NCBI RefSeq assembly: GCF_044704955.1
Contig: NC_091998.1
Span: 44,640,001-44,704,000, forward strand
Reading direction: 5' to 3'
Length of the DNA: 64,000 nucleotides
From: Pristiophorus japonicus
Lineage: Eukaryota
Program-made: the position numbers and the translations under genes
Notes under the pieces: model-generated
What the model saw: the letters and a program-made list of their open reading frames with translations, nothing else
The model's database searches: none
What the model was told of the DNA's origin: nothing
Shown here: positions 1 to 64,000 of the stretch, one piece after another
How positions within the stretch are numbered: position 1 is the first letter of the stretch
How the letters are laid out: every line of letters starts with the position of its first letter

Positions 1-194
1 TATCTTTCTTGCTTCAATTTTACGTAAGCCAGAGTAATTACACAGGAATTGAATATAAAACTACCAAATAAGTGTTCAGATCTCTGTCCAGACAGAAAGA
101 ACTCCCTGCTCATATACTGCTATGAAATTTCTTGTATCTGTCTAATGAAGCAGATGTTCAATATATCATCTTTAAGACAGCATCTCTGACAATT

Positions 195-710
195 GCAAGG
201 GGGTTGGACAACAAGAGTAAGGAAGTCTTGCTACAAATGTTCAGAGCGTTGGTGATACCACACCTGTACTACTCTGCACAATTTTCATCTCATCATCTGA
301 AGAAGGATATATTTACCTCAGAGGCGGTGTAACGAAGGTTCACTAGATTGATTCCTGGGATGGGGGGCGGGGGGGGATTGTCCTCTGAGGGGAGATTGAG
401 TAGAATAGGCCTATGTTCTCTAGAGCTTAGAAGAATGACAGGTGATCTCATTGAGTAGATGCTGAGAGGTTGTTTCTGCTAGCTGGAGAGTTTAGAACTA
501 GGGGGCATAGTCTGAGGATAAGGGGTCGGCCATTGAAGACTGAGATGAGGAGAAATTTTTTCACTCAGGGGCTTGTGAATCTTTCAAATTCTCTACCCGA
601 GAGAGCTGTGGATGCTCAGTAGTTGAGTATATTCAAGAATAAGTTAAATAGATTTTTGGCTATTAAGGGAATCAAGAGATATGGGGATCGGGCGGGAAAG
701 CAGAGTTAGA
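195..710 (+). mobile_element. CR1 LINE 3' fragment (decayed RT C-terminus and 3' UTR) in SNRNP200 intron 3
   Basis: Peptide ARGLDNKSKEVLLQMFRALVIPHL matches the CR1 ORF2 motif also seen at 41102-41974. Typical ACTAGGGGGCATAGT and GTGAATCTTT..AATTCTCTACCC segments are present. Confidence 0.8.
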
Positions 711-1022
711 ATCATAGAAAAATTACAACACAGAAAGAGGCCATTCAGCCCATCATGTCTGTGCCGGTCAAAAAAGAGCTACCCAGCTTAATCCCACCTT
801 CCAGCAGTAGGTCCAGAGCCGTAATCTACAGGGCTATAAGTGCTTTTTAAGGGTTGATGAGGGTTTCTGCTTTTACCACCCTTTCAGGCAGTGGGTTCCA
901 GGCCCCTACCACCCTCTGGGCGAATACATTTTTACTCATCTCCACTTAATCCTTCTACTAACTACTTTAAATCTATGCCCCCTGGTTATTGACCCCTCTG
1001 CTAAGGGAAATAGGTTCTTCCT
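711..1022 (-). mobile_element. CR1-type LINE 3' end, antisense
   Basis: The reverse complement resembles the CR1 3' end at 43860-44148 (GGACCTATTTCCCTTAACAGAG..GGTCA.TAACCAGGGGGCATAGAT). Confidence 0.7.
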
Positions 1023-1148
1023 AGGGGTCGTATGGCCTAATCCTGCTCCTAATTCCTATTCTTGTGTTCAATGCAATACTCCCACAGCACTATACTGAAG
1101 TATCAGTGTAGATTATACGCTTACGTCAACAGTGCAGTTCGACAATCA

Positions 1149-1544
<396 letters not shown>

Positions 1545-2673
1545 TCAACGGTACATTGTGTGGAAAACCTATCTAGCTGACAGGGTAGGGCAAAATGGTG
1601 GGGATATCTGATCAGAAAATTTCTTGTAAACAACTCTGCACCAAATGGAAAGCTAAAAAAGATTGAAATCTACCAGACTCACCTGCAAATCTCCCACAAC
1701 TGTATGCTACATATTAGTGGATCACTCATGGTGTTGCGCACACTGACGCAAATACACTTTTCTAAAAATAGGGCTGATATGCCGTATAAAAAGAGTTACA
1801 TTGCATTTATATAGTTGGATATATTCAGTTCGTTGGATATATTCAAAAGGGAGTTAGATGTGGCCCTTACGGCTAAAGGGATCAGGGGGTATGGGGAGAA
1901 GGCAGGAGTGGGGTACTGAAGTTGCATGATCAGCCATGGTGGTGCAGGCTCGAAGGGCTGAATGGCCTGCTCCTGTACCTATTTTCTCTGTTTCTATAGC
2001 GTCTTAGCACACCACTCAAAATGTCCTCGGAGTATTTCACATCCAATAAATTCCTTTCTGAAGCACGGTCATCATTGTCATGGAGGTAAATGCAGCAGCC
2101 AATTTGCGGAAAGCAAGAATTCACAAACAAACAGGAGACGAAAGACGAGATAATCTGTTTTTTCTTCTGAACCTCCAAGATTGTTTTGCATTTGTAGCAA
2201 AGTGTAATCTCTGGAATGTGGTGGACAGGAAGGTTGAATGTATGCTTTTAGATATAAACAGCATATACACATACAAATGCTGGTGGATGGCCCATGATGT
2301 TGCTTACAGAAAGTCATATGATGTGCTAAGGGCAGACATATCCTACCATGTAATGTACTGTCCTAATAAGGTGGATCCATACGCAAACAAAGTGTAATCG
2401 TTCATTTAATATAACCTTAGATCTCAGTTTAATTGCTGTTTCATCCAAGAATTTTGCAATTCTGTAAAGCATTCAAAATATTGAAAATGCTTCAAGTCCT
2501 TCAAATTGACCAATCCTCATTATATTGTTTTATATTTAACCAAATACATGTTGCCACTCAGAATGAACATTTTCAGCATATAAAAATGCTTGTTTTTGCA
2601 TTATTGGTATAACAATGTTCCCAATTCAAAATAAACCGTGATCCTGAAATGTTGCCAATACATGCAGTCCTTA

Positions 2674-2898
<225 letters not shown>

Positions 2899-3210
2899 TC
2901 ACGCAAACCTGTAACCAATATCAACAACTGCACTTGTGTATATATAGCTGTACAAAATTCACAATCCCAGAGCAAGGTTGGGGATTATTAGAAACCCCAT
3001 CCCCAGATACTGGATGTTTAAGATGAATGCAGAGATGGTAGGTGGTTCAGGGCCAATTGACACTTTCATTAAAAATCTGCTATTAGTTGAAAAACAGAAT
3101 TGAAAGCATCTAATATTGCTTGGTGTTTTGGAGGAGGTGGGGAACAAGCATGGTGCTCCTTAAAGTAGAGGACCAACAAGACCTGTGGGAGAGAAATCCA
3201 GAATAGAATC

Positions 3211-3522
3211 ATCATAGGCAGTCCCTTGGAATCGAGGAAGACTTGCTTCCACTCCCTAAGTGAGTTCTTTGATGGCTGAACAGTCCGATACAAGAGCCAC
3301 AGACCCTGTTACAGGTGGGACAGACAGTCGTCGAGGGAAGGGATTGGTGGGGCTGGTTTGCCGCGCGCTCCTTCCGCTGCCTGCGCTTGGCCTCTTCACG
3401 CTCTTTGCGGTGAGACTCAAAGAGCTCAACGCCCTCCCGGATGCACTTTCCCCACCTCGGGCGGTCTTCGGCCAGGGTCTCCCAAGTGTCAGTGGTGATG
3501 TCGCACTTTACCAGGGAGGCTT
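3211..3522 (-). mobile_element. RTE-clade LINE 3' fragment with (GAT)n tail
   Basis: Same 3' end (ATCATAGGCAGTCCCT.GGAATCGAGG) as the RT-coding RTE at 53147-54700. Flanked by a probable TSD AGAATAGAATC (3200-3210) / AGAATATAATC (3523-3533). Confidence 0.85.
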
Positions 3523-3685
3523 AGAATATAATCGCAGACTCTGGATGGAGCGATAGTGAAGGTGTGAAGAGCTTTTCTTGCCTTGAATTCTCAAAATTTA
3601 AACAAAAATATAGATCCATATCACATTAGGCATTAATCATAATTCTTTATAATTATATTTTAGTTTAATTGGACTCCTTGATTGA

Positions 3686-4662
3686 CCCCAACTATTTACA
3701 ATCTATATTAACGACTTGGAAGAAGTGACTGAGTGTAACGTAGCCAAGTTTGCTGACGATACAAAGATGGGAGGAAAAGAAATGTGTGAGGAGGACACAA
3801 AAAATCTGCAAAAGGACATAGACAGGCTAAATGAGTGGGCAAAAATTTGGCAGATGGAGTATAATGTTGGAAAGTGTGAGGTCATGCACTTTGGCAGAAA
3901 AAAAATCAAAGAGCAAGTTATTATTTAAACGGAGAAAGATTGCAAAGTGCCGCAGTATAGCGGGACCAGGGGGTACTTGTGCATGAAACGCAAAAGGATA
4001 GTATGCAGGTACAGCAAGTGATCAGGAAGACCAATGGTATCTTGGTCTTTATTGCAAAAGGGATGGAGTATAAAAGCGGAGAAGTCTTGCTACAGCCAAA
4101 TAAGGTGTTGGTGAGGCCACACCTGGAATACTGCGTGCAATTTTGGTTTCCATATTTACGAAAGGATATACTTGCTTTGGAGGCAGTTCAAAGAAGGTTC
4201 ACTTGGTTGATTCAGGGGATGAGGGGGTTGACTTATGAGGAAAGGTTGAGTAGGTTCTCTACTCATTGGAATTCAGAAGAATGAGAGGGGATCGTATCGA
4301 AACGTATAAGATTATGAGGGGCTTGACAAGGTGGCTGCAGAGAGGATGTTTCCACTAGAACTAGAGGGCACGATCTTAGAATAAGGGGCCGCCCATTTAA
4401 AACAGCAGTGAGGAGAAATTTCTTCTCTCAGAGGGTTGTAAATCTGTGTAATTCACTGCCTCGGAGAGCCGTGGAAGCTGGGACATTGAATAAATTTAAG
4501 ACAGAAATAGACAGTTTCTTAAACGATAAGGGGTTATGGGGAGCGTGCGGGAAAGTGGAGCTGAGTCTATGATCAGATCAGCCATGATCTTATGAATGGC
4601 AGAGCAGGCTTGAGGGCCCATATAGCCTACTCCTGTTTCTATTTCTTATGTTCTTATGTTCT
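3686..4662 (+). mobile_element. CR1 LINE 3' kilobase, 5'-truncated
   Basis: ORFs carry KFADDTK and VRPHLEYCVQFW. Ends in the TTCTTATG tail. Nearly identical to the copy at 48982-50070. Confidence 0.92.
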
Positions 4663-4802
4663 TGATGAATATAATCTTTCTTTATGACTTGTACTCTAAT
4701 AAAAACAATCAATCCACCACAATGCACAGTACATCTGCTGTGGCTAATTGTCAGACTACCCGAGTAACATAAACAATGTGAACCATTTTCCCAGGTTATA
4801 AC

Positions 4803-5672
4803 TGGTTAGACTGGAGAATCGTAGTTATGAGGAAAGATTGGATCGGCTGGGGTTGTTTTCTTTGGAACAGACGCTGAGGGGAGAAAAATGACTTGCATTT
4901 ATATAGTGCCTTTCACGACCAGTGGACTTCTCAAAGTGCTTTACAGCCAATTTGCGCACAGCAAGCTCCCACAAACAGCAATGTGATAATGACCAGATAA
5001 TCTATTTTTGTTTTGATGTTATGTTGAGACTCGATTGAGGTGTATAAAATTATGAGGGGCCTAGATAAGAGTAGATAGGACGGATCTACTTCATCGAACA
5101 GAGAGATCAACAAACAGGGGACATAGATTTCAAGTAATTGGTAGAAGGATTCGAGTAGAGTTGAGGAGAACGGGATCTGGGTCTGGAACTTACTGCCTGA
5201 AAGGGTGGCAGAGGCATGAACCCGAAGGGGCACAGTCTCAGGATAAGGGGTAGGCCATTTAAGACAGAGATGAGGAGGAATTTCTTGACTCAGAAGTTTG
5301 TGAATCTTTGGAATTCTCTGCCCCAGAGGGCTGTGGATGCTGAGCCTCTAAATATATTCAAGGCTGAGAGATAGATTTTTGGAGTCTAGGGGAATCAAGC
5401 GATATGGCAATTGAGCGGGAAAGTGGAATCGAGGTCGATGATCATCCATGATCTTATTGAATGGTGAAGCAGGCTCGAGGAGTTGTATGGTCTACTCCTG
5501 CTTCCATTTCTTATGTTCTTATCGCATTTAAAAAGTACTGGGGTATGCCCTAATCCACATGGCTACGGATCAAGAGCTGGAAAGTGCAATTAGGTTGGAG
5601 AGCTCTTTTTCTGCCGGCACTAACAAGATGGGCCGACTGGCCTCCTTCTGTGCCATAAATGTCTACGAATCT
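4803..5672 (+). mobile_element. Cluster of nested CR1 3' fragments with an antisense SINE/L2 tail (about 4888-5020)
   Basis: CR1 3'-end motifs (GAGGAAAGATTGGAT, GGTCTGGAACTTACTGCCTGAAAGGG, TTCTTATG). The SINE tail reads CTTGCATTTATATAGTGCCTTTCACGACC. Confidence 0.75.
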
Positions 5673-6210
5673 ATGCAACTGATGGGGCTCCTTGTTAGTT
5701 TATAGCTCCTTGGACGTTTGTGACCAATGTCCCGGGATTTGCCACTTAAAGAGTTCAATTTATTTTGCAGGTGATCACTTTCCACTACCCTGACCCTAAT
5801 AACAACAGCGACTGCACTTCATTGGCTGTAAAGCGCCCGGTGGTGGTGGTGAAAGGCGCTATAGAAATGCACCAGTTGCCCAGTCCAGCCCCACAGCTAA
5901 CTGAATCCCCGTTTCTCCAATTTGAGACGTCCAGTAGTCGTGAAAGGCGATATATAAATGTAAGTCTTTTTGTTCTTTCTTTCCCCAGCCTCCGCTGTTT
6001 CAAAGAAAACAACCCCAGCCTATCCAATTTCTCCAGTTATAACCCGGGAAAGCACCAGAGCAGAGCGCAGGCCTCAGCCCCGCTCTCAAAATTTATCGCT
6101 GCCCGGCTGGAGCGGAGCGAACCCACCCAACGCCAATTTATCCCCGGCAGGCCCGAATCCTTTTCCCTTTCCCTCCCGCATTTATGCCCGAGCGCTAGCC
6201 TCTCACTCAC

Positions 6211-6255
6211 CGCCTTGTATTCGTACTGCAGGCTACGAGCGGTGACGTCCGCCAT
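6211..6255 (-). CDS. SNRNP200: SNRNP200 coding exon 1 (MADVTARSLQYEYKA)
   Basis: Exact Brr2 N-terminal peptide, ATG in GTCATGG context, donor GCG|GTGAGT. Confidence 0.97.
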
Positions 6256-6600
6256 GACTGCCGCCGCTTGACTTTCCTCTCAGCCCGACGATGTTCGAGC
6301 CTGACCTCACCGCGTCTGCTTCCGGGTCAGATCCGAGCGGTCTCCATGGTTACGGGCCTCCTCAGCTGCCCGCCTCGTCTTCTCCACGGCCAACGCGCGT
6401 CCAGGAGAATCGCCTTCCTAAGTTGTCTGTTGATGAATTTGTGGCCGAGGTTGTATTTCCTTTTTTCCTCTTGCCGCCACTGAAAGTGGTGTCGAATAAA
6501 ATCAAATATTAATTGGAACAAAACCGCCGCGTGGGATAACTCGGCTCGCTCGGCCGCCATTTTAGTCGCCTTGCCACCATTTGCGGCCCCGGACTATTTA
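6256..6600 (-). promoter_or_regulatory. CpG-rich SNRNP200 5' UTR and promoter
   Basis: High CpG density. Motifs: ETS-like CCGGAAG (about 6319-6325), RFX X-box-like GTAACCATGGAGAC (6340-6353), YY1-like AAAATGGCGG (about 6554-6563). The TSS is not directly visible. Confidence 0.7.
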
Positions 6601-6769
6601 GTTGGGACTTCTCCTTTCGCCCATTTTTTCCACACCAAGCCCGCTCTGAATGGCACGAATAAGCAACCTGAGCAACATTTGTTTGTCCCGCAGAACTCCC
6701 CCGAATCAGCTAGAGATTTGCCCTGAAGTTTTCTTTTTCTTAACTGTATACATAGAGAGAAAGGACAGA

Positions 6770-7100
6770 AAGACTTTGCATTTGTATAGTGCCTTTCAGG
6801 ACCTCCCAAAGCGCTTTACAGCTAATGAAGAACTTTTCTTTTTGAAGTGTAGTCACTACTATTGTAATGTAGGAAACGCAGCAGCCAATTTGCGCTCAGC
6901 AAGTTCCCACAAATGGTAATGGCCAAATAATCTGTTTTTGTTGTTGAATTGAGGGATAAATATTGGACAGGACACCGGGGATAATTCCCCTGCTCTTCCT
7001 CGATATAATGCTATGGGTTCTTTGATGTCTCAACCGAAAGACGGCACCTCCGATTATCAGCGAGATTTTTGTGCTCTAGTCTCGGGAATGGGACTTGAAA
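6770..7100 (-). mobile_element. Degenerate Deu-domain SINE
   Basis: The reverse complement matches parts of the SINE at 55540-56005 (GGTGCCGTCTTTCGG..GAG; CCCCGGTGTCCTG.CCAATATTTATCC). Confidence 0.75.
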
Positions 7101-7299
7101 ACTTCATTGATGGCAATGAGCTTCTCTTTGCCACCATCCTTCACTCAATGTCTTATTAACATATTTTAGGTTACCTGTCTGACATATAAATGATGACAGA
7201 ACTTTCTCCAACTTAAAATGATCAAAACTATCCATCCTGTTTGCCTCGTGGCAAAAAAAAACTGTAGTCCTGTCTCTGCTTCTTAATCTCTTTCCACAA

Positions 7300-7489
7300 T
7301 GTTCCTAACACAGGGAGGTTAAAGTAACAGTGACCTCAGTCTTTATTAAGACACTCCAGAGTGAGGAACAGGCCTTGGGGGCCAGCTTATATACAGTGCT
7401 CCCAAGGGATGCTGGGATCCCTTGGGACTTCAGGGAATGCGCTCCCTGGTGGCGGAATATGGGAGTGCATGCTTTACAGATACACAACA
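7300..7489 (-). repeat. Gypsy 3' LTR (16-bp internal deletion, damaged outer terminus)
   Basis: Direct repeat of 11534-11744 and 60849-61060. Minus-strand TATATAA at about 7387-7393 and AATAAA at 7342-7347. Confidence 0.93.
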
Positions 7490-10400
7490 TCACTCCCCCT
7501 GCCCAAAGTCAAAGTGAAAACTATTTACAAGGTGAGGCGGTCGGGAGCCTTTCTTTCCCTGGTGGACCGCCTCGGTACAAATGTCTGATCTGGTGTGTTG
7601 GCTGTGCCTTCGCTGGGCTGGCGTGTTGTTGGCCCTGCTGGGTGAGCTTGGCCTTGCTGGGCTGTTGGGCGTGATGGGTTCGATTTCCTGGTCCGGGGTG
7701 GTGCCATTGATCCTTTGGGTGTGTGTTGTGGGCTCGAAAAAGGTGGTGGCTGCTGTGGGTTGTTCAGGGCAGTCTGAACCGCAGCCTCGTTTGGTTCAGG
7801 TGCTTTCTGAAAATTTGTCCATTGTCTAATTTGACTTACTCCCTTCTTTAGCTATGACCATGCCCGCGATCCATAGTTTAGCACATACGCAGGGCCATTC
7901 AGATCAATTTCCCGTGACACAGTGGCGCGACCATCGTTTAAATTTTGTTGCTGTTGCCTGCTCTCTACCTGATCATGCAGGTTGGAGTGAACCAGCGAGA
8001 GTCTGGTTCTAAGTGTCTTTTTCATGAGTAGCTCAGCCGGGGCACCCCTGTGAGCGAGTGGGGTCTCGTGCGGTAGCTGAGCAGTACTCGGGACAGGCGG
8101 GTTTGGAGTGAGCCTTCCGTGACTCGTTTAAGGCTCTGTTTGATGGTTTGTACTGCCCGCTCTGCCTGCCCATTGGAGGCTAGTTTAAACGGGGCCGAGG
8201 TGACATGTTTGATCCCAATGCGGATCATGAATTCTTTAAATTTGGCACTGGTAAAACATGGCCCGTTGTCACTGACCAGTATGTCAGGCAGGCCGTGGTT
8301 GGCAAACATGGCCCTCAGGCTTTCAATGGTGGCGGTGGCGGTGCTTCCCGACATTATTTCACAGTCAATCCATTTTGAAAAAGCATCCACCACCACCAGG
8401 AACATTTTATCGAGAAACGGGCCCGCATAGTCGACATGGATCCTCGACCATGGTCTGGAGGGCCAGGACCACAAACTTAGTGGTGCCTCTCTGGGCGCGT
8501 TGCTCAACTGAGTACATACGCTGCATTGCCGTACACAGGACTCTAAGTCAGAGTCAATACCGGGCCACCACACGTGGGATCTGGCTATCGCTTTCATCAT
8601 TACTACACCTGGGTGTGTGCTGTGGAGATCCGAGATGAACGTCTCCCTGCCCTTTTTTGGTAGCACTATGCGGTTACCCCACAACAGGCAGTCTACCTGA
8701 ACGGACAGCTCGTGCTTTCGCCGCTGGGACGGCTTGATTGGCTCTTGCATTTCAATGGGGATGCTGGTCCAAGTCCTAATCTGGCAGGCTGTGACAGGTG
8801 ATTTATCATTTTCAAACGCTTCCATGATCATCAACAAGTTTGCAGGCTGCGCCATTTCCACCCCTGTGGTGGGCAATGTTAGCCGACTGAGAGCATCCGC
8901 ATAGTTCTCGGTGCCTGGCCTGTGACGGATGGTATAGTTATACGCTGATAGCGCGAGTGCCCACCTTTGTATGCGGGCTGAGGCATTAGTATTTATCCCC
9001 TTGTTTTCAGCGAACAGGGATGTGAGGGGCTTGTGATCGGTTTCCAGCTCAAATTTGAGGCCAAACAGGTACTGATGCATTTTCTTTACCCCGAACACAC
9101 ACGCTCTTTCTCAATCATGCTGTCGGCCCTCTCGGCCTTAGACAAGCTCCTGGAAGCATAGGCGACAGGTTGCAACTTCCCCGCAACGTTAGCTTGTAAT
9201 ACACACCCGACTCCGTACGACGACGCATCACATGCTAGCACAAGTCTTTTACACGGGTTATACAACACAAGCAGCTTGTTGGAGCATAAAATGTTCCTGG
9301 CTTTCTCAAAAGCAAATACTTGTTTTTTTTCCCCATACCCAGTTCTCACCTTTGCACAATAACACATGTAGGGGCTCTAAAAGGGTGCTTAACCCCGAGA
9401 GGAAGTTACCAAAATAGTTGAGGAGTCCCAGGAACGAGCGCAGCTCCGTGACGTTCTGTGGCCTGGGCGCGTTCCTGATAGCCTCTGTCTTGGCGTCTGT
9501 GGGCCGAATGCCGTCCGCCGCGATCTTTCTCCCCAAAAACTCCACTTCTGTTGCCATGAAGAAGCATTTCGACCTCTTCAGCCGCAGCCCTACGCGATCC
9601 AGTTGCTGGAGGACCTCCTCCAGGTTTTGTAGTTGCTCGGCGGTGTCCTGACCCGTGATCAATATGTCGTCCTGAAAGACCACCATGTGTGGTACCGACT
9701 TGAGTAGGCTCTCAATGTTTCTCTGGAAGATCGCTGCAGCCAACCGAATTCCAAACGGGCATCTGTTGTAGATGAACAGTCCCTTGTGCGTGTTGATGCA
9801 GGTGAGGCCCTTCGAAGACTCCTCCAGCTCCTGCGTCATGTAGGCCGAAGTCAGGTCGAGCTTGGTGAACGTCTTGCCTCCTGCCAGCGTCGCAATTAGG
9901 TCATCTGCCTTCGGTAGCGGGTATTGGTCCTGTAGCGAGAAACAATTAATAGTTACTTTATAATCGCCGCAAATCCTGACCGTGCTATCACTTTTGAGTA
10001 CTGGCACAATCGGGCTGGTCCACTCGCTGAATTCCACTGGGGAGATGATGCCCTCGCGTTGCAGCCTGTCCAACTCGATTTCCACTCTCTCCCTCTTCAT
10101 GTGAGGTACCGCTCGCGCCTTGTGGTGAATGGGTCGTGCCTCTGGGACCAAGTGGATCCGCACCTTCGCCCTGGAAAAGTTTCCAATGCCTGGCTCAAAA
10201 AGGGAAGGAAATTTGTTAAAAACCTGGGTACATGAGGCCTCATCGCCATGTGATAGCGCTCAGATGTCATCCCAGTTCCAGTGGATTTTGCCCAGCCAGC
10301 TCCTTCCAAGCAGTGTGGGGCCATCGCCCGGGACAATCCAGAGTGGCAGTTTGTGCACCGTGCCTTCGTAGGTGACCTTGACCATGGCGCTGCCCAGGAC

Positions 10401-11533
10401 AGTGATAAGCTCTTTGGTGTATGTTCTCAGTTTCGTGTGGATGGGACTCAGGGCTGGTCTGAATGCCTTGTTCGACCACTGTCTCTCAAACATCTTTTTA
10501 CTCATGATGGATTGGCGAGCGCTAGTGTCCAGTTCCATGGCTTCGGGTAAGCCATTAAATTTTACGTTTCGCATTATAGGTGGACATTTCGTCGAAAATG
10601 TGTGCACCCTGTGTACTTAAGCATCTGCCTCCTCTCTCTGAGGCTCGAAATTGCTTTGATCCACCATGGACTGATCTTCCTCTGCCACGTGGCGGTTAGC
10701 AGGTTTTGCAGCAGCTCGTTGGAGGTGCCCCATTGTTCCACAGCTCTTGCAAACATACCCTTTGAAGTGGCATGAATAGGCTGAATGGAAACCTCCGCAA
10801 CGCCAACAAGGTGTGAATTGCCTTGCATTCATCCTTTGTTGGGGACTCTGAGTCATCTGGGTCACCTGAGGCCTGCTGGCAGTTGCAGACTCGTGGGTTC
10901 TGCCCTGTACATTTCTGCTCACAAACACAGTTCCAGTTAATTTATGAACATTGCTAGCACTTGTGTGCTGAGAGATTTGTTTGGTGTTATCACTGGTGGA
11001 CATAAACGCCTGTGCTATCGCAATGGCCTTACTGAGGGTCGGTGTCTCTACAGTCAAAAGTTTTCGTCGGATGATCTCATGGCTAATGCCCAGTGCAGAA
11101 AAGTCTCTGAGCATTTGCTCCAGGTAGCCATCAAACTCACATTGTCCTGCAAGTCACCTTAGCTCGGCGACGTAGCTCACCACTTCCTGACCTTCAGATC
11201 GCTGGCACGTGTAGAACCGATACCTCGCCATCAGCACGCTCTTCCTCGGGTTAAGATGCTCCCGAACCAGTGTACACAGCTCCTCATACGACTTATCTGT
11301 GGGTTTCACCAGAGCCAGAAGATTCTTCATGAGGCTGTAGGTCAGTGCCCCGCAGACTGTGAGGAGGACCGCTCTCCTTTTTGCAGCGCTTCCTTCTCCG
11401 TCCAGCTCGTTGGCTACAAAGTACTGGTCTAGCCATTTGACATAGGCTTCCCAGTCCTCACCATCCGAGAACTTCTCCAGGATGCCCACAGTTTGCTGCA
11501 TCTTTGCGTTGGATTTGTATTCTCGTCGCCAGT

Positions 11534-11744
11534 TCTTGTGTTCCTAACACAGATGAGGCTGCACACAGGGAGGTTAAAGTAACAGTGACCTCAGTCTTTA
11601 ATAAGACACTCCAGAGTGAGGAACAGGCCTTAGGGGCCGGCTGATATACAGTGCTCCCAAGGGATGCTGGGATCCCTTGGGACTTCAGGCGATGCGCTCA
11701 TTGGTGGCGGTACATGGGAGTGCATGCTTTACAGATACACAACA
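11534..11744 (-). repeat. Gypsy 5' LTR (211 bp)
   Basis: Termini TGTTGTG...CACAAGA on the minus strand, followed after 2 nt by the PBS TGGCGACGAG, which I recall as complementary to the 3' end of tRNA-Ser(GCT). Confidence 0.93.
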
Positions 11745-12249
11745 TTCCCCATCTCCCCTCTGCTCCAAATTTGATGGCAAAGTCATTAGTTATCTGTCTT
11801 AAGTTCTGGGATAGTCTCCCTAAATCTCTACTTTGCTTCTTTTCTCCCCATCTGATGAATGCACTCTACATCTATCAACTTCAGATTATACAACATCTGT
11901 TCTACTCAGTGCAGTCGTTGATTGCTGTCTTTTGTCTCCATTCCATTGAGGGGGCAGTGAAAATCTTAAATGCTGCCCGTCTCTTCATGTCTTGCAAATC
12001 TAACCATTGCCGTTGCCTCACCTTTGATCCTTTTTCATTTGTTGATGCTGTTGGAATCAGCATTGGTTCTCATTGCATTAAATTTTCAGTGCCTAAGGCT
12101 GCCTTCAAGAGGCTTGGTTTATTTTGTCAAACACCTATCCCCTCAACAATTCTTAATTCTCTGAAACCCAAATCCATCCAATAGTTCAAAACTACACTCT
12201 CATCTCGGTTAGGGTGGGAGGCATGGTTGGAAAGCTGTTCTAATACATA

Positions 12250-12710
12250 TAACTCCATTACTGTCCCTGGCCACTGTCTGAGGCTGAATTAGACCGTTCA
12301 CAACCTTGATGTCCTATCAGACTCTGAGCTGAACATCCGACCCCATATTATCTTTCTCGCCAAGACCACCTTCTTCCACCACCATAACATTGCCTGTTTT
12401 ACCTCGAGACGCGATTATTCCAATGCTCTCCTGGCTGGCCTCCCACCTTGCACCCTCTGTAAACTTGAACTAATCCAAAACTCTGCTGCCCGTATCCTAA
12501 CTCTCACCAAGTCACATTGCCCCATCATCCTGTACTTGCTGACCTACAGAGGCTCCCCGTCCAGCAATGTCTCCATTAAAAAATGTTCATCCTTGTATTC
12601 AAATCGTTCCATCTCTGCGCTCCTCCAATTCTAGCCTATTATGCATCCATCCCCGATTTTAATCTCTCCACCATTGGCGGCTGTGTCTTAAATTGCCTAG
12701 GTCCTCTAGG
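12250..12710 (+). mobile_element. L2-clade LINE RT 3' fragment
   Basis: Contains GATTATTCCAATGCTCTCCTGGCTGGCCTCCC (DYSNALLAGLP) and ATCCAAAACTCTGCTGCCCG (IQNSAAR), typical of L2. Confidence 0.75.
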
Positions 12711-12941
12711 CAGTTTAAGGTAGGCCTTAAGGCACCACTTTAAGGATCCTCTTGGGAAGAGTGATCATAGCATGGTAGAATTTCAAATTCAGTTTGAGAG
12801 TGAGAAACTTGGGTCTCAAACTAGTGTCCTGAACTTAAATAAAGGCTTACAAAGGTATGAAGACAGAATTGGCTAAAGTGGACTGGGATAATCGATTAAA
12901 GGTTAAGACGGTAGACAAGCAGTGGCAGACATTTAAAGAAA

Positions 12942-15900
12942 GCAAGCAAAATACTGCAGCTGCTGGAATCTGAATTAAAAAGAGAATGCTGGAAATCTCA
13001 GCGGGTCAGGCAGCATCTGTGGAGAGAAAAAATAGTGTTAACATTTCGGCTCGACGACCCTTTGTCAGAACTGCCGAATGTTCGAAAAGAGCACATTCTT
13101 AAGCACTGAAAGGGGGAGGGGAAGAAAACAAAAGAGAAGGTCTGTGATACGGTGGAAGGCAGGAGAGATTAGAGACAAAAGGGATGTTGGGCCGAATTGA
13201 AATGGCAACGAGAGAAGTTAGAATAAGGTTAATCAGGATAGAGTGTGAATGGCGTAATAATGACCAGCTGCCATTATAGACAAAGAGGAAAAAAAACATA
13301 AGATGGGGAGGGAGGGAAAGGGAGCCAAAGATGGCCAGAGGTTATGCTCCGAAATTGTTGAACTCGATGTTGAGTCCAGAAGGCTGTAAAGTGCCTAAAT
13401 GAAAGATGAGGTGCTGTTCCTCGAGCTTGCATTGAGCTTCATTGGAACAGTGGAGGAGTCCAAGGATGGAGATATCAGAGTGTGAGTGGAGTGGAGAATT
13501 AAAGTGACAGGCAACCGGAAGCTCAGGATCACACTTACGGACTGAACAGAGGTGTTCAGCAAAGTGGTCACCCAATCTACACTTGGTCTCCCCAATGTAG
13601 AGGAGACCACATCATGAGCAGCGAATACAGTACACTAAATTGAAAGAAGTACAAGTAAATTGCTGTTTCACCTGGAAGGAGTATTTGGGGCTCTGGATAG
13701 TGGGAAAGGAGGAGGTAAAAGGACAGGTGTTGCATCTCCTGCGCTTGTACGGGAAGGTGTCGTGGGAAGGGGAGGGGGTGATGGGGGTGACTGCGGAATG
13801 GACCAGGGTGTCGCAGAGGGAGCGGTCCCTTCGGAACGCTGAGAGGGGAGGGGAAGATGTGATTGGTGTGGGATCACGTTGGAGGTGGCAGAAATGGTGG
13901 AGGTTGAACATGAGGTTGGTGGAATGAATGGCAAGGACAATGGGAACTGTCGTCGTTTTGAGAGTGGGGGGAAGGGGTGAGAGCAGAGGTGCGGGAAATA
14001 GAACAGACACGGTCGAGGGCCATGTTAACGACGGCGGAGGGGAATCCTCGGTTGAGGAAAAAGGAAGACATATCAGAGGTACTACTGTGAAAGGTGGCAT
14101 CGTCAGACCAGATGCGACGGAGAAACTGGGAGAATGGAATGGAGTCCTTACAGGATGCATGGTGAGAGGAAGTGTAGTCCAGGTAGCTGTGAGTCAGTGG
14201 GCTTATAATGGATACTGGTCGAAAGCTTATCCCTAGAAATGGAGACAGAGAAGTCGAGGAAGGGGAAGGAAGAGTCGGAGATGGACCATGTGAAGGTGAG
14301 GAAAGGGTGGAAATTGGATGCAAAGTGAATTAAGTTTTCAAGTTCAGGGCGAGAGCAGGAAACGGCACCGATACAGTCATCAATGTACTGGAAAAGAGGT
14401 GAGGGAGGGGACCCAAGTAGGACTGGAACAAAGAATGTTCCACATATCCCATGAAAAGACAGGCATAGCTAGGACCCATGCAGGTTCTAATAGCAACACC
14501 TTTAATTTGGAGAAAGTGGAGTTAAAGGAGAAGTTGTTCAACGTGAGAACAAGTTCAGCCAGACGGAGGAGGGTGGTGGTGGATGGGGACTGGTTGGGCC
14601 TCTGCTCGAGAAAGAAGCGGAGTACCCTCAGGCTATCCTGTTGGGGGATGGAAGTGTAGAGGATTGGACATCCATGATGAAAAGGAGATGGTTGGGGCCA
14701 GGAAACTGTTAAAGTGACGGAGGCATCGGAGGAGTCGCGGATGTAGGTGGGAAGAGAGTGGACAAGGGGAGAAAAAAATAGAGTCAAGATAGGAAGAAAT
14801 AAGTTCTGTGAGGCAAGGACAGGCTGAAACGATAGGTCTACCGGGCCAGTCCTGTTTGTGGATCTTGGGAAGGAGGTAGAAGCGGGCTGTGTGGCGTTGG
14901 GGAACTATGACATTGGTCGCTGTGGAGAAAAGATCTCGAGGAGATGAGGTCAGTGACGGTCTGGGAAATGATGGCTTGATGTTCAGTGGTGGGGTCATGG
15001 TCCAGGGAGGTAGGAGGAGGTGTCAGAGAGTTGGCGATTAGCCTCTGCAAGGTAGAGGTCGGTTCGCCAAACACAACAGCGCCATCCCTGTCAGCAGGTT
15101 TAATGACGCGGTTGGATCTGAGCGAGCGGAGTGCTGCAAGTTCAGAGGGAGGTAAGTTGGAGTGAGTGAGAGGAGCAGAGAAATTGAGATGGCTGTGTCC
15201 TGTTGGTAGTTTGCAATGAAAAGATCTAGAGAGGGTAAAAGGCCAGAGGGGTCCAGGTAGAGCGAGAATTCTGAAAACGTGAGAAAGGGTCAGCTGTGTG
15301 GGGGAAGACTCCTGGCCGAAGAAGTGAGCACAGAGGTGAAGGCGGCAGAAAAATTGTTCAGCATCGTGCCGAGCTTGAAATTCATTGAGGTGGGGGCATA
15401 AGGGGATGAAGCTCAGATCTTTGCTGAAGACTGATCATCCAGGGTCAGAGGGGATAGTGAAAACATGGCAGGGGGTGAGATTGGAAGAGGTGGGATCAGA
15501 GGGAAGTGTCGGGGAAGAAGGTTCCGGAGGGACGTTGGTGTCCAAGAGTTGTTGAAGTTTACAATCCTTGACACATGAAAGGAAGGAAAAAAGTTTTTGG
15601 TTAAAGCGCTGGATGAGGCAAAGGATGAAATGGAACTGCGGACCAGGACAGCTTAGAGATAGAGTGAGTTGGTGCTGCTGAAGTTAGAGGTTGAGAGCGT
15701 GCATGTGGTGGCACATAGCATTGAGTGTGGATTCCAGGATGCAGCGAGAGCAGTGGTTCGAGGAACACTGAATATCTCAGAGATATTTGTAATCCTGGGT
15801 GGATCCAAAACATGAAGGGCGGAATTTCAGTTAAAATCCACGTGGATTAAGTCTGAGGCGGAAACAGTTACTGAGGAAAGAGATGTGGCTGTGAAAGCGC

Positions 15901-15992
15901 GTCTTGGCAGATATTGAATCAAATTCGAGAAGGGAAACAGAAAGCAAAGATGAACAAGGTAAAAGAGACAAACGGAAATCCCGTCTGAGGGA
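12942..15992 (-). mobile_element. Penelope-like retroelement (RT plus GIY-YIG endonuclease), decayed
   Basis: PLE RT motifs [22 protein letters not shown] and LAELVLTLNNFSFN. GIY-YIG region FTCTSFNLVYCIRC..(YIGET)..FAEHL..PVACHFN..KLEEQHLIFHLGTLQPSGLNIEF. Probable TSD AGACATTTAA(A/G)GAAA at 12927-12941 and 15993-16007. Confidence 0.92.
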
Positions 15993-17172
15993 AGACATTT
16001 AAGGAAATATTTCATAACTCTCAGCAGAGATATATTCCAGTGAGAAAGACTAAGAGAAGGATGAACCATTCGTGGATAACTAAGGAAGTAAAGGACGGTA
16101 TCAAATTGAAAACAAAGACAGTGAAGAATAGTGGAAGGCCAGATGATTGGGACATTTTTAGAAACCAGCAAAGGACGACTAAAAAAAATGATAGAGAAGA
16201 TAGCTTATGAGAGTAAACTCGCAGGAAATATAAAAAGACAGTAAGAGCTTCTATAGGTATATAAAAAGGAAGAGGGTAGCTAAAGTAATCAGTGGTCCCT
16301 TAGAGGATGAGACTGTGGAATTAATAATGGGAAACAGGCAGAGACTTTGAACAAATATTTTGTATCAGTCTTCACAGCAGAAGACACTAAAAGCATCCCA
16401 ATAATTGATAATCAAGGGGCTATTGGGGTGGGGGGGCAGAATGGGACTTAAAAACAATCACCATCACTAGAGTAAAAGTACTAGGCAAACTAATGGGACT
16501 AAAGGTGGACAAGTCCCCTGGCCTGATGGCCTGCATCCTAGGGCCTTAAAAGAGGTGGCAGCAGAGATAGTGGATGCATTGGTTGTAATCTACCAAAATT
16601 CCCTGGATTCTGGAGAGGTCACAGTGGATGGAAAACCGCAAATGTAACGCCCCACTTAAGAAAGTAGGGAGACAGAAATCAGGGAACTAGACCAGATAGC
16701 CTAACAGCCGTCATTGGGAAAATGCTGGAGTCCATCATTGAGGAAGTAGTAGCAGGACATTTAGAAAATCATAATGCAAACAAGCAGAGTCAGCATGGTT
16801 TTATGAAAGGGAAATCAGATGTTACATCCTCAAAGAATTCCAGAAAATTTGTAACGAGCAGGATGGATAAAGGGGAACCAGTAGATGTGTATTTGGATTT
16901 CCAGAAAGCATTCGATAAGGTGCCACATAAAAGATTACTGCACAAGATAAGAGCTCACGGGGTTGGGGGTAATATATTAGCATGGATAGAGGATTGACTA
17001 ACTAACAGAAAACAGACTCGGGATAAATGGGTCACTTTCAGGTTGGCAAACTAACTATTGGGGTGCCACAGAGATCAGTGCTGGGGCCTCAACTATTTAC
17101 AATCCATATTAAAAACTTGGATGAAGGGACCGAGTGTAATGTGGCCAAATTTGCTGATGATACCAAGATAGG

Positions 17173-17641
17173 ACCTGTAACTCCACTGGGACAATAGACG
17201 CACCAACACCAGTGTTCTCGCTCAGGCCAACATCCTTAGCATCGAAGTACTGACCATGCTCGTCCAGCTACGTTGGGCAGGCCACATCATCCACATGCCC
17301 TCTACTCGGAACTCCTACATGGCAAGCGAGCCCCAGGTAGGCAGAGGAAACGTTTCAGACACCCTCAAAGCCTCCTTGATAAAGTGCGACATCCCCACCG
17401 GCACCTGGAAATCCCTGGCTCAAGACCGCCCAAAATTGAGGAAGAGCATCCGGGAGGGCGCTGAGCACCTCGACGCCGAGCGCATGCAGAAATCAAGCGC
17501 GGAAGGCAAACCAGGCTCCTTACCCACCCTTTCCTTCAACCACTGTCTACCCCACCTATGACAGAGACTGTAATTCCCACATTGGACCTGCAAACTCACT
17601 TTTAGAGTGGAATCAAGTCTTCTTCAAGGCCTATGATGATG
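17173..17641 (+). mobile_element. RTE LINE 3' fragment inserted in CR1
   Basis: Peptide QLRWAGHIIHMP..DTLKASL..WKSLAQDR. Ends in GCCTATGATGATGA, after which the CR1 resumes at GGTGGGAAAGC. Confidence 0.85.
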
Positions 17642-20600
17642 AGGTGGGAAAGCAAGTTGTGAGGACACAAAGAATCTGCAAAGGGATATAGATAGGCTAA
17701 ATGAGTGGGTATGGAGAGAAAGCAGGAAAGAGATACTGAGGGAATGATCAGCCATGATCTTATTGAATGGTTGTGTAGGCTCAAAGGGCCGAATGGCCTA
17801 CTCCTGCACCTATTTTCAATGTTTCTATGTTAGCATACAGGTACAGCAAATAATCAGGAACGCAAATGGAATGTTGGCCTTTATTGCAAGGAGGAATGGA
17901 TTATAAAAGTAGGGACACAACTGTACACGGTATTGGTGAGGCCACACCTGGAGTAGTGTGTAGTTTTGGTCTCCTTATTTAAGGAGGGATATACTTGCAT
18001 TGGATGTTCAGAGAAGGTTCACGAGGTTGATTCCTGAGCTGAGGGGTTGTCAGATGAAAGGTTGGGCCTATACTCATTGGAATTTAGAAGACTGAGAGGT
18101 GATCATATTGAGAGAGGGCTCAACAGGGTAGATGCAGAAAGGATGTTTTTCTTCGTGGAGGTATCTAGAACTAGGGGGCAGTTTCAGAATAAGTCGTCGT
18201 CCATTAAAAACACAGATGAAGAATTTCTTCTGAGGGTCGTGAATCTTTGGAATTCTCTACCCTAGAGTTGTGGAGGCCAAGTCATTGAATATATTTAAGG
18301 TGGAGATAAAGATTTTTGTACGGTAAGGGAGTCAAGGGTTATGGGGAGCAGACAGGTATCATAAGAAATGAGTAGGCCATTTGGCCCCTTGAGCCTACAC
18401 TACCATTTAATACGATCATGGCTGATCTGATCATGGACTCAGCTCCAGTGGAGGTGAGACCAAGATCAAATCAGCCATCATGATCTTACTGAATGGTGGA
18501 GCAGGCTCAAGGGGCCAAATGGCCTACTCCTATTTCTTATGTAGGCCCTACACCCTGGAATGCCCTCCGATTCTCGTTCCTCCTTTAAGCCGCTCCTTAA
18601 AACCTACCTCTGTCGTAATATCTCCATATGTGGTTTGGTGTCAAATTCTAGAGCTTCTGTGAAGTGCCTTGGACTGTTTTACTATGTTAAAGGCTCTATA
18701 ATAAAGGCAAGTTGTTAACTGGGCATCAGAATATATTGGGTATCTTTAGAGGGAAGCAAGAAAATAATGAATTGCCTTAAAAATAAGGTGGGAAGAAATA
18801 AGTACATTTTCCTTATAATGAGAGCACTTGCAAGTGTCTCAAGGCATGTCTCAATCATGATTACCCTCTTCAGGTCCAAAGGAATGGAGCATAAATACTC
18901 TGGGGTAAAACAAAATCAAACTGCAGCTGAAGAGGAATTGAGTACCAGATACTTGAGCCACATGGCTTCTGGTGGTTAGCAATGTGGAATATGAAAGCAC
19001 AAAATGTATGAATAGCTCATTCTTTGGGTATATTAAAATTGTATGTGTGATAGTATTATCAATAGATATATTAAATGGGGTCAGAAACAAAGTGGTTAAA
19101 ACTACTTTTGGGGAAAAATAAATGCAGTATGATTGAAATGTAATTTTTGAAGTGCTGGTCTTGTGTGGGATATTTGATGATCTATATTCCAGAAAAACAG
19201 TAGTTAAATTAATTATAGCTAACCAGAAGTATGACCTGATTTTTCCAGCTATCAACAAATTTAAGTCTTTTTACAAATCTTAACCATGTGCAAGATATCA
19301 TCTCATTAATTTATTCATAGTTTAGCTTTTGAGTGGAAAGCTTAAGAAACAGGTTTGTGACCTATTGAGTTAACCTGTAATTAACTCAAATTATCTACCA
19401 TATGATACATTAACAGAACTGCAGTCCAACATCCTTTTGACAAATTGCAGTGTTTAATTATAGTCACTATCAAATTTGCCTGAAAGCCAGTCGTCTTAAA
19501 ATATATACAACATCTGCAACTGGTCAGTAAAGCAGTTGACGCCACAGGAGCACGATAGCTGAGGATGGTTTCTGATGAAAACCTTGAGCATCTTCTTGCC
19601 ATTACAACACACCATGAGATTTATATATAGAACAACATGACCAAGGCTGCTAACTCAGTGCATTCTGCAGTCATAATAACCATGGCAGTGATGGTTCAAA
19701 CTCATCCAAGCATTTACATTTTTGTATGACTTTCTCCAGCATGATCTGCTTTTGCCAAGCAGTAACTATGGCCAAGTGTGAGCAGACAACCAGGGTCCAT
19801 TTGCTCTCACTGTTGCTGAGCAATATAGAGCATAGGAACAGGAGTAAGCCATTGGCCCATCAAAGCTTCTCTTATCAGCAACAGCAGTTCTTTATCTTGT
19901 TGATCCTAAAGTGCACACCCATTGCCAGCTTCCATGGTATTCTTAAAGCAACTGATCCAGTTTGATCTCAGACTAAGCAGAGTTCAGCTGGCCTCTCTTC
20001 TGTGGTCTTGTGCATGCCTGGGTGACACCCTGGATAGGGAGCATGCAGTGTCACCCAGTACTCTTGATACCTTCTGCAACCAGTGGACACCACAGGAGAG
20101 GCAATAGTTGATATTCACAATCACACTATGACTTAATTATCTGTTTTTACTGTAGTGTACAGCTGTTTGCTTTATACTTACCAAAGTGGTTTTTGTTCCC
20201 ATCTGGGTGACACGGAGGAAACTCAATAACCCACCCCTTCTTTCTGTCCCATATCTTTACTTACCTTTTAAAACAGCTAAATTGTCATCTCTATTCAGTA
20301 TCAAACCCTGTGCCCCCCTCCCAAGATTTGCTTTTATACATTGGATTTTAATTTAGAACACGCCATTCTTTATTTTCAACATTTTGATAGATCACTACTT
20401 AACCTTGCTCTCCAGGAAATAAGGAACAAATGATATAATGAGCCTTGGAGAAAGTGCAGAGAAGAACCCTACTATCAGAAGACAGTTAGGAAAGATTAAA
20501 ACAGAATTTGACTCTTAAGCTTTGAAGAAGAGGTAAATAAGAGGAAGGCTTTATTGAAGCATGAATGATACTAAAGACTTGCATTTATATAGCACCCTTC

Positions 20601-21231
20601 ACAACCTCAGTTTGTCCCAAAGCACTCAACAACCAATGAAGTACTTTTTGAAGTGTAGTCACTGTTATAATGTAGAAAGCATAATTTGTACTTGTACTAA
20701 ATGTCAAATGCAAGTACTATTTCAAATTGAACCACAACTCAAGGACAAGGCAAATGCATACCAATTGGTAAAGTTAATGTTGCTGATTTGGGTCCTGAAC
20801 AAGGAATGAGAAAGTAATGGATACAAACACTCAACTCATTCAAGAGGCAGTTCAACCTGGTGATGCATCCAGGGAAGGATAGGCTGAGTGACCTCCCTCA
20901 TCTGTACTCACTCACAATCCAAGTCATCATCTATCGGAATTGCTGTTGTGTTCCAAAATCAATCCATCCTGCACAAGACAGGTTACCCAAAAATACAATT
21001 GTTGAAATTAAGTCTGACCAATGCTCTGAAAGCTTGCGTTTCTAGTTTATGCTTCCCGTGAAGCCATCTCCCACTAACTGTTTTGAGCACGCTCTCCTCT
21101 TTTCCCCCTCACCCCACGACGTTCAAATCTCTCCATGGCTGTGCCTTTCCTGATCTCTAATCGCCTCCATCTTTATACAAGTTAAACAACTTCTCAATTC
21201 TACCCCTCTAGAAAATTAACCCCACTTTAAT

Positions 21232-21575
21232 AAATGGCTATTAATCTGCATCATTACTTAGTGATTTGAGAATCTGTACCCCCAGATCCCTGCTTCTCTA
21301 CCCCATTTAAGCACTTATTTTCCAAGGCCTCCTTATTCTTCCTACCAAAATGTACTACCCCATATTTACCAGTATTGAAGTTAATTTGCCAATTACATGC
21401 CTGTCCTGCATATTTATTAATGTCTATATTTTCACAGATTTCTTTTACCATACCCCCCCAATTTGGTGTCTGCAAATTTTGAAATTGTACTTCTGACGAG
21501 AGTCCAAATCATTTATGTAAATAGTTAACAGTGGTCCCAGTATTGATCCTGTGGATCACCACTTCCTACCTTTTA
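21232..21575 (-). mobile_element. CR1 RT fragment, antisense
   Basis: ORF contains WQINFNTGKYGVVHFGRKN, and a KFADT-like motif lies near 21470. Confidence 0.75.
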
Positions 21576-21934
21576 CCTTGAGGCCTGCTGAGTTTTATTT
21601 TCCATAGCCTTTTAAGCCCGGATCTATTTACATTGTATATACCCGATGGCAGGGATGTCCAACCTATTGTCCCAGCCCCTGCCAATCTGGCTGACAAAGC
21701 CTAAACATTACAATTCTGAACATGGTGTTAATTCATTGGTGTATAGACGAGTTCAGTAAATTGGGATATGCAAATTAACTAATCTACAACAAATGTAAAA
21801 AGAGTGTCCACGAGTGTCATTATTTCTTCCCCATCCTTCCATGGAGAGCTTATAAAAAATACAATATGACTTAATTACATTTCTGCTTAGCATAACTAGC
21901 CTCACATTTTGCTGCAGTAAATTAATAAAAATAC

Positions 21935-22530
21935 AGAGAGTAGTGCGAGGCATGCTAATCTTTAATGAACATTTAACAACTTCAATTACAAATGAGTAAT
22001 TCTCTAATTGGTTAGGTTTAAATGGAAGACTTTAAAACAACTGCGCACATTTGAATCTTGCACTTGATTGACCCACTCAAGTGGACAGGCAAGTAACTCA
22101 CTGTGGCCCAATCAGAATCCTAATCAGCATACTTATTTCAAGTGTTAAATGTCAAAAAGAAGCTTCTCCAGCTCATAGTTCACAGTATTAAATAGCAAAC
22201 CGCCTCGTTAATTAAAAGCATGCAGTAATAAACTCAAACACTATACAAAAAAAAGACAATGGTTCTCAAATTGAAAGTATTTAAGCATCAAAGTCTAAGA
22301 CAAAAAAGAATGTAAAAAAGAAGTTTACAATTTCTACAGTACACATTCAGCCAAGTTGGACTCCATTTAAACATATACTGATTTAAAAGACTCAAGTGAT
22401 AGCTTTGACTTCCATTTGTACAGGTTTCACATTAAACAATCTGAATAAACGGCTCTACTGATGCACAGGGTCACGACTATAGCAACACTGCCCTGAAGAT
22501 AGGTGGTGCTCAGGTGGTTGCTCAGCACAT
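21935..22530 (-). other. SLC20A1: SLC20A1 3' UTR with candidate poly(A) signal ATTAAA (21966-21961)
   Basis: Follows the stop codon, is AU-rich, and the ATTAAA is followed by a U/GU-rich downstream element. The cleavage site is inferred. Confidence 0.5.
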
Positions 22531-22686
22531 TTATAAGATAGCATACTTGAATAAAGCCATGATGGCAGCACTAATAAGACCAGCGATTGGGACTGTAACA
22601 AACCACGCCATGAAGATGTTGCGGAAGAGGCGCCAGTCAACAGCTTTTTTTGCACGCATCCAGCCAACAGCTACAACCGAGCCAAC
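22531..22686 (-). CDS. SLC20A1: SLC20A1 last coding exon ([51 protein letters not shown])
   Basis: PiT C-terminal helices. Acceptor gcAG|GTT, TAA at 22533-22531. Confidence 0.96.
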
Positions 22687-23019
22687 CTGCAGAAGCAAGT
22701 GGTAGTTAATATTAGCAAGTGTTCTGTTTACATGCAGTTTGACAGATTTCTTTAAGGAAGGAGGCATTTTGTGTATCTTGGTAAAGGGCACCTTCATGTT
22801 TAATCATGTGACTGCAGTGTATTCTAGTGAATTTGATCATGAATATGATGCCCAGTCATGACCGGAGCTTACTGCAAATTAAATGTCTTAAGCACGTGGT
22901 CATAATTGAAACTTGGAACAGCCCCATACAGCACCCAAACACTAATTCTACACCAGGAAAATCAAAGAACATTTTGTCTACCAATTCTTGTGTTACACAT
23001 TTTGCATCAAATCCCTTTA

Positions 23020-23199
<180 letters not shown>

Positions 23200-23874
23200 T
23201 CATCAGTCCATTTATGCTGAAATTTAATTTCATACGGGTTGACAACACTATAGCTAATTATGCAATGACATCAAATGCTTGGATATTGGATGATGAATCC
23301 AACAATGTTAAGTGTTTCTGGGTTGCCTAATGGAATAGTTTTCTGGCTAGTAAAATCTGCAGAAGCCCAGTGGCAAATGAGTGATAAAAACAAGTATTAA
23401 TGCCTTCATTCCTTGTGTTATAGCTGCAGGGTTAAAACCAGGTTTACCTGAAGGAGGAATGGATTTGCTGGGTAACCTGTTCCAGGACCACAGACAGACA
23501 CACAACACACTTTTTAGGGGCCCACAACACAAAACAGAGCCAAACCCAACAGGGATGGCTCCTGTGGAAAGTGAAGTCACACTGGTTCAGGGGTGTACTT
23601 CAGGCTGTACTAGAGCAGGAGCTTTATTGATGCAGAGGAAGCTATTTTATCCAGATATTCAATGTTTAAATTTAAAAAAAACCCAAATATGACCTTGTTC
23701 AGAGATCGATCAATATATAGACACCAAGGAAAAGATACGTCAGCCAACTTATTGGAGCCCATCAACCATATTGCACATGACTCGATTATCAGCTCAACTT
23801 CAGTACACTTAACATCTGTTCCCTTAACATATTCAAATCCTATTAACCAACGAACAGTTAAAAAGATTGTTTAC

Positions 23875-24060
23875 CTTGAGGGAGTGATTGGCGTCAGATC
23901 CTTGCCCATGGTTTGAATAACTCTCCGCCCCCAAACCCACAGACCAAGACATATGCCCACGCCTCCGTACAACAGAAGCCAGATTGGCGTTTCCATCCTC
24001 GAGTCAACATCGTGTGTGTCATAAACAACCCACAGAGTAACCAAAGGACCAATTGCATTA
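23875..24060 (-). CDS. SLC20A1: SLC20A1 coding exon 8 ([45 protein letters not shown])
   Basis: 186 nt, AG/GT flanks, contains retroviral-receptor region A. Confidence 0.96.
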
Positions 24061-24601
24061 CTGAAAAACAACCAGTTTAACAGGCCATAAGTAAAGGCAA
24101 GCAGATAACCCCAAACATTATATATAGTTTTCATATATGTAAACATTACATCACTTGCTTTCCAAATAGACAATAGTAGTCAGCCAGCCAATACACCTTC
24201 CCACAAACTTTAGCACAGTAGGCCAGCCTAGCTACTTCAATGCAATTTCTTTGCATTCACCCTTTTCAAATACTAACCTAATTCCCTTTTTAAACATTTT
24301 GCTTTCTGCCTCAATAACCACTTGTGGTAAAACACCAAGTCTTCAAAGCCCCATTTCCCCATACATTCCACTAGTTATAATGAGCCTATGCTCCCTCATT
24401 ACAGATTCACCAACTAGTAGTCAATTTTTTGCTGTTTATCTTCTCAAACCCTCCATGCACAACATTTCTACTCCGTGTCCCTTAACCTCTTGTTTGTGAA
24501 AAGCTTCAGTGTTGAACTCCTCATTCCAGATATCATGTGAATCTTCATTGTACCATGTCCATACCTCCAATATCCTTCCAACAATAGTGTGCCCAAAACT
24601 G

Positions 24602-25161
24602 TGTGGCGGCCCTAACCGGAGTGGAAACATCAGCAGTAGGTCAGGGCCATAAAAGGAGCAGCGGTCTGGGAGTAGCGTGGCGGCCCAGACCTGAGAGAAA
24701 CCCCCAGCGGCAGGCCTGGACCACTCCAGGATCATCACGAGCTGGTCTGGGAGGGCGACGGCTGTGAAGAGGGAGACTGGATTGGACGTCACCATAACTC
24801 AGATCGGTAATTGGAGCGTGGGCAGGTACAGCAGGAGTGGAGAGGTTGAGGCGAAGGAGTGGCAAGAGATCAGGGCCCAGGAGAGGTGCGAGTTTGGAGC
24901 CCAGGAGCAGCAAGGGCCAGCCCACACTGCGATGTATGTGCACTAGGTCTGTGCAGCAGAGCAGGTCTCCAGTCGTCTTGGTTAACCCTCACCACTGGAC
25001 CAAGACCTAGCTCGGTCAAGCTCGTGTGGTGGCTGGTGTGCAACAGCCACCACACGTCAATATGCAGTTCAGGAATATTAGGTCTTTCATTGAAACATCT
25101 GTGAACTCATCCTTTTTGGCATGGAAGCAAGTCATCCTCGATTTGAGGGACCACCTAAGAA
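24602..25161 (+). mobile_element. Non-autonomous retroposon with an RTE-like 3' end, in an SLC20A1 intron
   Basis: The 3' end GGAAGCAAGTCATCCTCGATTTGAGGGACCACCTA resembles the RTE terminus. TSD GC(C/T)CAAAACTG at 24591-24601 and 25162-25172. A related copy lies at 44392-44824. Confidence 0.75.
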
Positions 25162-25395
25162 GCTCAAAACTGCAAGCAGTACATCCCCCTGGCCTAACCA
25201 TCAATTTGTACAAATTCATTACTTCCTTGCTTTTATATTATATAAATGTTAGGCTTCTTCCTGGCAGAAAGTGTGGAACCCTTGATAATTTAAGAGTTCC
25301 TGGTCATAACAAGCAGCCATTTGAAACTGAACTAAGAATTGCAGACCATAACGTGTCAATGTCTTGTCAGAAATCAAATGCAAAAGATTACTCAC

Positions 25396-25960
25396 CTGAC
25401 ATCATTGCCACCGTGAGCAAAGGAGCCGAAGCAGGCAGTCAGGATCTGCAAGAACTGAAATAGTAATGAAACTTCAGGCTTTTCCTGCTCACGCCATTCC
25501 TCCACAGACCCGTCACTGCACTTGCGGTCTGTCAATTCAATTTCAAGCTTCACACCTTCATTCTCAGGAGTTTTGTTGGAGTCAGCCATAGCGTTACAGT
25601 AACTACTATAGCTATCTTGTCGGATGCGTTTCTTTGATTCCAAGCCGGATGCGGTCAGTTTTTCCATTTCCTCTGCCTTGGCTTCCCCTTCTTTGGGCTT
25701 GAAGGAATCGAGAGGCATGCCACAGATTGCCATGGTGTAACAGGTGTAGCTGTTGTTGCGACGTAGGGGCCTGCTGCCTGGTTCATGCGAGTCTCCAGCA
25801 CAGTCGATCATTTTGGCTAAGTGCAACTTGTGAAGAAGCTCTTTGTACAATCCAGAATCCTTGTGTACAGTGTGATAGTGACCACTGTAGCCGTTGGTAC
25901 TTGTATGGTTACTGATAACCTGGTTGAACTGCACATGATTACTTCCAAATTGCATCGTCC
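25396..25960 (-). CDS. SLC20A1: SLC20A1 coding exon 7 (large intracellular loop to GGNDVS)
   Basis: YHTVHKDSGLYKELLHKLHLAK, RRNNSYTCYTMAICGMPLDSF and KKRIRQDSYSSYCNA are PiT-1-type loop motifs. 565 nt, AG/GT flanks. Confidence 0.96.
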
Positions 25961-27181
25961 CTACAACAGATATGAACAGGAAAACCATTAAAAAGGCCTC
26001 TGGTACAGCTGCTTCCACATATTAGTATATATTTTGTTTGTGGCCTATGAGCCTACACTCCCTGATCAGAAGCTTAACTATAAGAATTTAGCATCTGGAT
26101 AGAACATGTTGCTGGGCAAACAATGCTTTATATTTATTGTAAACCAGTTACTGGATAGAAGTTCACTACCTTCTCAGTTCAAAAAAGATGGTTAGTAGCC
26201 ACAATATTCACTAATTGACAAAACTATTAAATTGGCCATTTGAGTTATTTAAAGGAAGCAATATAGGCAAAATTCTGAACAGTTCAACAGAGTCAGAATT
26301 CTGGTAACAATTTACAAATAGTTACTCAAATCAGGCAAGTCCCTTTAAATATTTAGAATTTGAGTTTCATGCTTAAGTGGAAGAAAATAAGCAACCTTGT
26401 TCCCCAATGAAATACACTTAAACGTAAGCTTACAAATCCTGTACCAAAGGAAAACAAATTGAACTTCAAAATGAAGTTTTAAAAAAATTCCATCCCTTTC
26501 AAGAACAGGTGCTTGCACAAAAGGCAATTAGTTGAATATCAAAACTTTAAAAAATGACCAATTGTCAGTGTTGAGGACAGTAAGTATACTCTTCTTTGAT
26601 TTTGACAATTTCAACCCACAATGTTTGATGTATTCCATTTACACCCTTCAATAATTTTTTGATGAAAAACCAGCTTTCTTTCTGCAGCAGCTCCTACATC
26701 AATACATTAGCATGCAAATGTATTTTGCCCCCTGCAGAGGTATGTAATTTGAAATGTTTTAAAACTGCTATTTAAGATTGTATAAAGATAAAAACCATCC
26801 AGTTCCATTTGTCACATAGGCCTCTTGGGACCACCAGATTTTAATAGGCCTGCAGCGCTTTAAGGGACTAACTTGGATGTTAAAACCAACAATTTAGTTT
26901 GGTAAATTCAGTCACCTCTCCCCAAGCTAAATGACTACCAAGAGAGCTGGTGCAACCAATGTTCCCTCCTATTTTTGGGTGCGTGGCCCATTCACAGTTT
27001 CATGCAGGAGTGAAACTTCGGTCCTGTGCTGAGCGGCCGCCCAGCGTATAGGGAATGTTGATCAACGCAGCTCAAGCACCAAATTCCAGTAAGTTGGAGC
27101 TCTGGGCAAGAAAGTTATCCAGTGATGTACCAGTAGGCCATCTTCAGAGTTTACACTTGCCACACTGATTTAATATCTCAC

Positions 27182-27475
27182 CATTCATCACATGGTCAAT
27201 ATTGGTCTCTTTCATCTCTCCACTGGAAACACCATCTTTCCCTACATCCTCTGCTGAGTCACCTATAAAAGCAATTCTTCCACTCGGCTTCTCCAAATCC
27301 TGCTTAATGGGCAGAACAGCAGAAACCCCATCAGTCACAGGAGTCTTGATTTCAGTTGCTGCATCAGTTAGCAGAACCTTCAAATGGGTCTCTTCCAGTT
27401 CATCAGGTACCGAATAGTAATCATCATTCTTCTTATCCAGAACAGCACTGTCCAAGTTACGAGTTATGATCTCTC
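27182..27475 (-). CDS. SLC20A1: SLC20A1 coding exon 6 (variable loop, REII..DHVMNG)
   Basis: 294 nt. Acceptor aacAG|GA, donor G|GTGAGA. Phase 1-1 preserves the frame and splicing gives KRKIEREII. Confidence 0.88.
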
Positions 27476-28670
27476 CTGTTGAGTAAATGCCAAAAAGGTT
27501 TACAATGGCAGCTTCAGCCTTCAATCACAGAACATGAAATGTTCACATTTGAGATCAAGAATCAATCTTCCTATTTCACGCACATTAAATTAAGTTTGTG
27601 AATCAGTCACCAAGAACGATTTAACAACATGAATGGGATGATAAAGACACTTCATAATGTTAATGAATATGTACTTTCCCCAATCAAGGAAGCATACAAC
27701 TTCACTTCAGTATACAATAGTACAGCAACAGTATACAGCCTGTTAAAATGGAGGTGACAATTTGAGAAACAAGCAAAAACACAGTTTGCAGGCTTGACAA
27801 GACTAGTTTGTTGGAATATAGTCATTATAATAGCTTCCTCAACCAAGACATCATGCTACTGGTCCATTAGAATACAAATTACTATAATTTGGCTTTACAC
27901 CAAACTATTTTCCATCATTCCCAGCAATAAGATAGCTGTATGGCAAGCTACTTCAATCCAAATGTACATACAACTCCCAAATAGTGTCACTGTGTCTGCT
28001 CCTGGATTCACTTTACTCAAACATTCAACATGGTAGTTTCAGTTAAACTGCAAAAAAGTGCAATTAACCATGGCAAATCAGGGAACCACTTTTCCAGTCA
28101 GTAGTCTCTAAACAAAGCCCAAATCGACATGTATTATCCACCCCCCTCCCAAAATAATAAGCACCACTAAATCCAAGGGACAATAAAACAGTGAAAGGAG
28201 CTGTAGCATGCATTAACTAGAGCAGCTTCCTACAGCATCAGTGCATTATCAGAACGTAGCAACCCCAGATGGCTGAAGAAATCAAAGGCCGACTTTTGAG
28301 TTACATTTCCCAGCTTGTGAGCGAGAGGAGCCATGGGGTAGGGAAAAGGAGAAGAGAAGAAAAGACTGTTTATGTCCAGTGCAAAGTTCCCACCCCTTCC
28401 ATGGTCTAACATTCCTTTCCTGAACTAAATGTTAACCACAGCAAATTTACATTATGTGATTCATTCTAAAAGTAAAGAAAAGATTATTTATATTGGAGCA
28501 ACAGATCAATAAAGTATCCCAGGACATCCCCATTTCAATAAATTCACAGGAAAAAGTGGCAAATAATATAACAAAACCATACATTATCCTACATCTCTAG
28601 TGAACTTGCACACTCACCTGAAAGCTCACCGTGGCATTTCGACCATGGAAGTCTCTTAAATTTCACTTAC

Positions 28671-28790
28671 TTTCGATTTTTCTCTTCATTCTGGGACAGA
28701 CGATGAACCAGACGAAGAATGCACAGATCACACCACTCCCCAATGTAATCAGCACCATACCCCAGACTGGAATCCGGTTAAATCCCCGTA
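28671..28790 (-). CDS. SLC20A1: SLC20A1 coding exon 5 (LRGFNRIPVWG..FFVWFIVCPRMKRKIE)
   Basis: 120 nt. Acceptor cctAG|TA, donor A|GTAAGT. Confidence 0.95.
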
Positions 28791-29561
28791 CTAGGAAGAG
28801 AAAACGTCCACTTTAGAATCACAAGGTAGAATAGGTACTCTAATATACCACCATTTCTACCCCTCCAACTCAAATGAAAACATACCAACTAGAAACAAGT
28901 AAACTTATGGGGCACCAATTGGAATCGCTGAGTCAACAAAAAAGAGTGAATCCTACAATTAGAACATGATACATGGAAATCTTAAGGAACGCTGCCATAA
29001 ATTGCCCAAAAGAATTCTAAGGCCAGAGTACATCCCTCCACTTTATTAGGAAGCCAAGTATCCAAATCTAGTCCTTATCCATACTCTTGCACATGCAACT
29101 GAAAACTATACATTCTATTCTGTCCCCACACCAGATTTATAAAGACTAGCTTTAAAGAGAAAGGCCTTGATATTCATTATCTCCTATCTATTGCTCAGTC
29201 CCAGGTTTAAAATAGCCATCTTGATGGAATTTAGTGCAAGTTGATTTCATTAACACGGGTGGAGTTTAACTAGCTTTTTTCTTGTTTGAAAATTGAAACC
29301 AAGTCCACCAACAGAAAAGGGAAGACATGTTTTTAAAAATAGGACTAGTCTTTCGAAGGAAAAACAGTTACTATTACTCTTGATTGAAATGCATGAATTA
29401 ATAAGCACAGAAGTGATGTACTCCAATCTGAAGACTTCTGTAGCCAAATGCCTTCTGTGCAACAGTAAGCTTTGATGGGAAAGAATAAATTATGCATTTA
29501 AGACATCTACATGAGGTTTTAAAAAAAAAGGCTGCAATTCAGTCACTCATTTCGTACTTAC

Positions 29562-29658
29562 AAGGTGCTCCCGTGTACATAATAGAGAAAAGATTGATGG
29601 CAATTGTACAGGCATAGAAGACAGGCAAGGCTCGGAGTCCATTTGGCACAGGGTCAGC
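29562..29658 (-). CDS. SLC20A1: SLC20A1 coding exon 4 ([32 protein letters not shown])
   Basis: 97 nt, AG/GT flanks. Confidence 0.96.
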
Positions 29659-29921
29659 CTGCAACATAATGATGTTACGTTCAAGCAGCAAGAAAGAAAA
29701 GCCTTTAATCTATTAATTCTACCCCAAACCCAATCTATAATTTTCAGAAGCCAGCCTAGATCTAGGAGCACCAGCTGTAAAACATCTACAAGACCCACTT
29801 TGTGGCAAACCTACAAAGCTTAAAAAACTAAATACAAAGTGTGGCCGATTTGCCCTCAAGCTAAAATGTGAGGGAAACAGGACAGATTCTCAAATCCACC
29901 ATGCAGATTATACCCCCTACT

Positions 29922-30400
29922 ACTTGCATTTATATAGCATCTTTAACAGAGTAAAACATCCCAGGAATATTAACAAAATTTGACATCATGCCATAAAAAG
30001 GAAGTACAAGGACAGATGGAGAGGTCTTAAAAAAGAGGAAAGGGTTGGCAGAGAGGTTTAGGGAGGGAATTCCAGAGCTTAGGACCTAGACAGCTGAAAA
30101 AATGGCCACCAATGGTGTAGCGATAAATATAGGGGATGCACAAGAGGCCAGAATTAGAGAGCAAAGATCTCAATGTGGGGGGGGGGGGGGGGGAGATTAC
30201 AGAGGGGGGCAGAGGCCATGGAGAGATTTGAAAACAAAGGATGAGAATTTTAAAATCAAGGCGTTGTAATCGGGTGCCAATATAGGTCAATGGAGGAACA
30301 GGACTTGGAGAGAGTTAGAATCCAGGCAGCAGAGTTTTGGATGAGCTCAAGTTGAGGGTAGAACGAGGCCAGCCAAGAGTGCATTGCTATAGTCAAGAAA
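29922..30400 (-). mobile_element. L2 LINE 3' fragment
   Basis: Peptides DYSNALLAG, FKILIL and FSCLGPKLWNSLP, and the GCTATATAAATGCAAG tail. Confidence 0.75.
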
Positions 30401-31292
30401 GACACAGATGGAGGATTTCAGATGTGAAATCGGTGTATTAATTAAAAAATATATATATTTAAGGGTTATAAAACTGCAGCAATCTCTTAACCAAGCACAA
30501 TACAACAGCTCACCAGTCAGCAAGTTATTCCACAAGTCCAAGTGACCATTTTGCAGCAGGCAAAATTGATATTGCAATATTAACCAACACTACAAACAAA
30601 CCCGACTAGAATGGATTCATTGTTTAGATAGCTGCCTCCCATCACTTTTTACAGATGGTTGATAGTTCCCATTCTTGTCTGCAGAGCAACAGTATACAAT
30701 CTGCCCATTTTATAGGCAATTTATCCAGAAAATAAATTACTAGATTATTTTTGCCAGTTTCCTCTCTCCTGAACACCAATTCCCACAGCAATCGCTCTCC
30801 AATACCTCTTGAATTTACCATTCATCATACAAGAACCTGGGCGAGTGTGTTCAGTCTATTTAATTGAATGGGGAAGCAGGAAGAAGGACCTCAGCAGAGC
30901 TCAATCCTGTTTTATACACAAACCCCCTTCCCCACCTCAACCAAGCCTCAGTGGATTGCAATCAGGAGCAAGCAACCAAAGTGCTTTCCCACCCTCTACC
31001 CCAGAGTATTGAGACCAACTGTAGCAATGCCCACTATCGCCTGGCTGCAATAAGAGAGCAGAGTTTAGTTTGGCAACTGAAGTTCAGGTCTTTACAGCTC
31101 AGTTCCACATTGTCCACCACCAACTAAGCCATTAAAAAGGAAGTTGAAGCAACGTTTAAGCAGTGTGTAAACTTGGAATGTCCTCAAAGCTAACTCAATT
31201 TCTTTTTGTTTCCACACTAACTTCAGTGATGGGCCACCTTAGTCTGAACAAGACCATATTTCTTACTACTCCAAATGGTCAGATTCCCTTAC

Positions 31293-31378
31293 CTTGCGTA
31301 AAATGAAGAAGCGGACAAGATAAAAGACAGCAGCAGACATGATCCCAGACAGGAGTGGCGAGATGAACCAGGAAGCCA
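31293..31378 (-). CDS. SLC20A1: SLC20A1 coding exon 3 ([29 protein letters not shown])
   Basis: 86 nt, AG/GT flanks. Confidence 0.96.
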
Positions 31379-31954
31379 CTGTATATTATTAATGAAAAGA
31401 ATGTTAGAACACACACACACACGTATCAGTCCTACAAATGCAGTGCGAGCTCACAATGTTTGTTTTGGGTTCGTGCTGTCCACTGTGACCTCAGCTGCTG
31501 TGGTCAGCACATTAAAAACCAACAAATTATGACCAATATACATCAGTGTGTCCACATTTCAGTCTTCACATTTCTGATCGTAACAAATGCAATAATAACC
31601 AAGTTATTTATGTACCAGTAAATTGTGCCAAATTAAACAAAGGCCCATGCCCACAATTTCCCCAACATGTTTCAGCCATTCCTTGTGCCAAATAGGATAT
31701 TAACGATCACTAGAATGGCATAGAATCTACAGCACAGAAACAATTCAAGGGACAAACCATAATGTGATTATTTTTAAACAAACAGAAATAGAAAAGCACT
31801 CTTAACCCCAACCCAGACTTTACCATCAACATGAAATTCTTCCAGCGCAAGTGACAAATTTGTAACATTGTATTCTCATTTGCTTTGTCGTCCTCCTCTC
31901 CAACCATAAAATCAGTGACCTTGTATGTTTGAAAAGCACAGAGCAGAAACTCAC

Positions 31955-32095
31955 CAATCTTCAGCAGCTTCATCCACTGCACACCATGAGCACCCTTAGC
32001 CACCAAACTGAAACCAATGGTAGCACCCACAATGCAGTGGGTACCAGATATAGGGAGCTTCAAAAATGAAGCCAATAACTGCCAGACAGCAGAAC
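31955..32095 (-). CDS. SLC20A1: SLC20A1 coding exon 2 ([42 protein letters not shown])
   Basis: 141 nt, AG/GT flanks, PiT motif LPISGTHC. Confidence 0.96.
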
Positions 32096-32364
32096 CTGTA
32101 GAGGAGACAATATTATTCCACGAATATTAGCTCATCAATTACTTCATTTCTTAAAATATTGACCAATTATAACAGCAATTATCCAGGATACTTGTGGTGT
32201 AATTTAAAAAAGGTACTATGCGTTGACAATCAAGGTGTGTTTGCGGGGGGGGAAACTATGATCCTGTTCAAGGCTCCTTGGTTGAATCATCACCTTTTCT
32301 ATGTTTTTTTAAAAATACAAAATTACAGTGCTAGATAAATGCAAGTCTACCATTCGTCACTTAC

Positions 32365-32653
32365 CAAACATGGCACTGACCGACCCAGCCATGAGCACTT
32401 CTTGAGTCGTGTTGAACATCTTCACATCAATTATTCCTTTACGGATGGTCTCACTGACGTTGGCACCCAGCAGCACAGAGCCCAACGTTTCAAAGATTGT
32501 TGCCAAGATGCAGGCTTTCCTGAGTGTCAGTACACCTGAACCAACTGCCGTCCCAAACGAATTGGCTACATCATTGGCTCCCACCGAGAACGCCAGAATA
32601 AATGCAATGATGAAACCAACTACTACCAGCCACAGCCAGTTATCTAGAGCCAT
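32365..32653 (-). CDS. SLC20A1: SLC20A1 first coding exon ([49 protein letters not shown])
   Basis: ATG in ACCATGG context, GANDVAN signature, donor G|GTAAGT. All ten exons sum to 2019 nt (672 aa plus stop). Confidence 0.96.
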
Positions 32654-32934
32654 GGTCACTCGGGCTCGTAATGCTTAAGAGGTACGGAGTTTTAAAAAAA
32701 TACTATTGACTTAAATATACAAAATGAGGTAACAAAATATTTTGATATGTAATAAATAACAATTAAATAGAGTATGAAGATTAATATGCACTACACTCAA
32801 GTATTGTGCAGCAGTAATTGCTATCCACTGTGTTTAATAGTCTGTCTTGCATAGTCTTTACAACAGTCAACAATTAGAAGGATTGAAGCGAAATCCATTG
32901 TGGACACAGCAACAGATTTGAGCTGTTCTTCATC
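32654..32934 (-). promoter_or_regulatory. SLC20A1: SLC20A1 5' leader within the first coding exon, with three overlapping uORFs (32933-32874, 32898-32821, 32852-32781)
   Basis: Acceptor ttttccacAG|GATGAAG at 32934. uORF peptides MKNSSNLLLCPQWISLQSF*, MDFASILLIVDCCKDYARQTIKHSG* and MQDRLLNTVDSNYCCTILECSAY* were read directly. Confidence 0.75.
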
Positions 32935-35159
32935 CTGTGGAAAAGCAGAGGGCACATATTACAAACATGTAGCAATATTTCATCATTACTCAACTTTTGC
33001 CAGAGTTCCAAATAATCAGTCAATAAATCCCTTCAATCATCATTTTCTTCCTATGCCCAAGATCACCATTTCAGATTCTGTACTATTAAGCAGAAGTGAA
33101 AAACTACATGTGAAACAACATTTCACCACCATAGTCCAATCAATAAAAAGAATTCCAAACCAGAGAATTCTGTGCACCACACATCCAGATTTGTTAAAAA
33201 GAAATTGATATTGCCCAAACATTTTACATCAGTTCACTAAAATAGCGGTGTGAAGTCCCATCACAATCTTAAAAGACTTGAATTACATTTACATTAAGAG
33301 GGAAAAATAACAAACTGTTTAAGATGTAACTTGAGTTGCCTGAATAGTAATCATTATTAGAAATGAAATCTGAAGGTTCACAACAGAAACGGCTTCCAAT
33401 TGAGCACCCTGTAATAATGTCTGGGCAAATGCACTGTAGTACCAAGTTACAAAAGACTGGAAGTTCCTAAATTCGACCCTTGAGGCTTGGATCTGGGCTG
33501 AATTAACTAACGGTCACATTGATCATGGGGTCAATACAATCAAACACAGTTTCAGAGCAAGAGAGCGAGGTGATGGAGAGAGAACAACAAATAGAAGTTT
33601 CTGATCACTGCCAGCTCTTAGATGACAAATGGAAACAGCATTGGACTTGGCTGCGATAACCTGTACAAGCCATTGGCCCACTGAGACATGCCTACCAGGG
33701 CAAGATACCACGGGGCTGCCAACATCCAGAACCACACTCCAGCAAGAACCAGCAGAAAACCCACAGCACCCTAAACTGTAGCAATAATCTGCTGTCAATG
33801 GGTGTGTGTACTGGGAAATCACGAGAACTAGAAACTTATCAGTCTCCCATCCTCCTCCCTCCGCAAGGCACAGCTCTCAACATTCTGCGACTTATCTATT
33901 CCACATCACACCCCATTCGCCCAAATGTCTGGCCTCCAAAGATCTACATTAGCTTCCAATCCCCCAATAATTCAAAATTAATGCTGTTGCCAGTTCTTCT
34001 ATGGTCTTCACCTTGTTTACATACTCAAACCTATCCTATCTTTACCCAGCATCTACTCCCACCATGTCTTCAGACATCTAGGGCCACGCTCCAAAATTCC
34101 CTCAAAACATCTCCATTCCTAAAATCCACCCTTTTGCTCAAGCTTTTGTTCATCCCTCAATCGCTCTGGTTTGGCACCCATTTCTCATCACACCTGATGT
34201 ATTTTGACACTTTTCCATTTAAAAAGCATAGAGGGGGGCACTGTCTTCCCCCAGCTGCTTTTAACAACAGAATTAAAATCTTAGTCTAATAATTCTGCAT
34301 AATGGTTCAAAAATATTTACTACTAGAACAAATGAACTCGATGGAAATACCAGCAAAATCGCATTTACATAATCTCTTTGAAAATACAAAAATGTTCCAA
34401 AGTGCTGAAGTGCATTTTTTTTTAAATGGACGCTGAGCCAGAATTTATGAAGCAGTTTGGCCAAAGGCTTAGTCAGGGAGGGACTTGGGGAGAAAGCAGA
34501 AGTCACCCATTTTTCCAGCGCCAAGCATTAATTTAAAATATACAGTACGTGCGTGTGCATGCCAGAAAGCAAACTTCAAAGCTCAGCGTGTCAAACTACT
34601 AGAGGATAAACTCAGTCTACCACAATCGATTTAGACCAAGATTTAAATGCAACATTATTCGAGGGAAATCAGCGATTTAAATTTTTTTTTAATACGATTG
34701 CAATTTTCAAAACGCTTTGATTACATGTTAAAAGCCAAATTTAAAAAGGACACAATTTAGTGGAAATCCCGGAAGGAGGGAGAGAAACAATGCTGAAGAT
34801 GGTTTCCAGCGATTTCCTATTGCGATTTTAAAGCGTTAACATTTTCGCGCCTCTTTGTAACGTTTGAAAACAGTAAACAGGAAATGTACTCCCGCCGAGT
34901 CTATTTCAACCCGGCTAGGCTAGCTCGGGGGGGGGGGGGGGGGGGGTGGGATACAGGCGCCTTCCCCGATCCCAGGGATGAGGCTCACTCATCACAAATT
35001 AATTATTTTTTATTCCCTCCAATAAGGGAGAGAGAGAATGCACCAGCGGCCGGTAACAGAAACCGGCCTCTTCCCCAATGGATTGGCAACTTGAGGCACC
35101 CTTTCTGCCCCCCAGTGACTGTACACCCCCTCCTCCCACCGTGACTGGGTACGCTCGTT

Positions 35160-36335
35160 CTCTCTCCCCAATGAATGGGCACCCTTCTCTCTCTAATCCC
35201 CCAGTGAATGGGCACCCTTCTCTCTCCAACCTCCCCAGTGAATGGGCACCCTTCTCTCTCTCTCCAACCTCCCCAGTGAATGGGCACCCTTCTCTCTCTC
35301 TCTCCAACCTCCCCAGTGAATGGGCACCCTTCTCTCTCTCTCCAACCTTCCCAGTGAATGGGCACCCTTCTCTCTCTAACCCCCCAGTGAATGGGCACCC
35401 TTCTCTCTCCAACCTCCCCAGTGAATGGGCACCCTTTTCTCTCTCTCTCCAACCTCCCCAGTGAATGGGCACCCTTCTCTCTCTCTCCAACCTCCCCAGT
35501 GAATGGACACCCTTCTCTCTCTCTCTCCAACCTTCCCAGTGAATGGGCACCCTTCTCTCTCTCTCCAACCTCCCCAGTGAATGGACACCCTTCTCTCTCT
35601 CTCTCCAACCTCCCCAGTGAATGGACACCCTTCTCTCTCTCTCCAACCTCCCAGTGAATGGGCACCCTTCTCTCTCTCTCCAACCTCCCAATGAATGGGA
35701 TCCCTTCTCTCTCTCTCCAACCTCCCCAGTGAATGGTCACCCGTCTCTCTCCAACCTCCCCAGTGAATGGTCACCCGTCTCTCTCCAACCTTCCCAGTGA
35801 ATGGGCACCCGTCTCTCTCTAACCTCCCCAGTGAATGGGCACCCGTCTCTCTCTCTAACCTTCCCAGTGAATGGGCACCCGTCTCTCTCTCTCCAACCTC
35901 CCAGTGAATGGGCACCCATCTCTCTCTCCAACCTCCCCAGTGAATGGGCACCCTTTTCTCGCTCTCCAACCTCCCCAGTGAATGGACACCCTTCTCTCTC
36001 CAACCTCCCCAGTGAATGGGCACCCTTCTCTCTCTCTCTCCAACCTCCCCAGTGATTGGGCACCCCTTCTCTCTCTCTACTTCCCCCCCCCCCTTTTTAC
36101 CCATCCAGAAATGGTCACCCCCGATCCCCCACCCCAGGGTCAGTAAATGGTCACCCAGATCCTCCTCCTCTCTCCACCCCCCCACCTCCCCTCCGGAGTC
36201 AGTGAATGTTCACCCCAGATCCCCCTCCCCCCCGGTCAGTGAATGGTCACCCCCGAGGTCAGTGAATGGTCACCCCCGATCCCCCTCCCAGAGGACAGTG
36301 AATGGTCACCCCCGATCCCCGGTCAGTGAATGGGT
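35160..36335. repeat. Minisatellite of about 35-43-bp units, CCCAGTGAATGGGCACCCTT(CT)nCCAACCTC, upstream of the SLC20A1 coding exons (putative intron 1)
   Basis: Over 20 visible tandem units that differ mainly in (CT)n length. The array degenerates toward 36335. Confidence 0.95.
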
Positions 36336-36879
36336 ATTCCACCCGGCCGCCGCTCGCGACCGGTTGGTGCCGGTCTGCAGTCGGTGTGTGAGCACGAACG
36401 AGTGTGTGTGGGGGCTCCGCGAGCTCCCCCTCGCGCCTGCTGCCAATCAGCTCCGGTCCAGGCCCAGCCCGCCCGCTGAATGAATGAGGCCAGCCACGCC
36501 GGATTGTTCTGGAATATACCGGAGCTGCCGTCGGCCGCATGCGACAGGCCCGAAAACCGGGGAGGGGGGAAGGAACCAGCCATTTCCCTCACACGAAGGC
36601 AAGTGGGCCTCGTACCGCGCCGAACCAACCATGTACCCCCCGAACTTACCAATTAACGATACGACTCTAATCGGTACGATGAGGCAAAGTTAGAGCGAGT
36701 CGGACGCGCGGACAACGGCCAGCCGCGCTCTCCGAAGTTGGCACTCCCGAACCACTCGGTAACCACGGCGCTGGGCACAAACCTCCCCTCTCCGAACGGA
36801 CGTGTCTCGGGAAGGACTACTCGGATGCCTGTCGCGGTTGACGATCGCGCTCTGTTACCAAAGATAACCTCCCGCTCAC

Positions 36880-36945
36880 CAGCTGTCCGCCATCTAATGC
36901 GCGGCCCCGCCTCGCCGCCTCTTATAGGCGTCGTGACGTCGCGGA
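36880..36945 (-). promoter_or_regulatory. SLC20A1: Putative SLC20A1 core promoter and very short exon 1
   Basis: Minus strand reads CRE-like GACGTCA (36940-36934), TATAAG (36926-36921), GC box GAGGCGGGG, Inr-like GCATT (A at 36898, 28 nt from TATA), then ATGGCGGACAGCTG|GTGAGC with a donor at 36880. Lies within a CpG island (about 36340-37010). Confidence 0.65.
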
Positions 36946-37192
36946 ACACGAACGCGCTGGCGTCACCGCCCTCCGCGCGTGCGGCACGCACCCAGGGTTC
37001 CGCAAGGTAAAAAAAAAGGACAAGACCCAGAAGCGCTTTTGCAGCCAAATCAAGCACTTTTTGAAGTGCAGTCACTGTTGTAATGTAGGAAACGCGGCAG
37101 CCAATACGCGCACAGCAAGCTCCCCACAAACAGCAATGTGATAATGTCCAGATAATCTTTTTTAGTGACACAAAAGCTAAATGCTGCGGATG

Positions 37193-37821
37193 ACCCGCTT
37201 TGCGGAGAACCACCGTTCAGTCCGCAAGTGTGACCCCGTCACTTTAATTCCCCGCCCCATTCCCACTCTGACCTCTCCGTCCTCGGTCTCCCACACTGTT
37301 CCAATGAAGCTCAACGCAAGCTCGAGCGACAGCGCCTCATCTTTCGCTTAGGCACTTTACAGCCTTCTGGACTCAACATCGAGTTCAAAAATTTCAGCAC
37401 GTAACCGCTGCCAACCTATGTCTCCCTTCCCCCCACCACCACCCCCCTCAGAGCCTGTTTCTTTTTTCTCTGTGTCTCGAATGGCAATTGGTTATTATCC
37501 CACCATTCACACTCTATCTTGACTAATATTTTTCTAACTCCTGGCATTACCATTTGAATTTGGGCCATCATCCCTTTTGTCTCTCTAATCTCTCCTGTCT
37601 TCCAACCTATCACAGACCTTCCCTTTTGTTCTTTCTTCCCCTCCCACTTTCAGTGCTTGTTAAGAATCAGTTCTTTTCGAACACTCTCCAGTTCTGACGA
37701 AGGGTCATTGACCCGAAACGTTAACTCTGCTTCTTCTCCACAGATGCTGCCTGACCTGCTGAGATTTCCAGCATTTTCTGTTTTTATTCCAGATTCCAGC
37801 ATCTGCAGTATTTTGCTTTTG
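37193..37821 (+). mobile_element. Penelope-like element 3' fragment (end of GIY-YIG domain plus 3' UTR)
   Basis: Encodes RKLERQRLIFRLGTLQPSGLNIEFKNF, homologous to the element at 12942-15992. 15-bp TSD TAAATGCTGCGGATG at 37178-37192 and 37822-37836. Confidence 0.9.
37690..37726 (+). ncRNA. Minimal type I hammerhead ribozyme of the Penelope-like element
   Basis: AGTT-CTGACGA-A-GGGTC-ATT-GACCC-GAA-ACGT-T-AACT: intact core boxes, 5-bp stem II, palindromic ACGT in place of stem III, 4-bp stem I. Confidence 0.8.
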
Positions 37822-38284
37822 TAAATGCTGCGGATGCTGGAATCTGAAATAGTGATGTTGATTGAGGAATAAATATTGGCCAGGACACCGGGGAGAACTC
37901 CCCCCTGCTCTTCTTCGAAATAGTGCCATGGGATCTTTTGCGTCCACCTGAGAGAGCAGACGTCTCATTCCGACACTGTAGCACCCCCACAGCACTGTAT
38001 TGGAGTGTCAGCCTAGATTTTTGTGCTCAAGTCTGTGGAGTTGGACTTGAACCCACAACCTTCTGAATCAGAGGCGAGGGTGCTACCTATTGAGTCATGG
38101 CTGACAATGGGGGGAAAAAGCGTGGGAGGCAGTAGTGGCAGCATGCAGTGTAGGAGCAGTGCTGGGGAGGCAATAGGAGCATGCCACATTTATACAGCGC
38201 CTTTCTCCATCTCAGGACGTCCCAAAGCACTTTCCAGCAATGAAGTGCAGTCAGTGTTGTAATATAGGAAATGCGTCAGTCAGT

Positions 38285-38592
38285 TTTGACAGCACCTCCT
38301 AAACCCGCGACCTCTACCGCCTAGAAGGACAAGGCCAGCAGGAGCATGGGAACACCACCAAGATCCCCCTCCAAGTCACACACCATCCTGACTTGGAAAT
38401 ATATCGGTCATTACTTCATCAAAGCTGGGCCAAAATCCTGGCGCTGTCTCCCTAACAGCACTATGGAAGGACCTTCACCTCACGGTCTGCAGTGGTTCGA
38501 GAAAGCAGCTTACCACCGCCTTCTCAAGGTAAATTATGGATGGGCAATAAACGCTGGCCTTGCCAGCGACGTCCACATCCCATGAACGAATT
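38285..38592 (+). mobile_element. LINE 3' end (CR1/L2-group)
   Basis: Ends GGGCAATAAACGCTGGCCTTGCCAGCGACGTCCACATCCCATGAACGAAT and encodes a W..LP-type C-terminus. The family assignment is from recall. Confidence 0.55.
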
Positions 38593-38654
38593 GCGGACAT
38601 CAAGCTCTCACAAACAGCAATGTGATAATGACCAGATAATCAGTTTTTGTTACC

Positions 38655-38908
38655 ATTGGCGGCCGTGCCTTTAGCTGCCTAGTCTCTAAGCTCAGGAACT
38701 CCCTCCCTAAACCTCTCCCCCTCTCTGCCTCTCTTTCCTCCTTTAAGATGCTCCTTAAAACCCACCTCTTTGACTAAGCTTTTCATCATCTGCCCTAACA
38801 TCTCCTTATGTGGATCGGTTTCAAGTTTTGTATGATATTTTCTCCCGGGAAGAACCTTGGGATGTTTTACTACTTTAAAGGTGCTATATAAGTACAAGTT
38901 GTTGTTGC
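38655..38908 (+). mobile_element. L2 LINE 3' end
   Basis: ATTGGCGGCCGTGCCTTTAGCTGCC..GGAACTCCCTCCCTAAACCTCTC..GGTGCTATATAAGTACAAGTTGTTGTTG, matching other L2 ends in the window. Confidence 0.75.
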
Positions 38909-40321
38909 ATAGGAACAGCACTGGGGAGGCAATAGCGGCAGTAATGTAATATTGGAGAAGTGCTGGAGGCTGGCGAGGGTTGCAGATTACCCTTGGTGGC
39001 AGTGTATCTTAATATTTATACTGCATTCAGTTTTAGCATCTCACGGCTGAGCTATCTCGTTATACAGTCGCTATTGGGAAATTATGGAGAAGGATAATTC
39101 GACACAAATGTTTTGGCAGCTTCCTTCTATGTTTTGTTTGGCCAGGTAATTTGTTTCACTAAAAACAGAAATTGCTACAAGTACACAGCGGGTCAATGAG
39201 CAGTTATAAAGTGAAAAGATAGGTTATTGATGTTAAGGGCGTGTAACCAATAGGATTACTAATCTATTTGTTTGCAATTTCAAGAACCTGTCTGTCCTCT
39301 TTACAGCTGCTGGTGGTGTATTTGTATTTTCAACATTTTCACTTTTGCTATTTTTTTCTTTTTACTACTGCTTTTTGCTTTAATCTCAGGATGCGGGCGA
39401 TGCTTTAATTCCCATCTCTAGCTGTCCTGACAACTGAAGGGCTTGCGAGTCAACCATGTAGTGTGGGACTGGAGTCATGTGCAGTCCAGACCAGGTAGGT
39501 GTGGCAGGTTCCCTGTCTTTTTCCTTATTTGACTTCTGAATGTCCTAACTATGAATCCTGCCTGCATCCTGGTTGTGTAATCCTCATTTGCATGGTAACT
39601 ATAGCATCACAAATCAACGAACAGTACTCGTGTTTAAATTCTAGCTCCAAGCGTGTTTTTTTTAACTGCTATGTTGAACCAATTATTATCAATTGAAAAA
39701 TATATTACTAATCCATTTGTCTACCCTGTTACAGTTCCCCAAAATTTCACATTCTCTTCGTTCTGGACCCTCGCACATTCTACATTATAACCAGCCATTT
39801 CAGACTTGCCAAGTTTCACTCAAAGGGAACAATGCACAATTTGATTTAAAAAAATGACGTATGTAACTTTGAGAAGTAAATATAGCTGCATAATATTTCA
39901 ATGAGTTGCAATCTATATCTCTTACTGATCACCTAAGTCTGTCCATCAGTGTCCACTGTGCTAGCTGTTCTCTGACAAGCAGCTGCGCAAGAACAGTACA
40001 GGTCATCAGCTCGGACACGGTGGGCCGAATGGCCTCCTTCTGTGTTGCAATTTTATTTTTCTAGGTTGACTCATTTTTCAATGATCAATATCTGATCACT
40101 GGGAAACAACATGAAAGTGGAGTGCAATGGCAGGTTAGGAGAGGGGTGTGCCAATGTGAGGCACTGCACAGCACAAACCTGCCCTTCCCACACAGTGCAG
40201 CTGAGCTGCAAAGTGGATCTGTCTGCTGCTCTCTGGATTCACAGAAATTCAAATTGGTGCTGTACCACTGTGCTCAACACTCCAGTGGCATTGCAGACAG
40301 GGAGTAAAGATCTAGTGTAAT

Positions 40322-42148
40322 CTTCAGAATGAGAGGGAATCTCATAGAAACATATAAAATTCTGACGGGATTGGAAAGGTTAGAGGCTGGGTAGTTCCAG
40401 AACCAGGGGTCACAGTCTAAGGATAAGGGGTAAGCCATTTAGGACCGAGATGAGGAGAAACTTCTTCACTCAGAGAGTGGTTAACCTGTGGAATTCTCTA
40501 CCGCAGAAAGTTGTTGAGGCCAGTTCGTTAGATATATTCAAAAGGGAGTTAAATATGGCCCTTATGGCCAAAGGGATCAAGTGATATGGAGAGAAAGCAG
40601 GAAAGGGGCACTGAGATTGAATGATCAGCAATGTAACCCCACTTTTAAAAAAAGGAGGGAGAGAGAAAACAGAGAATTATAGACCAGTCAGCCTGACATC
40701 AGTAGTGGGTAAAATGATGGAATCAATTATTAAGGATGTCATAGCAGCGCATTTGGAAAGAGGTGACATGATAGGTCCAAGTCAGCATGGATTTATGAAA
40801 GGGAAATCATGCTTGACAAATCTTCTGGAATTCTTTGAGGATGTTTCCAGTGGAGTGGACAAGGGAGAACCAGTTGATGTGGTATATTTGGACTTTCAGA
40901 AGGCTTTCGACAAGGTCCCACACAAGAGATTAATGTGCAAAGTTAAAGCACATGGGATTGGGGGTAGTGTGCTGACATGGATTGAGAACTGGTTGTCAGA
41001 CAGGAAGCAAAGAGTAGGAGTAAATGGGTACTTTTCAGAATGGCAGGCAGTAACTAGTAGGGTACCGCAAGGTTCTGTGCTGAGGCCCCAGCTGTTTACA
41101 TTTGGACGAGGGGATTAAATGTAGTATCTCCAAATTTGCGGATGACACTAAGTTGGATGGCAGTGTGAGCTGCAAGGAGGATGCAATGAGGCTGCAGAGT
41201 GACTTGGATAGGTTAGGTGAGTGGGCAAATGCATGGCAGATAAAGTATAATGTGGATAAATGTGAGGTTATCCACTTTGGTGGTAAAAACAGAGAGACAG
41301 ACTATTATCTGAATGTTGACAGATTAGGAAAAGGGGAGGTGCAACGAGACCTGGGTGTCATGGTACATCAGTCATTGAAGGTTGGCATGCAGGTACAGCA
41401 GGCGGTTAAGAAAGCAAATGGCATGTTGGCCTTCATAGCAAGGGGATTTGAGTACAGGGGCAGGGAGGTGTTGCTACAGTTGTACAGGGCCTTGGTGAGG
41501 CCACACCTGGAGTATTGTGTACAGTTTTGGTCTCCTAAATTGAGGAAGGACATTCTTGCTATTGAGGGAGTGCAGCGAAGGTTCACCAGACTGATTCCCG
41601 GGATGGTGGGACTGACATATCAAGAAAGACTGGATCAACTGGACTTGTATTCACTGGAGTTCAGAAGAATGAGAGAGGATCTCATAGAAACGTTTAAAAT
41701 TCTGACGGGTTTAGTCAGGTTAGATGCAGGAAGAATGTTCCCAATGTTTGGGAAGTCCAGAACCAGGGGTCACAGTCTAAGGATAAGGGGTAAGCCATTT
41801 AGGATCGAGATGAGGAGAAACTTCTTCACCCAGAGAGTGGTGAACCTGTGGAATTCTCTACCACAGAAAGTTGTTGAGGCCAATTCATTAAATATATTCA
41901 AAAAGGAGTTAGATGAGGTCCTTACTACTAGGGGGATCAAGTGGTTTGGTGAGACATCAGGAATGGGGTACTGAGGTTGCATGTTCAGCCATGTTCTCAT
42001 TGAATGGCGGTGCAGGCTCGAAGGGCCGAATGGCCTACTCCTGCACCTATTTTCTATATTTCTATATGTTTCTATGGTCTTATTGAATGGCGGTGCAGGC
42101 TCGAAGGGCCGAATGGCCTGTTCCTGCACCTCATTTCTATGTTTCTAT
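40322..42148 (+). mobile_element. Young CR1 LINE: a 3' fragment (40322-40628) followed by a 1.5-kb RT-coding copy with a duplicated 3' UTR hairpin unit
   Basis: ORFs 40621-41118 and 41102-41974 carry NYRPVSLTS, QHGF, LDFQKAFDKVPH, VPQGSVL, KFADDTK and RPHLEYCVQFW. Confidence 0.95.
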
Positions 42149-42529
42149 GAAAGTGGATTAGAGGACAGGGGGATAATTAAACCCGTGTGCAAATATAATT
42201 CAGCCCCCATTTAAAGTCAGAAATTCTGCCTTTAGTTTTATAGGATACTTGAAGCAATTTAGGAAGTGTGGAAGTGCAGTTGGTTTCAGCAGAGGAGTTT
42301 CCCTGCAGTACAGGTTGAAGAGCTGGGCGATGCAAAATGGAAGCCAAGCACTGGTGGGATTACATTGGTGGTATAAACACAGCATGACAAGTTTACTTTT
42401 GGCAGTTTCCATTTTAAATGTGGATTTTGAAATTACAATGGAAACATCATGCAGGCATTGCACACAGGCTTAAGATTTTTTTAATATACACTAGTTAATC
42501 TCCCATGCCATTGCACACGGGAATCAAAT

Positions 42530-42893
42530 CTACAGGGTAGATGCAGAGAGGATGTTTCCCCTCCTGATGAATCTAGAACTAGGGGGCATAATTTCAGAAT
42601 AAAGGGTCGCCATTTTAAACCGGAAATGAGGAGGAATTTCTTCTCTCAGAGGGTCGTGAATGTTTGGAATTCTCTACTCCAGACAGCTGTGGAGGCTGGG
42701 TGAGTGAATATATTTAAGGTGGAGATAGATAGCTTCTTGAACGATAAGGGAGTCAAGGGTTATGGGGAGCTGGCAGGGAAGTGGAGTTGAGGCCAAGATC
42801 AGATCAGCCATGATCTTATTGAATGGCGGAGCAGGCTTGAGGGGCCAAATGGCCTACTCCTGCTCCTATTTCTTATGCTTTTATGTTCTTATG
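42530..42893 (+). mobile_element. CR1 3' fragment
   Basis: CAGGGTAGATGCAGAGAGGATGTTTCCCC..GGCCTACTCCTGCTCCTATTTCTTATG tail. Confidence 0.85.
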
Positions 42894-43377
42894 TAAATCG
42901 ACGTTTAACCTGCAAGCGATGCAGGGTTAATGGCCAAGGGATAATTGGACTTGGGCTGCAGATCTAATTGAGTCCCCGTTTTAAAGTCATACTTTTTCAT
43001 GCTATGTTTTGCTGTAATTACAGCCTCCTGCTACTGATGGTGCCGCAATGCCTCCACTGGCAGGAGGCTTGTAATTATAGCCTCACAAGATTACATAGCC
43101 AGTTTCCATCATAAATGTGGGCATAGAAATTTCTTGGAAAAAGTATACAGCACATATGTATATAAAATATATTTAAAATCTACTCTAGGATCCTGTAGAG
43201 CAAAGATGTCCCCTGGCTTCTTTCTCCACTACCAACTGTCTCTTTAAACATCTTTGCCTCGCTTCCTCTACCCTCACCTTTAACAACAAGTCAGAGGAAC
43301 TCACAGAGTTCTTTGTCACCAAGCTGGAGCATCTGCTGCTTCCCCTCTTCCCCTTGCTCACCAAACCAAACTTCTCC

Positions 43378-44148
43378 CGTGGCAAATGGAATTCAATCTG
43401 GTAAAGTGTGAGGGATTGCACTTGGGGAGGAGCAATATGGCAAGGGGAATACACAATAAATGGGAGGACACTGAGATGTGTGGAGGAACGGAGGGACCTT
43501 GGAGTATATGTAGCAGGACAGGTTGATAAGGTAGTAAAAAAGGCATACGGAATGCTTTCCTTTATTAGCCGAGGCATAGAATACAAGAGCAAGGAAGTTA
43601 TGCTAGAACTGTAATACAACACTAGTTAGGCCACAGCTTGAGTACTGCGTGCAGTTCTGGTCACTACATCACAGGAAGGATGTGTTTGCACTAGAAAGTG
43701 TGCAGAGGAGATTTACAAGTATGCTGCCAGGACTGTAAAACTTTAGCTATGAGGAAAGATTAGATAGACTGGGATTGTTTTTCTTGGAACAGAGGAGGCT
43801 GAGGGGAGATTTAATTGAGGTATATAAAATTATGAGGGGCCCAGATAGAGTGGCTAGGAAGGACCTATTTCCCTTAACAGAGCGGTCAGTAACCAGGGGG
43901 CATAGATATAAAGTAGTTGGTAAAAGGATTAGAGGGAGATGAGGAAACATTTCTTCACCCAGAGAGTGGTGGGGGTCTGGAACTCATGGCCTGAAAGAAT
44001 GATAGAGGCAGAAACCCTCATCACATTTAAAAGGTACTTGGATGTGTACTTAAAGAGCCGTAACCTACAGGGCTACGGACCTAGTGCTGTAAGGTGGGAT
44101 TAGGCTGGGTAACACTTTTTCTACCGACCGACACAATGGGCCGAATAG
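43378..44148 (+). mobile_element. CR1 LINE 3' fragment (second subfamily)
   Basis: Peptides QVDKVVKKAYGMLSFISRGIEYKSKEVML and VRPQLEYCVQFWS. Confidence 0.88.
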
Positions 44149-44391
44149 CAAGGAGTCAGCATCTTCAGCACTAGGACGGGGGAAGAACATGAGCAAAGGA
44201 AGCTTCTAATTCTGTAAATCACCCTGGCACGCTCCAGTGGACGGTCACACCGCTGTGATGCCTGCTCACTTGGACAGCGTCCCACTGCTGCAATAACCAC
44301 GTCCTGTGTAACAGGCTCGAGGGGCTGAATGGGCTTCCTGCTGTTCCTGTGTAACAGGCCGAGGGGCTGAATGGGCCTCCTCCTGTTCCTG

Positions 44392-44824
44392 TGGCCCAGG
44401 AGCGGCGGGGTTGTGGCCCAGGAGCGGCAGGGTCATGGCCCAGGAGCAGTGGTGTCGGAGTCGAAGAGCGGCGGGGTCATGGCCTGGGAGCAGTGGTGTC
44501 GGAGGCGAGGAGCGGAGGGGACGTGGCCCAGGAGCAGCGCAGCATACAACAACAGCGGGGTCGGGGCTTAGGGATGGCGCAGCAGAGCAGGTCTCCAATT
44601 GTCTTGGTTAACGCTTGCCCATGGACCAAGGCCTTGCTCTGTCAAGCCCATGTGGTGGCTGGTATGCAACGGCCACCACATATTAAAAAAAACCACGCAA
44701 AGGCGTCTTCCACCCTTAAAGATATAGCTCGGGATCTAGAATGTCAGGTCCCTCATTGAAGCACCTGTGAACTCATCTTTTTTTGGTGTGGAAGTGGGTC
44801 ATCCTCGACACGGGTGACTGCCTA
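44392..44824 (+). mobile_element. Second copy of the non-autonomous RTE-tailed retroposon
   Basis: Shares AGCAGAGCAGGTCTCCA..GTCTTGGTTAAC..TGTGGTGGCTGGT.TGCAAC.GCCACCAC and the 3' end with 24602-25161. Confidence 0.7.
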
Positions 44825-45185
44825 ATACTATACTACACTTAACTCTCACACTGCTCCGCCATCGTGCACTTACCAGGAGAAGATATTCAAACCAGTGAAC
44901 AACGTCTGCACTGACAAGGAGCCAAAAAGGTGCCTGATTGCCGCAGGAGCATTTCCCCCAATAAAGTTTGCAGTGTGGGGCCCAATCCTGACTTTGTGAT
45001 GTTCATGTGATGTTCAGTGACAGGCTTTTACAGAGTAGCTTATCTCTGAGTTCCATGTGGGCAGTGCTGATGTCATTGTCACGTGTGTGTGTGGTGCTGC
45101 CTGGTCGCAAACCCGATAAAACGTTTGATGCTGCCTATCTCGTAGGGTGATCTTTTGACAAAATATTTACCAAATTGAATTTATA

Positions 45186-47040
45186 GGGGGCAAAACTGCC
45201 CTGCACCTCCGATTGGGGGCAGTAACCAGGCCGGGAATTGGGCTTACCACCCCACAAAGCTAGTGGAGCGCAATCTCGCACGCTCCACTTCCTTTGCGGG
45301 CGGTTCCCGGGGCGTGTCTGGGGCAGGGAACGAAGCGCTGCACGGATGTTCCACTTAGCGCTAACGTGCTTCGCCACCCCCTTCCCTTTTGCTTAAAGGA
45401 GAGGGCCGCTGCTCACTCTGCAAGGCCTCTGATGGCCTCCCCTCGGCCACCAGGGCAGCGTGGGACCGAGCCTGCAACCCGGCATCCAAAACAGAGCAGC
45501 AGGCTGCATGATGGCGGCCCGGACCACGCTGGGGCTGCCATACTTGAGCCGACCCGAGAGTCGGCCACCAGCAAAGATGGCGGCGCTGGCTCTCTCCCCT
45601 TTGAGTCCTGCCCCGAGAGTGGATGTCGGCCAGCTTCGTGACCCACGCAGAAGTGTGGCATGTTTGATAATATACAGATCTTTCTAGTTCTCCACAGTTT
45701 GCTGTATTTTTAAATGGATTGGTTTTCTCGTATTTTCTAGCGTTCGGCAATAATGCAGTTTAAATAGCAATATAAGCACTGAGTCTGGAAATTGTGTGTG
45801 TGTTCACGAGAGTGATCTTATTTTATAAATGGCCTAATAATGCCTTATTTACTCTTTTATTAATGAACTATAATAACAATTTTATTCGTCTCCTTCACCC
45901 CCCCAGTCTCTCCCCACAACCACCCACAGCGATCTCTCTCTTCCCCACCACCACAGCGCTCTCCCTCATCCATCATAGCGATCTCTCTCCCCTCCCCCCC
46001 CAGCGATCTCTCTCTCCCCCCCCCCCCCCAGCAATCTCTCTCTCCCCCTCCCCCCCAGCAATCTCTCTCTCTTCCCCCCCCCCCCCCCACACCATCACAT
46101 ATTTATATAAAATATATATATAAATATACATAAGCTGCATTTTGGGACCCAGAGGCTGCAAGATCTTGTCGGAAGTTTAATAAATAAATAAATAAATCCC
46201 ACTTGCAACATTGAGCTTAAATTTTGACATTAATCAACTTAAATCATCTCTCTCCCCCCCCCACACCTCCCCCCAGCGATCTCTCTCCCCCCTCCCCCCA
46301 GTGATCTCTCTCCCCCCACAGCGATCTCTCTCCCCCTCCCCTCCCCAGCGATCTCGCTCCCCCTCCCCTCCCCAGCGATCTCTCTCCCCCTCCCCTCCCC
46401 AGTGATCTCTCTCCCCGTCCCCTCCCCAGCGGTCTCTCTCCCCCTCCCCTCCCCAGCGGTCTCTCTCCCCCTCCCTTCCCCAGCGATCTCTCTCCCCCTC
46501 CCCTCCCCAGCGGTCTCTCTCCCCCTCCCCTCCCCAGCGATCTCTCTCCCCCTCCCCTCCCCAGCGATCTCTCTCCCCCTCCCCTCCCCAGCGATCTCTC
46601 TTCCCCTCCCCTCCCCAGCGATCTCTCTCCCCCTCCCCTCCCCAGCGATCTCTCTCCCCCTCCCTTTCCCCAGCGACCTCTCTCCCCCCACTGCCACAGC
46701 GCTCTCCTCCCCCCACACAGCGATCTCTCTCCTCCTCCCCACAAACTGTGATCTCAGGTCGGCAGTCTCTGGCCTCTCGTCGGTGCTTCTCGGGGGGGGG
46801 GGGGGGGAGGGGCGGAGCTTGGCAGCCACGCGTGTGCACAACTCAGGAGCCAATGATTCCCGAGTTGGAAAGCCTCCTCCGCCCGCCATCGCCCTCTGCA
46901 CTCCGCTCCCGCTCCCGCCGAGAAAAGCGGGATGAATCTCCCACCCACTTGGCCCCAGCGGTACCAGGCGGTTAAATACTAAGTACCGCCCGGGTACTGC
47001 CAAAAAACAGGCGGAACTTAGCTTCATCAATTTCGGTCCC
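45186..47040. mobile_element. Possible non-autonomous DNA transposon(s), GC-rich, enclosing a minisatellite
   Basis: Imperfect terminal inverted repeats GGGGGCAAAACTG / (rc) GGGACCGAAATTG. CpG-rich ends, no coding capacity. Confidence 0.4.
45900..46745. repeat. C-rich minisatellite of about 27-bp units, CCCCAGCGATCTCTCTCCCCCTCCCCT, in two blocks split by an AT-rich spacer
   Basis: Visible tandem units at 45900-46095 and 46245-46745. Confidence 0.93.
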
Positions 47041-48981
47041 ATTATCTGGTCATTATCACATTGCTGTCTGTGGGAGCTTGCTGTGTGCAAATTGGCTGCT
47101 GCATTTCTACATTACAACAGCGACTGCACTCCAAATAGTACTTAATTAGCTTTAAAGCACTTTGGGACGTCTTGAGCTCGTGAAGGGTGCTATATAAATC
47201 TTAATCTTTCTCTTCTTTAACAAATGTCAACAACTAAGTGATGAATTAGCCACACTTTGTACAGTGAGCTGGTCATTAAAACAAAAGTGTGTCAATTGTT
47301 GAAGACAAGTTTGTCTACACAGTGATTCCATATAAAAATGAGTCAGTGAGTTCCTGTAACATGAGTGGCTTAGTCTGTACAAGAGAACAAGTTTATAACT
47401 GTAACATTCTGAAAAAAAACATTCTTATTTCGTCAGACAGAATCGGACCAGTCTACTGGTCTGGTAATCACAACACTCATATAAGAACTTAAGAAATCGG
47501 CCATTCGGCCCCTCGAGCCTACTCTGCCGTTCAATGGGATCATGACTGATCTTTGGCCTCAACTCCAGTTTCCTGCCCTATTCCCCACATCCCTTCATTC
47601 CCTTAGTGTCCAAAAGTCTCTCGCTCTCAGTCTTGACTAGTTGAAGGGACCGAGTGTAATGGATCAAGTTTGCTGTCGATACAAAGCTAGATGGGAAAGT
47701 AAGCTATGAGGAGGACACAAATTGTGCCAGCGCTCAGCGGATGGGATGGGTAGTGGGAGAGCTGAATACATTTAAAATGATTAACAGCGGGTTGTGCACA
47801 CTGGATTTTCCCAATGTCGGGTCTGCCAGCGCAGAGCAGACTCGAACGTCAGCAGCAGGAGACTTAATCTAAACAATTATTGGCTTGTTGACAAGCCCTT
47901 AAGAGTCCAGTTAACCTTACCATTTGACTTTAGCAGCTCGCCCTGGAAGCCATTGGTTAATCTGAGGTGGAAGTTGAGTGGTCATTGAATCAGATGATGA
48001 GTGACAGCTTGAAATCGAGTATAAAAGCTCCCACTTCACCTGTTCACTTTCCAAGCAGAGGCTGTTGCTTTCTCCCTTTGGAACACAGTTTGAGCTTTAT
48101 GCAGGATGCAAGTGTTTGGAGCAAACTCTCCAACCAGTATACCCACATTGCAGCAACCTCTCTCACCATTAACAGATCGCTTCTGTTATCTCAACTTCAA
48201 CTGCTTTCTTCTCCATCAGGATGGGTACCATTTACATGCTCTCACCTTGGCCCTCAGAATCCCACCACGATGAGCCCTAACACCAGCATCACTAGGCACA
48301 CCAGCAGCACCAACAACACCAACCTTCTCTGCAATCAACTGATGCGGCAGGACAGAGGGCAACGGCAGCTGACCACATTGCTGCCCGGGATGCCAAGGAT
48401 GGCCTCACCATGACCAGATTTATTTCACTTGACTGCCACATGATGCGACAGGTTGGCACCACCCCACACCAATGACATAAAGCTTCCCTACAATGCCCAA
48501 GCCATTCCTTTCACACTCATCAGCATTGCGGGGGTACCGTTATGTCTCACCATTCACTGCAACTCACTAAGCCACTTAAAAAGGTGCATACAAATCTGTC
48601 CAAGAACGCAAAGTATTGAAAATAAAGATTTCAATGTTTGACAGCATGTTAACAGAAACGCCACATAAAAATTGGTGAAACATACAAGTGCTTACCCTTG
48701 TGTATTGTTAGTTGATATGATTGGACTAGGATGAGGGTGAGTGTGAGGGGTGGTTTGTGAGGTGGGGGAATGATAATGTGGAGAGAGTGATGGGAGAGCC
48801 TGGGTGCAGCCGTGCACCTCTGTGCAGTACTTGTCAGTGTTCACAGCACTTCAATGCTGTAGAACACCGACAGCACAGCTGTCAAACTACATTTGTGCAT
48901 GGTCTCTTTAACGAAACCGGCTGATATCGCGTCATCGAATGACATCATTAGACCCACTTCCTTCAATTGGCCAGGAAATTA

Positions 48982-50070
48982 GCATGAATCGAGGATTGGC
49001 TAACCAACAGAAAACAGAGAGTCGGGATAAATGGTTCATTCTCTGGTTGGCAACCAGTAACTAGTGGGGTGCCGCAGGGATTAGTGCTGGGACCCCAACT
49101 ATATACAATTTATATTAACGACTTGGAAGAAGGGACTGAGTGTAACGTAGCCTAGTTTGCTGATGATACAAAGATGGGAGGAAAAGCAATGTGTGAGGAG
49201 GACACAAAAAATCTGCAAAAGAACATAGACAGGCTAAGTGAGTGGGCAAAAATTTGGCAGATGGAGTATAATGTTGGAAAGTGTGAGGTCATGCAGTTTG
49301 ACAGAAAAAAAATCAAAGAGCAAGTTATTATTTAGATGGAGAAAGATTGCAAAGTGCCACAGTACAGTGGGACCTGGGGGTACTTGTGCATGAAACACAA
49401 AAGGATAGTATGCAGGTACAGCAAGTGATCAGGAAGGCCAATGGTATCTTGGCTTTTATTGCTAAGGGGATGGAGTATAAAAGCAGGGAAGTTTTGCTAC
49501 AGCTATACAAGGTATTAGTGAGGCCACACCTGGAATACTGCGTGCAGTTTTGGTTTCCATATTTACGAAAGGATATACTTGCTTTGGAGGCAGTTCAGAG
49601 AAGGTTCACTAGGTTGATTCCGGGATGAGGGGGTTGACTTACGAGGAAAGGTTGAGTAGGTTGGGCCTCTACTCATTGGAATTCAGAAGAATGAGAGGTG
49701 ATCTTATCAAAACGTATAAGATTATGAGGGGGCTTGAGGATGTTTCCACTGATGGGGGAGACTAGAACTAGAGGGCATAATCTTAGAATAAGGGGCCGCT
49801 CATTTAAAACAGAAATGAAGAGGAATTTCTTCTCTCAGAGGGCTGTAAATCTGTGGAATTTGTTGCCTTAGAGAGCTGTGGAAGCTGGGACATTGAATAA
49901 ATTTAAGACAGAAATAGACAGTTTCTTGAGCGATAAGGGGTTATGGGGAGCGGGCGGGGAAGTGGAGCTGAGTCCATGATCAGATCAGCCATGATCTTAT
50001 TGAATGGCGGAGCAGGCTCGAGGAGCCGTATGGCCTACTCCTGCTCCTATTTCTTATGATCTTATGTTCT
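48982..50070 (+). mobile_element. Young CR1 LINE 3' kilobase
   Basis: GVPQG.VLGP, FADDTK, VRPHLEYCVQFW and the TTCTTATG tail. Near-identical to 3686-4662. Confidence 0.93.
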
Positions 50071-50268
50071 TAAACCCGCCGGGCGGGCTTAACAAGCCCA
50101 ATCAACGGAAAGTTATGTCGGCTGCCGGGATGGAGCCAGCAACGAGGCCGCAACCACCAACGTTGCCCACCACGGGTCTGCCAAGGTAGGGAAAATTGCA
50201 GCCAAAGAGTTTGCAAAGGGATATAGACAAGTTAAGTGAGTGGTCAAGAAAGTGGCAGATGGAGTATA

Positions 50269-51113
50269 GGGCCCAAGTTTCCGATATCCTCTAGAATGGC
50301 GCACCTCTGAGAGGCCCGCCGATTTTGAGATGAAAAGCGCACCAAAAACTTACCTCGCGATTCTCCTGGTGCAGCAGGTCTGTTCAGCAGTCAGCGCGAT
50401 GCAGCACAACAGCGGGGGAGCGGAGCTACAGCCCTGGGCCAAAAAGTGCCGACAGCTGCGCGCGTGCGCAGTGGAGTCTGCGTGCGTGTGCTGCTGGCTG
50501 TGTGGGAGGGGCCTGAAGCACGCCGACCCGAGCCCTGGCCGAATGGGCTCCTGGAGCGGGCAGAGTGCCGATTTCCAGCCTACAGCACGTAGCCCCTAGC
50601 CCTGGCCGGGCTCCCGGTGCTCCTGAACGGGTAGGTGAAGTAGGAATTTTTATTTTTTATTAATTGATTTTTTGAATTATTTTTTATTTTTTTTATTTTT
50701 TGTTTATTGATTTATTTATCATTTATTATTGATGATGGTTCTTTATTTTTAAAAGTGAAGTGTTTAATGCTTTAGAAAATCCCCTAACTTCCCGCTAACT
50801 TCCCTTCCCCCCCATCTCTGGCTTACCTGCACCTGATTCTAAAGTGTACGGAAGGTTTTTCTGAGCGTACAAAAGTTGACACTTACTCCGTTCTAAGTTA
50901 GTTTGGAGTAACCTTTTGGTGCCTAAACTTGCAAAACAGGCGTAAGTGGCTGGTAACGCCCCTTTTGAAAAAAAAAACGGAACTAAAATGAAACTAAACT
51001 AACTCACTAGAACTGGAGCAAACTAAATGCCGAGAATTGCGATTTCTAAGATACTCCAAATTCAACTAGTTGCTCAAAAAAAGTAGGAGCAACTCCACCC
51101 GAAACTTGGGCCC
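50269..51113. mobile_element. MITE-like non-autonomous DNA transposon (845 bp) inserted in a CR1
   Basis: Perfect 13-bp TIRs GGGCCCAAGTTTC / GAAACTTGGGCCC, flanked by TATA on both sides. It interrupts the CR1 sequence GCAGATGGAGTATA..GTGTGAGAAAGTGTGAG. Confidence 0.9.
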
Positions 51114-51640
51114 TATAATAGTGTGAGAAAGTGTGAGATTATTCACTTTGATGCAAAGAATAGAAAAATAGAATATTTTTTAAATGGTGGGGAAATATTA
51201 AGTATCGATGTTCAGAGGGATTTGGGTGCCCTTATACACGAAACACAGAAGGTTAACATGCAGGTATAGCAAGCAATTCGGAAGGCAAATGGCATGTTGG
51301 CCTTTATTGCAAGGGGGTTGGAATACAAGAGTAAATAAGCCTTGCTAAAATTATACATGGCTTGGGTGAGACCACACCTGGAGTACTGTGTACTGTTTTG
51401 GTCTCCATACTTAAGGAAGGATATACTTGCGTTAGAGGTGGTGCAACAAAGGTTCACTAGGTTGATTCCTGGGATGAGAGGGTTGTTCTTTGAGGAGAGA
51501 TTGAGTAGAATGCCCTCTAGTTCTAGACTCTCCAACCAGCATCTACCCTGTTAAGCCCTCGAAGGATTTTATACGTTTCAATGAGATCACCTCTCATTCT
51601 TCTAAACTCCAGAGAAGATAGGCCCATTCTTACTCAATCT
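51114..51640 (+). mobile_element. Continuation of the fragmented CR1 (also 47640-47720 and 50204-50268), last about 130 bp inverted
   Basis: ORF carries VRPHLEYCVLFWSPYLRKD. 51512-51640 is the downstream CR1 sequence in reverse orientation. Confidence 0.8.
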
Positions 51641-52604
51641 TTCAGTATGACTTGCTCTTGTGCGCTTATGGTGGGGTGTATCCACTGGGTGGCAGCAGAT
51701 CACACAAATCTATGAGAAGGCACAATAATGATGTGAAATCAGAATACCGGGATGCAGAAATTGGGACCTGCAGTTTTCACAGTCTAAACTGCCTCTCTAT
51801 GTTCACTTATGGGAGTTTAACTGTGTCACTGTGTAAGCGTATGAATCTAACTGGCTCTCTTGCTGCTTCTGTGAAACAAACTAATTGCCTGTCTAAATTT
51901 AATTATTCACTTGATCTATGTAGTCCTGCAATTTCACATCTATACTTTATCGTTAGTGTTACTCTTAATATAGTTACCAAAGAAACAATTCTACTCTATT
52001 TACCTTGGTGCATCAATGTATACAAAAAAAATATAAGTGTATTGGGCTCATCATGATTTTCTCTGCCATTCACTCAGCCACATAATAAAGCATTCCTTCC
52101 AGTGTTCTCTCCCCCCTCAGTCTTATTCTTTCAGTTTGTCAGTCTGTGTTTTTCTGTGCAATCAGTTTGTTGTTCAGTATCTTCCTTCATTTCCTCACTG
52201 TCTCCATCTCTCTCTGTCTTGCACTCTGCGCAGTTAAACTGCAGTCTGTGTAATTAGGTCAGACTACAAACTCGCTTATCACAGTCAGGAAACACCACGT
52301 CATTGAGCAAGGTCACAACATCAATGCAGCAGAAATCCCTTACGATTAAAAATGTTCGCAGAGCGAAGACAGGAAAAACAAACAAAAATTAATCAACATG
52401 AATGCAGCGTTTAGCAGCAAGAACATGAATAAAAGGCCGTTTGAAATCTCAGCTTTGTCTGACCCGTACATATTGCTGCCCTAATATCTGTTTAGTAACT
52501 GCTCCTCTGCCATGATTGTTGCCTTGGTTCCAGTTGCCATTTTGTTTAAAACGGAAAGATTACTCTGATGCATGAGTCATTGTACCCCGTAGTGCTATAA
52601 CAAT

Positions 52605-52975
52605 AGCGACTTTCATTTCACGAAGGAAAATGTCCCTAAGCGCTTCGCAGGAGCGTAATCAAACAAAATTGGCAACAAGCCACAGAAGGATCTATAAGGA
52701 CGGATGACTAAAAGCTTTGTCAATGAGGAGGGTCTTAAAGGAGAGTGTGGTCGAAGAGATTTGCAAAGGCAATTCCAAAGATTACAGCCTTGACGCCTGA
52801 AGGCACCGGCATCAATGGTGGGGTGAATTACATTTAGGGATGGACAAAAGGCCACAGTTGAAGGAATGCAGAGTTCTAGGATGGTTGTAGGGCTGGATGA
52901 GGTTATTGAGATAGGGAGGGGTGATGCCATGGAGGGATTTGAACACTTGAGAATTATAAAATTGAGCCATACTAG
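52605..52975 (-). mobile_element. L2 LINE 3' fragment
   Basis: Peptides VFKSLHGITPPYL and AF...GCNLWNCL. Confidence 0.7.
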
Positions 52976-53146
52976 ACACAGAAACAAGCAGGAATATGTA
53001 TGGGGTGTATTTTTGTGAATACCTACTGTTCTTCAGCCAAATAGAAACATAGATATCTACAGCGCAGAAGGAGGCCATTTCAGCCCATTGTGTCCGCGAC
53101 GGCCGACAAAGAGCCACACGACCCTCGCTTAGCAGCCCTGAAGGTT

Positions 53147-54700
53147 ATTATCATCATCATAGGCAGTCCCTCGGAATCGAGGAACTCCTGAAGTGAGTTC
53201 TTTGGTGGCTGAACAGTCCAATACGAGACTCTGTCACAGGTGGGACAGATAGTCATTGAGTTAAGGGGTGGGTGGGACTGGTTTGCCGCACACTCTTTCC
53301 GCTGTCTGCGCTTGATTTCTGCATGCTCGCGGCGTTGAGACGCGAGGTGCTCAGCGCCCTCTCGGATGCACTTCCTCTACTAAGGGCGGTCTTGGGCCAG
53401 GGATTCCCAGGTATCAGTGGGGATGTTGCACTTTATCAGGGAAGCTTTGAGGGTGTTCTTGTAGTGTTTCCGCTGCCCACCTTTGGCTCGTTTGCCATGA
53501 AGGAGCTCCGAGTAGAGCACTTGCTTTGGAAGTCTCGTGTCTGGCATGCGGACTTTGTGGCCTGCCCAGCAGAGCTGATCGAGTGTGGTCAGTGCTTCAC
53601 TGGTGGGGATGTTAGCCTAAATGAGGACGCTGATGTTGGTGCGCCTGTCCTCCCAGTAATTTGTAGGATCTTGCGGAGACATCGTTGGTGATATTTCTCC
53701 AGCAACTTGAGGTGTCTACTGTACATGGTCTATGTCTCTGAGCCATACAGGAGGGCAGGTATTACTACAGCCCTGTAGACCATGAGCTTGGTAGCAGTTT
53801 TGAGGGCCTGGTCTTCAAACACTCCCTTCCGAAGGCAACCGAAGGCTGCACTGGTGCACCAGAGGCGTTGTTGGATCTCGTCAACGATGCCTACTCTTGT
53901 TGATAGGAGGCTCCCGAGATATGGGAAGTGGTCCACGCGCCGTGGATCTTGATGACTGGGGGGCAGTGCTGTGCGGTGAGGACCTTTGTCTTACGGATGT
54001 TTAGCGTAAGGCCCATGCTTTCGTACGCCTCAGTAAATACGTCGACTATGTCCTGGACTGCAGCTTCTGTATGTGCGCAGACGCAGGCGTCGTCCACGTA
54101 CTGTAGCTCAACGACAGAGGTTGGGGGGGGTCTTGGATCTGGCCTGGAGACGGCGCAGGTTGAACAGGTTCCCACTGGTTCTGTAGTTTAGTTCCACTCC
54201 AACGGGGAGCTTGTTGACTGTGAGGTGGAGCATGGTGGCAAGAAAGATTGAGAAGAGGGTTGGGGCGATGACTCAGCCCTGTTTGACCCTGATCCGGAAG
54301 TGGATGGATCCGTTGGTAAGGATCACGGATTGCATGTCGTCGTGGAGCAGGCGGAGGATGGTGACGAACTTTTGGGGGCATCCGAAACGGAGGAGGACAC
54401 TCCATAGACCCTTGTGGTTGACAGTGTCAAAGGCCTTTGTAAGGTCGAAGAAGACCATGTATAAGGGCTGGCGCTGCTTCCTGCGTTTTTCCTGTAGCTG
54501 CCTCGCTGCAAAAATCATGTCCATTGTACCCTGTAGGAGACGAAATCCGCACTGTGACTCCGGGAGGAGCTCCACGGCCACGGGAAGAAGACGGTTGAGG
54601 AGGACTCTAGCGACGACTTTCCCAGTGGCTGATAGCAGGGAGATTCCTCTGTAGTTGCCGCAGTCAGACTTGTCCCCTTTTTTAAAGATGGTCACGATTT
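53147..54700 (-). mobile_element. RTE-clade LINE, 5'-truncated (RT domain to (GAT)n tail)
   Basis: KKGDKSDCGNYRGISLLS, LPESQCGFR, FFDLTKAFDTV, VKQG, LQYVDD (degenerate YADD), HFPYLGS, LLYGSET. Tail GACTGCCTATGATGATGAT. Confidence 0.93.
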
Positions 54701-55539
54701 TGTCCACCCCACACAACTGCGACACCCCCTGCACCGCAGCATTCTACTCTCCACCCCAACCGGAGCCATGTGATCTCCTGGGAGGGGCAAAAGCCAGATA
54801 AAAACCCAGGCCAATTGGGGGAAAAAAATCCAGAAAAATTCCTCTCCGACCCATCCAGGTGATTGAAACTAGTCCAGGAGATCATCCTGGCCGCATTCGA
54901 TTCCCTGCAGTACTTACCATCGTATCTGCGCCAGCTACCAAGAGGTTATCCAGTCTAATCCCACTTACCAGCTCTAGGTCTGTAACTCTGCAGGTTACGG
55001 CACTTCAAGTGCCCATCCAAGCACCTTTTAAACGTGGTGAGGGTTTCTGCATTCACCACCCTTTCAGGCAGTTTATCACTTGCTCAGCGTAGTTGCCTTG
55101 CCTTCCTTCCCCCAGCCTTCAAAAACATTCTTAAGACATTTCTTGTCTGCTTTTGCTACTTCCTGGCCCATTTCCTACATTACAACAGTGACTACACTTC
55201 AAAATGTATTTCATTGGCTTCCGGTGATCATGAAAGGTGCTATAAAAATGCAAGCATTTTTTTCCCACTTTTTTGCCCTCACCCTGTAATGCACAGTGAG
55301 ACATCTTTGTACTAAAGTATTAAAGGGCCCATTTTCAGCCACTTGGTCAGTCCGTGTTACTTACCATCTGAGTTTTTTCTAGTTTACTTAAAGTTTAGTG
55401 CTGTGTAAAGTCAGGCTGCAGTACCAACGACAGTAGAGGCTGTTGAGATGGCAGAATCTCAACAGTGACTGGTGATATTTACCCTGCCCGTCTGGCAGAA
55501 AGCTGGTGGGTGGGCAGTTAAAAGCGCCCAGATGGTGTC

Positions 55540-56005
55540 AGCCTTGGCTCAGTGGGCAGCACTCTCGCCTCTGAGTCAGAAGGTTGTGGGTTCAAGACCC
55601 ACGCCAGGGAATTGAGCACATAAAACCCAGGTTGGCACTCCAGTGCAGTGCTGAGGGAGCGCTGCACTGTCGGAGGTGCCGTCTTTCGGATGAGATGTTA
55701 AACCGAGGCCCCTGTCTGCTCTCTCAGGTGGACGTAAAAAATCCCATGGCACTATTTCGAAGACGAGCAGGTGAGTTATCCCCGGTGTCCTGACCAATAT
55801 TTATCCTTCAATAAACATCACTAACAACAGGTTATCTGGTCATTATCAGATTGCTGTTTGTGGGAGCTTGCTGTGTGCAAATTGGCTGCCACGTATCCCA
55901 CATTTTAACAGTGACTACACTCCAAAAGTACTTCATAGGCTGTAAAGCGCTTTGAGACGTCCGGTGGTCGTGAAAGGCGCTATATAAATCCAAGCCTTTC
56001 TTTTT
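55540..56005 (+). mobile_element. Near full-length Deu-domain tRNA-derived SINE (SacSINE1-like)
   Basis: A box TGGCTCAGTGG and B box GGTTCAAGACC. Deu core CGGATGAGATGTTAAACCGAGGCCCC..ATCCCATGGCACTATT. L2-like tail GTGAAAGGCGCTATATAAAT. Confidence 0.9.
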
Positions 56006-57199
56006 TTTATTTACCTGCCCTGAAGCCAGCGGGAGCTGATTGTTCCTGATTGTAACTTGCTCTACTGAGCAGAGGGCAAGGATTCCTGCCAAAGCTTGCG
56101 GGATCCTTCTTTACAGATGTATGTCGGGACCCGATGATGTCACTGTCTTGGCTGTGTAGTTCAGCATTTTGTTGGTTTTGGTTATTACCCCAATTGCTTG
56201 GATACATTGACGACTCCTAAATCACCTTCAGTTTCATTCTTACCTATTTCAACACCACTCATGTCACCCGTTTCCTGTTTTGGTGTGCAATACTTACCAT
56301 ACAAGTTTAATTGGTCACTGTTCTGCCCACTCTCATATATTGTTTTGTAGTTCCTGAGCTGCCTCTCCTGGGGCTCAATTTTCCCCAGTGATTTACGCCA
56401 TTTTTTTGGCATGCGCACTTTTTTGGCGTATGTTAAAAAATGTAAGTTTCCCCAAGGAATGTGCGCCAGCGTAACTCAGTTAGTTACAATTTTTTTAGGT
56501 TGTTTTTTTTTTTGCGTCATAAAATATCCTGATGTCTGCGCCAGTTTTTCTCAATTATGTAAGTTTGCCCCAAAAACATTTATTCTAGGTCTACATTTGT
56601 GACCACTTCCGAAAAACCTTCTGGTGAGTTGAGAAAAAGCAGCGCACTTTGACAAATCGGCGCCATTGTTTTTCAGCCAGCAAAGATTTGGAGGGAGTCA
56701 AGAATACTTAAATATGCACAATAAAGATTCCATTTTTTTACCTTATAATGCAGTAAATGGAAGTTTGATGGAATTCTGTAAGTTTTCATATTTTTTCAAC
56801 CGACACGCCACCAACGAATGTCTGCAAATAGGGCTGAAGGGTCATAGCGTCGGCCGGCAGAATCGGTCCCATGCCCGGACACGGGCTCAAGGCTCAGGGC
56901 TCGGCTGCAAAAGAAGCCTGGGGGGGTAGGGGTGCTGTGGAAGGTGATCAGAAGGTATCAGAAACCTGCACTATGCATCAAATCAAGCCCGGGTGGGTGG
57001 GGGGCTGTGGAAGGCGATCGAAAGGCATCACAAGACTGCACTAATCATCAAATGTAGCCCGGGGGGTTCTCAATCACAGCGCCTGCTCAGACTTGGGTGT
57101 GCTCCATACAGACCTGTGGAGAGAGAGAACAAAGAACCTTGTCCTGCCTGCCTGCCATTTTGAGCTTCTTGCAAAGGTAAAATTTAATCACTGACAATG

Positions 57200-57980
57200 C
57201 CATACTTTGTGCAAACCTTTTGCATGATGGTACTGCGGAGGAGACAATTGATTTGACGTCATCGCATGAGGAACCTCAGAGCCCGTAGGGTGATGGGCAG
57301 GAGGCCTTATCCACATCAGGTATATCGAGACAGACATTCGTCCCTGCATCTGAGTGATGCAGACTGTGTCAGAAGGCTGTGTTTTCGCAAAGAAGCTGTA
57401 ACTGAGATCTGTGAGTTGGTAAAAGCAGACCTGCAAACTAGAAGCATCAGGAGCACCCATGATGCGTTCATCCTACGTGAGAGCGTGTTATCTGCCATGT
57501 TTCAGCAGCAGCCAAAAGGGCAGAGCTGGCTGCTGGGAGACAAAGGGTTCATGACGCCCCTACACGTAACCCGGAGAAGCTGACCGGGAATACAACATGT
57601 CGCACATTGCGACGCGCAGCATAATAGAGAGGACCATTGGCATCTTGAAATAGCGTTTCCGATGCCTGGACAATTCCGGATGCTACTTGCTATACTCCCC
57701 TGAGATTGTTGGTCAGTTCACTGTTGTGTGCTGCATGCTGCATTACTTAGCCATCATGAGGCAGCAGCAGATGGTAGTAGAAGACCCACCAGAGGTGAGA
57801 GTGGCTGATGATAATGATGAGGAAGATGCAGATGCCGAGGAGGAGGAGGAGGAGAACGAGGAAGCCATGCAACTACCTGAACCCGGAACACAACGGTGGA
57901 GGAGGGCAGGCTGTCATGCCCCTTTAACGATTGCTTGAGCCTTGTGCCAGCAGCTCATCCATGAATGCTTTGCTGCCTGA
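57200..57980 (+). pseudogene. Harbinger DDE transposase (HARBI1-like), internally deleted, with stops
   Basis: Motifs STHDAFILRES, WLLGDKG, YNMSHIATRSIIERTIGILK*RFRCLD and YSPEIVGQFTVVCCMLH. The HTH and first catalytic Asp region are missing between QTRSIR and STHD. Confidence 0.9.
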
Positions 57981-58559
57981 AGGCTCAGTTGCAACAATTC
58001 CACATGGACCATGTTTACTCTTTGGATCTGTTCCGTAATGTGGTCTTGTGTTAATGGAACAGATGATGGAAATGATTCTTGTTTACTTCAAAAGTTGTGT
58101 TAATAATCGAACAAATAATGGGAATGATTCTTCTTGAGTTCCAAAAGTTGTGTTAATAATGGAACAAATAATACAAATGATTCAGTTATAATTTAAAATA
58201 TATTTTATTCAAAAGTTTAACAAATATTTGTTTTTACTTAACTTAACTTTAATAAACATATTCTTGTATCAAACTTTAACGTTTTCACTTAAGTTCACTT
58301 ACAAACTTTAAGATCACTTACAAACTCTAAGATCACTTAAAAGCTTTAAGATCATTAACTTTTAAACTTGTAAATTTACATAACTTACAAAAAACTTTTA
58401 ATTTGAGAACTGTTAAAACACTAAACAATAATAACAACAACAACAGCAGCAAAGAAAGTCTGCACCTATCTTTCCTCCACCTTAGTCTAAGACCGCCTGC
58501 TACGCTTGGTCTTGGTGACTCCACCACCCCTACCCGCAGGCGGTGGCACAGTGTTTCTC

Positions 58560-60112
58560 TGGTTGGTACCAAGCTTATTCTTCCAAACATTTTGGGTAAT
58601 GCGCACTTCTTGATGGGGGTGGGGCAGGCGGTAATGTGGAAGGCCCGGCTTGGGTCTCTTCTGAGGCTGGTCTGGGGATTGGAGTGAAAGTGGCAGCTGA
58701 TTCTGTCAAACGCTGCGAGGTCTGGATGTGTTCCCTTATTGCAGCAGCTAACTCCAACATTCCCTGCCTCATGAACCCTGACAGTGTCTCAACTACCTGT
58801 GACATTCCCTCCCTCATGTTCGCCGACAGTGTCTCAGCTACCTATGACATGCCTTCTATCATGTTGAGCAACAGTGTGTCAACTACCTGCAACATTCCCT
58901 CCCTCATGCTCACTGAGAGTGTTTGAACTACCTGCGACATTCCCTCCCTCCCGTTCACTGACAGCGCATCAGCTACCTGCAATATTCCCTCCCACATGTG
59001 CACCGACATAGTTTCAGCTGACTGAGATAGTCCCTCCCTCATGTTCCCGGACAGCATTCCCATTTCTTGTGAGAGTGTTGTTACATCTCCCGACAATCCC
59101 AATACCTCCTCACCCACCCCACTGATGGTGTCCAGGAGTGATCGTTTAAGGTCAATGCTCTCCGCACTCATTGCCATCATGTGAAACACATCTGTTAGAT
59201 CCTGCACCTCAGGAGAGCACGGTCGAGCTCTCCTTCCCTTCCTCACCCTGGGTGTGGCTCACTGCATTCCACTGGGACCCGCAGCCTCGGACGGTGCGGC
59301 CCTGGTTGTGCCTTGCTGCACCCCACTGGAACCCATAACCTCGGATGGCGGGGCCTTGGATGTGCCTCACTGCACCCCACTGGAACCCATATCCTCGGAT
59401 GGCGGGGCCTTGGATGTGCCTCACTGCACCCCACTGGAACCCATATCCTCGGATGGCGGGTCCTTGGATGTGCCTCACTGCACCCCACTGGAATCCCCAG
59501 CATTGGATGGTGGGAAACCACTACTCAGGGAAGGGGCTGGCACCTCAATGGGTGGCACCTGCACCTCCTCCAAAGTGAGTACAACAGTGGGGGCTTCATC
59601 CATCTCCTCACCCTCACCTCCATGTTCTTGGTCTGGAAGGTGGGATTGGAAGATGTTCTCCTCTTCAGGCTCGTCCTCGTCTGTATCTTCTGCATCGTCA
59701 GGGTTGGCCTCAAGCTCCACAAAATATAACAGAACAGACAAATGGTTAGCAGCAGAGGAGGGGGCAGGGTGGCATGAGTAGGCTCACACAGCGCAGGCAA
59801 CAGGCTGATTTGAAGGACCACGATGAATGATAACACATTGCGTCAACCGAAGCATAGCTGAGGAAGACATCCCCATGAACCGAAGCATGGCTAGCCTGCG
59901 CAGTACTTAACATTTAGGAAAGCCAGACTGTGGAATTTGCAGGACTTACCCTCTCCCTCGAGTGTGGGCCCAGCTTGTGCAGTGATGGTTGCTTTTCTCC
60001 AGGCAGGACCCATCAAAGCAGCGACCCTCTCTTCCAAGGGTGTCAGTGGGTGCAGATTTGCCGTGCCTCCTCCTGTTTGAATTCTTTCTCGTTTGTTGTG
60101 TGCCACTTTCCT
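58560..60112 (-). pseudogene. Harbinger Myb/SANT-like partner gene, C-terminal exons
   Basis: Exon 60112-59950 (AG/GT flanks) encodes RKVAHNKRERIQTGGG..LTPLEERVAALMG, typical of the region after a Myb/SANT domain. An acidic segment and 54-bp and 45-bp coding repeats follow. Confidence 0.75.
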
Positions 60113-60169
60113 CTGCAAAGATGCTCATTACACACAGTACTCAGTCTGACCATTTATTATGAGTGTATC

Positions 60170-60848
60170 AACCTATGGCCTCATGAAGAATCTCCTGGCC
60201 CTGGCTAAACCAACAGAGAAATCCTACGAAGAACTGTATACGCTGGTTCGGAAGCACCTAAATCCTAAGGAAAGCGTTTTGATGGCGAGATATCGGTTCT
60301 ACACGTGTCAATGATCGGAGGGCCAGGAAGTGGTGAGCTACGTCACCGAATTAAGCTGCCTTGTAGGACATTGTGAGTTTGAGGGATTCCTAGAACAAAT
60401 GCTCAGAGACTTTTTTGTTCTGGGCATCAGACATGGCACAATCCTTTGCAAACTGTTGACTGTAGACACTGCGAATCTGAATAAAGCCATAACGATAGCC
60501 CAGGCATTTATGTCCACCAGTGACAACACCAAGCAGATTTCGCAGAACAAAGAAGTTTCGGTCAGTACTGTGCATAAAGTAACGTCGGTTTTGAGCAGAA
60601 ATGTACACGGCAGAATGTACACGCAGGCTGCTGTGGCCCGACCTCAGTTGACCCAGAGTCCGCCATCATCTGTTAATGCGAGGCAGTTAACACCCTGTTG
60701 GCGCAGCGGAGGTGATCATCGGCCCCATCAATGCCGCTTTAAGCACTATGCGTGCAATGGCTGCAGAACAATGGGACACCTTCAACGAATGTGCAGACGA
60801 GCTGCAAACCCTGCAGAGGAAGATTGGAGGAGGCAGAGGTGTACGGGG
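60170..60848 (+). mobile_element. Gypsy gag fragment (related to 7300-11744), opposite orientation, no LTR
   Basis: TYGLMKNLLA..KSYEEL..HLNPKESVLMARYRFY..MLRDFFVLGI..CNGCRTMGHLQRMC. Confidence 0.9.
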
Positions 60849-63800
60849 TGTTGTGTTCCTAACACAGATGAGGCTGCACACAGGGAGGTTAAAGTATCAG
60901 TGACCTCAGTCTTTTATTAAGACACTCCAGAGTAAGTAACAGGCCTTAGGGGCTGGCTTATGTACAGTGCTCTCAAGGGATGCTGGGATCCCTTGGGACT
61001 TCAGGGGATGTGCTCCCTGGTGGCAGAACATGGGAGTGCATGCTTTACAGATACACAACATCAAAGTCAAAGTGAAAACTATTTACAAGATGAGGCGGTC
61101 GGGAGCCTTTCTTTCCCTGGTGGACTGCCTCGGTACAAATGCCTGTTCTGGTGTGTTGGCTGTGCCCTCGCTGGCCTGGCGTGTTGTTGGCCCTGTAGGG
61201 CTGCTGGGTGAGCCTAGCCTTGCTGGGCTGTTGGGCGTGATGGTTTCGATTTCCTGGTCCGGCGTGGTGTCGTTGATCCTTTGGGTGTGTGTTGTGGGCT
61301 CGAAAAAGGTGGTGTCTGCTGTGGGTTGCTCAGGGCAGTCTGTGAACCGCAGCCTCATTTGGTCCAGGTGTTTTCTGCAAATTTGTTCATTGTCTAGTTT
61401 GACTACAAACACCCTACTCCCTTCTTTAGCTATCACCGTACCCGCGATCCAGTTGGGACCATGTCCATAGTTTAGCACATACACAGGGTCATTCAGATCA
61501 ATTTCCCGTGACACAGTGGCACGACCATCGTTTACATTTTGTTGCTGCCGCCTGCTCTCTACCTGATCATGCAGGTTGGGGGTGAACCAGCGAGAGTCTG
61601 GTTTTAAGTGTCCCTTTCATGAGTAGCTCAGCCGGAGGCACCCCTGTGAGCGAGTGAGGTCTCGTGCGGTAGCTGAGCAGTCCCCGGGACAGGCGGGTTT
61701 GAAATGGGCCTTCTGTGACTCGTTTAAGGCTCTGTTTGATTGTTTGTACTGCCCGCTCTGCCTGCCCATTGGAGGCTGGTTTAAACAGGACCGAGGTGAC
61801 AAGTTTGATCCCATTGCGGGCCATAAATTCTTTAAATTCGGCACTGGTGAAACGTGGCTCATTGTCACTGACCAGTATGTCAGGCAGGCCGTGGGTGACA
61901 AACATGGCCCTCAGACTTTCAATGGTGGCGGTGGCGGTGCTTCCCGACAATATTTCACATTCAATCCATTTTGAAAAAACATCCACCACCACCAGGAACA
62001 TTTTACCGAGAAACGGGCCCGCATAGTCGACATGGATCCTCGACCATGGTCTGGAGGGCCAGGACCACAAACTTAGTGGTGCCTCTCTGGGCGCGTTGCT
62101 CAACTGAGCATACACGCTGCATTGCCATACACAGGACTCTAAGTCATAGTCGATACCGGGCCACCACACGTGGGATCTGACTATCGCTTTCATCATTACT
62201 GTACCCGGGTGTGTGCTGTGGAGATCCGAGATGAACGTCTCCCTGCCCTTTTTGGGTAGCACTACGTAGTTACCCCACAACAGGCAGTCTGCCTGAATGA
62301 ACAGTTTGTCCTTTCGCCGCTGGAACGGCTTGATTAGCTCTTGCATTTCAACGGGGATGCTGGCCCAGCTCCCATGCAGTACACAGATTTTTACTAGGGA
62401 CAGCAGAGGATCTTGGCTGGTCCAAGTCCTAATCTGGCGGGCCGTGACAGGTGATTTATCATTTTCAAACGCTTCCATGACTATCAACAAGTCTGCGGGC
62501 TGTGCCACCATCAACAAGTTTGCAGACTGCGCCATTTCCACCCCCGTGGTGGATAATTGTAGCCGACTGAGAGCATCCGCACAGTTCTCGGTGCCTGGCC
62601 AGTGGCGGATGGTATAGTTATACTCTGATCGCGTGAGTGCCCACCTTTGTATGTAGGCTGGGGCATTAGTATTTATCCCCTTGTTTTCAGCGAAGAGGGA
62701 TATGAGGGGCTTGTGATCGGTTTCCAGCTCAAATTTGAGGCCAAACAGGTACTGATGCATTTTCTTTACCCCCTCTTTCTCAATCATGCTGTTGGCTCGC
62801 TCGGCTTTAGACAAGCTCCTGGAAGCATAGGCGATAGGTTGCAACTTCCCTGCAACATTAACTTGTTGTAATATACACACGACTCCATACGACAATGCAT
62901 CACATGCTAGCACGAGTCTTTTACATGGGTTATACAATACAAGCAGCTTGTTGGAGCATAAAATGTTTCTGGCTTTCTCAAAAGCAATTACTTGTTTTTT
63001 TTTCCCCATACCCAGTTCTCATCTTTACGCAATAACACATGTAGGGGCTCTAAGAGGGTGCTTAACCCCGGTAGGAAGTTACCAAAATAGTTGAGGAGTC
63101 CCAGGAACGACAGCAGCTCCGTGACGTTCTGTGGCCTGGACGCGTTCCTGATAGTCTCTGTCTTGGCGTCTGTGGGCCAAATGTCGTCCGCCGCGATCTT
63201 TCTCCCCAAAAACTCCACTTCTGTTGCCATGAAGACGCATTTCGACCTCTTCAGCTGCAGACCTACGCAATCCAGTCGCTGGAGGACTTCCTCCAGGTTT
63301 TGTAGGTGCTCGACGGTGTCCTGACCCGTGACCAATATGTCGTCCTGAAAAACCACTGTGCGTGGTACCGACTTGAGTAGGCTCTCCATGTTTCTCTGGA
63401 AGATCGCTGCAGCCAACCGAATTCCAAACGGGCATCTGTTGTAGATGAACAGTCTCTTGTGCATGTTGATACAGGTGAGGCCCTTCGAAGACTCCTTCAG
63501 CTCCTGCGTCATGTAGGCCGAAGTCAGGTCGAGCTTGGTGAACGTCTTGCCTCCTGCCAGCGTCGCAAATAGGTCTGCCTTAGGTAGCGAGTATTGGTCC
63601 TGTAGCGAGAAACAATTAATAGTTACTTTATAATCGCCGCAAATCCTGACCGTGCCATCACTTTTGAGTACTGGAACAATCGGGCTGGCCCACTCGCTGA
63701 ATTCCACTGGGGAGATGATGCCCTTGCGTTGCAGCCTGTCTAGCTCGATTTCCACTCTCTCCCTCATCCAGTGAGGTACCGCTCGCGCCTTGTGGTGAAT

Positions 63801-64000
63801 GGGTCATGCGTCTGGGACCAAGTGGATCTGCACCTTCGCCCTGGAAAAGTTTCCAATGCCTGGCTCAAAAAGGGAAGGAAATTTGTTAAGAACCTGTGTA
63901 CATGAAGCCTCATCGACATGTGATAGCGCTCGGATGTCATTCCAGTTCCAGCGGATTTTGCCCAGCCAGCTCCTTCCAAGCAGTGTGGGGCCATTGCCCG
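60849..64000 (-). mobile_element. Second Gypsy copy (3' LTR 60849-61060, integrase, RNase H, RT, end of protease), runs off the window
   Basis: 212-bp LTR with perfect TGTTGTG..CACAACA termini. ORFs 61083-63767 are highly similar to the first copy. Confidence 0.96.

Follow-up and report, generated by a model that had tools for sequence, protein, structure and literature searches.

An upstream open reading frame of shark SLC20A1 that matches human SLC20A1 and the SLC20A2 paralog in place and length: a candidate ancient translational brake

The second of three upstream open reading frames (uORFs) within the leader of SLC20A1 (PiT-1) of the shark Pristiophorus japonicus matches one uORF of human SLC20A1 and another of the SLC20A2 paralog in place and length, and on balance we favour the reading that this element, uORF2, is an ancient brake, which would act by being translated and not through its peptide. 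Judged from its occurrence in both genes, the brake probably predates the duplication into SLC20A1 and SLC20A2 and would thus have existed before the split of sharks and bony vertebrates, over 400 million years ago. The main ATG of SLC20A1 is located at position 32653, on the minus strand, of the 64,000-nt stretch of DNA that was analysed (NC_091998.1, positions 44,640,001 to 44,704,000; hereafter the window), and all three AUG ORFs fall within the first 154 nt of the 281-nt leader segment preceding it (Table 1). The material compared consisted of the DNA of two sharks and rows of a human ORF catalogue.

Table 1. Features of the shark SLC20A1 leader, in window positions unless a locus is given
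Feature	Position	Strand	Remarks
Non-coding exon 1	36650..36801	-	at least 152 nt; donor GT at 36649; matched by the loose end of a spliced contig
5-codon AUG ORF	36876..36893	-	directly 3' of a TATA-like motif; may fall outside the transcript
Intron 1	32935..36649	-	based on a spliced contig
uORF1	32874..32933	-	19 codons, weak context; stops at base 25 of uORF2; human equivalent c2norep137 (17 codons)
uORF2	32821..32898	-	25 codons, strong context ACAATGG; human equivalent c2riboseqorf74 (25 codons)
Positional homologue of uORF2 in SLC20A2	L002:1256-1330		24 codons
uORF3	32781..32852	-	23 codons, begins within uORF2
AUG-free spacer	32654..32820	-	167 nt, from uORF2 stop to main ATG; 170 nt in the SLC20A2 paralog
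First coding part of SLC20A1 (PiT-1)	32365..32653	-	96 codons; gene continues to about 22534

The gene had been named SLC20A1 in the initial annotation, and this was borne out by protein matches to its variable loop exon and by comparison with a paralog in the same genome. The loop exon retrieved 1138 protein matches at E<=1e-20; among the best 120 of these none is named transporter 2, the names given being either transporter 1 or generic, and a named sawshark record is the top match (100%). Exon 2 has one other match in the genome, a full gene on another contig (C1), which scores below the window gene against 120/120 of the best loop-exon matches and retrieves proteins named transporter 2. 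These comparisons identify the window gene as SLC20A1 and that on C1 as SLC20A2. Searches against the PDB gave a distant phosphate transporter (6l85) as the sole match to exon 2 and no match to the loop exon. All 10 cartilaginous-fish SLC20A1 proteins printed lack the N-terminal extension of about 20 residues present in coelacanth and tetrapods (window 32630-32653), their N-terminus starting like that of SLC20A2. Shark SLC20A2, for its part, contains two similar exons about 1 kb apart (L091:9130-9267 and L092:77-166) that match transporter residues 593-622, which suggests a pair of mutually exclusive exons; several vertebrates have named isoform pairs of equal length.

All three uORFs of the initial annotation were recovered on the minus strand at the positions of Table 1: uORF1, starting 1 nt past the splice acceptor, uORF2, with an identical peptide, and uORF3, overlapping uORF2. 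In a spliced contig from the same organism, one that skips the next intron, the loose end at 32935 matches window 36680-36651; exon 2 is thus joined to a non-coding exon 1, and the three uORFs sit inside the mRNA leader. The joining of exon 1 to 32934 was found in spliced contigs of two organisms, and the weak context of uORF1 in the spliced message is made up of U at -3 and A at +4. A TATA-like motif (36926-36921) and, directly preceding it, two motifs that we take to be CRE/ATF-like occupy 36921-36965, at the edge of a GC-rich promoter region. Intron 1 carries a minisatellite with about 25 copies of a 38-nt unit (35164-36078). Elsewhere in the window there are broken reading frames, presumably of LTR-retrotransposon type (8025-11543 and 61086-63803), and fragments that we take to be LINE-like (near 40600-42000 and 53000-54700).

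As a mere count the uORF stack is ordinary, since 3000 dinucleotide shuffles give 6.0 AUGs on average where three were observed (P(>=3)=0.98), and uORF number was therefore ruled out as a signal. The AUG-free last 196 nt of the leader are mildly unusual (P=0.023), and the spacer of the SLC20A2 paralog is also free of AUGs (P 0.008).

The arrangement of uORF1 and uORF2 recurs in human SLC20A1. The initial annotation had described a human uORF of 25 codons; it exists, its peptide agreeing letter for letter with the Ribo-seq ORF c2riboseqorf74, catalogued as translated (PMC10032668 supplement), and its length is that of shark uORF2 (25/25 codons). It is overlapped by c2norep137 (PMC10032668), which has 17 codons compared with 19 in shark uORF1 and likewise stops at base 25 of the longer frame. 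According to the catalogue rows, the distance from the start of uORF1 to that of uORF2 is 29 nt in human as against 35 nt in shark, a difference of two codons, and in both uORF1 ends 24 nt past the uORF2 start. The chance of a given ORF length of 25 codons is about 0.01. This agreement in length and overlap register upholds the earlier view of uORF2 as an ancient element. From the stack described initially, what stands is the conserved pair of uORF1 and uORF2, whereas uORF3 has no match among the three human SLC20A1 catalogue rows and is likely incidental. A 14-codon uORF is catalogued in exon 1 of human SLC20A1 (PMC10032668), and a human SLC20A1 AUG uORF, the article's figure leaving open which, is pictured to exemplify the highly ranked Ribo-seq ORFs (PMC8262740).

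The shark SLC20A2 leader has a strong-context AUG 39 nt past the acceptor, which opens a frame of 24 codons with its stop 170 nt before the main ATG, as compared with 36 nt, 25 codons and 167 nt for uORF2 of SLC20A1. Such a match between paralogs arose in 17 of 20000 shuffled leaders when a strong context was demanded and in 461 of 20000 when it was not, the tolerance behind both counts having been chosen after the data were seen. DNA alignment was dropped as a proof of homology, as the leaders of the two shark genes do not align above shuffles (213/500 globally; 56/1000 over the first 140 nt). The homology of the two uORFs therefore rests on position, length and context, together with a weak match of their peptides (50/5000). 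Human SLC20A2 has a catalogued uORF of 24 codons, c8riboseqorf45 (PMC10032668, PMC9943669), equal in length to that of the shark paralog, and, as far as the catalogue rows give them, start, stop and open frame are kept between shark and human over 25/25 codons in SLC20A1 and 24/24 in SLC20A2. Unlike SLC20A1, exon 2 of shark SLC20A2 has no upstream overlapping AUG ORF. Its leader contains a second AUG 5 nt into the uORF (14 codons, L002:1261-1305) and a GT microsatellite within the spacer (L002:1405-1430). A metagenome scan for vertebrate SLC20 loci gave 80 loci, the best 63% identical and none vertebrate-looking; on one metagenome contig, a eukaryotic PiT homologue (63% identical) is preceded by a uORF of 35 codons (L003:190-297), which has a perfect Kozak context and lies 255 nt upstream of the main ATG; the peptide of this uORF has no evident likeness to that of the shark.

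We propose that the two conserved uORFs would work together. With its weak context, uORF1 would let most 40S subunits leak past, and the strong uORF2 would capture most scanning ribosomes, the majority of which would dissociate, with less transporter synthesis as the result, and a minority of which would reinitiate. Ribosomes that translate uORF1 would stop 25 nt beyond the uORF2 AUG, thereby bypassing uORF2, after which the main ATG, 220 nt downstream across the AUG-free spacer, could serve for reinitiation. Knockdown of Denr in mouse cells changed the coding translation efficiency of Slc20a1 by log2 -0.37 (adjusted p 0.0045) and moved its ribosomes toward the 5' UTR, and Slc20a2 was unaffected (-0.05); the reporters named in the text available were of genes other than Slc20a1 (PMC6547434). 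A bypass by way of uORF1 with subsequent reinitiation fits a DENR sensitivity limited to the paralog that has uORF1. Another possible explanation is that the effect on Slc20a1, which is small, could stem from another uORF, such as one of the 14-codon type seen in human exon 1.

Under phosphate starvation, SLC20A1 protein rises far more than its mRNA, and loss of ESCRT accounts for part of this rise; neither UTR nor DENR occurs as a word in the article text available (PMC9123275). As the rise of the protein exceeds that of the mRNA, ESCRT explains it in part and the UTR did not enter that text, a phosphate-responsive role of uORF2 is possible. The rise of PiT-1 under starvation is thus only partly explained, and a uORF conserved in length in both paralogs is a specific candidate. 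A bolder version, which we hold with little confidence, is that both PiT genes inherited one pre-duplication uORF as a phosphate-responsive switch, which would supply the non-ESCRT part of the PiT-1 rise, and that variants of the SLC20A2 copy would have a bearing on brain calcification.

The initial annotation had also suggested that the peptide is conserved and functional in the manner of AMD1/CPA1. Read by eye and without gaps, shark and human have in common 7 of 25 residues in uORF2 of SLC20A1 (positions 1, 3, 5, 7, 8, 19 and 24) and 7 of 24 in the SLC20A2 uORF (1, 2, 3, 7, 14, 15 and 24), and a DNA identity of 50-55% alone predicts 5-7 identical residues. Without the initial Met the identities are 6/24 and 6/23, which is above unrelated peptides (p about 0.003-0.004). 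Most of the identity in uORF2 falls within the N-terminal third. There the bases are further constrained by the conserved stop of the overlapping uORF1, a stop that Leu7-Leu8 carries in the other frame. In known stalling peptides it is the C-terminal part that is conserved, but the last six residues have, by eye, one in common between shark and human SLC20A1 (1/6), and conserved C-terminal stalling residues are thus absent. Mammalian PhyloCSF is strongly negative for the three human ORFs (-344, -286 and -201; PMC10032668). A protein search with the 40-residue open frame that contains uORF2 found no candidate, which is weak evidence. With an identity (7/25) at the level expected from DNA alone and a mammalian PhyloCSF of -344, the suggestion was not borne out, and a peptide function of uORF2 is not favoured.

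In its cis-acting form, in which the peptide would stall its own ribosome in response to phosphate, inositol pyrophosphate or stress, as in AMD1 and CPA1, this alternative appears unlikely to us, even when the starvation response of SLC20A1 protein described above and the excess over unrelated peptides are counted in its favour. The exact uORF length is kept in both paralogs. The N-terminal part is hydrophobic in both shark peptides (for uORF2, hydropathy averages 2.3 over residues 3-11), and the two share L-L-I, encoded by different synonymous codons. Furthermore, the human SLC20A2 uORF is listed among the missense-constrained small ORFs (gnomAD), which favours a peptide role, and its mean phyloP of 4.18, against 2.71 for the gene, is the highest of the 11 uORF rows in the table of that study (PMC11909976).

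A DNA contig of a second shark species (organism B) differs from the window by 8 substitutions and no gap over 32762-32911, and in the coding exon by at least 22 of 96 third codon positions, a lower bound taken from the 35 places in exon 2 among the differences listed (p=8e-5 against the leader block). Two 2-nt insertions, among the differences listed, both lie outside the uORFs. A loose end from organism B has the identical splice junction and keeps the uORF1 AUG; read by eye, it is 3 nt shorter, by which uORF1 would have 18 codons. Downstream of all uORFs, positions 32699-32760 are as conserved as the uORF block itself (3/62 differ), so the constraint on the DNA is not specific to the uORFs. 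Conservation reaching past the uORFs would also be expected if the conserved item were an element in the RNA or DNA where exon 2 begins, for example a splicing enhancer or a protein-binding site, with the ORFs as by-products, and the high phyloP of the SLC20A2 uORF alongside its negative PhyloCSF points the same way. We nevertheless consider such an element improbable, as the leaders fold no better than shuffles (z -0.3 to -0.8), a search of Rfam with 32300-37100 at E 0.5 gave no match, length and register persist though most residues have changed, and the length of uORF1 varies by whole codons (19, 18 and 17). Within the genome, the only match of the uORF block is the block itself.

A stable micropeptide of 25 residues acting in trans, for instance on the transporter in the membrane, would accord with the hydrophobic N-terminal part and with the highly ranked Ribo-seq example, but the human catalogue rows record zero mass-spectrometry studies (PMC10032668), PhyloCSF is negative and identity is low, which makes this reading very improbable. 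Mere coincidence among common short uORFs is just as hard to credit: AUGs are common in an AT-rich leader, the paralog DNA is unalignable and the human ORFs are catalogued as de novo in primates (PMC10032668), but two lengths match exactly (a probability of about 0.01 each), the overlap register is identical and the residue matches involve no gap.

The three human SLC20A1 and SLC20A2 ORFs bear the label young, de novo, the SLC20A1 pair being given as primatomorpha-young; the label is based on a BLASTP cut-off, under which the ORFs scored as conserved are longer (median of 64 versus 37 residues; PMC10032668). Labels of this kind, based on peptide similarity, can overlook elements more than 400 million years old. 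It was already known that the human SLC20 ORFs are catalogued and that uORFs conserved in frame and not in peptide form a described class. In the literature searched, mostly non-subscription, we did not find deep conservation or function of SLC20 uORFs reported. What is new in our comparison of sequences is a strong-context uORF at the same place in both shark paralogs, with an SLC20A2 copy of 24 codons like the human one. Primary familial brain calcification results from loss of SLC20A2. At human chr8:42472571, ClinVar has a variant of uncertain significance that introduces a stop at codon 15 of the SLC20A2 uORF (PMC9943669), and this codon specifies a cysteine in both human and shark; the leader therefore appears worth including in variant interpretation.

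Among known systems, ATF4 and GCN4 have delayed-reinitiation leaders, which SLC20A1 resembles in its two uORFs and likely reinitiation. Unlike in those leaders, the two SLC20A1 uORFs overlap one another, and neither of them reaches the main ORF. In place of a permissive uORF, a spacer and an inhibitory uORF, we find that uORF1 overlaps uORF2, so that ribosomes leaving uORF1 would already be beyond the uORF2 AUG, and that uORF2 ends before the main ATG by the full length of the spacer. The 5-codon ORF near exon 1, if transcribed, could represent a permissive first uORF. The attenuator peptides of AMD1 (MAGDIS) and fungal CPA1/arg-2 are strongly conserved, act through their sequence and sense metabolites; the SLC20A1 uORF likewise precedes a gene of small-molecule homeostasis, but its peptide is just about 28% identical. 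The preferred brake, which would act by translation, resembles the uORFs with ORBL 'ORFness', in which start, stop and open frame are kept without conservation of amino acids, as reported for 1335 of 2915 human uORFs across placental mammals (PMC13275300); unlike that class as described, the SLC20 case extends to shark and to a paralog.
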